Below, in pieces: positions 1 to 64,000 of a stretch of 64,000 bases of DNA. Position 1 is the stretch's first letter, and every line of letters begins with the position of its first letter. The DNA is taken from NCBI RefSeq assembly GCF_009834535.1, contig NC_045696.1, positions 71,550,001 through 71,614,000 on the forward strand, read 5' to 3'. The notes beneath the pieces were generated by a model that did no database searches, was not told the DNA's origin, and was given only the letters and a program-made list of their open reading frames with translations. Origin of the DNA: Camelus ferus. Taxonomy: Eukaryota. A program made the position numbers and the translations under genes.

Positions 1-224
1 TTGGGGTTTTCTCTGTCATTTAAGAGACACATGGGTATGTATAGGTACACTACCCAGTATGAATTGAACTCTGGAGAATATCTGGCACAGGATAAACACT
101 AAAGAAACACTGGATGATGTGAGGACTATAACTCAACTGTACAGTGGTGGGATCAGACTGTCACTGCCCTAATCCAGAGCTAATCTTTGCATCACTAGTA
201 GTGAAACAATCAGATATGCTGTAT

Positions 225-650
225 CTCCTAATGTGATGCAACGAGATACTTACATTACTTAGAATGAATTCTAGCCAAAAATATTTAACTTGTCTCCATT
301 GACCTGAAGCTTGTCGAGCTAACTTTGTTTTCAGGATACATAGCTTAATGCAGCTAAGTGACAGCATAATGAAGTAAACAGACTAATACAGAAGGTGGGA
401 TATTTTCCTGGACAACATGCCCATCAACAAGTCAGAATCGTGAAAAAGAAACTGTTTCGGAACGAGAGACTTCATGGAAATAACCAGATGCAATGAGTGG
501 TCCTGGACTGGATCCAGATTCATCAAAGAACAGTTTGGAAAAGATTGGGGAAATATGAATATGGATTGTATATTAAATAATATGAAAGAATTATTCTTAA
601 CTTTGAGATGTTATTTTGCCTATGTTACTGTTTTAAAGATGCATCTACTA
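225..650 (+). mobile_element. Old L1ME-type 3' end fragment
   Basis: Diverged motifs 'gatgcaatgagtggtcctggactggatcc' and 'ggggaaatatgaatatggattgtatatta' typical of L1ME 3' UTRs. Confidence 0.55.
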
Positions 651-2096
651 TATATATTTATATATATTATATATATAAAGTATGTGTGTATATATGTGTG
701 CATATATATAAATATAATCTTAAAAAAACCATTGGCTGAATGAATGAATGAATGAAAGAACAAGTCAGGGCTGGAGACAGAGGTTTGATAGTCAATAGCA
801 TGCACAGTAATCAAAACCAGGACAACAGATGAGATCATCTAGGAAAGTATTAGGCAAGACAATGAGATGTGAACCAAGGGGAATATCAACATTTCAAAGA
901 CTAGATAAAGAACCATTGAATTGAAAAAGAGTAGCTGGAGAAGGGGACCATGAGGGAAATGGTATCCCAGAAGCTAATGGAAGAGTTTCAAGAGGGATTA
1001 AAGCAGAGCACCTTAAGGATTATTGGATTTAATAGTTTCAATGGCAAAACCATAATGAAGTAAGTTACTATTTATCATCATTCTCATTTTACATATGAGG
1101 AAATGGATTAAATTTTGCTTTATCCAAACTAGTGTACATTTTAAAGACATGCTATCTCACAATATGCTGAATTTTAATCACACTCCAAAATAATGATAAT
1201 CAAAATCAACGTTAAAAATGTGGTTTGAGAGCAATGCTACAGTAAATTTATAGGAAAAGTAGAGATTGTGTGGGAAAATAAACATCAGTTTCACAACAAT
1301 GTGAATATATTTACTACTGAACAGTACACTTAAAAAGGGTTAGGATGGTAAATTTTGTTATGTGTTTTTTACCACAAACACAAAAAGTCAGTTTTGTTAG
1401 AAAGATATTTAAGATTCTTTACTATAATATTTCTCACAATAGCCATTTTTTGCTCACAAGAAAATGTTTACTATTACTCCTTCTATTACTAAGGCATAGA
1501 GATTATTTTTCTATAGCTTATGAATTAAAATCTATAGGCTTTTTAAATCCAGTAACTGTGGCAGTAAGAAAGATCTGAAACCTGGGTTTTACATCGTAGG
1601 ATCCACTCAGTCTATACCAGCTTACTTACTTCACCTCTATATTTCATGTTGTTGGTTAGGAAAAAGGTTAGTCTGTAAATGTGCAAATTGCTTTTTATAA
1701 GTAGAGGCAGTCCAGCAGAGTCTAATAAAATCTTTAGTTCCTTTATATCCAAAGACCCTTCGGAAAGAAAAGTGGAATGATTTGGGACCCTATAAAGGTT
1801 AGGAAAAATTAGAAGAAATAGTTTGAAAAATGCATAGTTGCAAAGACCCTTTGAAATACCCTCTCATAGCTCAGAAAAACAGTGTAACAAAACATGCTAC
1901 TGTTGAATCTAGTCTTCACTGGGAGAGAAATGCTAATAATTTATAATCTAAAACAAATCTTAAATTATATAAAGTCACATGTAGACGATACATATAAATG
2001 ACTACACTGAGATTATACTCAGGAGGTTTTAAAATATTTTAAAAACGAAAGCTTTTGTTAATTATGTTGTAGTTAATTTATAAACAGTCTTCTCAC

Positions 2097-3016
2097 CTGC
2101 GTGGCCTAGTCCTTGGGGACATCATTTCATTCCCAAGTATGTGGTACCGTCTTGCTTCATGCAACAACTGATAACACTCAGGAGAATTCTGGATCAATTG
2201 GTCCACCTCAACTGTCTGAACGAAGTAGTTGGGATGCAACAGAGGGAGTCTCACATGTGTCAGGAGCTCATGTAACAATGGTCTTCTCAGATCAACAGCA
2301 CGGTAGACCCAACGCATGACTGCTTCAAAAACCATCTCCTCTTTACCAATAACAAGTTCATCGCTACAAATATAATCAATAAGTTCATCTTTGTCAAGCT
2401 CAAGAAATTCTTCATGCTGGGACACATCCTCAAAAGTCTGCAATGCAAAATTCTTGCATTTTGTGAAGAGTGTTTTGAGGGAATGGGTATCAGCAAAGCG
2501 CTGGATCCCTAAGCAATTACAAGGATCAAGTTGCTCCTCCAAGAACTTGGCACATGCATCACGGAGAACACTAATCTGAAAAAGGCTTGATGTTTCAAAG
2601 AGATACTGTACATTCTCTGTAGTAATCTTCACCTTTCCAGTATAAACATACTGCAAAAAACATTCCATAGCTTCAGCTAAAATACCATTGATCTCAACCA
2701 ACATTTCTCGGCTTTCCCTGTGGTCATTACAAAACATAGCTCTGAAGTAGCTACTACAGGCTGAGAGAACAGCTCTATGGCAAGGAAATTCTTTTCCTTC
2801 CACACAAATGATAACATCTGTGAATAAGCGGCTATCTCGGAATTCATTAAATATCTGAAGTATGTTTTCAGCATGGGATGATCCTGAAGAGAAGTCAAAA
2901 AACTCACGGCCTGTCAGAGATTTAGGGTCCATTTCAAAAACTTTACGCTTTGTTGCTGGTGAATCACGCACCCCGAGATCCTCTCTGTTTAGTCTTCGTC
3001 CCAATATTAGTACCAT
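2097..3016 (-). CDS. KLHL24: Kelch-like protein 24, first coding exon (codons 1-307, BTB and BACK domains); gene continues beyond the left edge of the window
   Basis: ORF 2093..3016 reads MVLILGRRLNREDLGVRDSPATKRKVFEM...DVIICVEGKEFPCHRAVLSACSSYFRAMF (BTB)...NCLGIQRFAD...VFEAVMRWV...VRLPLL (BACK)...PRTRPRR, recognisable as KLHL24. Start context ACAATGG. Donor CAG|GTGAGA with GT at 2096-2095, giving 920 coding nt (phase 2). Confidence 0.98.
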
Positions 3017-3077
3017 TGTTACATCAGTTGACTATATAATTGTTGAGAAATAACTGTTACGGATCTTCTTTATGTAG
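3017..3077 (-). other. KLHL24: 5' UTR part of the KLHL24 first coding exon
   Basis: Minus strand has a T-rich tract (ttttaattttttttaatttttag) with AG at 3079-3078, so the exon begins at 3077, 61 nt before the ATG. Confidence 0.9.
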
Positions 3078-4374
3078 CTAAAAATTAAAAAAAATTAAAA
3101 CATTTCAATATGTAAAATGTTCAGTAAAATTTTATAATTTCATTTTGATGTAAACAGTATAACAAAATCACATAATTAATATATTTCATACAGGGTATAG
3201 AGTACTATCTCATCTTAATAAAAATTGATGAATAAAAATTTATACTATTAGAATATTAGAGGTAATTTGCAATAGTACTCTTTAAACCACCACCCCGCCA
3301 ATTGAAAGGATACTATGTACTTTGTGAATTACTGATAACCTTAAGTTTCCCCTTTATACAAATGGGTTTCAACTATTGAATGTAGAGTTAAGTCAGAATG
3401 CTATAAGACACAGAACTTGACTATATTCAGAATCCTAATGTAAATGTTTATTATCTTAATATAGTGTGTTGCTAGAGAAGAATTCGGGTACATCCATTAA
3501 TGGCTTTTAAAAATATGTATGTTTTTTGACTGAGCAAATCCCTTTCTAGCAATCTATCCTAAGGAAATAATCAGGATCATATGGAAAGATTTATCTACAA
3601 ATATTCAATGCTGTATTAATAGAAAATACTTAAAACATCCTAAATACCCATCAATAGGGTATTAAATCACAGTGTATATAATGATGGAACATAGTCTATG
3701 CGGCCATTAAAAATTATATAGACTGTTTAATGACACCGGGAAGTATTAACCAGACAGTAAGTGAAAAGCAGGTATCAAAACATTTGCAAAGAAAAGAGAA
3801 AAATTTAAGTATCAGTGCATCTAGGCACAGAACAAAGGAGTCACATATGCCAAAGTATTAAGTGATTTATTTGTCTCCTTGCAGGTTATCCAATTTCTTG
3901 GGTTAAGGCTGTCCATGCATGCGTGTGCATGTCCGCAAGCACATGAACACATGTCTGGGTGAAATTAAAAAAACTCGCTTATAATGTACATATATGCACT
4001 TTCAAATTCCAAGCTTCTGTATACAGGCAGTAGCACAAATCTCAAATATGCTTTTAATCTGAAGTTATTATCTCAATAACAGTTCATTTTATAGAAATCT
4101 ATCTCCCATAGAAGAGACATGACTACTGTGCTTGAATGTCAATTTTTTATTATTGAAACTGTAAAAAGTTCAAAGCGGGTAATGTTGCAAGTGATAAATA
4201 TTCAATTATAATAAATATAAACTGTGGTATGACATATAACTCATACTTTAATCTTAAAGCTTTAATCTAAATTAAAAATATAGTTGAATTAGTCACAAAT
4301 CAGCTTCCCAAGTCAAGAACTTATTCTTCAAATCAGCTTATTTAACTTAAATTCTTATTGCATTTCAGATTTAA

Positions 4375-4466
4375 AAAATTCAAACCATTGTTTTTGACTA
4401 GTGAAATAATTACTGGCATTAAAATTCAAACCATTGTTTTTGACTAGTGAAATAATTACTGGCATT
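4375..4466. repeat. Perfect 2 x 46 bp tandem duplication
   Basis: aaaattcaaaccattgtttttgactagtgaaataattactggcatt at 4375-4420 and 4421-4466. Confidence 0.97.
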
Positions 4467-6012
4467 AACGACAAAAATCTTGAGACTTCTGCCTCCATAC
4501 ATTTTTGTTTTCTTAATGTTTAAACGAAAATTTATTCAGACTGCAAAACAAAATAACATACTGCAAGTACTAAGAATTTCCCTTTTAGCTAAAAGGGACA
4601 AGTAAGAAAACAAATGAAAAGTACTCTGCTTTCTATATCCAATAATCTTACTGTATCTGGTATTTGTTATCTGTTATCTCATTGTATTTGATAAATTTGG
4701 GGGTAGCATATTGAATGAGTTGTAATAGTAAGGTTGATTAAAATTTTTTATGAATTAAGGGTTTTTTATGCTGTTTTCTGCCCCTTAATTCTCATGGCTA
4801 TTTTCCTTGATTGTTAACTGACAGGTCTCTAACTGCTTTACCCAATGTAGAATGGAAAATCTTGAATAAGAACAGCTATAAAATCACCTGCTGTTACAAA
4901 ATATTCAACAGCAACAAGATATTTGTTTACTGCTTTGTACATAAAAGAGGCTATCTCACAGATCTGGGCTATTTCCTTCCAAACCACTTTTGCCTGGCTT
5001 TTTGGATAGCCTGGTCTTTCTGAGAACTCTCCTATTAAGCAGTCCACAACAGCACGAAATATAAACTCTTTATATTGATGACAAAATAAATGAGTTGCAC
5101 AGGAGTTTATCAGGAATAGGAGATGCATTTCAGAGTGTATCTTTTGGGCTTCAGGTGTAATTCACTAGACTGTATTTTCCCATTTTACACAAAGTATTTT
5201 ATTTCAACTAGTAATGGTTAAAAATTTAAAGACACACTTAACCACATCTCAAAGTACAGCATCTAATATAGGTTTAAGATTTATCATAAATGAACTCATA
5301 AACAATCAAGCAAATGAAACATAAAATTACAGACTGAATTCTTCTAAAAATTTAGCAACTATCAAAGCATCATTATTCCTATCAGGAAAAAAACAGCAAC
5401 TAAGTAGGCTTCTCTGGACAAAACAAGAGAAAACATTTGTTCCAAAGAAATATAACGACTAAAAGTTATAACTATATAAGTTAGTGGATTCAAGGGTGAC
5501 CAGACTCTGAATGACTGACTGCCAAAGTCACATGACTTGCCTAGAAAAGTTAGTATCCCTTTCTCTCCCTCATTTTCTTCAGGAGCTAAACTCTCATTTG
5601 AAAGGTAGATTTTTAAGAGAAAGATTCTTCTAGTTAAGGGTACTCTAGGGTTTATTTCCAACTGCGGAACTCATAAACGTTATAGACCTAGTTTCTCATT
5701 GCTAAGTAGATTTAAAATTACATGTTTTTGGCCCATGTCCCAGAAAAATGAGTGGAGATAACTTACTTCCTGTACTGTCTCTAAGACTGGAGAAAAAGGT
5801 AGAAGAGGGATGGAGGATATTCGAGAGGAGTAGAAAGGAGTGTGTAAATGCTTTGTTTGGTAACAGAAATGTCTGTGGTGCTGCCTTTCTACATGATCTT
5901 GAGAATAGAATTGTTCCCTGTTCCTCTGATGGCATAAGTGATCCCTGGTTAAAGGAAAATGACTTGTACTTTCTAATGTTTAGAGAGTTTATAAATATTA
6001 AAAATATAATAC

Positions 6013-6054
6013 CTTTTCAGCATTTGCTTGATCAAAGCCCCAGTTTTTCCACAC
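6013..6054 (-). other. KLHL24: KLHL24 non-coding exon 2 (42 nt)
   Basis: ttttag|GTGTGGAAAAACTGGGGCTTTGATCAAGCAAATGCTGAAAAG|gtatta has canonical AG/GT ends. It resembles my recollection of the human KLHL24 leader (GTGTGG...CTGGGGCTTTGATCAACCAAATGCTAAAAAG). Confidence 0.75.
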
Positions 6055-6616
6055 CTAAAATAAATGGAGAACATCAACATATAAATCAGGTAGTAATCAC
6101 TTCATGTGTAATTAGCATTAGTTACTAACATGTTGAAAAGTGTTAAATTTCAGTTTCTGACTGGAAGTTTACTTTTGCTTAGAAAACCAATACCGAATAA
6201 CAATTTCTTAAAGCAAATTAATAATTTTATGCTATTTTATATCTAAATCAGTTTATCAACTCCCTTACTTGATGATTTTATCCTGCAGTAAGGTTTCCTG
6301 AGTGAAAGATGAGTAAACAAATATTCATGTCAACAGCAAGCTAATGGTGGCATTAAAAACATATATCCTATGATAATTCTGCAATGGATATTTGAAGAGT
6401 GTCTGGTAACTGATGCCTCATCTGAGTTTGGGGCCATTAAATAATTCTGAGTTGGTCTATCAATATTACCAAAAGCAAACTGTTCAGTCATTATATTTTA
6501 TATAACTATGAAATCAATTCGAGAAATTCTCCCCAAAATTCCAGTTTTTAATTCTTAGTTATCCAGATTATCCATATAGAGTCACCATGCTTATCAAATA
6601 ATAACAATAATAATAA

Positions 6617-6760
6617 TTTTTTAAATTGAAGTACAATTACAATGTGTCAATTTCTGGTGTACAGCACAATGTCCCAGTCATGCTTATACATACATATGTT
6701 TGTTTTCATATTCTTTTTTCATTAAAGGCTATTAAAAGATATTGAATATCGTTCCCTGTT
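6617..6760 (-). mobile_element. Short 3' end of a lineage-type L1
   Basis: T-run then 'ttgaagta..ttacaatgtgtcaatttctggtgtacagcacaatgtcccagtcatgc'. The same sequence caps the L1 at 30232-31069 and recurs at 39836. Confidence 0.85.
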
Positions 6761-9700
6761 TAAATCTTTTAGAATATAAATGCATATTTCTTCTGTTTTG
6801 TTGATCCTTATAGGGTTGTAGAAACCAACCAATTCAGCACCTTTTTTTTTCCCCTTGGTGGAAGGGGAGAGGAATGCTTAAAGGAGAATACTAGAACCTT
6901 GAACTGTGCACAGAATACCAACAGTATTTAAACACAAGTGGTTCTGGTTTCTGGCCTAGACATCTATAAATAGAATTCATAAATCTAAAGTTTAGGCGAA
7001 TTCAAAAGTTGATCCGGAAAGCCAAGATATGGACTACTGATTTTTTTCTACATGTATATACAAACACATATCTCTATAACCCTTTCTGCTTTGATTGTGA
7101 AGTGAACGTTATCTTGCTTATTTCCTTATTTGCAGAAGTCAATCTAGCTTGGTAAAGAATATTTCAATGTGGTCAAATTGAGGAATTGTTAGTCCTAGCT
7201 AAGTTAAGTGTTTCTTCCCAATAAAACAGTAAGATCCTGAGCCTATGCAGGGGTTCAGGTCAATCAAGAAACAATTCTAGAGAGCCTACTCTCTGTCTCG
7301 CACTGGGGTGGTAAATACTGGATTCAGATCCAATTTTAGACTCTGTGGGGTTGGCTAAGATTAGACTCAAACAAGAACTTCAAGATTGATACTAAAATAG
7401 ATTCAAATTCTCAGTGTTTCTCTAGCAGAAAACACAGGTGCAAACTGGAATAGATTCTCTCATGACTGATCTAGTCTAGAATTAAACCTTAAGGAGTAGA
7501 AGGACAAGGCAATTCACCTGGGCATTTTCTGCAGGGTTTTTAGGTAATACTCACTAACCTAATAGGTAAGGGCAAGGGACAGAGAAGGTCAGAGTACAAA
7601 GTCCAAAGGAGATACATAATGTCAGAATTGATCTTAAAGTGTAGTTGTACTGCAATCAAGCTTATTTTTCCTTTAGAATGCAGGAACCGTATACAAAGAA
7701 AGTAGTTACTATCAGCCTTAAAGATAGTATGCATTAGTGAAGGGCTTATACAGACTAATAAAAACAAGATAGCAAAGGAAACCAACATTTTGACTAACAT
7801 GGTCCCTACAACTTTCAGTAATGAACTGCCACATGCTATGCTCTACACTACTCCATTTTCTCAAACTGAACTTTGAAGAACAACATAGCAGAAAGAGCAA
7901 AAAGACTAATCAAGAAGAGGTTTATCTTTAAAGATATACAGTAACTCCAAAGAAGCCAGAAAACAATTGTAACATATTAAACCTATTATTTAAAAATAAC
8001 TAGAAAATTATATTTGACATGGAATTATCTGAAATCAAGCAGTTTAAAAAATAAATTTCAGACATTTTCACCACATTTTCTCAAAAGCTGATTTATTTGA
8101 ATCATTCTATTTAATGACCACTTTTAAAAAAATGGTAAATTTATACTCTTCAGTTTTCAATTTAAACCTTAACTTTTGGATTAGTGGTTCCCAAGCCAAA
8201 TTTTACAAATGTAATATTTAAAGTCCAGTCTTCAAGCTGCTATTTTCAGTATTTCTAATTTTTTAATGAAACCACCAGGAACATACTCGTCTACAAGATA
8301 TCAAAAACTTTAAATTTGTCTAGAATTACAGCAAGTGATTATCCCTTGTTTACTAGAACCTCAAATAGTTAATATATTATTACTTTGATTAATGAGAAAA
8401 AGAAGTATCTGACAATGAAAGTTTAGGAGTGCTTAAACTATGTGTCAGACTAAATTATTATGGTTCTATAAGTAAAAAAAGAATGTCTTCTCCTAAATCT
8501 CAGAACAGAAATTTTGAATTTCTCCATTCAGTGTTTCTCTCCCTTGCTTTAAAACTTTTAGCTACTAATACTCCCCAACCCCTAGAGGAAGAAAAAGTTA
8601 ATCACAAGAATTAACACCTGGTATAAGGCAGCCCTACTGAATCTACTTGACACCTAAACTTAATGTCCTTTGGTTTCATCCTACTAGATACATGTTTCTT
8701 TTAGGTATTTAACACATTGTTTTATTTTAAAATCTTAAGACCTATAGATATATAATATAGTATCATTTCTTTTAGCAGAATAGGTTTTGGTTCTCTTACT
8801 AGAATTAATTAAATATGCAAGAACACTACCCAGTTCTGTGCCACTTGACAAGTTTGAAATCTAGTATTTTAGATGACTTCCCTATGTATAAAAGCACTTG
8901 TAAGTCAGTGATCTTTATTTACCTTAGTGGTAACACAAATTATGTACAGAAGTGAGTTTTAGAAACCATTGAGTAAAGAGCAAAGCCTAATCACCTTTAA
9001 ACATCAGTTTAGTAGACTTTAAGATGTGCCAAATGCTGAAAAGTTGTAGCCCCTGGGTGATGAATTTAGGAAGAGTAACAAATTGTTTAATTTTAAAAAG
9101 CTACTTTAGCTATTGCGTTTTTAACAGGAGAAAGAATATGGGTTTTAAAATGTCAACAGTGGTCAAGGAGCCACATACTCTGTTTCAGCCACAACAGAAA
9201 CATAATTTGTATATACTTATACATTTCACATATTTATGAGAATACATTATGAGGGTGTTTTATTTATATTTTTCATTATACAGTCCATACCTAAATATTT
9301 ATTGAAAAAAAGTGTCCCAAATTCCTAGGTAAGAGAAAAGTATACACAAAAATAACTGCAAGTCACAGGCTTTGTCTGGACAAGCAGGCTTATGAGCAGT
9401 GGTTTTATTTTTTTTAAAAGGTTAGAGGTTTGCATCTTGTACTTATTTAGAAACACTATATGCCTTCAATGCACAAGCGATGAGACAGTCTGGGATCACA
9501 GAAGTTGCTCCTTCTGCTGTAGTCATCCCAACTTCAATTTTAAAAATAAATTAAGAATGCATAACCAATGAGAACTGTTCATATTCAATTCCTGCTTCGG
9601 CCAGGGAGCACAATCTACCTGCTACAGAGATGCATTGTCTTGGATGAATACCTACAGATTTATAAGGAAAAGGAAATCTCACAAAACCCAAGCACCCTAT

Positions 9701-11444
9701 TAATTTAAGAGATTAGGAAAATCTTCAACACACTATGACTAAAATGATTGTTCATACAGATTTTGTTACTGTCATAGAAGAGTGAGCTATAATCCCTCAA
9801 ACAAGGAAACAACTCATCTAAACCAGAGTATGTAAGAATCTTATTTTTTCAGGATATCTTCAAGGTATTTCTTTTAAAAATACAATTCTAATTTTACATC
9901 CTAGTCTTTAATAAAAACCAACCTCACCTGGTGGATCTAAACAGTCTGTAACTGCAAATATTAAGACACGATTTTAAAAGGCTGCTCAAGAGAGCAAGTG
10001 ATTAATTATTAAAATCCACTAGAATGAACTGTTACTAGTCACTGCCTCAGAGGTGACTGTGAGGCACTCTAAAATGCAGCGTTAGAGGCCTTATTTAGCT
10101 ATTTAAACTTTGTTTACCGAACAGGCAGTAACTAATTCGCCTGAGGACTTTCTTCCACTATCTGGGCAGATGAGGCCACACGAGTTAAAGAGGGCTAATC
10201 TGCCGGTCCTCCGAGGGCCGGCCGCGGCTGCGGTCCGCTGCGGACCCCAGAACTGCCTACACACTCAGGCAGAAGCCGCGGAGGCCACCAAAGGATGTCG
10301 GGGCTGCTGGGCCTTGCGCTCGAATCCTCCAGAGCGGGAGCGCGCGCCGCCGGCTCCACTCCGGCAGCAGCTGCGCGAGAGGCGAGCGCGCGCTCTCGCG
10401 CGTCCTCCAGATCACCTTCAAGGGGGCGGGGAAGAACTGCTAGGGCAAGTCCACCTAGCGACAAGACACCCGCCAATAAACACTCGAAGCTCGCCCCGTC
10501 GTCCCGCCTGCAAGCCGCCGCAGGCCCCCAATCCCCGCTGTGTTAACAGTCTTCGCTCCGACTGTACAGGACCTGGAGGCGGGGCCATTAGGAACTAAAT
10601 TAAGAAACCGAGGCCTGGAGTGGTGGGAAGGTGGGGTGGTTAGGCTGGGACTCAGCCGGCGGAACGCCCGCTACCCCGCCCGCCTCAGCTCCCCGGGGAC
10701 TGTCGTTCCAGGGCCGGGCTCCCGGCGCGGGCCCCGCGGCGAGCGGTGGTAAACAAAGGCTCGCGGGCGGTGGGGGCGGGCGTAACGGTCAGGTGACAGC
10801 GCCCAGCATATTTCGCAACCGCTTTAATGGGGCTTCTCTGGCCCCCAGCCCTGGGACCCACCTTGACCCCGTCAGTCCTCCCCGTCAGGACTAAACGGCC
10901 TCTCCCACCAAAAGGGAAGGCTTTATTTGAGACTTTCGCATACTCAGACCTTCCTTCAATTAAAAAAAAAAAAAAAAAAAGCAGCGGCCCGTTCGAAGCC
11001 CATAGGCAACATGCGGTATCCATCTCCCCAGCCCTGTCCTCCAGCTGCCCGGGTCCCCGAGGCGGCAGGGTGACCCACACCTGCCACCCCCGGCCCCGGC
11101 GGCCATGCCCCTCCCAACCCGCCCCCAGCGGGTGCGCCAGCAGCGCCGCGGTTCCGGGGCGGCATTGCCAGGAGGCGGGGGTGCCCTTCCTTTCAGAGTG
11201 TGGTTACGGAACCGGGGCTGAAGACTCCCAGGGAGGCCCCGGAGACCGCCTCGCCCCAGATAGGGGCCCGGCAGCCTCAGTTGCAATCTCTCCTCAGACC
11301 CCGCGTCTGACTCCGAGAGGCCGGCCGCCGATGGCTTCCCCCTTGCAGACACCCCCGTGGTCGGGACCTCGGCCGACCCTCCACCCCCAGCTCTGGCCGG
11401 TTGCTCGTCTTTCGGCCGGTCCCGGAGCTGTCATCCCCGGGTAC

Positions 11445-11597
11445 CTCTCCACGAAGGCTGGAAACGGCCAGCAGTAGTGGACTGCAGCGGCGGCCCCCGC
11501 AGTCCCTTAGCGGCCGGCGGCGCTGCGCTCTCTCTGGCGCCGGCGTCTCCTCGAGCCACCAGTCTCTCCGCAGCTCACAACAAAGGAAACATGTGAC
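11445..11597 (-). other. KLHL24: Probable KLHL24 non-coding exon 1 (TSS near 11597; donor position uncertain)
   Basis: Minus strand GTCACATGTTTCCTTTGTTGTGAGCTGCGG...GGAGACGCCGGCGC resembles the recalled mRNA 5' end and lies just downstream of CCAAT/ZNF143/GC boxes. Nearest GT donor is GAG|GTACCC (GT at 11444-11443). Confidence 0.55.
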
Positions 11598-11740
11598 CGC
11601 CCGGGCCAAAACACTGAGCGTCACGGACCCCTGGCCAATCCGAGTGGGCGCCCCTGCCCCGGGGCACCCTGGGAGATGTAGTTCCCATTCTGGGGGTAGC
11701 CGCCAGGGCCGCTTTGGGTTTCCCGCTCTAGGGCGGGTTT
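11590..11740 (-). promoter_or_regulatory. TATA-less proximal promoter motifs: E-box GTCACATG (11590-11597), CRE-like TGAGCGTCA (11615-11623), CCAAT box (11635-11639), ZNF143/THAP11 motif (11669-11684), GC box (~11731)
   Basis: Motifs read directly. ctgggagatgtagtt reverse-complements to AACTACATCTCCCAG, matching ACTACAnnTCCCAG. Binding is not demonstrated. Confidence 0.65.
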
Positions 11741-12429
11741 TGGGTGCCAGGAGTGAGAGATCCAATCCAAGGAATGCTGATTCGGAAACACTTTATTTTA
11801 GGCAGAGGTAGGTTAAGGAAATGCATCCGTGTTAGGAGGCTAGTGAGAGACCTGAGTCGTATGTTTATTGCCACGTCCCAAGGCAAAAGCACATAACCAA
11901 GAATTCTCAGAACCCTGGAATTTGGGACTAGGCTTAGAGACCTTTTTATTTGACTCCTTCATATACAATCGGAAAATCTGAGGGCCTAAGAAGTGAAAGG
12001 GACTGAACCCTGGTAGCCAGACGGCACAGGGAAACCAGCTTTCTCTGTGAATCTGTTTCTGTCACTTGTATCATCCTGGGTTACCTTTTTATTTTAAACG
12101 TACATGCAAATCAGAAAAAGTTGTCGCAAATCCCTGTTTTCGGAGGCAGAGTCATCAAAGGACATTATTTTGTCTTTTTGTTTCTGCAAATATTTTTTCC
12201 AAGGTTGAGTATACCTCTAGATTTTGAAACATTTAACTAGTTTTTGGTTTCTGATATCAGAATTATAATTTCTCTTTCTTCCATACCTTATGAATATAGC
12301 CATGCCTTTGTTACATAAGGGCGTGTGTTCCTATGATCAGAGGTGTATATAGTATAGAAGGCTTGTGTCCAGGCCTTTTAGACATGCTTTTTGGTTCTCT
12401 TTTCCATCTGTTTTTTAAAAACGAAAATA

Positions 12430-12625
12430 CTTACCATTTATTGAATTTCTATTAAGCTCCAGACTCAGTGCTAGACACTTTTCATATATCCTTTACTCTT
12501 CATAATAACATAGCAAGATAGTGTTATTATCCCATTTTACAGGTAAATAAACTTAGCCACAGAAAGCATAAAGAGTTGGCCCTGGTCACTCAGTTATTAT
12601 GCGGTGAAGCTGGGGTTAACACATA
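12430..12625 (-). mobile_element. MIR SINE
   Basis: Core 'ttattatcccattttacaggtaaataaacttagccacagaaag'. Confidence 0.7.
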
Positions 12626-13386
12626 GATTTTTAAAAAATAACTTTTTTTATATTAATATAGGTACACAATTATCTTTCTAAAAAGTGTATTTACAAGGCT
12701 AAATATTACAAGTCTAGTAGTACAACAGTAGTCCTGTCTCCCACTCTTCTCATTCTTGATTCTCCAGAAGCAACCACTTTCAACTATTTGAGCTACTCTG
12801 ATATTTACATTTATCTTTCTGTATAATGTGTGGCTATTTCCTATTAAGGAAGCTGTCATCCCTATCCCCCATCCTTCCAATGTCATAAATTTCTGGTTAA
12901 ATAGTTAATGTTTATGTTATTAAGATTATGTATTTATTATTCAACTCTAAGTTAAACAACATGCAACTTCCTTTCTTGGGTGGCTTTTCATTTTTCCTGG
13001 AGTAGGCAGGCAGCTAAGCACCTGGTAGGTCTTCACTGCTGTCATAAAGTCCCAACTCCCTGACAGTACTTCTAAGGTTGTTCTGGATGGACCCTTGGGC
13101 CCACCTCTGCAGCCTGAACATCAGCCTCAATGAACTTCCCACAGTTGCTCAAAGTACTCTTGCTCCAGGCTATTCCCATCTGTATCCTGTTCCCTATGCC
13201 TCTTATGCCTCTTCCTTCCCTTCACCCCATTCACTCAGCTAGCTCCTGCTCTTCCTTCCAGGAGTCAGCCTGTGGGTCCTTTCTCTAGGAAACCCTCTAT
13301 TCCTCCTCATTGCCCTCTGGGCTAGGTATCTCCCTTCTGTCTTCCCACAGCAGCCCGTCCTTACCTCCTTTCCCAGCCCACATTTT

Positions 13387-13617
13387 CAGCTGACCCTTGA
13401 ACAACACAGGGGTTAGAGGCTCTGATCCTCTGTGCAGCTGAAAATCCTTGCGTAGTTTATAGTCGGTCCTCCACATACCCGGGTCCTCCGTATCCCTGGT
13501 TCCACATGCACAGATTCAACCAAACCTGGCTGGTGTAGTACTGTAGTATTTACTACTGAAAAAAACCCACATATAAGTGGATCTGTGCAGTTCAAGCCCT
13601 TGTTTAAGGGTCAACTG
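13387..13617. mobile_element. Tigger2-derived MITE (MER8-like) inserted in an L2 fragment
   Basis: Terminal inverted repeats cagctgacccttgaacaa...ttgtttaagggtcaactg followed by TA; ~230 bp. Confidence 0.85.
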
Positions 13618-15579
13618 TATTTGCATGCCTTTCCCAAATGAGTACTCTGTGAAACCCCTGAGGTCAAGGATCATGTCTTATTCATTTTGTGTTGCAGTAC
13701 ACATAGTAGATGTTCAATATGTGTCTGTTAACTGGTGGAGTGATCTCTACTTCTTGAGTTTAGGGGGACTTGAGAGAAAAAAGGTGCCACCAGACCCCCT
13801 GGGAGCCACTTGGGCTGGCCTGCAGGATAAGGTCCTCAGACTCTCCTGGGGCAGATGAGTACATGGTGATCAGTCACAACTCTGAGAGTGGAAGGGAGTG
13901 AGGGGACCCACAGGACAGCAGCCCTGGAGACAGGCAGGGGCCTCCTAGTGGGTCTGGGAGCTCCTCAGGCAGCCACCAGAATAAAGGTGGTTTCAGCATT
14001 GGTAAACCCTGGGAGTTATGCCTACCCCACAAATCAGTGACCCTGAGAGTTATGCTGACCCCTCAAACCAGTAAGTATGCCCACAGTCAGCCTTTTCCTC
14101 ATCTTGTACTGAAATAGAAGCAGAGCTGTCAAGTCCAGGGGCAGTCTGCTGAAACTGAGTGAGACTGTAACATGACTTATTTTATGCAGTGTTTACAGTC
14201 TGGGTCGGCTTGTCATTTGAAGGAGGCAGCTACTTGGAGTGAGCGGAGCCAGAGGGTCTTCAGATCTATTCCTCTCCTTTTTGGGATATAGCATATTGTT
14301 CCGTATTCTGTCTTGCAATACCACATGGAAGCCCTTGTTTTGCTCTCCAGAGCATCCTGACAGCTTTAAGATTTGAAGGTGGCCAAGCATCCATAGATCC
14401 TCCAGCCATTCTTTTTCTCTCTCCAGCCTGCTCCTCTTCCCTACGTAGACAACAGTTGGGACATAGTAAATCATCACTCAAACATACCGAACACTTTCCA
14501 CCCACCCTGCCTCTGCTCTAGGTCTCTTGCACCTGAAGTCCCCCTGTCCCTAATTGTAGTAGGAATATTTGCCATCCTTTAAGGCTCATCTCTGGTACCC
14601 CTTCTACTGTGGGGTCTTCTCTGAGTCTCTCCTCTCTCCCTCACCTGTTGGGAAGCTGTGCACACCTTCCACGCCCTTTAGAAGGTGGCACTCACACTGT
14701 GCTTATACCCAGCCCCTGAAAGCAGCGGGGTGCTTTGCCCAGCTATGGGCTCAGCACTTGGCGCTTCTCCCCTGCAACAAACCCCAGCTGCAAAGCACTG
14801 ACGAATGGCTATTTTCCTGAAGATTTCACAAGGAGACAATTACATGGCATCTTATACTGCAAAACTCCACGATTCCCTTTAAATATCTCAGCTCCCTCAC
14901 CTCAGCTCCTCCCTTGGTACCAGCTCTTCCTCTTTTCCCACCACACACCCTGTCTCTGGGCCTCTCTCCACCCACAAACTTGGGTCTCCTCCCTTTCCAT
15001 AATCTCTGCCACCTTCTTCCTAGACAATTCCCTCTACCTCTCCACTCCCTAATCTTTTTCAGTAATTTGCATTTTCATACTCATCACCTTTCAAACAAGA
15101 GAATTCCATTCTTCAGAGACAGAGAATATCAGAAATAACAAATTATCTCAGCCCACTCCACCCCTATCCTGTTTTCCTCCACAGACATATTAAACAGCTC
15201 AGCAAGCCTGTTACACTATACCTCCTCAGAGTGTTGAGTGAAGGCAAGAGTGAACACAATCCACTATTTGCTCATGGCATCTGAGCCTCTCCAGTCTTGA
15301 GGTCCACCCCTTCCTGCCCTTTTCTGGTGCGGGAAGATGTGACACCTCTCTGTAGCTCTTTTGGATGCAGAGGTCTGACTCTGGCTCTGTAGTTACCAAG
15401 AAATGTTGTCTCACCCCAGCCCAGACAGTGCCCCACTAGACTAGCTAAAGTTTGGGGTCAAACATGGTAGCATTTAACAAGGGTTTAACAAGGAAAGACA
15501 TAGTTGGAAAAATTTCCATTTTGAGATCTGGAAAAGGAGGTAAGTGTCATCTGGAACGTGAGCTCTGTCCCCCCCCAGC

Positions 15580-15709
15580 TTTTCTTTTTCTTGGTAGGGG
15601 GAGATTTATTAGATTTTTTAGTTTATTCTTAGAAGAGGTACCAGGGATTGAACCGAGGACCTGATGCCTGCTAAGCATACACTTTACCACTTGAGCTAAA
15701 CCCTCTTCC
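15580..15709 (-). mobile_element. tRNA-derived SINE (camelid Vic-1 type), long form
   Basis: Reverse complement begins ggaagagggtttagctcaagtggtaaagtg...tcctcggttcaatccctggtacctc (A and B boxes), then an A-rich tail. Confidence 0.85.
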
Positions 15710-16924
15710 TTGAACTTTTCCTTCTGAAACAGTAAGTGCTTCTCCTGGGGGTGGGGTGAGTGGGATGGCAGTCCTTGCTTTGTTTTTGAAACCATCCTTC
15801 ACAGGTTGAAGTCAATGAAATGCCAGAAATCAGTATCTCAATGGCCTTGGATCCTGTTTGTGACCAAAGTTGCCATGCTAGATGCAGGTAAGGATGACTG
15901 GGCATCACCACGAGCCCTGGGCTCTGACTTCAGGGGACTGAGACATACTTGTATCTTCTCTACATGTGATGCCCGTCCCTGTTCTCTTCATTCTTCTGCC
16001 CCAAGCACACCTGATATCACCTCCCTCTCTTCTTAATTACTTTTCAGTAGTGAGAATTCAGGGGTCCCCTCTGGTCTCAGAAGAAACCTGAGTTTTGGAA
16101 ACATTTTGTCATAAATTACTCCTGCCCTGACTGCTCTATGTAGGCCTGATCCTCCAAGGGACACCTCATAGCACCTTTTCACATGACTTGCTGCAAAACC
16201 CTCTCAGGTATGAACACATATGGAAAGTGTCTTCTCCTGCTCATGACATCTGGTCACAAGCTTAGGCCAGTTTAAAATATGACCATAACCCACTCCTAGG
16301 GTTGCTCAGCAGCCTGTTCCACAGACAGCTGTGTGTCCATATGGAATTCTGCTGCTGGTCCCAGTGGACTTGGACTTCATCTCCAGTTTCTTGCCGCTCC
16401 GTGACATTTAGGAGGTATGTACTGATTCCAACTTGATCTTCCTCTGCTGTCCCTGGCTCTGTTCTTCTTTCAAATACCTGTAGTTTCTGAGGCTGTGTCT
16501 TGTCCATCTGTGGTTCCCTTTTGCTTGATGGGCAGCTCTCCCAGTAATCCTTCAGCAGGTATGGAAGGGCTGGGCCTGTCCATGAATGTCTGCAGCAGGT
16601 ATCTCCTGTTCTTGAAAGAACCCATCCAATTTCTTAAGAAATTGTGTTGGTTGAGGCTGGCATACCAATCTCCAGCCCAAGAATTCTCAGTTTAGTAAGC
16701 TCCCCTGACGCTGTGCTCATCAGATACTCTGCCTGAAGTGTCCATTTCGAACAGTGTAATGTCCCCAAAGCTTTAATGCAGATCTCAGACTAATTCCCAT
16801 ACACTGCTAATCCAGGACCACCCTAATCTGTACTGTGTGACTTTTCACTCCCTTACATACTTTGACACTTTGACAGTTGTGATCTCTGTCGCCCCATAAA
16901 GACTTGAAATCTAAGTATTTCCAG

Positions 16925-17135
16925 CAGAGCTTTAGCCTTGAAAAGTCTAGGTTCAAATTTAGCTTTGTTTCTTACTAGCTGTATATCCTTGGGTAAATTA
17001 CTTAATTTTTCTCTGTTTTCTCATCTGTAAAAATGAGGATAAAAACACCCACCTCATAGAATTGTTATGAGAATGAAAAAAATAGAGTGCATGGGATACA
17101 GGAAGTGCTCGATAACAACCAAAATGATCCCTGTT
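16925..17135 (+). mobile_element. MIR SINE
   Basis: 'ggttcaaat...ccttgggtaaattacttaa...tctgttttctcatctgtaaaaatgaggataa'. Confidence 0.75.
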
Positions 17136-18439
17136 GTTATTATTGTCCCCTCCCCACCGAGCTGTGTCCTTCCCTTTAGGAGACGGAAAGAAGGAAAGAA
17201 AGGAAGAGTAAAAGAACATAACCTCTATTATCTAGAATTAATAAACAAGTCTGAAGAAATGGAGTGATTTAGAAAACCTAGAAACCAAAGCCAGCCTTTC
17301 TGAACACTCCCAGGGTCCTGTCCTCTAATTTCTTTTGTCTTTCCCAATGGGCATTTATAAGATGAAAAAAGAGAGAGAGAGACTGCCCACAAGATGTAGA
17401 AAAGCAGTTTGCCTCTGCTAGTTAAATATCCACACTCAAGGCCACACCACTGATCTTAAACCATGGTTGCCTTTGAGGTGCAGACGAAGGGACTAAAAGA
17501 GTTTGAGGGAGAACTGCTTCTTTCAGTCAGTTTTTGACTAAAAATACCCCAAAACTATACACATATATACACTTCTCAAATTAAAAAAAATGTTTTAAAA
17601 AGTCCTTGCCTGACTAATGTGATTAAAATAAGCACCTGTGTTAACTGTTCTGCAGCCTCCTTCGCTTCCAGCCCCAGATCTCTCTGTGCTGGCCTAGAAA
17701 ACAGTGAGGGCTCCCAGGTCACCAGCGCACAGGGACAGACACTCTTGACCCTGCTTGTGACAGCATCGCAAACACATGCCTGACATACTTTAAAAAGGCT
17801 GCCTTGTTCTATTACTGGTACATGAAAGTTTTGCTCCGGTAGCAAATCTCTAAATTTAGATGCTTTTCAGGATGAACTCCGAATGATCTTTGTCCCCAGC
17901 ACGAGTAAGGAATCAGAGGGCACCTTGCTTTTTATTCATTATTCAAATGCCAGAGTTGATGTTTTGTAATGCAAAACTTTTGAAGATTGCCATATTAATG
18001 GAAAATAAAACAAGCACAAGGGAGTAGCTTTCTCTTTTTGCAGTGCTCATAGAAATTTTACCGTGGGATCCTTTATTTTCCCCCTTTAGTTGCAAATCAT
18101 TGCTATGTTATAGTAATACACCATAATAATACTTTGCATAGTCAGGTGAAATAAAAACAAATTCAGGGTAAAAATTCTTATCCTGGTAACTCTGTGGAGG
18201 TGTTTAAAATGAATGCAATTTAGGAATTTGGTTCTCATATAATGTCAAGATTCTTAAATGTTGCCATTTTAATTGAAGAAAAGACAATGTCACTAATAAG
18301 AAGACTTTAAGGAGTACTGAATTTACTTTTTTTTTTTAAAGTGGTTGTGATATTTACTTATTTTGAATTTAGTTTAATGGAGAACCAGATCCTTGAAAGA
18401 CCAGTCCCAACAGGGTATTTTTTTTTTTGTACAGCCAAG

Positions 18440-19410
<971 letters not shown>

Positions 19411-21349
19411 ATACCCAACAGTGTATCTTTATGAAGATTCAAGAAGGTAACTTGGATTCAGATGGACTGGGTTCAGATCCTGACTCCGCTACCGCTAAGA
19501 GGGTGACAGTAGATGGTTTATTTAACTGCTCCAATGCTCAGCTTCTTTGTGTGAAATCTAATAATACCTTCTTATTATGAGAATTAAATGACTGCTTATA
19601 AAAAGAGCACATAGGCCTCCATAAATGTTAAGTATTATTCAGTTAGGACATAACTGGTAAGTATTATTTTGTCAGGGTATAATGATGAGTACTATTAGGA
19701 CAGGACATAACAGTGCATTGACAAATCCTAGTAAAGGAAGATTCTTCCTGTTTAACAAGGAGCAGCTTGGTTAATGGAAAAAACGCACAGAAAAGAGCAG
19801 GATTCTGGGGATCCCTGACATATCTTACTCAGTAACCCTGGACAAATCACCTAATCCCCTTGGGTCCCCGGTTTCTCATCTCTAAAAGGAGCACCATGAA
19901 GATGTTTAGCTAAACTGTTTCTAAAGGTCTGTCTAGTTTTGGAAGTACAGGAAGTTTGTGTATTTTTGATTGAAAGGACTTCAGTGGAAAAGTTCTTTTG
20001 GTTTAGCGAGCTACCCAAATCAGGACGTTCCTGGGGGCACACAGAATTCTTTGGGAGGGAATCGGGTGGCTATAAGAGGCCACAAATAACCAGAAATCAG
20101 GTTCTAGCTCTGGGAGTGAAAAGCCTGCTTGACAGGCTAATGGGATTTGGGGAGGACACAGCTGCTTCCTTTGGGATCTAACTGAACTCAGTTCCTCCAC
20201 TGAACCTTTAAAACAGCTCTCCCACTCCTAAAGCAACACCCTCCACAAAGCCTTTCCCAGGTGGGTCCCGGGACCAGCACCTCCTTCCCAGCAATCTGAC
20301 TCCTAAGGGAGAGCCCCTAGCCAACCTCCCCTCCTTCCAAGTCACCCCACTCCTGGGCTTCACCTCAGTTTAACCTGCTCACAGCCCTTCTTGTGGGACT
20401 CATTAGATGCCCCTGCCCCCAATTCAGCCCCCAGATCTTTCTATTTTTAGCTCCCAATTCAGGGACTTTTGGGAGTAAACAGTCACATGCGCTAGGGAAT
20501 TTATGACATTACTGGCTTGCACTCTCTCTTACATTCTCATTAATAATCCCTTGCTTTAAAAAGAAGAAATGAGTAATTTTTAAAGTTTCCTTCTTCCAAA
20601 TTTAAAACTATTACATGCCAACTGTTGAATACTTCACAATGGATAAAGAAGAAATTGGATACCATCTATGTTCAACCCAGAGAGCTACTGTTAACAATAT
20701 ATTTTCAATCTTTTGTTTCTTTTTATTTATAGTGTATCCATAGCTATTCATACTTGTTTTTGCTTATTGAGTTAATACTATACATGCAAAATAAACTCAT
20801 ATATTAACATTTAGTTGGTGGCTTTCTATTTCCTTCTCTCTGATCTGTCTTGATCTTCCACCTCTTGGCAGTCCCAAAGACACTGCCCTGCAGCTTGGAA
20901 CTAGCTTGCATCAGCATGTTATTACTAAATATTGAGATGAGTTAGAGTTTTGTATGCTAAAAAAGATGTCTCCTCAAATTGAAGGTGATTTAGACTCATT
21001 AACCCTGCAGACATGAATCCCAGGAAATTTATTTTTGATGTTTTTTGGGTTTCGTAGCATACAGTTACTTCCAGTGTTCCCTTATGTTTAATTTTTAAAT
21101 TTCTCCCTTTCATTTTTAAAAAAGAAATTTGCAATAAAGTTAAAAGAAATCTTTCATTAAAATATTATTAATAATGCCATTATGCTATCAATACAACTAT
21201 TTAAACATTTAAAATACATTTCTCACAGGCTCAGAATTTGCTTACATACTATTATATGTATTTTTTCTTAACATGGTATTAGGAATATTTTCCATAGTGT
21301 ATTAAGTCCACCCAATTAGCTGTTTTCATTGACTTTTCATTAGTAATGA

Positions 21350-21560
21350 TAACAGTAATGGCCAACAGTTACTGAGCACTATTCTAGGTGTTTGTTAAGT
21401 GCTTTACCTGCACTATCTTATTTAATCTCCACAAAAGCACTGTGATGTAGCAACTATTAGTAGCTAGCCCCATTTTACAAATGGGAAGACTGAGATTCAG
21501 AAATATTGCCTAAAAACTGGGGCTTAGAAAAATCTGACTCTGAGTTCTGTGCTCCTTATG
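21350..21560 (-). mobile_element. MIR SINE
   Basis: 'ttactgagcact...tttaatctccacaa...cccattttacaaatgggaagactgag'. Confidence 0.7.
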
Positions 21561-22190
21561 AACTATTATACAGTTCTTTTTGCTCCGTAATGTGCCTTGG
21601 TAGATGTGCTAATCTTTGTTCAACTACGCCCTTGGTTTTGAATACTTAGGTAGCAGCCAGGTTTTTTTTAAAACCCAATTTTTGATAACTCTGCAATGAA
21701 CCTCTTTCTGCGTATAGATTTTTGCTTCCACTGCATGATTTCCTTATGGTTAGTTCTCAGAAGTGGAACAGGAAGATAATTTCAGTCAAAGGGACCTTGT
21801 TGGAGGAGCTGTTGGGAGAAGACAAGGAGAATTTATTCAGCTCTTTTGCCACAGGCTCTGTTCCTGAGCCCCACACTATGGAGTAGGAGGAGGGGGAGAT
21901 GTAGGGAGACTGAGCCACTGAGGAATCTGGTCCCTTTAGGGCTGTGTTTGGTGCCTCTCCTGTCATGGAACCCCCGACTTCCTCTTATCATGATGTTTAT
22001 TAAAGACACTTAAACTTGTCTCATTATGTTACCTCCACTTAAATACAAGGACTATCTGTTTTCCTTCTTTGTATCCCAGGGCTTAATATAGTAGTCAGAA
22101 CACGGCAAGTGCTTAATAGATGCTCCTTGAGTGAATAAGTGAAGGAGAGAGAAAGAAAACCTCTCAACTGTGAGCTGCAGTTGAATTAAC

Positions 22191-22730
22191 TGTGATAGTT
22201 AAGATCAATACCTAGTCAGGGTGGATATTAAGCATCAGGGTGGGTTAAGTCTTTTTATTTTGATGCTTTTTGGGCCTTGCTGACACTAGAAGGTGCTGTC
22301 CCTCCCAGGGTTAGCAAATTCCTATGGAGAGCAAACAACTCCCCTGAGAGTTTCATATGCAATCCAACCAATCCAAGACCATACCCCAACCACCTGCTTT
22401 ATCAGCTGCTCACAAGACTCTCCCCTTTGGGCCACTTCCTCTGTCCTAATTGCCCCAGATCTAGGTACCTGACAGCTAGGGACAGCCCCTCTGCCCCAGA
22501 GTCTGCTGAAATTATTCCAACAAGCCAATCCTAAACCTGCTTACCCGGCCTCACATATTCCTTCCTCTAAAAAGCATGATAAAGGTTCTTGTCGTTGTTT
22601 TCCACTCTCTTCCTCTGCCCCATTATTGACCCTAGTGCTTCCTCATGTGGCCATATGTGGCATGATGTGTCGCCTCCTTTTGGGAACTGTGAGTAACAAA
22701 CTAACCGTTCAATGGCAATCATCTCACAGG
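22191..22730 (+). mobile_element. ERV1 solo LTR (MER39/MER21-like)
   Basis: Begins tgtgata; contains 'cctcccagggttagcaaattccta', 'catatgcaatccaaccaatccaagaccatacccc' and 'gggaactgtgagtaacaaac'. Confidence 0.7.
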
Positions 22731-23189
22731 CTGACTTCACTATACTTGAAAAATGATGAAACCTACATTTTAAAACAGGTACCAAAGTTGACAATGACTG
22801 AAATGATGGTGGGTGAAACATTGTGACAATGTATTGGAACAGTAGGTCTGCAAGATGTAACTGATAGTAATAGTTGCATAACTAACAGGTTATAATGGTT
22901 AAAAGCCAGAGAGAAGACATGATAATTATGATAATTAGTAGCAATAATAATCACACAAACCTTACAGAGCACTTTTATAATCTTAATAAGGAATAATAAT
23001 CTCACTGTTTTATAGATTTCTTTCCTACATATTATCTAATTTGCTTCTCACAACACATAACTTCTAGATAATAGTATTATCCTGTCTGATTACAGAATGT
23101 GCTAGGCCTTCTGGTAAGTTCACAGAAACAGAAATAAAACTGAATATCACCAGATATTCTACATTGAGGAAACTGAAGCCCCATGAGGG

Positions 23190-23609
23190 TGTGGTTAGTT
23201 TTAAGTGTCAACTTGATTGGACCATGGGGTACCCAGACACTTGGTCAAACATTATTTCTGGCTGTGTTTGTGGAGTGTTTCTGGATGAGATTACTGTTTG
23301 ACTCTGTCGACTAAATAAGGCAGACTGTACTTCTCAGTGTGGGTGGGCTTCACCCAATTGTTTGAAGACCTGAATAGAGCAAAAAGTGAAAGGGATTTGT
23401 GTTCTGCCTGATTGTCTTTGAGCTGGGACATCAGTCTTCTCCTGCCATTGGGACAGACTTGGACTGGAACTATACTGTTCATTGGTTCCCCTTGCTCTCC
23501 AGCTTATCAACTGCAGATCTTGGGGCTTCTTAGCCTCCATAATTGTGTGAGCCAATTCCGTACAATAATTTCCCTTGTTTCTGGTCTCTGGGGAACCCAG
23601 ACTATTACA
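23190..23609 (+). mobile_element. MLT2 (ERVL) solo LTR
   Basis: tgtggttagttttaagtgtcaacttgattgg start and tctctggggaacccagactattaca end (TG...CA). Confidence 0.85.
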
Positions 23610-25483
23610 GAAGGGAAAGAAATCTGACCTTGTCTGGCCCCATCCCTCCTAACTGAAGTCATAGATATCCTCTGCTGGCTAAACCCATCCTAATTTAGAA
23701 GCCCTCTCAGAGCCCAGCAGGAGGCAGGGCAGAGCCCCAGCAGCTGGTGGGCTGGGGATCAGTTTCTAAGGCTCCCTTCCCATTGAGGTCTGACTGATGC
23801 CCCTTGGTTACCACCCAAGGTCCATCCCCTTTGCCTTAGGCCAGAGCTAAGCCAAGACCCGAGGATGGGTCCTCTTACTTCTGCCCACAACACTCACAAC
23901 AGCATCTGTCAAAGTACCTGAGACAGTACCTGAGAAGGACTTGGCCCTTCTGTAGGGTAGCTGCCTTCACATCCCTGGGATGCCAAGCTGGCTTTGACTT
24001 GGGAACCCAAGAAAGGGATCAAGGTCACCTCAGGTTTCAAGACAGGGGCTTGGTTACAAACCTTTGGCAGGTTTAGAGTGGAACTGGCCACAAGACTAGG
24101 ATACAGAGGCCAGAATTATTGGTCCAGTCACCCCAAATTGCCCAGGAATGAAATTTGCCCTAAAGTGTAAGGTGAATTTGCAGCCTGGAGAGAGGTAAAG
24201 TGTAAAACCTTGCAGAGCAGGGAGCCATGCAGTGCTGCTGGAGACCTTTCCCTCTGCTTATTTCATCAGTTCCCAACCTTTATTAAAGAAACACTGGGAG
24301 CTTTTTGATGGGTCTGACTCCACTTGGAATCAGAGAATTTCTATTTGAGAAGTAATGTAATGGTAACAGCAGAGCTTGGTGGAAAAAGAGAGGCGGTGGC
24401 AAGTGCAGACAGAGAGATAGAATTAGCAAAAATGAAGAGCACTTGAATTGTCTGAACTAGTTTCTGTGCTTTTAACCATAGCCAGGGGCTGCTCAAACTC
24501 TTGCTGATGTCACCACCAGAAATAAAATCTGACTCCTCCTCTGCATCACGGCATTCACTAACAAAATATTGTGTCTATCTGTGTGCAAAGGACAGGACGG
24601 AGAACAGGTGCAAGGGTGCTGGCTGGGTGGGTGACCAGCAGAGGCAAAGAGCAGGGAGTCAGGGGCTTGATAGAAGCCGAGGGCTGGGTCACCAATGTTC
24701 TCAGACAGGATCCGGATGAGCTGTGGGCATAAAGAGGCATTAGATCAGCAAACAATCAGAGGGAAGCAAGGTTCTCTGGTTTATAAAGAGATTCTGAACC
24801 AGAGGAGTGGATAAAGCAGAAATGGAGGCTGGAAGTCTGAGACAGCACCAGGAAATTTCCAAATTTCCCTGAGAGGAGGTCATAGTCCTCCTTGGATTGG
24901 GTTTTTTAAAAACAGAAATTGAATTAATTTTACTTAATCAGGGAGGGCTCAGGTTTTTACAACTTAAATTTAATTGAATTTTATATATAGCTGCACCTAC
25001 AGGATAGTCTTTCTAGGCTTTCAGGGGACCAGACCTCTCAGGGAAGCCCAATGCCCTCCTGCATCCTCATGTCCCCAGAGGCCCATGACAGATGGCAGGC
25101 TGTGTCTTTGGGCAGAGGAGATTCATTTGAGCATCAGGGATCGTCTTTGGATTTTTCCTTCAGTATCCAGCCTCCCACCTCTTGGGATGGGAAGAAGGGG
25201 TAGAATTATAGAAAATATAGATAGCAGTATAAAGAAATGGAATGAGCCACCCACAATTCCACTCTTCAGAGACAATCACTCTGCTTCTGCATCTGTGCAG
25301 TGGGCGTAATTATTCTAACAGATATATTAGATGAGGGAGACGCTATTTTAACATTTTGGTATATTTCCTCCTACTCTTTTCGTTAAGCATTTAAAAATTG
25401 GAAGTGCACTGTATATATAATTTCCCCCCACTTTTTTCCTTAGTAAATAGTATGACTATTCTCATGGTCACAAATATACTCTG

Positions 25484-25512
25484 CGTGTGTGTATGTGTGT
25501 GTGTGTGTGTGT
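25484..25512. repeat. (TG)n microsatellite
   Basis: cgtgtgtgtatgtgtgtgtgtgtgtgtgt. Confidence 0.9.
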
Positions 25513-26759
25513 TTGTCTTCCAGTAAACTACCTACAAAGCCAGTGATGGACCAGATTTAGTCTGTGGGCAGCAGCTGACTAACTCTGGGTATAAAGTCCA
25601 GGGCATGGCCCACCCCAGTGCAGAATAAGCGGCAGCCATGGGCAAAAGCACGATTGAAGTGAAAACGATGATGCTCTCCTCCTCAGGGACTCAGAGGTGA
25701 ATTGATTGCATTTCTATTTACAGGAAATTCACTATCTGGGACGTGTAGGGGGCTGAGGGATAAGCAGGCAAGAGATGAGATTTAAACACACTGCTTTCTG
25801 TTTAAATCTAAGCCCCATTTAATCGGGGGCTCCTGGGTCCATATTTAATCTCTACACGGTGGCACGAGTTCTTTGAGAGAGGAAAGCTAGGACTTTATCT
25901 CATGACTGAAAATTTCCAGGAAGCCCCAGGAAAGGTGGCTGATTTTTGCCCTCTGTGGCTCTGCCTCTCACCATGATTTTGGAAAGATGTCTGGGTTCTG
26001 CCTCCTGGGGCAGCTGGGTGCAGGCAGGAGCATAAAGACTTGACAGAAATACTTTTTCAAATTGTCACTTTTGACGATTGTATTCTATCGCATGATTGAA
26101 ACATAATTTATTTATCCCTCTTCATTGTGTTGGATATTTAGATTGCTTCTAGTTGTTTGCTGTTAAAATACTGTAAAGGACATCTTGTTATATAAATCAT
26201 TCTCTTAAATTTAGGCTATTTTGTATTAGATGGGGGAAAACTATTTTAACATTTTGGTGAATTCTGTTCTAGTCTTTTTATTTGGCATTTTAAACACTGG
26301 AATCATGTGGTTTATATAATTTTATTCCACCTTTTCTCTTAATAGCATGACTATTTTCATGTTTATGTTTTATTCATAGATACGATTAGGTCAGCATCTG
26401 AAAGCTTACGGTTCTTACTACATATTACCAAATTGCTTTCCTGATAATTGTACCATTTATTCCCAACAAGTCTTCAGTCTGAAACATAGACTTTGATTAG
26501 GCTTTACCAAGGATTTTTCAAATGAGAAGGCCTGGGCTTGGCTTTCTCACTCCCATTTCAGTCCTGATTGGAAGAGCTTGGCCTCCTTGCTCTTGCCTAC
26601 TGGTCGTCTCCTCACTGGGGAGTGGGAGTCCCAGAGGAGGGAACACCAGGAGAGACGGCTTGCAGTTCCTTTCTCCACCCTACCTGATACTCTTCATCCA
26701 AGGGCCCAACTCATGTTCTGATCTTGTCCCAATCTCTGAATCTTAACTCTTTTCCCCTG

Positions 26760-26980
26760 GAAGCAGTGGGAAAAATCCTTAAGTTTTGGAGTCAGAGAGA
26801 ACTGGGTTCAAATCCCTGTTCTATTACTTACTAGCTCGTGAAGTTAAGCAAAGTTCCTTACTGTCTCTGAACCTCAGTTTCCACATCTGTGAAAAGGGCA
26901 TGAAAATAGGCATGTAGTGAGAATTAGATAAAAGAAACTATGTGAAGCTTAGGTGTATACTATGTATTTAACAAACGGTA
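26760..26980 (+). mobile_element. MIR SINE
   Basis: 'ttttggagtcagagagaactgggttcaaatccc...tctctgaacctcagtttccacatctgtgaaa'. Confidence 0.8.
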
Positions 26981-27142
26981 GTCCCTCCCTTTTCTATTTT
27001 TCTGTCACGCAGGGACTGAACTGGGCCTGGAGTTGCCATCTCAGATGAGACACTGGAATTGTCATTCTCATAACTAGAGTATGAATGTGGCGAGAAGCCA
27101 CATTCTTTCCGGGCCTTTGTACATTTTGTTCCTCAGCCTAGA

Positions 27143-27310
27143 TCAGTGATTCTTAAATTACGCTATGCACCAGAAGCACAAATATCGATGCGCCTGACAC
27201 CTAGAATGTCTGATTCTGTATGTCTGGGGAAGGGCCTGGGAACTTGCATTTCTAGCAAGTTCTCAGTTGAGGCTGATGCTGCTGGTCTGGAAACACATTT
27301 TGAGAAACTT
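27143..27310. mobile_element. MER5A-like hAT MITE
   Basis: cagtgattcttaaa start, 'tgcatttctagcaagttctcagttgaggctgatgctgctggtc', tttgagaaac end. Confidence 0.75.
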
Positions 27311-28216
27311 GGGCCTAGAACATTTTACAACTCTTTCTAACCTTCTGGCAAATTCCTACCCACCCTTCAGTTCTTAGCTTTGATTTTATTACCTCAAAAA
27401 AGTCTTTCTTAAACCTAAAGTCCAAATGAAGAATCTATCTTCTACACTTTCAAAGCTCCCTGGACCTGTTTGCCCATAGGACTCATCACAATGCTCTGTC
27501 TTATGGCTTGTCTGTATCCCCCACTAGACTATAACTTCTTTGGAAAAGTGACTATGTCTGTCCTGTTCATGTCGGTATCCTGTATCTCCAGGACCTTGCT
27601 TTGTTCCTAATACATAGCAGGTGCTCAATAAGTGCTTGCTGAATGAATGAGTGAGCCAGACCCTAGGTAGCTGGAACCAGAGCCTAGGACTCATGAGAGT
27701 GGGGCAGGTAAAGGAGTAGGTTCTAGTGGCCAGTGTCCAGGCAAGTCTAGGAATTCACGGTTAGGGAGATAAGCACAACGCTGCAGGAGCTACAGGTTCA
27801 GAGAGGGGACATCAGGAGTTGGTCCACCCGCTGGGTAAGGAGAGCAGGGCAGAACCCAGTGACATAGAAACTGAACTGGGACTGAAGACTCAATTTCTGA
27901 TTAAGATGCCTGATCCATGGATGAACCTTGAGGGCATTATGCTATGTGAAATAAGTCAGACAGAGAAAGACCTAAACCTTGTCTGGGGTCCTTGCTGAAC
28001 GTCCCAGGTGCTCAGTGAGGTTTTTGCACTCTGGCTGATCAGAACTCAAATGTGTCTCAGAACTAGATAAGCTCTGGGAATTTTTCAGCTTGCAACCACT
28101 GATAATTTCCCAGGGTTCTTGTAAGGATTAAATCAAATAATTCATATGAAGAATATTTCAGGGGGTTGTTATCAGGAAAGGATACATGAGAAGGGCTTCT
28201 GGGGTGATGGCAATAT

Positions 28217-28366
28217 TTTAAACAAAATTTTTGTTTGTTTTGGGGGGGAATTAAGTTTGTTTATTTCTCTGTCTGTTTATTTATTTTTAGAGGAGGTACT
28301 GGGGATTGAATCCACGTCCTTGTGCATACTGGGCATACACTCTACCACTGAGCTATACCCTCCCCC
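28217..28366 (-). mobile_element. tRNA-derived SINE (camelid Vic-1 type), long form, with TSD
   Basis: Reverse complement begins gggggagggtatagctcagtggtagagtg. TSD atggcaatat at 28207-28216 and 28368-28377. Confidence 0.9.
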
Positions 28367-28969
28367 AATGGCAATATATTTTTTGATCTGGATGGTGGTT
28401 ACATGTGTGTTCACTTTATAACTATTTGTTAAATTGAATATATTCTGTTTATATGTTATATATCACAATAAAAATTTAAAGAAAGAATATGATATAGTGC
28501 TAATATATAGTAAGTACTTAATAAATGGTAGTAAGCCTGATTCAATGAGATAAGATATGTAAAATGCCCGGCACAGAATCCAACTCACAGTGGTTTCAGG
28601 ATCATTTCCCATAAGTAAATTTTATGCAAGTCAAACCTACATAAAGACAAGTACACAAAGCATAATCACACAGTTCAATAAATTTTTCTTAAAAAAATTC
28701 ACCCCAGTAACCAGCAACCATGTCAAGAAAAGGAACTGAATTATTGTTAACATAAAAGGATATGAAATGGGATTTTTCTGATGTCTCAGAATTTTGGCTA
28801 AGCTCTCAAAGCTGCTGATAAATACCTGTCCCCCTTCTAAAGAATATTGTTGGACATATCTTCAGAGCTTCCTAAAAGATAACAGAGCTGATCCTGCAAA
28901 TATCAGCCTCTGTCACCCACCTCCAGCCTCACAGGAGGCTAGGACTTCAAAGGTGGCTCATTTCAGACT

Positions 28970-30215
28970 CTGGTTGTTCAGGAGTATACTGTTTAATTTT
29001 CACATATTTGTGAATCTTCCAGCTTTCCTCCCGTTATTGATTTATAGTTTCATACCATTGTGATCAGAAAGATACTTGGTATGATTTCAATCTTCTAGAA
29101 TTTGCTAAAACTTGTTTTCTGACCTAACATATAATTTATCCTGAAGAATATTCCATGTGCATTGAGAAAAATGTTTATTTTGCTCTTGTTGGATGGAATG
29201 TACTGTGTGTGTCTGTTAGGTCTATGTGGTCTAAAGTATAATTCAAATCCAATGTTTCTTTATTGTTTTTCTGTCTGAATGATCTATCTATTGTTGAAAG
29301 TAGGGTGTTAAAATCCCCTACTATTATTGTATTTGCTCAATATATTTAGCTGCTCTGATGTTGAGTGCATATATGATTGGTATATCCTCTTGAAGGATTG
29401 ACACTTTTTCATTATAAAATAACCTCCTTTGTCTCTTGTTACAGTTTTTGACTTAAAGTCTATTTTGTCTGGTATAAGTACAGCTCCCTATGCTCTTTTT
29501 TGGTTTCCATTTGCATGGAATATCTTTTTCCATCTTTACTTTCAGCCTATGTGTGTCCTTCAGGTTATGCGAGTCTCTTGTGGACAGCAAGTTCTTCTTT
29601 TTAAAAAAATCCATTCAGCCATCCTATGCCTTTTGATTGAAATTTTTAATCTATTTACATTTAAATTAATTAGTGATAGATAAAGACTGAGTGATGCCAC
29701 ATTATTGATTGTTTTCTGGCTGTTTTATTCCCTTGTTTATTTCTTCTTGTTTTGCTGTCTTCCTTTGTGAATTGATGATTTTTCACGGTGGTATGCTTTG
29801 ATTCCCTTCTCTTTATATTTTGTGTGTCTGCTGTAGGTTTTTGCTTTGTGGTTATCATAAGGCTTACATAAAACATTCTAGAGGTATAACAGTCTATTTT
29901 AAGCTGATAACAACTTACCTTTGATTACATATAAAAACTCTACCTTTTTACTCTCCCCTCACATTTTATGTTTTTGAATGTCACAACTTAACATTTTTTT
30001 GTATTATATATCCATTAACAAATTATTGTAGCTGTAGTTATTTATAGTACTTTTGTCCTTTAACCTTTATACTAGAGTTAAGTGATTAACGCACCACCAT
30101 ATTCTAATATTAGAGCATTCTGAATTTGACTATATATTCTTACCTTTACTGATATGTTGTACATATTCATGTTACTAACATCCTCTCATTTCATCTTGAA
30201 GAATTCTTTTCAGGA
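28970..30215 (-). mobile_element. Older L1M internal fragment (degenerate ORF2 endonuclease region and upstream)
   Basis: Classic antisense L1 text ('gtttaattttcacatatttgtgaat', 'tggtttccatttgcatggaatatcttttt'); broken reading frames. Confidence 0.85.
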
Positions 30216-30231
30216 TTTATTTCTTATTTCC

Positions 30232-31069
30232 TTTTTTTTTCCTTTCCTTTATTGAAGTATAGAGTTACAATGTGTCAATTTCTGATGTACAGTACAATGT
30301 CCCAGTCATGCATATATACACATATATTTATTTTAATATTCTTTTTCATGAAAGGCCACTATGAGATACTGAATATAGTTCCTTGCGCTATACAGAAGAA
30401 ATTTGTTTTTATCTATTTTTATATATAGTGATTATCATTTGCAAATCTCAGACTCCCAAATTTATCCCTTCCCATTGCCTTTCCCCAGTAACCATAAGAT
30501 TATTTACTATGTCTGCAAATCTATTTGTTTTGTAGATGAATTCGTTAGTGTCCTTTTTTTTCAGATTCTACATATGAGTAATATCATATGGTATTTTTCT
30601 TTCTATTTCTGGCTTACTGCACTTAGTATGACAATCTCTACGTCCATCCATGTTGCTGCAAATGGCATTATTTTACTCTTTTTTGTATCTGAGTAGTATT
30701 CCATTGTATATATATACACCACATCTTCTTTATCCAATCATCTGTCAGTGGACATTCAGGTTGCTTACATGTCTTAGCTATTGTGAATAGTGCTGCTATG
30801 AACATTGGGATGCATGTGTCTTTTTGAATTAGAGCTTCCTCCAGATATATGCCCAGGAGTGGGATTGCTGGATCATAGGATAAGTCTATTTTCAGTTTTT
30901 TAAGGAATCTCCATACTGTTTTCCATAATAGTTTAACCAAACTACATTCCCACCAGTTGTGTAGGAGGGTTCCCTTTTCTCTACACTCTCTCCAGCATCG
31001 ATCGTTTGTGGGCTTTTTAATGATGACCGTTCTGACTGGTGTGAGGTGATACCTCATTGTAGTTTGCAT
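30232..31069 (-). mobile_element. 5'-truncated L1 (ORF2 C-terminus, 3' UTR, poly(A))
   Basis: ORF 30668..31069 [13 protein letters not shown]...[18 protein letters not shown]...[11 protein letters not shown]...WIKKMW is the L1 ORF2 C-terminal region; T-run at 30232. Confidence 0.95.
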
Positions 31070-34000
31070 GGGCCCAGCTTGGCCAGGTGTCTATCCTTGG
31101 ATCAATCAAATGTGGCCAAAAAAGTGAAATCAACAAGAACATGTCTATGAAAATTACCCCCATGGGGAAAGGGAGATCTCAGAGGAATCCCCAAAAGGGT
31201 CTCCTGTAGCTATAAATTGTTGATGTTCATTTCAAGGACTCATTATCTAGAGAAAGACCATTACAAAAATATTTAATTAATTAATAACTGTCCAATTCTA
31301 AAAAAAGGATATACGGCAGCTAAGTCTTAAGTATGCAGAGGTGCAAATTTTAATATAATAAGGCCAGAAAGTAAATTAATTTAGTATTAGAATGCTTTAC
31401 TCCAAATCATTAAAATCTTTAAGTGTGACTTTGTCTAAATTATTGTTCTAAATGGAAAATTTCATTCGTAGGGACTATAGGTCAGTGAGAAGATTTTAGA
31501 AAGTGAATATTTGGCTCATTTGTTCCTCTTTACTTAAGCACAGTCTGTATTTTAGCCAAAATTACATTAGTAAGAAAATGTGGTAAGACAAGAACTAGTA
31601 AATCTATTTAAATTTAATTAACAAAGGGAGTTTGTTTTAGATATTTAAAATATTTGGTCCATTATAGTGTTTTGGTTAATGAATTATTGAAATTTCATAA
31701 GGAAATGAAACTCAGTTGTCTGGCTTTACCAGGTGTTTCTTTATGACTGTAGATAATCGTACCTCATAGCATGAGTATTAAATGTTTTAGGCTACATATC
31801 TTGTTTTATGCTAAATGAATAGGGGAAGTAAAATGTAGAACAAATTTCTCTCTACAGGAAGCAATAGAAAGGCAAATCAATGTTGTTCTTTACTTGGTCC
31901 TTTGCATTGTTTTTATATTTTTACTGGAAGCGCTTTACAGCAGTGCTCTTTTGGATTACCATTTAGTTGTTCAGTAAATACATAGTCAGATTTAGCACAA
32001 GCCTCAGATGGGACTGAATGTTTCTGTTCCCCTGGGGAAAGACCCTGTACCCTAAGTTAGTTTGCATATGGCTTCAGATGGCTAGGAGAGGGAGAGAGCT
32101 GTTGACTTGGAGACCAGGCCTCCCACCTTGGAGGAGAGGGCCTATATACTCTTTTTGTGCAATTATAACTGGAAAGTAGAATATTAAGGAGGGAGGAGGT
32201 TAAGTAACAGCAAACTTCATTAAGTCGATCCACCTGCAGCTCTGGGCGAAATGGGGCTTAGGGGTAGGCTCAGCTTGGAGGACAAGCAATTAATTGCAAG
32301 CTGGGCTCTTGGGTACCCTGTATTTCTTTGTGAGGGGAAGTAAATTTTTGTTAAGATTAGGGTCTCCTTGGGAAGAACCTCAAGAAAATAAAAAGCAGGG
32401 CTCCTGTCAGCCTCTCTTGAGCAGGGGTTGTCCTAGAGAGACCAGTCCTGCAGGGATCAGCCATTGCCTTTCTCCAGACAAAGAAAGAGTGCAGAGAAAG
32501 CTGGAGGGATTCCACTAACAGACCACCAGGGAGGGAGCTTGCAAGCAGTTGTAGTCAGACAATGGAAACAATACTGTGAGAACTGGTGGCCCTTCTTTAT
32601 GGGGGCATTAGCAAGATCAGTGAGGGAGACTCCAGGAGAGGCTGTGGACTTTAAGTGAGGTGGCAAGAAGATGCTTGTATTGGCACTCTGCCTTTCCCCC
32701 TCTCTGCTGGTTCATTCCTATCAGAAGGTGTCACATGTACAAACTGGCTACTGTGCCTCCCATCTTTAAAAAAGCCTTCACTAGATCCTTCATCTCTCTC
32801 CAGCTGCCAAGAAAAACATCTCAAAAGAGTTTCTCTACCTCTCTTCCAAGAAAAACATCTCAAAAGAGTTATCTGCCTCCAATTTTTCATCTCCCTTACA
32901 CCTATTTTTTACCTTCAGGCTGCTTTTGGTATGAAATAACAGAGAACTTTAAATCAGCTGTGTGAAATAAAATGGAGACAGACTAATGAGTTTAAATAAC
33001 AAGAACTCCACAGGTAGAGTGGGCTCCGGGCATGGACTCTGGCTCTGCTTTGTGGCAGTTCTTTTGGCTCTGTCCTCCTCTTTGGCGTCCATTTTATCCT
33101 CAGGCTGGTACCTAGATGGTTTCCATAGAACTGTCACACCTAAAACTGACAATAGCCAATGTAAGAAGAGGAGCTGCCTTTTCCTAGTTTCTCTTTTTTC
33201 TTAAAAAAAAAAAAAAAGGAGACCTCTGCAGAAATCTTCCAACAGACTTCCTCTCACATCTCAGCCAGAATTATATCACATGCCCATTCCTAAACAAATC
33301 ATTGCCAGAGGAGGGTAGACTATAGTGATTGGCTTGGATCGATCAGGGTTTACAATGGAGCTGGCCATATGGGTTCTGTTTGCCAGGAAGAAGGGGAGGA
33401 CAGATTCTGGGAAAGTATCTAACATGTCAATTTAACTTTTGTCCCTAACAGTACACTGAAATGGAGCAGCATAAGACACCAAATTCAGTGGGCATTTTTT
33501 TTTTTTTTTGTCTTCATCTTATTCCACCTTTTAGCAACACGTGACTACCTGAGTACCCTTCAGCTTCTGCTGTATCATGTTCCCCTGGTTTTTAAGTTTC
33601 CCTTTGGTGGCTCTTTCTCAGTTTTCTTGGTGCACAGGATTGTAGAATAGGACTCATCCTATTTTGTCTTCAGCTTTGTCTTCCCAACACAATCTTAGCA
33701 AATGATTCAAGGAGATAATTAGCCAGGACTTGCGAAGGATTGACCAAAAGTGGGTTTTATCTCCCTTAGTTGATTAAATACTTCCAGTTTATGAAAAAGG
33801 TTAAAGATACCAAAATGCACAGGAAATTGGAGTGAAAATTACTTTAGAGAGATCTGCAATATAAGTTTTTCCCCACAGTAGGGAAGCAGTGAGAGTGTTT
33901 GCTCTTACCAGCCAGTTTAGTGAAAGGGGCTTTACTGGGGGAGCTCCTGGAGAGTGGGACACAGAGCACTGGAGTCTGACTGTGGTTGGCGGCTCCTTTG

Positions 34001-34369
34001 ATGGCAGAGTAAAGAGACTCTGTGTTGGGGATGGCTGTTCTCCCAGAGTTTTGGGCCAATGAGGCTTAGGTGCCTCCCATGGCCCTGACGTAGTGCACAC
34101 ATAGAGAGCAGGCATGAGTTTTCTTAGATTCTGCTCAAAAGGGGTCCTTGGAGAAAAAACAAACAAACCACGAGCAAATCCTGGAGATATACCACTGAAG
34201 TCCAAGGTGGGAAGAATTTTAAGTGATCAGCCCTAGGAGATGCATTTACCTCCAGCAAGGACACTGCCACTGCAAGATTTCCAGAGATGGTAGAGTCTCT
34301 GAAAAAAACCCACAAAAAAACCCCCTACGTAGTCCCATGGGAAAAAGAATAAGCTCTAAATACCTGTAA

Positions 34370-35230
34370 TAATAAAAAGCATCACCTTCCAACCAGTTGC
34401 TTAAACCCCAGATCTAAGATTTGGATTTTCTCCCTTTCCTCATCCCCTGCTTCCAGTCCATAACCAAGACTGGTCAGTTCTACCTGAAGAATGTATTCCA
34501 AATCCATCCTCTTTTTTCTGTCTCTACGCTCATCCCCTCCTCTAAGGCACCATCAACTCTTCCTGGGCTGCTGCCAAGCTCTCTGTTCTGGTCTCTCTTC
34601 TTCCACCCTTCCCTTGTTGAGTCTGTTCTCTACATCATCAGAGTGAATTTTAAACATTAAATCCAATGTCAATGCTCTGCTTAAATCCTCTATTATTGTC
34701 TCATTTTATATAAAATAAAATTCAAACTCTTAACCATCACTTACAAAAGCCTTTATGATCCAGTCCCTGTCTTCTTCTTAAGGTTGTATAGTCCATTCCC
34801 TTTCACTCACTATGCTGCAACCATTTTTCCTTGAATGAACTAGTCTCTTGCTTACCTCGGGGGCTTTGCACTTTCTGTTCCCTCTGCCTGGAATGCTCTT
34901 TTACTGACTCTGTTAAGGCTGCATCCTTCTCAGCCTTCAGGTCTCTACTCAGATATCACCTCCATGGGAAGGCTTTTCCTGATTATTCTTTCTAAAGTAG
35001 CTCCTCCTGAGACTTCCATTATTCTTCATTTAATTGCCTTATTTCTTTTATCCATAGCACTTATCACAAATTAAAATGTCATTACATCTTTGTTTACTTA
35101 CCTTTCTGTTTCTCTTGCCAGATTTAAATTTCAGTCCTTTCCAAACTGTTCATACCAGGTTCTTAGTACCTAGAATAATATCTGTCAGATAGTAGGTGCT
35201 CACTAAATAGGCAGTGAATAAATGAATGAA
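34370..35230 (-). mobile_element. L2 3' region
   Basis: 'gggctttgcactttctgttccctctgcctggaatgctctt' and terminal 'gtaggtgctcactaaata...gaataaatgaatgaa'. Confidence 0.8.
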
Positions 35231-36229
35231 AGGGGCAACATCCAGCAGTGATTAATCATCCTTTGGAGGTACCACGTGGACCTGAGTTAGAAGAGCCCAG
35301 AGTGAAATTACAGGGTCCTAAAGCTCGTTCAGAGTGGAGGCTGCCACTTCAGCGTGGTGTTTCCTCCAACCAAGTGGGCCACTGCCTCACCCTGCATGTT
35401 ACCTGGTAAGAGGGAACAGGATCTTCGGGATCTGGGTAAGATAAATGTTAATAGTGATTCGTTTTGTCTTCTCTGCAGTCAGAAAATGACAGAGAAGGAA
35501 ACACTTAAGGCCTGAGCAGACTCTCCTCAAGAAAATCTTGTTAGAATGGCAAAAAGGGCAATACTTACAGCATTCATTCCACCTCATAATGACCAGACTG
35601 AAGGACAAATCCTCTAGTGCGGAGGGCCCAGAGCAAGACCTCCCTCCTCAAGGACAAAGCACTTGCCTATACTGGAACCCTCAAGATCTCCTGAGGCTGA
35701 ATATGTCTAGTGTACACTCAAATAATAGAAAATCCAAGGTGACTTGGATCAGGTGCTGTGAGTCATAGAAATGATAAGAAATTCTGGAATACTGTCCTAT
35801 GTTTATAATTTCCATTCCTTCCTCCACAACCAAATTCAAATTGCAAATAGCAATAGATGACAATGACTATTTGATCAGCATGGTACGGTGGAAAACACAT
35901 GGGCTTTGATGTCAGAGACATCTGGGTTCAAATTCTATCTCTGTCACTGGCTTAATCATCTTGGGCAAGTCGCTTAACCTCTCTGTATCTTAATTTCTCC
36001 CTCTAAGAAATAATTATCTTTGCAAAGTTGTTTGAGTATAAGGGTCTGATAGATGGAATGGGCCTGACAAATGACGGTATGGTTATTATGGTGGGAGATT
36101 TTCAGCTTTCTACCTCAGTGTGATAAATGCTTCAGAGGCATAATAAAATGCAAAGCCTGTCTTACCTTTATCCTCCCATCTGATGAAATAAAATTATTTT
36201 TAAGGCAGGACAAGAAAAATTTTAAATGT

Positions 36230-36682
36230 AAAATTCTCTGCCCGCTTGAGCCACTACCCCCACCCCTTAGTGTGCCTGGTGCATCTGCATTATACATGAA
36301 CTAGGTCCCCTCAGAAGACACAGGAATGCCTACTTGCCAAACAAAACAAAACAAAAGAAAACAAAACAAAACAAAAAAAGCAACTTCCTCCTGGCACCAG
36401 CAAGGTTAACTCCTTGGGAGATAACATTCCTTTCTCAATCTTATTAGGGGTCACAATAGCCCATTACTTGCCTTGTTGGACTATGTAAACTGTCAGTATG
36501 TTACTTTGATGTATAATCGTTTGTCTCAAAAAATTATGTAACCGTGCTTTGACTTCTAATGGGAAAACAGTCTTCAGAGTTTTCTGAAAGACTGTCTCTC
36601 AAGTTATAATCCTCAAGTTGGCTCATATAAAATTTCCATTTCTTTCTTAGATTGACTATTGATTAATTTTTTGTTGTTGACT
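36230..36682 (+). mobile_element. ERV1-type LTR fragment (MER34-like) containing an (AAAAC)n tract
   Basis: 'tctgaaagactgtctctcaagttataatcctcaagttggctcatataaaatt' is an LTR R/U5-like end; family assignment tentative. Confidence 0.5.
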
Positions 36683-37389
36683 CATCTCTGTAAACCTTGG
36701 AGGATCTGAGCCTTGTAGAGAAGCCCAATGCTTTAAAGCAAGAAGTTGATTTCAAGTGATGGGTCAAGGTTGACATCTAACATATCATTAGTGTATTTTA
36801 AGACTTGGTGGCACCTGTGATCCACCCTGGAAACAAGAGGCAACTTAAATTCCAAGGAATAGGAGGTTACCAAGAAGTAGCAGGGTTATAAGGTGGCTGG
36901 CTGAATCATGACTTAAGAGATTAAGTTTAAATAGGGGAATGGCAGTCTAGGCCAGTTCAACTTCTTGATAGACAAGTGGAAAACTATTTTCTACAGGCCA
37001 CAAGACTATGTTAATTACCCCTTCTTGTCTTTTGGTTTCTTCAAAGCCTCTGTTTTCTAACCCTTTACCAATGACATCCTACATATCCCCTCAAGCTCTG
37101 GGTAATTATTTTCCCTGAGAGATGAAACGATTGCACATAAATGTGGGTCGTAGGGCAGTCGCGTTTTCTATCACATGGGTAAAGAAGCTAAAAGATCCTG
37201 TTTGAGAAAAATAATAAATCAGATGTTAAGAGAAGAGACTGTCTACTGGTTCATTCCCTGCCCTACGAAAACCTAGGGGCATTCCTGATCATGGGTTCAA
37301 AATGACCTCCCTGTATCTGTAACAATTTCTTTTTTTAATGCTTGTGTCAATTTGAGTTGGGTTTTGTTCCTCGAAACAGCAAGAGTCCT

Positions 37390-37681
37390 TTTTTTTTTTC
37401 ACTTAAAAAACACTGTTTTATTTGTCCCAAGTGGATACCACTTTTTAAACAAACACTGTTTTTTTAACTAATGTTTATAAACACTTCTATAAATGCATTA
37501 CAGAAGAGATATCATATCCATTCCTTGAAGTAACACTCTTCTCATAGTATTCTGCATGTATAACTCTTATAAACATCTTTATTACGTGTGCTTTTCAACA
37601 CTTCTCTAAATGCATTACAGAACAGCTGTCACCCCCACTCCCTGAAATAACACTCTTCTCAAAGTAGGCTGCACAGAACAC
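37390..37681 (-). mobile_element. Unidentified poly(A)-tailed retro-insertion with 11-bp TSD inside a MaLR LTR terminus
   Basis: TSD gcaagagtcct at 37379-37389 and 37682-37692; T-run to 37399; minus-strand AATAAA (tttatt 37417-37422) 17 nt from the tail. Confidence 0.85.
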
Positions 37682-38814
37682 GCAAGAGTCCTATCTGATA
37701 CAGCATATGACACAATGCTTGGTGCAGAGCAGCAGCTCTCTGACAAATGATTACTGTTATCATTAAAGTTGCTGTTGGTACCATGAAGATCATATCCTCA
37801 GCTTCATTGGAAACTCAACTGTCAGTGTGGTCTTCACAGATAGTTTGGGGAGGGTGATAAATCCTGACCTTAAACTAAATCCTTGCTACTGGCTCTATCT
37901 ATGATATACACTTGTTCCTACTTCTTGTTCTTTCATTCAATCATTCATTCATTCATTCACCCTTCCCTCCATTCATCCATTCAAAATGCCACAGAAGAGG
38001 AAAGAGAGTTCGTTTCCTGCTAGTAAAATCATCTGATAACAGGAAGCACGGACTCTTCAACCTTCCCGACGGAGCCCGCAGCAGAAGAGAGTGAGAGACT
38101 GGGTCTGCGGCGGTGTTCTATGAAGGAAGCCTTGTTAGATCCCTACAGTTAGAGTTTCTCTCCTTTGACAGTGTTGAGATGGGCCATCCTGTCTGTCCGC
38201 AGCTAATGTGTATTTTACAGGCCTGAGCTGATCTATGTCCTGCCTGACCCTGCCTGATCTCACGTCAGCCTTCTGGCCCCCTCTGCATTTTGCCTGGCTT
38301 TAATTACCCAGTAACAGCTGCTGCCCCAAAGCGGGCCTGGCTTCCAGCTGGCTTCATGATTACAGGCATCCAAAGGGCTGGAAGAAAATTTCTGCATGTC
38401 TTTGTGGGGCGTTTTCCCTGATAGCATGACCTCTGAGTTGCAGAGTGTCTTTGTTGTAATCCTTGCCATCAGCAGTGGCGTTTTCTGCTGTTTGAGCTGC
38501 CTACTGCCACAGATAGCTGGAGAAGCGGTACATATCACATAAGGAATGTGTCCTTGGATGTGGATCACTTTCATCAGGCAGGGAACCAAAACACTACTCA
38601 TTCTGCCTCTCCTGAGGGTCATAGCCATGGAAGCACAAACTGCATGGAGAAATTAAGCAGCTGCATTCATTTGCCAGAAAATGCCCCAGAAAAGGCATCA
38701 GGACAAAGAGTGGTCCTGGGACAGTGCTGCAGTGCCACATCCCTTAGTGCTCAGCCTCAGGCTCAGCTGAGGTCTCTTCTCAGGGCTCAGTCAGTAGCCT
38801 CAGGGTGAGGTACT

Positions 38815-38977
38815 GCTGGGAGTTTTCAGGAGGCGGGACGAGGGAACCAGGGAGTGGCAAGTGCCCCTGGGCCTGGACCTGTGGATTCCTGGTGGCTGGG
38901 AGTTTTCAGGAGGCGGGACGAGGGAACCAGGGAGTGGCAAGTGTCCCCTGGGCCTGGACCTGTGGATTCCTGGTGGC
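38815..38977. repeat. Near-perfect 2 x ~80 bp tandem duplication
   Basis: gctgggagttttcaggaggcgggacgagggaacc...gtggattcctggtg repeated; copies differ only by one extra T (gtgcccc vs gtgtcccc). Confidence 0.97.
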
Positions 38978-39835
38978 CTGACGCCATTCTCAGGACTGAA
39001 GAATGTTCTACTTACAGGAGTGGGGCCAGGGCACAAGAATCCCAGGCAGTCAGATGGTGGAGGTGGGGGGGTGGCGCTGTTTGCCTGAAGCAGCCTGAGG
39101 TCATGTGACCAGGGTGGAGAATCCAAATCATCTCCCAAACAAGCAGCATCATGGGAACGGAATAAAGCATAAGGAACGGCTCAAGGAGACTAGTTCAAAG
39201 CAAAGGCTGTGAACGCAATTTTATGAGGAAGTATCCTTCCCTGTGGGGCTTGTGTGATTCTGGGAGAGGGTGTGAGATCTTAAAGTGACTACACCGGGTA
39301 TGTGGATGGGAGGGCAAGCCTGGAACCTGGTGAAAGGGGAATCTGGCAGTTTCCTAGGGCTAGAGCAGGAATTAATGGAATTCCTGATATAGCTGGGTGG
39401 CCTGACTGTAAAACTTTGTCTCACATGGATCTGTGGGATTTTTTTTGCTTGTTTCCTTCATCTGTGATAATGAAATGTGAAATGTCCTCACATGAAAGGG
39501 AACCTATGACATTTGCAAGTCTGTAAGCAACCTCCCCTCTTTTTAGAGGCTCTTCAGCGATGCAAGATGGAGGCCTTGGTGTCTTACCCATGCTGAGTTC
39601 TGATGTGTCACAAGGTACAGAGTTGCTGGATTGCAGGCAGTCTCTCTTGTTTGTCAACCTCCGTGTGGCTCCTGCAACCTGCTGATCCACAAATTAAGTG
39701 GGATTGTTTGGTGAAATGTCTGCCATCTTTTCTCCACAGCTGATCCACGATATCCTACTTAAGTATTTGTTTGTCATGTCATCTAATCACTTTGTCCTCC
39801 TCCAGCAGAAAAGGTAACCTCTGAGAATCTTAAAT

Positions 39836-40050
39836 TTTTTTTAATTGAAGTAAAATCAGTTACAATGTGTCAATTTTTGGTGTACAGCACAATGTCCCAG
39901 TCATGCATATACATATGTATATTTGTTTTCATATTCTTTTTCATTAGAGGTTATTACAAGATATTGAATATAGTTCCCTGTACTATATAGAAGAAACTTT
40001 TAAAAAATCTATTCTTTTTATAGTGGCTAACACTTGCAAATCTTAAACTT
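39836..40050 (-). mobile_element. Short 3' end of a lineage-type L1
   Basis: Aligns by eye with 30232-30460 and 6617-6760. Confidence 0.85.
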
Positions 40051-40299
40051 AAATGTTTTTTAAATTTCATGCTTTTCTTTTAAAACAGAGGGAAGTCATA
40101 GATAGCTGTGATAAACTTAAGAACGACTACATCATACACATTTTGAGGGATACCTAACTATTGGCTAACTCTGAAAAATGATCATGTAATGGAAATAAAG
40201 GGCCTAGTAGAAAAGAGGTCTGGGCTCCAGTCCCATTTATGTCTCCAGTTAACAGAATGACCTCTGAAGTCACTTAGTCTCTTGGGGCCTCATCCATCA

Positions 40300-40632
40300 A
40301 ACTCTAACGTACACATGGTTTCCCTGGGATCTTGTTGAAATGCAGATACTGACTCAGTAGCTCTAGAGTGTGGCTTGAGATTCTGACTCCCAGGCAATGC
40401 TGCTCTGCTATTCAGACTTGAGTAGCTTGCACTTAGAAGACCTCTAAGGAGTTCTCAATCCTGGCTATACATTAGAATCTCCTTGGGAGTTTAGAAAGGA
40501 CTCCGAAAATTCTGGTACCCAGGCCCTATCTCCAGAGAGAATGATTCAGTTGGTCTGGGATGGGCCAAGGCATCAGTCGCTTTTCAAAAGCTCTCAGGTG
40601 ATTCTAATATACTGTCAGGGTTGAATTATTAC
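40300..40632. mobile_element. Two adjacent MER5-like hAT MITE remnants
   Basis: 'cctgggatcttgttgaaatgcagatactgactcagtag' and 'gttctcaatcctggctatacattagaatc...caggtgattctaat'. Confidence 0.65.
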
Positions 40633-43600
40633 TATGATGAGCTCGAGGAGTCTGTGAAAAAAATGTATATACACAAACACACATATATGCATATAATATA
40701 TATGTGTGGATGTATGTGTATGAATGAATGCACACACACACATGCACACACTTTAAGAGTTTCTTTTTATCTTTTCAGAGAATGTACAAAACTAGAATCT
40801 GCCCCCTTTCTGCTTTTGATGTGTGAGTAGGGATGGCAGAGAAGGATCAGAGGAAACAGCAAAATAACTGTCAGCCAAAGAAGCCACTACAGTAAGCAAG
40901 ACTGGCCCTTGGCCTGGTGTGACCACTGTGTGGCAGCGTTCCCGAGACCGGCTGCCTCACACAGAGCTCGTTAATCAAACAGGGCCTGTCTGACCTTGGG
41001 CCCTAGCCTGACCCAGATTTTAAACTCAAATCTTTCTGTCTTTAAACCTAAGAAGCTAGCAGTATAAACCAGTAGGGCTAAACCACCTGCTAATTTGTTG
41101 TCTGGGGACTTTATTCTAAGATTGGAAAAGTTGAATGCTCTTACCGTAGACTAGGCACCTGCAATAGAATGGGGGGAAAAGGTTTCCACTGTTTAATCAA
41201 GCTGAAGAAAGAGGTTCAAGTGCCTGATTTCCATTGCACCACTCATCAGAAAAGCAAAAGCAAAGAGAAAATGGCTCTTTGAAACCACAGCTGTCTTCAA
41301 GGATGGTGAATGTTGTTAAAGAAAAAACCTATGAAGTCAAGGCCTCTGCTGAAACAGTAGTGTGGCCTGTTTGTCCAGCTGAGCCTCCTGAAGGGTTTAT
41401 TTGAAGTTGGGCCTGGGATAACTTGGGACAGGGGGCTGAATGGCTTATCTCAAATTGTGAGAAGAATTAGGACCTGGGGGTGGCGGTGCCTGGAAAGGGG
41501 AGAGGACAAGGAGGGAGAGGCACGAGCAAGGCCAGGATGTCCCAGGCTAGGAGGGGGTCGTGGGAGATACTCGGTGCCGAGCATGTGAGGACCTCTGAGA
41601 ACAGGCTGTCCACAGCCTCATCTGCTTGTGTAGAGCAGCCCTGTAACATCTCCCCACAGCAGCCTTATCTTCACGGTTGCTTCTTGGAGTCACAAGTGAA
41701 AAAGCTGGTCCAGGGGGAATCCCACCAGGACAGGATAAAGGAGCAACCCCAGGGGCAGAATGGAGAGCCCGAATTCCAAGGAGGCTGAGAACCAGAGCTG
41801 AAGGAGCTGCAGCACCATCTTCCTGCCCTGCCCTATTTGCAGAAACCTCGGGAGAGCCCAGGACTTTCCACAGGACCTGGAATTGGGATTTGAACCTGCC
41901 ATGTCTAGATCTTAAAGGAGCAGGGCTGCCCCAGCCCACATGAAGGCCACCTTTCAAGTGAAGTTCATTGAATAGTGTGATGGAGGAAATGATTAAGATT
42001 ATACATTTTCCTCAGGCCTGTGCTTAGAACTATAACCAATTTATGGGCGTTTGGAAATGGTTGAACCCAAAGGTAGAGATAGTGACTTACTTTCATATAA
42101 TAAGTGGCTACTGATGAGGGGATTTGTTGATTTGTTGCTGGAGAAAAATGACTTACAGGGAATTGAAGCTCTGAGAGACTCAAAGGCTACCAGACTGCAC
42201 TTCCTCAGCAATGTGACTTGGGTGAGCTGTGGGAACACTGGCCTTGCTATTTGTCCAGGGAGGTTCTGGGCTTTAGTCCCAAACCCACAACTGGAGACTC
42301 TGCTTATTTTCCATTTCTGAACTGCTCACAGCTCAGTGAAGTCCCAGGTTTTGAAGAGTTACTGAGTTCTGTGGCAGAAATAAGTTGTAATCTTGGAAAA
42401 AGTTTAATGAGTTTGAATTGTGCTTAAAGTTTCTGTGTCTGCTGCTGGGATTTCAGGAAAGTCTTTCCATTTAGTTCAGTAATTTTCCCAGAAAAACTGG
42501 TTTCCTTAGTTATGAATGTTAATTTAAACATATGTAATGTAAAAGCACTAATGTATTTTGCACCCAGTGCATGGACCAGGGAGTTGGTAGCAGGGCTTTG
42601 GCATGAGACTATGCTGAGGGTGTATGTTGGGACTGAAATCCTGGCTGAGCTCTACTCCCCAGCTGTGTGCCCCTGAGTGGGGCTACATCTGCTGGGGAGG
42701 AAGGGATGCCTTTTTCTAATGTGCCTGCCCAGAGGGAGTGCCTTTCCTTAATTGACACCAGAGAGGCCTGTAAGCAGGCAACTGAAAGACCTTAGCAAAT
42801 GATGCTGCACGGCATGGGATCTTTGTCTCCCTTGGCTACTCTGAGATGGCAGTCAGGGCGGATATCCTGATGCAGGTGCTCACATTGAGGGAAGCCACAG
42901 GAAACGTGGATGTGCCTCAGTATGGATCCCTTTGGATTGACCTGTTCTCAGTTGCTTTAGGAAAATTAAAATCCTTCGCAGATGCGTTAATTACCTCTGG
43001 ATGGCAAACCTCCAGATATTCCTGAATTAGCACAGGCTTGCCTTATCAATGTATTACATTTTCAAGAGATTAAAGATAAAAATGTATTATTCCCACATGA
43101 CAGTCTCAGGGTCTTTGGAGTTTTGGAGGTGGGTAGGTGCCAGTGGACACTAGGCTGGAAGCTGCATGAGGGCATGGCCTGGTTCTATCATGTTTAATGC
43201 TGCACATCCTGCCTTTAGCACAAAGTTTGCCACAGAGTATTCCCTCAGTGAATATTTTGAATTGAAGGATTTGTGAATGGTGCCCCGTGGAGGTGGCCAG
43301 AGCAGAGGAGAAAAGGGAAACATTACATAGTGGCTGACCAAGTGAAAACTACCTTTATTTGAAGCACATCTAGAACAATTTCTTCTTTAAAAGGACTTTT
43401 CAGGGAGCTAGGTATTGTGTTTGAGGCAAAGCTAAGAGTCAATAAGATTTTATAAATTATATATTTATGCTTATTTAACTCTAAGCATCCAAGTGTCTTT
43501 ATTGACGTTAGAGTTGCCTGAGAAACGTGTCTAGAGCATTTGCTATTTTACTTAACAGATTTTATTGAGTATCTACTGTGTCTGACACTAGGGAGATGCA

Positions 43601-44629
43601 AATGTCCAAGACAGTTTGTGCCCTCACACTGCACACTGGTGTAGTGAAGGAATGGGCACTAGAATAGATGTTTCCAATAATAGGTGTCAAGAGCCATGGC
43701 AGAAATTCCCAGGGTTCTATGTGAGCAAATGGGAGGTACATTTAACCCAGCTTGAATGAAATGGGGGGAGGCTTCCTGGAGGAAGCGGCTTTTTTTTGTA
43801 TCCCTCTCAACATACATGGTTTCTTTGGATTGTGTGGGCTATGGCTTTCCTATTCTCTCAGTCTTCAGAGGTGTAGTACCCTAGAGGTTCTGTCCACTTC
43901 TTCTGGGGAAAGCAGCTCCCACCTGAAAAAACTTCACCACTTCCTCCCCTGCAGCTGTTACTTGACCCACTGCAGAGGAAATCAGTATTACACTTAAATA
44001 TCTTAATATTTTAAATATCTCCCAAAGCAAGCCAACATTTGTTGAAGAGTCTTAGACACAGGGATTTCTGAATTTAAAGTCATATCCACTTATTTAAATG
44101 TTCTAACCATCACGTTTTCCAATTCTTAAGCAGCCATATTCTCAGATTAAGAAATCTGATTTGATGTTGTGAAGCTTAGAATTTTCCTTTCAAGAATAAA
44201 AATTCAAATAACTTGTGTTCCGTTTCTTAGCTTTTAGTTCTGGGAAGAATAATAAGATAGGACGACATTACAAAAAATGGGACCCTCTATCCTAGTTGGT
44301 GGTAACAAAATAAAGAGCGAAAATTCAATTTGAATTTTGAAAGAATCTATCAGTTGACTAACAATGGTTTCATTTTAAATAGAGTTCACAGTACATACAT
44401 AATTATCTGCTGGGTACACCCACATCCTGTTCTTACTAAGGATGAATTTTGGAGGGGGGAAAATTTAAATGTATCGGTTATTAAAATGAGAGGCTAATAA
44501 TACTCTAGATAGCAGGTGGTACTCAAGGCACTTATTGGTTGGTTCATAGAGAGCTTGGCTGCTTGGAGAGGGAGGACTGGGTTCACCAGTTGAGGTGGGG
44601 AAAAAAAAGACATGATAATTTACAGAGAA

Positions 44630-45520
44630 TCCAGTTACCTATGGGTCATCTCCAGCTGGATGATCCTTGTACAGTCAAACTCCATCCTAACGCTAAACCT
44701 AAACCCATCATCTTCCTCCTTAAACCTACTTTGCCTCCCGTGCCCCCTATCCTGGTAAAGGATGTCACCATCTATCCAGTTGCCCAAAGTAGAAACTTGG
44801 ATGTCTTCCTTTATTTCTCTCTTTTCTTCTTCCTCTTGCCCCTCACTCCTTTTGAATATTACTTGAATCCATTCATTTTTCTCCATCCCCAGAACCATAT
44901 CTGTATCTCAGACCTCTGTTATCTCTCATCTGGCTTGCTGGCAGGTAGCAGCTTTCTGACTTCCCCACCTCTCCTCTCACCTCACTCCAAACCGTGCTGC
45001 ATCCAGAGCTGATCTTAAAGCGCACATCTAACTGTCCTTCACTTGCTTAAAATTCTTCAGGGGTCCTACACTATCATCCAGTTAATGCCCAGGGTCCTGT
45101 GGCTCACAGCCCTCAGGAAGAGGTCCTGGGGGTCTTGCCAGCTTTGTCTGTTGCCCACCCCGACTTCCATGCCATAATCAGCCTCCTTCAGTTCTTTGAG
45201 TACTCCTTGCCCCCTCTTGCCTCTAGGTTTTTCCTCAAGTTCTCCCCTGTGTTTGAAATCCTTACGAATCTCCTACTTGTCTTTCAGATTTCAACTCAAA
45301 TGTGACTTCCTCCATGAATGCTTTCCCTGAATTCCTCAGGTCCACATCATTTCCCTGTTACAGACTCCCACACTCTATGTCCTCCGTCACAGCCCTTTTC
45401 TGGGTCATCATTGCTTGTCTAAGTCCTCAAGTAGATGACGAGACACTTGAAGGTGTAGCTCTGTCTCAGTGTTAGATCTCCAGTGATTACCATGTGGCTG
45501 GTGCTCAATAGAAGTTTGTC
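44630..45520 (-). mobile_element. L2 fragment
   Basis: 'caccatctatccagttgcccaaagtagaaacttggatgtcttcctt' through 'ggtgctcaatagaagtttg'. Confidence 0.7.
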
Positions 45521-46259
45521 CATAGTTCCAGGGAGTCCAAAAGGGATGATTGCCCACAGAAAGATTGGATAGCAAATATATTCTGATAAAAAAAATTTAA
45601 AGAATTTTGTTCCCAACCCCATCTCTATTCTTTGCAGTTCTATTTTCCAAATGCTGTAAAGTTTTAACAATGAATGCATGTAATAGGGCAGCCTGGGCTG
45701 ATAGAAAAACCCGAGACTCGGCCAACATTTGTTGAGCTCTTGCTACACGTCAATCTGTGTCTTAGCACATTATACACATTAACTTATTTAGTTCTCAAGC
45801 AGCTCTGTTCGCTGAGTACTGTCCTCTTCATCTAGCTGATGAAGAAATGGAGGCACAGAGAATCAGACCCCAGTTCAAATCCATGCTGTCACTGTGTGAC
45901 CTTGGGCAAACGACCTCCTGATTTTCATCTCCTGAGCTATAAAATGGAGACAACACTGCTGACAAATTGACTTCCTATTTTTCTGTTTTCTCACACCATA
46001 CATATTACACATTGGCCTTCTATAGTTCAATTCTGAAGGCCGCCCACACACTGCTGCGTATCAGTGGACAAATGAGCATGAGCCAAAACGCGGTGATGTT
46101 CTAGCCTACTGGCCGTCAGTACATCTTTAGCAGCATAGCCAGTATTTTTGTTCAATTAGATATTTCACTGTAACTTGCCCTTATTATATTATAAAATGTG
46201 TGAAATATGAAAATAAAAGTTCTGATGCTAGTGATTCATAAGTAACAGTTATTCAGCAC

Positions 46260-47280
46260 TGTGTCAATTATTAAACTCCTGTCTCTCAGCTTCAAACACA
46301 CTCTTTTATATCCTGCTTTGTGATGCAGGGGCTGGGACTCTGCAAACCACATTCTTCCTTGGCCAGCTGCTTCCTTTTAGGCTCTGTCAATAATGGACAT
46401 TGGAGGAAGATTGCAGGGCTAGATGTGGAAGAAGAGACGTACTCTTTCCTCTTTGCTTCTGGTTTATTTCTGTTGGCTTCCTGTCCCAGCCATCAGCATC
46501 CAGCAGCGCAGCTAGTCCACCCCTGCAGAGGTAGTTCACTCCAGAAGCAGTTTGTTACGGGTTGAATTGTGTTCTCCTAGAACTCATACGCTGTGGTCCT
46601 ACCTCCCAGTACCTCAGAATGTGACTCTGTTTGGAGATAGGGTCTTTACAGAGGCAAGCAAGTTAACATGAGGTCATTAGGGTGGGCCCTAATCCAATAT
46701 GACTGATGTCCTTATAAGAAGAGGAAAATTAGACACTGAGATATGCATAAAAGGGAAAACAATGTGAAGGGACACAGGGAGAAGACAGCCATCTACAAGC
46801 AAGGACAGAGGCCTTGACCAGATCCCTTCCTTCACAGCTCTCAGAAGGAACCCACCCTGCCAACACCTTGATTTTGGCTTCTAGCCTCCGGAACTGTGAG
46901 ATGATAGATTTCGGTTGTCTAAGTCACCCAGGCTGTGGTGCTTTGTTATGGCAGCCCTAGCAGATAACATGCAGTTCAGTCCAGTTTGAGGTTTTACCAA
47001 CCTGCAAAGCCAACCTCAGGGCATCTCTGCAGAGACACAAGCACTGCTGCCTTCCTCAGAAGTCTGAGTCTCAATCCACTGGGACTCTCCTCCAAACTCC
47101 TAAATTTTAATAATCCCAACCTCTTCCCTTGGTTCCCCCAGCCTATGAACTGCTTCCTGCTGCTGCTACCTCTGTGATAGCTTAGTGTTCTCTTTTTTCC
47201 GTTTTAGTTACTTAGCTAACGGTTCTTTTTTACCTAGTTAAATATGCTCTATATTAAATCCTCTCCGGTAAAATGACTGG
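46260..47280. mobile_element. LTR33-like ERVL LTR split by the MLT1 insertion
   Basis: 'gtgatgcaggggctgggactctgcaaaccacatt...ggccagctgcttcc' on the left, continuing after 46976. Confidence 0.6.
46553..46971 (+). mobile_element. MLT1 (MLT1B/C-like) MaLR solo LTR
   Basis: tgttacgggttgaattgtgttc start, 'gttatggcagccctagcagataa' end; 5-bp TSD cagtt at 46548-46552 and 46972-46976. Confidence 0.9.
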
Positions 47281-47795
47281 AGGCCTGGGAGCATGACCCT
47301 GGCCTGGCCGAGCTGCAGAGGTGATACTGCTGCTCCAGTGGGTCTGGAAAACTGGGCATCGAGCCAAAGAGGATTATTCTCAAGCCTTAAGATCTAATGG
47401 AATTTGCCTTGGTGGGTTTTGTACTTACTTGGAATCTATCATCCCTTCTTTCTTTCCTATTTCTCCCTTTTGGAATGGAAAGGCCTGCCCCACCACTGTT
47501 ATTTGGAAGCACATAACTTTGGTTTTACAGGTTCACAGCTGGAGAGGAGTTTTGCCTCAGGACGAATCATACCTCTGGTCTCACCTGTATCTGATTCAGA
47601 TATTTAGATGAGAGTTTGGACTTTGGACTATAGAACTGATGCTGGAATGAGTTTACACTTTTGGGGCTGTTGGGATGGAATGAATGTGTTTTTCCATGCA
47701 ATAAGAACAAGGATTTGGGGGCCTCAGGGTGGAATGCTATGGACTGAATTGTGTCCCCACAAAATTCATATGAAAGCCCTCATCCCCAGTGTGAC
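47281..47795 (+). mobile_element. MaLR internal 3' segment followed by the start of an MLT1A-like LTR (~47735)
   Basis: 'agccaaagaggattattctcaagccttaagatctaatgg' (MaLR-int), purine-rich tract, then 'tgctatggactgaattgtgtcccc'. Confidence 0.75.
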
Positions 47796-50264
47796 CCTCA
47801 CAGAGAGTGTGACAGAAAGATCCTTTCTGGCTAAGCCTTCTCCAGACCATATTGGGTACTTCTCCTCTGATGCCAGGGACAGGAACCATAGAATTCACAA
47901 ATTTAGTACAATTGAGACAAAGATGAAAACTTTTGAAGCAAATAGAGTGGTGGATTTTGTTTTCTCATTTGAATGTTTGCTGAGTGTTTAAATGTTAAGG
48001 AAAAGAACTGATGAACTAAGAAACAGAATAAAATGTTGAAGATATATAAAGATTGGATCTAAAAGGTTTCATATAATTTAGAGTATCTTATTTCCTCATA
48101 GTAACCTGCATGTTCCACATGCTATTCAGAGATTTTCTGTTCTCATGTTGGCCTCCTTGGTCTGGGAGCTCCTTGAGGCAAGGCTGGGGAATATGTAGTC
48201 CCCTCTGCATCCCCTGGTGTTCAGTACCATGGCTGGCCCATGCTCGGCCTTCAGTAAACATTGGTGAAACTTAAATTTTGAAAAAGAGCCTGTTTCAACT
48301 CCCCATCATCAGTGTCATTTTGGGCCCATTGATGACCCAGGACGGAGCCCTCAGGAAAGGGGGCAGCCTAGCAAGAAGGGTGTACTTGTCGATTTCAGAC
48401 AAAGAAATGACTTTCCGTTAAGGCGGACTATTTTGAGAGGGTTAGACATGATTTACATGTCAGTCAGGCAGGCAGTGGCCAAAATCGTTCTCATGTCTGG
48501 GGGGAATTTATGTCTCTGCTCTTCTTTGCTATTTAATGATAGTTGTTACTTATTTAGCACTATGGTACGTCAGGTTCGATGTCAAGGACTTTACATAATG
48601 ATCCCTCATTTGATAACCACAGCAATGTGATGAGATGGGTAACCCATTTTATAGATGATGAACCCGAGGATCTGCAAAGTCAAGCAAATTGTCAAGATCA
48701 CAGTGTGGGAAATACAGTAACTAGAATTAAAATTCAGGTCTTTCTGACTCTAGAGTTTGGCCCTTTCCAGTGGTCTTCTGTTTTCTTGCTCAAGCAAAGC
48801 CCTTAGACTCTTAGAATGGGGCTACCAATCTCCTGGCTCTCTTCACACTAGGACCCTTTCTCCAGGTATAAGAACTCAAATCCCAGTTGTCCCTATGAGA
48901 AAGTGACGACTAAGTTTTCCAGTCCCCAGTTTGAATCAGTTAGTAATAGTCACCATTACCTTTCCACACACCATACTGAAGGAAGCAATTTGCACAGTGG
49001 CGATGTGAGTTGGAGAAGTGAGCAGGGACTTCTACTGTTGAGTGCTAGCTTCCTCAGGATCTCCTGCCATAATGTTTCTGGAAGGATTAGTATGATGATT
49101 AACTGTGTTGTGGATAGACTATTGGTTATACACAGCACCTTTTAATAATATTTTATCTTCTCATTTATTACAGCCACAATTCTGAGCAGCAAACTGGGGA
49201 TTATCTAATAGTCCTTCCTGAATGCCTTCAGTATGTGTTGAAAAGTTCCTACATATTTTTTAAGAATCATAAAAGATCAGAGCTACTGAATCATATCTGG
49301 TTTAAAAGAATTTAGGTTAATTCAGGAATCTCTGGATAATGTAAATGATACTCCCACAGATAAACTGGAAAACTTCCCTTGAAATGGAGATATGGAAAAA
49401 GTAGGCTTCATTAACCCAATGTGTTCCTTGTTTTTCATCTCTCATCTAAAAGTATATTGGAAATCTGTAGCTCGAAATGTCGAACAGACTGGATCACTTT
49501 TTTTTTTTTTTTGGTCTTGGATGAAGTATCTTAAGGGTGAGAAAGCCACCTATCTGTTTCAAAATGAGATTGATTGGAAGTCCCTGTTCCCCAACTCCTG
49601 ACCCCACGCTATGATTTTGTCTTATCCCCAGCTGATCAGGTTCACTCTTTAATCTAATGGTACACACGGAGGCGACCATCTCTGCCGGATTTATTTACTC
49701 ATTTGGGAGGTTGTTGTAAGACTGAGTCCATGGGGAAGCTCTGTCAGTGGCATCCACCGGCCTGTGCCAAGTGTCTGTGGAGCAAGCTACAGCATCTTAA
49801 CTTGGGCACGAGGAAAGTGGTGATCTTTCAGAGTGATTCTGAGCCTGTTCTTTGCTGCACCTTTCAAGCCTTGTTCTCCATCCAAGCTGCAGATTTTGTG
49901 CTCCCTATACATTCCTCCAAACATTTTAAATTTACAATATAAAAGTATAGTGTAATGAGCTTGTACATACCCTTTGCTTTATCTTTCTCTGTATATAAAA
50001 CATTTTCTTTTGCTGAACCATTTGAAAGTAGGTGATTCTCTACCCCTCAAAGGGCATGTATCTCCTGAGAACAAAGACATTCTCCTACATAATCACAATG
50101 CCATAATCACATGCAAAAATTTAACCTTGATATAATATCACTGAATATAGTTCATGTCCAGATTTTCCTTAAAATGTCCTTTATAGCTAATTTTTAGGCA
50201 ATGTAATAAAACCTTTAATATCACTTTTGTGCTAAGTGAATTCACACATAAATTGAAAATGTCT

Positions 50265-50353
50265 AGGGGATGTATAGCTCAGGGTAGAATGCGTGCTTAG
50301 CATCCGTGAGATCCTGGGTCCAATCCCCAGTACCTCCATTTAAAAAAAAAAAA
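50265..50353 (+). mobile_element. tRNA-derived SINE (Vic-1 type), short form: tRNA-like head plus poly(A), with TSD
   Basis: ggggatgtatagctcagggtagaatgcgtgcttagcatcc...gggtccaatccccagtacctcca then A-run; TSD gaaaatgtc at 50255-50263 and 50354-50362. Confidence 0.9.
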
Positions 50354-50589
50354 GAAAATGTCAGATTATTTTAAATATCCCAAGACTCAACTTTGATTAA
50401 TTTTATATTTTAAACCCAAGTCTATATTCAATACCATTTCATCTAAGGATAGTTTTGAAACATGTGACATTGGATGTTAATACTTTTGGAACTCTGGAAT
50501 GCCCTGTGCCCAATATTCCCAATATGTTAAAGCTAGGGGGAAAAAACCCCTCCTTTCTTTAGCTGTTTTTATTGTTGCTGCTGCTGTTT

Positions 50590-51045
50590 TTTAACCATGT
50601 TAATCGACAATTTTAAAATGTAGAGTTCAAAAATTTTAAGTCTATTCACATTGTTGTGCAACTAATCTCCAGAACTCTTCTTCTCTTCTTGCAAAATTAA
50701 AAACTAAAACCCAGGAAACACTAACTCCCCAAGTCCCTTTTCCCAGGCCCTGGCAACCATTGTTCTACTGTCTGTCTCTATGAGTTTGACTGCTTTAGGT
50801 ACTTTATGTACGTGGAATCATGCAGCATTCGTCTTTTTGTAACTGGCTTATTTCACTTAGCATAATCTCCTCAAAGTTCATCCATGTTGTAACATATGAC
50901 AAGATTTCCTTCATTCTTAAGGCAGAATAATGTTCCATTCTATGTCAATATCACATTTTATTTATTCATCCATCTGTCAATGGATCTTTAGGTTGCTTCC
51001 ACCTTTTGACTATTACGAATAATGCTGCTCTGAATATGGGTGTTG
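50590..51045 (-). mobile_element. L1MB-like 3' end
   Basis: 'ggccctggcaaccattgttctactgtctgtctctatgagtttgact...tggcttatttcacttagcataat'. Confidence 0.85.
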
Positions 51046-52069
51046 TTTTTCTTTTTAAAACCAGAATCCAAACCAGAATTATACACCCAATGTTGTGCTA
51101 ACAAATTCAATTTCTGCTAAAAATCAGCTAGTGTTGACTTGTTGCCAGTCACCAGGGACTCAGAGTCTACCCAAGAGTACATGGGAAACATAACTGTCTT
51201 GTATGTGGTGGAACATAACTATTTTGATTTAGAACCTGAAGCTGAATACATTAACTCATCGGTGGTGTTGGTGAGTATGAATGTGCCTCCTACGTCTGAT
51301 GTCACCTTGCATTAGCCTTACTCTCCCACCTTCCCTGCATCCTTTCATCCCTCGTCATCCTGCCTCAGAGAAAATGGTGAGTGAGGAAGTAGAAACAGGG
51401 TGTGTGGCACAGCTTCTTCCTCTCCTCTTCCTTTGGTTTCCTACTTTGCAATTCTGGGGTAAGGTGAAGGTGGGGGCCGGCCTTGGTTTAGTGTTGCCAT
51501 GACTGGGTGGATAACCTGCTGATTATACAGTCTGACTCCCCAACAGAGCTAGTCCTCATGTATTTGGTCCTCATCTCCTAACTCTTTTGTTTTACTTCAC
51601 AACTGGTTCATCTCCAGGATAAGGGGGGAAATATTGCTGTTTTTTGGGCCCTTTAAAATACCTCAATTGTCAGGGAGACACCTGGATCCCAAACTTGACC
51701 ATCCATCTACACAGCGGGCCTCCTCCTGTCGCACAGGTCTTCTCAGGACACCAAGTTACAATTTGGAAGATGCCTACATCTGCGTAAATGCCTGTGAAAG
51801 AAACATGGCATTGCCAAAGAGATATTAGCACTAAACCCCATTCTAGGGACACTGCTGCTGAGGTCATGAATTCCAGCTCCAAGAAGTAGAATGCTCCCCA
51901 CTGCTACTTGCACAGAGAACATTTTATTCTTTTTTTAGACTCTACTTAGAAAAAAAAATATTGTTTATTGCTGAAAACTTGGGAAAAACTGAACAGCACA
52001 AAGACTAAAACAAAAGACACACAGAAGCTTATCATCCAGAAATAACCACAGTCAATTTTTTTGTACATC

Positions 52070-53035
52070 AGTTTATACCTCCAACCCAAACTTCTCCTTT
52101 GAACTCTAGACAGTGTATCAAATATCTCACCTGATAGTGCATCTCCAATGTCTCAGATTCTTCAGACTCAGCATGACTAAGAATAAACTCATACTCTTCT
52201 CCCCTAAGCCTGTTCCTTTCCCAGTGTTTCCCATATTAGTGTTGACAACTCCATTTATCTAGCTATTCATACTAGAAAGCTAAGCCATTCTTGAAAATTT
52301 CCTTTTCTTTACACTCCATATCCAATCCATCACCAAATCCTATTAATTTTAACTTTCATATATGCCTCAAACAGCTTGTTTCTGTCCCCAGTCTTCTTTC
52401 CCAGTCCATGTTGCCATCTTATGCCATGTGCATTACTGTAAGAGATTCCTCACTAGACCCCTTTTCTTCCTGCTCATCTATGCTGGCCCCTAGTAATACA
52501 GAGACAGATATTTTCAAAGTGAAATCTGATCATATGTTACATACACCACCCCCACTTCTCCCCGAGTTCCTCTGAGATAAAGACAAAACTCCTTAACGTG
52601 GCCTATAAGATCCTGTATGATCTGGCCCTACCTACCTCTCCAGCCCCATTCCACACCATTCTCTGCCAACTATTTTTACTCCAACCACATGGCCTCCTTC
52701 CGGTTCCTTATACTTGCTGTGGTCCCTCCTCCCTGGGCTGTGCCTATGCTGTAGCCTCTGCCTGGGCAGCTCTTCATGCAGGTATTGCATGCTTATCCAT
52801 CACAGCTCAGTCAGCAGAGAAGCCCTCGCTGATCTCTCTGACCAGGTCACATTGCCCCTGATAAAGCTTCTCCACCAAGGGCATCTCCCTCATAGCACTT
52901 AGAACGATTGCAGTGTGTGTGCTGGTCTCCCTCACTAGACTGAAAGCTCCCTGAGGGTAGGGACTGTGTCACCTTTTGCCTACCATTGTATCCTGAGAAC
53001 ATACTCATGAAACATTTGATGAATAAATGAATGCC
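52070..53035 (-). mobile_element. L2 3' region
   Basis: 'ctagactgaaagctccctgagggtagggactgtgtc' and terminal 'atttgatgaataaatgaatg'. Confidence 0.8.
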
Positions 53036-55024
53036 TTTCCTTCTGGTCTTCTATCTATTTTCATATACACTCATGTCTGCAAAAATAGAAACATGCTGTA
53101 CTTACTGCTTTATGGCTTTCCCCTGCAGTTAGCAATAAGCAAACGTTTTGAGGCTGTTTTTACTGACAAAATGCACTCTTTCTAATTTTTGCTGTTTCCA
53201 ATTTACTCTTTAACTTTTCATGTGGAAAATCCACTCTAGGGTTGGGTATAAACAGAAAATCTGAATTAGTACTGCTGCAGCTATGGTTTCTGATCTTTTT
53301 TCAGGGCCCATGTCTGCACCTGGCAATACCCTTGGTCTGCGGAGGAAGGGCAGTGCAGTGGTTAGTGTGCAGAGGTCAGACAGATAAGCTTCACAACACT
53401 GTCCTGCTTCTGTTCCAGGGAGACCCATTGGGATGTAATGAAGAAAGTCTCAATCAAGCTACTTCAAGAAAAGTGGGATCTAGGCAGAAGGCTTTTGAAA
53501 TCTAAGAGCAGAGCTGTAAATAGAGCTACAAGGCAGACCTAGATTCAGAGTGACCTCAGGATGTCAGCAACAGGAGCCCCCCAGGCCCTGCCCGCGTCTC
53601 AGGGTGACCTGTCTCGACTACTCTCTACATGTCAGCTTCAGCCTCCTCTTTAACCTTCCAACTCCCTCTGCCTTCTTACAGTTTATGCTTTTCAGAAGTT
53701 TGGCCTCCAAATGGCTTTAACTTGGCATGGTCCTTACACTATCTCTTGATACATCTTTCTGCCTCTTATTTCTTCTCTCAAATGGCAGACTCTGTGTTTC
53801 TTATTTCAAATGAGAGAGAACGTCTCTAACTGTCCTCATCTGACCCTTTTGAGTCAGCTGTATGTGTCCTTGAACTAATCTTGGTACACACTTGGCTGTC
53901 TTTGGGTGGGGGCATCCACGCTAGTCAGTAACAAGGGGGAGCAGCAGAGTCATGTAGTACCAAAAATGGCTTTCTGGGCAACAAGGCAGGTGCGCTGGGA
54001 ACTTCCCATTAGAATAGGGTATTGGGCAAATCAGAGGCTATATATCTTACCTAGTACCGCCTGTGTTACCTGGAACAAAGCATCCAAATTCAGTTTTGAG
54101 CCTCAGTTTCCTTAGCTGTAAAAAAGTGGAAGGCAACCTATTTTATCAAATTATCAGGATAAAGGGCAATAAGATGAGATAAAGCACACAGAATGCTTCT
54201 CCCAGTGACATCTCAACAATGATGCTCTTCACAGTAATAGTATCATCTATACCATATTAATATGTTTATAACTAATATACAATATATATTTGAAAAGACT
54301 GTATTTTCGTATTCTAGATGTAATATATATATATATTTATGTTTGAAATAATGTGTTTTCAAATTACCTCTCTAATCTGGGTTACTTCAGGGAAGAAATT
54401 CCCAGATGAATAAATACTTATAGGTAGAATAATATTTCTGATGCACAGGGTGGAGGGACAGGAATGTTTATTTCCCCGGTGGTCTGTAGGTCCCTTTGCT
54501 CTGAGTACATGGAAAGGATCCAAGATAGCGTGGGGACAATAAACAGCCTGTGGATGGTAACAAAGGCCATTGTACTGAAGGAGTTTTCTGGTCTGGAGCC
54601 AGAAGCCAGATTTAGAATGAAATGCACATACTTTCTTTTCTACAGAAAGGGTCGAATAATAATAGCAAAATGCTTGCAATAGTGCTTACTGTATGCCAGG
54701 CATTGTGCTAAAGGGGTCACATGTAGTAACTCATTTCCCTCTCTTCACAACACATCAAGGTAGGTACTGTTATTATCTCCAATTTACAGATAGAGAAACT
54801 GAGGCATTGATTTGTTTTTTAAAAGCCTTTCCATGAACTATAAACAACTGCCCTTGCTTTAACCTTATGCCCATCTCCAGGCCTCAGTCCTCTGAGTGCC
54901 ATGGTTGGTATTGCTGTTCCTCCAGGGCTGGAGTTTTGCCTTGTTCCTCTGACTTCTTCCCAGGGCTAACGTTCCTCCATGAACTCCAAACCTGAGGGCT
55001 GCCACCGGAGCCCTTAATATATAT

Positions 55025-55566
55025 TTTTTCACAGTCCAGAAGTCTTTTTTTTTTTTTTTAAATACCTATTATGCCATGACTTCATAGGGAGTGGGTTCTA
55101 GCAGCCCAGGCTCCTTTCCACTAATTCTCACAAAGTGTGCTTCCCTGGGGGGAGCAGGCTGGTGCTTCAGTTGAACCCAAGTACTTTTCTCTTGGCTTCC
55201 TTCTTTTTCTGATCGTTTTCCTTCACACGTTTCAGGAAGCCATCTTGGCTCTTAGAGGGCTGAATAGTCTCAGTACGTACATTAGTTCTCTTGGCAAGAA
55301 TCTTACCTTTAACTTGTTTGTTTACCGCAATGCCAACAGTAGGCTGGGTGACACTAAAGTCTCTCAGTTTTGCTATGGGAACATTTGTGGGGAATTCCTT
55401 TTTGAACACAATGTCTACAACATCACCTTTGTTGTAGATTCACACGGATGTGGCTGAAGAACAATTCCATGTTTTCTAAAAGCCTTAGAGAACATACAGT
55501 GGGTGTCTCTCCTCTTTCCCTTTGTGTTGGTCATTTATCAAATTACTGGAAGATGGCAGTTCCAGC
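55025..55566 (-). pseudogene. RPL21: RPL21 processed pseudogene (CDS equivalent 55069-55534)
   Basis: ATG at 55534 gives MTNTKGKRRDT..; internal [37 protein letters not shown]; ends ..YEVMA* at 55069. Span is 466 nt (not a multiple of 3), frameshifted and intronless, with UTR remnants. Confidence 0.96.
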
Positions 55567-55694
55567 CCCACCCCCCAAAAGAATCCTGTAATACCTTGAG
55601 CAAGCCTGATCAAGAGGCAAACTGGGACACGAAGTCTAATGAGATAAGGAGTGAGAGACTACTTGGGACTAAATTGTTCAAAATTCAGTGTCTA

Positions 55695-57351
55695 CAGCTG
55701 AGGAAATCATCAACAAAACAAAAAGACAACCTATAGAATGGGAGGAAATATTTGCAAATGATGCAACTGACAAAGGATTAACTTCCAAAATATACAAACA
55801 GCTCATACAGCTCAATATCAAACAAAACAAAACAAAACAACTCAATCAAAAAAAATAAGCAGAAGATCCAAATAGACATTTCTCCAAAGAAGACATCCAG
55901 ATGGCCAACAGGCACAATGAAAAGATGCTCAACATTGCTAGTTATTAGAGAAATGCAAATTAGACTACCATGAGCTATCACCTCACACAGGTCAGAATGG
56001 CCATCACCAAAAGTCTACAATAATAAATGCTGGAGTGGATGTGGAGAAAAAGAAACCCTCCTACACTGTTGGTGGGAATGTCAATTGGTGCAGCTACTAT
56101 AGAGGACAGTATGGAGGTTCCTTAAAAAACTAAAAATAGAGTTACCATATGATCCAGCAATCCCACTCCTGGGCATATATCTGGAGAAAACTCTAATTCA
56201 AAAAGATATATGCACCCCAATGTTTATAGAAGCACTATTTACAATAGCCAAGACATGGAAGCAACCTAAATGTCCATCAACAGAAGAATAGGTAAAGAAG
56301 CTGTGGTACATATATACAATGGAATATTACTCTGCCATAAAAAGGAATGAAATAATGCCATTGGTAGCAACATGGATGGACATGGAGACTGTCATACTTT
56401 GTGAAGTAAGTCAGACAGAGAAAGACTAATATCATATGATATCACTTAGGTGTGGAATCTAATAAAATGATACAAATGAACTTATTTACAAAACAGAAGT
56501 AGACTCACAAACATAGAAAACAAACTTATGGTTACTAAAGGGAGAAAGGGGAGAATGGATAAATTGGGAGTTTGGGATTAACATATGCACACTATTAAAT
56601 ATAAAATAGATAAATAACAAGGGCCTATTGTATAGCAAAGGGGACTATATTCAATATCTTGTAATAAGCTATAACAGAAAAGAATCTGACAGAGAATAGA
56701 GTTACATAAATATATATATAATATATTTTATATAATATATTTATTAAAATATATATATATTAAAAAACTGAATCACTTTGTTGTACACCTGAAACTAACA
56801 CAACATTATAAATCACCTATGTGGGGTCCACAGACATCTGGCAGATTCCTGCTCTGAGGCCCCTCAAGCATCCAGTGGCTGACCTTTAAAGATAACAAAG
56901 AACATTCTTTTCTTAATATCTACCTACCTTAGCTGAACTAACTACTCTGGACAATGATCAGCCTTACATTGACCAGAAGCCTAGCCACCAGGACTGGTCA
57001 CAACCCCCTACCAGAGTCATAAATCCCTACCCTTTCACGACCCCCCTCCATCCTCAGTCACCTCAATATCAACCAATCAGAGAACTGTGCACAAGCTGAT
57101 CAGGCACCCTGTGACCCCTTTGTGCCTGAGGTCATGTCAGCACAGGCAGCAAAAGGTCACCCTTCCTTATAAAAGACCTCAGCAACCGACCCTCAGAGCA
57201 CACAGACACCTCTCATCTGTGGCCTGCAGTCGCCTATAACAGTGTACTCAATAAACATCTTTTCTATCTCCCTCCTTTGTCTCTGGTAAATTCTTTTTAT
57301 CACCCATGTATCGGCCCACCAGACCCTACAGCAAACTATACTTCAATTTAA
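55695..57351 (+). mobile_element. 5'-truncated L1 with 15-bp TSD, interrupted by a solo LTR
   Basis: ORF2 3' region and 3' UTR; TSD aaaattcagtgtcta at 55680-55694 and 57352-57366. Confidence 0.95.
56820..57333 (+). mobile_element. 514-bp ERV solo LTR, family not recognised
   Basis: TG...CA ends; flanks accta (56815-56819) and aacta (57334-57338); CCAAT (~57073), TATAAAA (~57168), AATAAA (~57250) in LTR order. Confidence 0.9.
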
Positions 57352-57734
57352 AAAATTCAGTGTCTATTGGGAAATTCCCTTTAGGAGAAAACTGGATTTG
57401 CCCTCAGGGCAGGTATTGAAGCTTGAAGGTGCCAGTTTGGGCTGAAGATCTGGCTTCCATAGCAAGTATCTGGAGTGGGGTCTGTGGAAGAAGGGCGGGA
57501 TGCTGGCTAGTGTGTGGTTATATGAAGAAGTGCCCTGATACTGCTCTGTCTCTGCTCCAGTGATGCCTGTTTAGATGTAAGGAACAGGGGCTCAATTAAG
57601 CTACCTTGAGAAAAAGAGGTTTTAGCCAGAACTTCCCTGCAATCCAATAGTACAGCCTAAAGTGGAGTGGGAGGGTGGTACAGGCTCAAGTCAGCCTCAG
57701 GACCTAAAAAGTGTAAAGGTGAATGTGGTGTATT

Positions 57735-57908
57735 ACTTGTGTGCTGGTTAAAAAAAAAAAGCTCTGATTTGTAGCATTTATCATTTCTGTGGTATAAATG
57801 CTCCCTCGTGGCCAATTTCAGCCAATATGGTATCATTGAACTTGAAGTTGGGAAGAAATGTGTGCAGTTCAATCTCTTGAATCAATATGAATCTATTCCA
57901 GTGTACCA
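57735..57908. mobile_element. MER63-like hAT element
   Basis: 'tgtgctggtt...ctgatttgtagcattt...gtggtataaatgctccc...ggccaatttca'. Confidence 0.6.
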
Positions 57909-58019
57909 AATGTTAACTTTGATTCTTTTCTGAATTTTTCAAGTTTTCAACAAGGTGATTTATTATTGTTTTATAATCAGAAAAACACCTAACAAAAGTT
58001 ATCTTTAAAAAAAGAAATA

Positions 58020-59110
58020 GAAATAAGCAAATGGGAAATAATTAAACTTAAAAGCTTTTGCACAGCAGGGAAAACCATCAACAAAATTAAAAGACAACCT
58101 ATGGAATGGGAGACAATATTTGCAAATTTTATTACCTATGAAGGGTTAACATCCAAAATATATAAACAGCTTATACAACATAATATCAGAAAAACAACCC
58201 AATTAAAAAGTTGACCTGAATAGACATTTTTCCAAAGAAGATATACAGATGGCCAATAGGCATGTGAAACATCATCAGAGAAATGCAAATCAAAACCACA
58301 ATAAGCTATTACCTCACATCTGTCAGAATGGCTATCATCAAAAGACACATGCTGGCAAGGATGTGGAGAAAAGGGAACCTTAGTATACTGTTGGTAGGAA
58401 TGTAAATTGGTGCAGCCAATATGGAAAACAGTATGAAGGTTCTGCTAAAAACTAAAAATAGAACTATGATATGATCCAGCAATTCCACTCCTGGATATAT
58501 ATTTGAAGAAAATAAAAATACTAATTTAAAAAGTACATGCACCCTAATGTTCAAAGCAGTATTGTTTTTAATAGCCAAGATATGGAAGAAGCCTAGGTGC
58601 CCATCAACAGAGGAACAGATAAAGAAGATGTGGCATATATATTTATACACCATGGAATATTACTCAGTCATAAAAAAGAATGAAATTCTGCCATTTGGAA
58701 CAACATGGATGGACCTAGAGGGTATTATGCTTAGTGAATGAAATACATTAGACAAAGACAAATACTCTATGATATAACTTACCTGTGGAACCTAAAAAAT
58801 AAAATGAATGAATATAACAAAACAGAAACAGACTCACAGTTAGGGATAATAAACTAGTGGTTACCAGTGGGGAGAGGGAGGGAGGGAGGGGCAAGATAAG
58901 GGTACAGGATTAAGAGGTACAAACTATTTTGTATAAAATAGATAGGCAACAAGGACATGTTATACAGCACAAGGAAACATAGCCATTATTTTATAATAGC
59001 TTTAAATGGAATATAATGTATATAATAACATTGAATCATTATGTTATACACCTGAAACTAATATAATATTGTAAATCAATCATACTTCAATTAAAAAAGT
59101 AAAAAAGATA
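58020..59110 (+). mobile_element. 5'-truncated L1 (ORF2 end, 3' UTR, A-rich tail)
   Basis: 'atgatccagcaattccactcctgg' and 'cctgaaactaatataatattgtaaatcaatcatacttcaattaaaaaa'; possible TSD aaagaaata at 58011-58019 and 59112-59120. Confidence 0.93.
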
Positions 59111-60477
59111 GAAAGAAATATTGCGGCTGTGGGGCGATTTATTAAGAACAAACTTTCTTGATTTTATCATTTGTTGAGAGTCAGTCTAAGCTTTTGCCAT
59201 CAGTTGCCTCCATTAGCCCTTGGGACCACCTAAGGGCTTGCATGTTTGATTGGCCTCACAGCTGCCTTTAAGAAGGCACTTCCAAATTTTGACTCCTTAT
59301 TTTGTGGACATTGTTTCAGAGAGAGATTGGTTGGAACAGCCTGGAGGGGGCCTTGGGAACACCTGGCCTTCCTTAAGTTCAGATCTGCGAGGACCGTCCA
59401 TGGTAATGCTCAAGGACCAGGCTAGGTGGCCCTGAATGGAAAGTTTTGAAAAACTATAACCCATATATGACAAGCCTTTTGTTATATTGACAAAACATGT
59501 AAAGTTATGCCACGTAAAGTGTGTGCTGTATGTGGAATTTGTAAGAGAAAATAAAGCCTTGACTGAGATCTTTTAAAAAGAATCCTCTTCAATTATGGAG
59601 GAGTTGGCTCTGGCCTTGGCCCTGCACTCAGAGATTTTGGTTTCTGGGCTCTGCATTTAGATTAGCCTTGTGCTCTTTCTCAAGCAATTTTCCAACTCTG
59701 TTTCTGACTCAAGCAGTCCCCCAGCTCATTGTTCTCTATGAAAGCATTTATCTTTTGTTACTATTATGCTGGGACATGGTTGTCTAGAGGAGTTGGCCTG
59801 AGGGGCCCAGTGCTGGCCATTTGATGAGCAGGAGCCTAGGAGTGTTGAGCAGCCTTGAATTGGGCAGTGGGGAGAGACCAGGCCAGCAGTGTCTGCGGGA
59901 TGGGCAGGGGAGAGACTAGAGCACTCCACCGCAAGCCAGGAATACCAGGTGAACCCTGACCTGAGGGAGAAGCTGCAGGTTCTGTCCTCTGGGCCTTCAG
60001 AAGGAGGGCACAGGACGGAAGGCAAAGCTACTCTTATCTGAGGTATGGATGGATTTCCAGCTACCTCCCACTTACAGGTAAGACACAAATGAAGTCCTGT
60101 TCGTGTTACCTCACCCTGGGGCGGTGGTTAAGGTGTTGACTCAGGAGCTGCAAGTCCTGAGCTGTAGTCCCGTTTCAGCTACTAACCAGCTGCATGATTT
60201 TGGGCAAGTCATTTAATTATCTGGGTTTGTTTCTTGATCTCTTGCTTGAGGTAGTTACAGGCCAGCCTGGGATGGCTCTCAGGATTTGGGAATTCTTCCT
60301 ATTGGGCTTGCCTGTTATGCCTTCCTTTTGACTCTGATTCACTGGAGGTGTCCTCTAGCTTCTGCCTGTTGGCCTTTTAAATCCCGTATGAGAGTCCTTC
60401 TCCTTCTCTTCATTAAACTTTGCCAGAGCCTCTGACATTCGTATATAACAGTTCATATGTAACATTCGTATATAACA

Positions 60478-60600
60478 GATTCTCAAAGAATGATCTGGGA
60501 CCACAGCATCAGTATCACATGGGAACTTGTTAGAAATGCAAATTCTCAGGCCCCACCCCAGACCCACCAAAGCAGAAAGTCTGGGGCCCAGGTCATGCTG
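60478..60600. mobile_element. MER5A-like fragment
   Basis: 'ttctcaaagaatgatctgggaccacagcatcagtatcacatgggaacttgttagaaatgcaaattctcaggccccacccca'. Confidence 0.8.
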
Positions 60601-61667
60601 AAGCATGCTCCAGTTTCAGCATCATTACCGGTGGGAATGGAGCCAAATCCTCTCACTGGCCTGGTCTCTTACTGTGGTACCCCCTTTTCAACCTCCTCCC
60701 ACTCACACACCTTATTCCCTTGTTGTACCTAATGGTTTGAGTACTCCAAATACGCTGTGTCTTTTACACCTCTTTGTACATATGCTGTTTCTTTCCCTTG
60801 GAAAGCCTTTGCCCTAACCCTTTTCTTTCCTGTAAGTTCTCCTTGTAAATGTCCTCCCAATCAGTTCACACATGACCTCAGCCACTCAGAACCTCCTCAT
60901 ACGAGAGTTACTGGCCACCGAGGCAGAGCCCCTCCCCTGATGCCAGCAACAGGTTTCCTCACCTTCTCACGGTTTTGATTTTTTCTTTCATCCAACCGTG
61001 AAATCCATCTACCATCCCTGTATTTCTTGATTGAATCCTATGTAATCAGGCTTGTGCCAGGCTCTGGGGTTTAAGATGGGGGCATAGCCCCTGCCCTCGC
61101 TGAGCTCACGGCTTCCTGGGGGAGACAGTTGAGTGGTCAGATAACGAACCTAGCACATCCACAGCCGCATTGGTGGTGCAGCGTGTACCCAGGCAGGGTC
61201 TATAATAAGTGAGGTGTGTTGAGGACGCTATATGGAGGCAGGAGGCACATTTATCATGAAGGATGAGTAGGCATTTTGCAGGCAGAGAGGAAAGTACGGG
61301 GTCCAAGACCCTGAAGCAAATCTTACTTTGTTCTCTCTGCTATTCCACCCTCCTACAGCTCTTGCTCCTCGCCCTGGAGAAATTAGGTTAAAATGAACTG
61401 CATGTTAGATATGTGTGTATATATATATATTTAAATCTTTTTTTCTGAGAGGAAACACAAATTATCTGAATCAGAGAAAAGATAATTTATTACAGACCAT
61501 CTTCTTACTAGTTTCCTGCATCCCAATCAATCCCTATGGGTAATGCAGTGAGAGCCTGCTGTTACCCTGAGAGTGCAATGGGGGTTGCACCACAGGAGAG
61601 TAACCCCAAAGTTATGAGACTAAGAGCTCATATAGGGCAGCTGGCACATTGGCCCATTCTCTCCTGC

Positions 61668-61693
61668 AGAGAGAGGGAGAGAGAGAGAGAGAG
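61668..61693. repeat. (GA)n microsatellite
   Basis: agagagagggagagagagagagagag. Confidence 0.85.
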
Positions 61694-64000
61694 GCACTGA
61701 TTATTATTCTGGAATGTAAACCAATCCCCTCTGGGGAGAGGAGTGGACAGTCTGCACTTCTCCTTTACTACCATGCAGTATAAGCAAATGGCTTCAGGAG
61801 GAAGCAAGTACCTAAATCTCCCTGGAGCAATGCACTGTCTCTAACTCTTGAGGCATGTTTTTAATTCAGTTCCCTTTAGCTAAGTGTGCCAGTGCTCTTT
61901 GCTCAGAAAGCCCAGACCATACAGTCACATGAAAATATTCATGGGTGATTATTTTCCAATACTGAGAGGGCAGAAACCACCTGTGACCTGTTCAGAGGTC
62001 TCAATACATCCAGAGTCTAGCTCAGAGGATGCTAGATAAATATCTAAGAAACAGAAATGTAGGCGTGAAAGAATGGGGCAGGAATGAATGAAGGGAGACA
62101 GGACCTACCTTCACTGCCAATCAAAGAAAAACGTTACTAATTTCTCTTTTCCAACATTGATTGGGAAAATGTTATCAAATGCCTATGATAGGCAAGGTGT
62201 TTGGCATGCTGGGGGGCATAAAGATAGGGTGACTAAATTGTCTGAGTTTTTCCAGGACTGTTCCAGTTTTAACCCAGAAAGTCTGGTATCCTGGGAAACT
62301 CCTCAGTACAGCAAAATAGGATAGACTGTCACCCTACAAATGGGAGACAAATCCCTTCTCTCAAAGATTGTATGATCTAGAAAACAATCTCAGATCCATA
62401 TCCTCAAGAAATATTTAATCATGTCTTAGAAGACATAAAAATATAGGGAAGTGAGAGAGAATATACAGCTGAGGGGATGAGGGAAAGCTTCATGGAGGTG
62501 GTGCCATTGAAGATGGCTAGTATTATTTGTTAAAAAAAACCCCAACACTAAGTCTTTCTGAGAAATGGCATCCTGAACTCTTCTTATTGCTTTGTAATTC
62601 CGAAGTCTTCAGTAAACATCCTTACTTCCATAACAAGAATCTTACCACCCTGACAGTGGTTCTGGTGAGCTGGCATCCTCTTGCAGCTGGGAATGCTGTC
62701 AGGCAGAGTGCTGCTTTGGGTGTATGGGAATTGTCTGTAGGTGACCTCTAGGATGGGCTGAGGGCGTATAGGTGTGACACTGATATACTGTGCTGCAATT
62801 ATGTGATCTTTTCTGTTTTCATGTCTCTAAAGTGGAGAGCAAAGTACTTCACTGGATCAGTGGGAAGATGAAGTGCGTGAGAATTCACATAGTGCCGCTC
62901 ACAGTTTCAGGAACATAGCTGATGCTCAGTATATGCATTGGTGGTAGTTCTAGTAGCAATAAGTTAACAAGAGGGAACGGTGGCTCTTCCTCTGTAGCTG
63001 ACTTAAGACTTGTTTCTTTCACTATAATTTGTGTTAGAGAAGAGAGCTGACTGGAGTCAGAAGGGGCAATACGTGGCCTTAGGAATAGAGATTTTCCTTA
63101 AGTGCAGCTGCCCATTTGTTTGGGGACAGAATCTATTCCTTACAAGCATTGTAAAGTCAGGGAGCCTAGTAAGATATAATCAGATTGTTTTCTCAGTAGT
63201 AAAGCTTTTGCCAATGGTTTGTACATTTTGTTGCCTAGTAGGAAAATAAAGCTTCCACATAACAATTATTTTGCTTGTAGCTGTAAGGAATATTTACCAG
63301 TTCGTGCTGAATCTCAGAGCATATCCAGATTGATGTAGACGCCAAACTGATTTTGTTTTTGCCTTTGCACTAAAATCTAATCATAGATATTATCACACCC
63401 ATGGTACAACAATGGGTGTGCTTGCTTACTAGGAAAATGGGGGGTTAGAGGGAAGGTAACAGTTATCTGTTTATGTTGGGGAATGGGGTGGGTGGGCTTG
63501 GAAGGTACATGAGAAACAATAATGGAATAGTGAACAGGATCTGTCATGAATGAAGAATCGAGTTTTATTCTTAATTTTGTTTTAGTTGGGGTGGTTGGGG
63601 TGGAGTTGGATATAGCCAATGTGTTTTATAATTTGATAGGTTCTGAAGGACAAAATGCCATGAGAAGGGTCAGTCATGTGTTGTCCTCAGCTCTAGAGAA
63701 GGTGGTTAGAGTCATGGAGGTGAAGTTCTGAGCTCCTCCCAGCCAAGGCTGCAGGAAGAGTTTGGGTTGTGTATGTCCTTGTGGCAGGCACAGGAGGCTA
63801 ACTGCTCACCAGCCTGTCCCCCTCTTCTGTGTTAACAGGCCCTAATTTTGTTCAGCTTTCAGATGGCTCTTCCTTGATCTTGGGGGAAGAGGACTAATCC
63901 CAGTGGATGAATTGTATTTGGTGCAAGCCAGTCACACTAGGCAATTTATATTCCCTGGTGTTTGGTTTGAGGTAGCCAAGTGGCCTAGGAGAAGTCTGAG

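Follow-up and report, generated by a model that had tools for sequence, protein, structure and literature searches.

An exon-spanning upstream open reading frame ahead of KLHL24 in Camelus ferus: a probable translational damper with a tentative link to the Met29 start

In C/EBPalpha and C/EBPbeta, a short, out-of-frame upstream open reading frame (uORF) ending just before the main start sends ribosomes that reinitiate on to an in-frame AUG further downstream, and the isoform switch is proven there. Start-stop elements form another class of leader signal; they have been described in 1,417 human genes, with repressed downstream translation (PMC13338717). KLHL24 encodes an adaptor of CUL3 that, when in excess, destroys keratins and desmin, and both gain and loss of its function are pathogenic (PMC10087812, PMC9503274, PMC9029237). 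Specifically, skin fragility and dilated cardiomyopathy result from the stabilised form that begins at Met29 (ΔN28), and hypertrophic cardiomyopathy results from loss of KLHL24 (PMC10087812, PMC9503274).

A uORF in the KLHL24 leader is already on record, its human orthologue being catalogued as translated and its mouse orthologue listed. The human entry, c3riboseqorf174 (Sandmann 2023, PMC10032668), belongs to the GENCODE Phase I Ribo-seq ORFs and comprises 18 residues in blocks of 11 and 46 nt. Its PhyloCSF scores are -4.75 for primates and -367.65 for mammals, with 0 MS studies, and its label, 'primatomorpha - young', denotes the lack of significant protein similarity outside primates, ORF structure having been scored within primatomorpha only (PMC10032668). 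The same human uORF appears as NM_017644:223:279 among 6,617 rows of translated uORFs (Ji 2015, PMC4739776). Its mouse orthologue in Klhl24, NM_029436:170:226, has an equal length of 57 nt and stands among 1,328 conserved rows, an entry made by sequence homology and not from mouse footprints (PMC4739776). Approximately one fifth of human uORFs pass this mouse-orthologue test, and the human-mouse comparison of the KLHL24 uORF gave Ka 0.125, Ks 0.356 and Ka/Ks 0.35 over just 18 codons (PMC4739776). The first-pass annotation of this DNA had overrated the novelty of the uORF. As far as our literature searches reach, it is catalogued yet functionally unstudied; the retrieved papers that join KLHL24 and uORF mean a mutation-made uORF, and no study of the native one was found in a search that reached little of the subscription literature.

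Here we analysed a stretch of 64,000 nt from Camelus ferus (the window), the minus strand of which carries the 5' part of a mammalian KLHL24 gene; all features below lie on that strand. A GC content of 60-63% at 10001-12000 points to a CpG island near 10-12 kb, at the KLHL24 5' end. Candidate exon 1 (11445..11615) lies in this island with a candidate GT donor at 11444; both ends are predictions, and the 5' end at 11615 is our assumption from the human exon length. It would hold a possible extra uORF of five codons (11575..11592), out of frame and in weak context, which exists only if the transcription start lies upstream of it and which is absent from the KLHL24 rows in the uORF tables of PMC10032668 and PMC4739776. 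Human KLHL24 has two non-coding exons ahead of the main ORF (PMC10087812). Exon 2 in the window (6013..6054) spans 42 nt, or 14 codons, has AG/GT flanks and is open in the frame of the coding sequence (CDS). Its acceptor at 6054 is predicted from its place as the first AG beyond 43 nt that are free of AG, and is less certain than its donor, since human exon 2 measures 63 nt by published coordinates (PMC8335669, PMC4739776) against the 42 predicted here; the 18-codon uORF is independent of this choice. Exon 3 (2097..3077), the first coding exon, spans 981 nt, or 327 codons, encodes the BTB and BACK domains and is the orthologue of human circKLHL24; a pyrimidine tract and an AG stand just before its start at 3077. 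Five more KLHL24 coding exons were found in neighbouring genome stretches outside the window. Met1 (3014..3016) is in strong context (A-3, G+4), as is Met29 (2930..2932; G-3, G+4), the next ATG after Met1 and the start of the human disease-type ΔN28.

When 6013 was joined to 3077, the exon-spanning uORF of 18 codons in the KLHL24 frame proposed by the first-pass annotation was recovered exactly. Its first block (6013..6023, 11 nt) opens with the ATG at 6023-6021, its second (3032..3077, 46 nt) ends with the TAG at 3034-3032, and the human blocks likewise measure 11 and 46 nt. The joined sequence confirmed that between this single TAG and Met1 at 3016 lie five sense codons of the CDS frame, a spacer of 15 nt (3017..3031); from AUG to stop, the uORF sits fully within the spliced 5' leader. 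The upstream ATG (uATG) has C at -3 and C at +4, the weak context that had been claimed, and the human leader peptide that the first-pass annotation had named proved to be the catalogued human uORF peptide (PMC10032668), with 15 of its 18 residues equal to those of the peptide in the window. Orthology and splice signals suggest that the 6013-to-3077 junction is used in Camelus ferus, which is supported by the human blocks of 11 and 46 nt and by the length of human exon 3, 981 nt, which equals that found here. A search of the animal's own genome for a processed copy showing the junction returned one match, the KLHL24 locus itself.

To estimate how far such a layout arises by chance, the 103-nt leader of exons 2 and 3 was put through 20,000 dinucleotide shuffles. 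Some uORF was present in 87% of shuffled leaders and an in-frame uORF in 46%; one of at least 15 codons occurred in 8.7%, and the same with just a single stop ahead of the CDS in 5.5%. In one genome, the layout is only mildly unusual. We deem the uORF real because human Ribo-seq calls it with blocks of identical size and because mouse has an orthologue, not for the layout alone; ribosome footprints come from published tables for the human orthologue (PMC10032668, PMC4739776), and start, stop and length (57 nt each) are kept in the three species compared, Camelus ferus, human and mouse. The frequencies of 46% for an in-frame uORF and 5.5% for the full layout also favour a near-neutral passenger, namely a lightly translated uORF in a constrained splice-flanking leader with no meaningful effect on KLHL24. 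The weak uATG, the fact that KLHL24 is not among the highly used uORFs (PMC4739776) and the lack of effect in two perturbation data sets (Denr knockdown and arsenite) point the same way. In addition, a search of metagenome contigs for orthologous DNA gave five loci from 206 pattern matches (L007-L010 were left out), and L006, a distant locus of 75% identity and the sole one examined that covers Met1, has no similar uORF or spacer upstream of Met1. A passenger is nevertheless quite unlikely in our judgement, as start, stop and length are common to human, mouse and Camelus ferus and only about one fifth of human uORFs pass the mouse test.

Inspection of the spacer revealed a second element that the first-pass annotation had overlooked, an ATG-TAA start-stop (3019..3024), out of frame and in weak context (C at -3), with the uORF stop 7 nt ahead of it and Met1 2 nt behind it. 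Three bird gene models have, just before Met1, the four residues of the last four spacer codons, which overlap the start-stop. This match indicates that the bases ahead of Met1 are old, and it is compatible either with a conserved start-stop and Kozak region or with coding constraint. Together with the lone in-frame stop and the five sense codons after it, the four matching residues could be taken as a sign of programmed TAG readthrough, through which KLHL24 would gain 24 N-terminal residues, as had also been suggested in the first pass. That suggestion found no support, and we consider readthrough extremely improbable. In a survey of 143 fetched proteins, some of which are not KLHL24, none had a uORF-like extension, including the 110 with a recognisable Met1 motif (20 of the 110 had other leading residues). 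RNA structure was likewise ordinary, with z from -0.25 to +0.61 over four segments, the segment after the uORF stop being at +0.61. UGA-CUAG and UAG-CARYYA are context motifs of readthrough, and the KLHL24 TAG has neither of them. Furthermore, PhyloCSF is strongly negative (-367.65 for mammals, PMC10032668). Two divergent proteins, from hamster and vole (624-625 residues), at first seemed to be of the 600+24 form, but at the N-terminus neither is related to the uORF. A relic of an ancestral coding N-terminus was also ruled out for the uORF, as Met1 is the start even in lamprey.

The peptide itself could be the functional product, either in trans or, while still nascent, by causing a stall. The human-mouse Ka/Ks of 0.35 (PMC4739776) and the 15 of 18 residues common with human favour such a role, and the ratio could hint at peptide constraint, counter to the notion of a by-product. 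Against it, the catalogue gives PhyloCSF -367.65 for mammals, a 'young' grade by protein similarity and 0 MS studies (PMC10032668). In these published tables, neither coding-type substitutions nor a detected peptide, by which a conserved peptide would be recognised, is found, the Ka/Ks being one contrary sign. A functional peptide is in our view highly improbable.

On balance, we favour the view that the conserved uORF and the start-stop together form a constitutive damper on the dosage-sensitive KLHL24, which is bypassed by leaky scanning. Scanning ribosomes would first reach the weak uATG, where a minority may start, reading 18 codons and terminating 15 nt ahead of Met1. Ribosomes that end the uORF would mostly dissociate or fail to reinitiate within those 15 nt, as the published work on reinitiation suggests that too short a gap between stop and start reinitiates poorly (PMC10275272, PMC6547434). 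A further few would be caught by the ATG-TAA start-stop, and most would leak past both weak-context ATGs to the strong Met1. The net effect would be a moderate constitutive cut in full-length KLHL24, with the uORF peptide probably a by-product and the frame shared with the CDS probably incidental. The 1,466 rows of uORFs whose translation exceeds that of their CDS more than 3-fold include none from KLHL24 (PMC4739776), which fits leaky bypass.

Two perturbation data sets bear on this mechanism. First, Denr knockdown in mouse NIH3T3 cells left the translational efficiency (TE) of Klhl24 unchanged (log2FC 0.04, adjusted p 0.99), which fits bypass or recycling better than reinitiation; CDS TE falls on Denr knockdown in a DENR-dependent reinitiation target, and that of Klhl24 did not in this data set. 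Second, under arsenite, KLHL24 TE changed by a fold of 0.27 with Z 1.27 against a threshold of 4, where the median fall was 5.4-fold (PMC4383229); the KLHL24 figure rests on one cell line and 149 control reads. A uORF conferring resistance to the integrated stress response (ISR), of the ATF4/IFRD1 type, was rejected as a candidate, as KLHL24 TE drops under arsenite and its Z of 1.27 lies below 4 (PMC4383229). The Denr and arsenite data fit a damper and a negligible effect equally well. Repression is suggested by analogy with the uORF class, and neither a reporter nor a mutant for the KLHL24 uORF was found in the literature searched. The weak uATG may capture so few ribosomes that the effect is negligible, and constraint on splice sites and on the leader in general may account for part of the uORF's conservation.

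The damper can coexist with an isoform switch, in which ribosomes that finish the uORF would scan past Met1 before regaining ternary complex and start at Met29, giving a small, regulated wild-type pool of stabilised ΔN28. The first-pass annotation had raised this idea, which is mechanically reasonable and plausible from the sequence. The layout is of the C/EBP type, with the uORF stop near the first AUG and a strong in-frame AUG at reinitiation distance: from the TAG it is 15 nt to Met1 and 99 nt to Met29, with zero ATG between the two. Reinitiation is favoured by a longer distance from stop to start (PMC10275272, PMC6547434), and 79-140 nt is cited for preproinsulin (PMC10275272 / PMC6547434). 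In patients with the c.22A>T allele, a short uORF is made and ΔN28 reaches levels like those of start-loss alleles (Vermeer 2022, PMC10087812), which shows that ribosomes leaving a short uORF can start at Met29. Moreover, ΔN28 is more stable than full-length KLHL24 (PMC9503274, PMC9029237), so even a small flux to Met29 could matter. Of 115 scorable proteins (143 fetched, 28 not scorable), 87 have M at the Met29 position, and all named non-M proteins are from fish; this conservation may, however, reflect ordinary protein constraint. The uATG context is weak, and reinitiation drops with uORF length, which is 18 codons here, with factor loss from the 80S cited at about 12 codons (PMC10275272 / PMC6547434). 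The perturbation data gave neither a DENR effect nor an arsenite Z (1.27) above 4, yet a small shift would escape such measures of the whole CDS. The literature searched showed no Met29 product in the wild type, and the one small initiation-site file of PMC5701008 (17,480 characters) has no KLHL24 match. Taken together, we regard the isoform switch as unlikely.

A coincidence of frame brings in another possible reason for keeping the TAG, namely a circular RNA, on which an ORF from Met1 would run through BTB-BACK, cross the back-splice, enter the uORF codons and end at the TAG. The kelch-less product would have 321 residues (exon 3) or 335 residues (exons 2+3), and the TAG alone would prevent rolling-circle translation. 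Exon 3 (981 nt), exon 2 (42 nt) and exons 2+3 (1,023 nt) are all multiples of 3, and the junctions share the CDS phase; the human exon 2 of 63 nt is a multiple of 3 too (PMC8335669, PMC4739776). In the CDS frame, the 1,023-nt circle has one stop in 341 codons, the uORF TAG, where its other two frames have 15 and 42, and in the exon-3 circle the TAG is also the only in-frame stop, with a 321-residue ORF across the back-splice junction. The human exon-3 circle, circKLHL24 (hsa_circ_0001369), has been validated at 981 nt (PMC12502155) and is described as highly conserved, with a high score in a translatability database (preprint 10.64898/2026.05.24.725548). However, the post hoc chance of this frame coincidence is about 3%, as at most one stop in 34 codons occurred in 25% of shuffles, times 1/9. 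A circle-type tail was present in 0 of the 143 fetched proteins, and the literature searched yielded neither a report of a circKLHL24 protein product nor one of a circle of exons 2+3 only. One KLHL24 circle was polysome-negative (Yang 2017, PMC5520850). The forward primer of that study maps to exon 7, which identifies this circle as a longer one ending at exon 7 (PMC5520850); the result concerns that longer circle, whose phase-0 donor leaves the CDS-uORF frame unused. We consider it very unlikely that the TAG and the frame are kept for a circular RNA. The combined proposal, that the native uORF is a physiological switch giving a small, tunable ΔN28 pool in healthy skin and heart and that the same TAG is the sole stop of a circKLHL24 protein, is in our view unlikely.

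Returning to the damper, the uORF is most likely an ordinary repressive uORF, helped by the start-stop, if judged by analogy with its class. KLHL24 dosage is critical in both directions, and the uORF likely damps KLHL24 output. If it is a damper only, it is one of thousands, and still relevant to interpreting variants in the KLHL24 5' leader. If it feeds Met29, the disease proteoform gains a normal role and non-coding pathogenic variants are predicted; were the switch true, variants in the leader that make the uATG stronger would form a new class of disease. ΔN28 is the form that causes epidermolysis bullosa with cardiomyopathy. The link between the uORF and this proteoform deserves a test and is not itself a finding.

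Compared with the catalogued human c3riboseqorf174, the uORF in the window belongs to the same gene, is likewise divided between exons 2 and 3 as 11+46 nt, and has the same 18 codons and 15 of 18 residues in common, but lies in a mammal outside the range that the label 'primatomorpha - young' covers. The mouse NM_029436:170:226 is of the same length and is listed as an orthologous uORF; function, the start-stop and Met29 are subjects outside the tables of PMC10032668 and PMC4739776. The start-stop resembles the class of PMC13338717 in that each is an ATG in a 5' leader whose very next codon is a stop, the KLHL24 case having been read from this window. Exon 3 and circKLHL24 (PMC12502155) are the same exon, both of 981 nt; circKLHL24 is presented there as a non-coding binder and regulator, the terms 'encode' and 'open reading' being absent from the main text. 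The c.22A>T allele and the native gene both have a short uORF with Met29 downstream, and initiation at Met29, giving ΔN28, is known for the allele (PMC10087812). The uORF of the allele, in contrast, is made by mutation, starts at the strong Met1 and abolishes the full-length protein, whereas the native one is weak, longer and upstream of an intact Met1. Finally, the placement of the uORF stop in KLHL24 is similar to that in C/EBPalpha and C/EBPbeta, with the difference that the KLHL24 uORF is in frame and its switch is a proposal.

Exon 3 (3077-2097) and exon 2 (6054-6013) of KLHL24, both on the minus strand, each have a length divisible by three, and back-spliced circles of these exons carry the CDS frame with a single stop only, namely the TAG of the uORF. 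When the linear transcript is read beyond the exon 3 donor, a stop codon is met at once (2096-2093, minus strand), so that intron retention would yield a 307-residue BTB-BACK protein. A direct tandem duplication of approximately 49 nt was also seen by eye in intron 2 (4477-4380, minus strand).

Two ATGs in the uORF frame were read by eye in the intron directly 5' of exon 2 (6080-6055, minus strand), and the uORF would be longer if the acceptor were placed further upstream; the human exon 2 exceeds the exon predicted here by 21 nt. Additionally, the leader contains a minus-strand ATG-TAA start-stop element (3024-3019) ending 2 nt 5' of Met1, and three bird gene models have the same residues as the in-frame codons overlapping this element. 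A possible 5-codon uORF in weak context lies close to the presumed transcription start (11592-11575, minus strand).

Among the fetched proteins, P0088, a bird model of 1,890 residues named YEATS2, opens with the KLHL24 N-terminus and is probably a fused gene prediction joining neighbouring genes. Five KLHL24-like proteins from hamster, voles and lemming (P0009, P0011, P0021, P0024, and P0025) are diverged (73-78%), lack the conserved N-terminus, and may be paralogues or retrocopies. Two of them start near the Met29 position, resembling natural ΔN28 forms.
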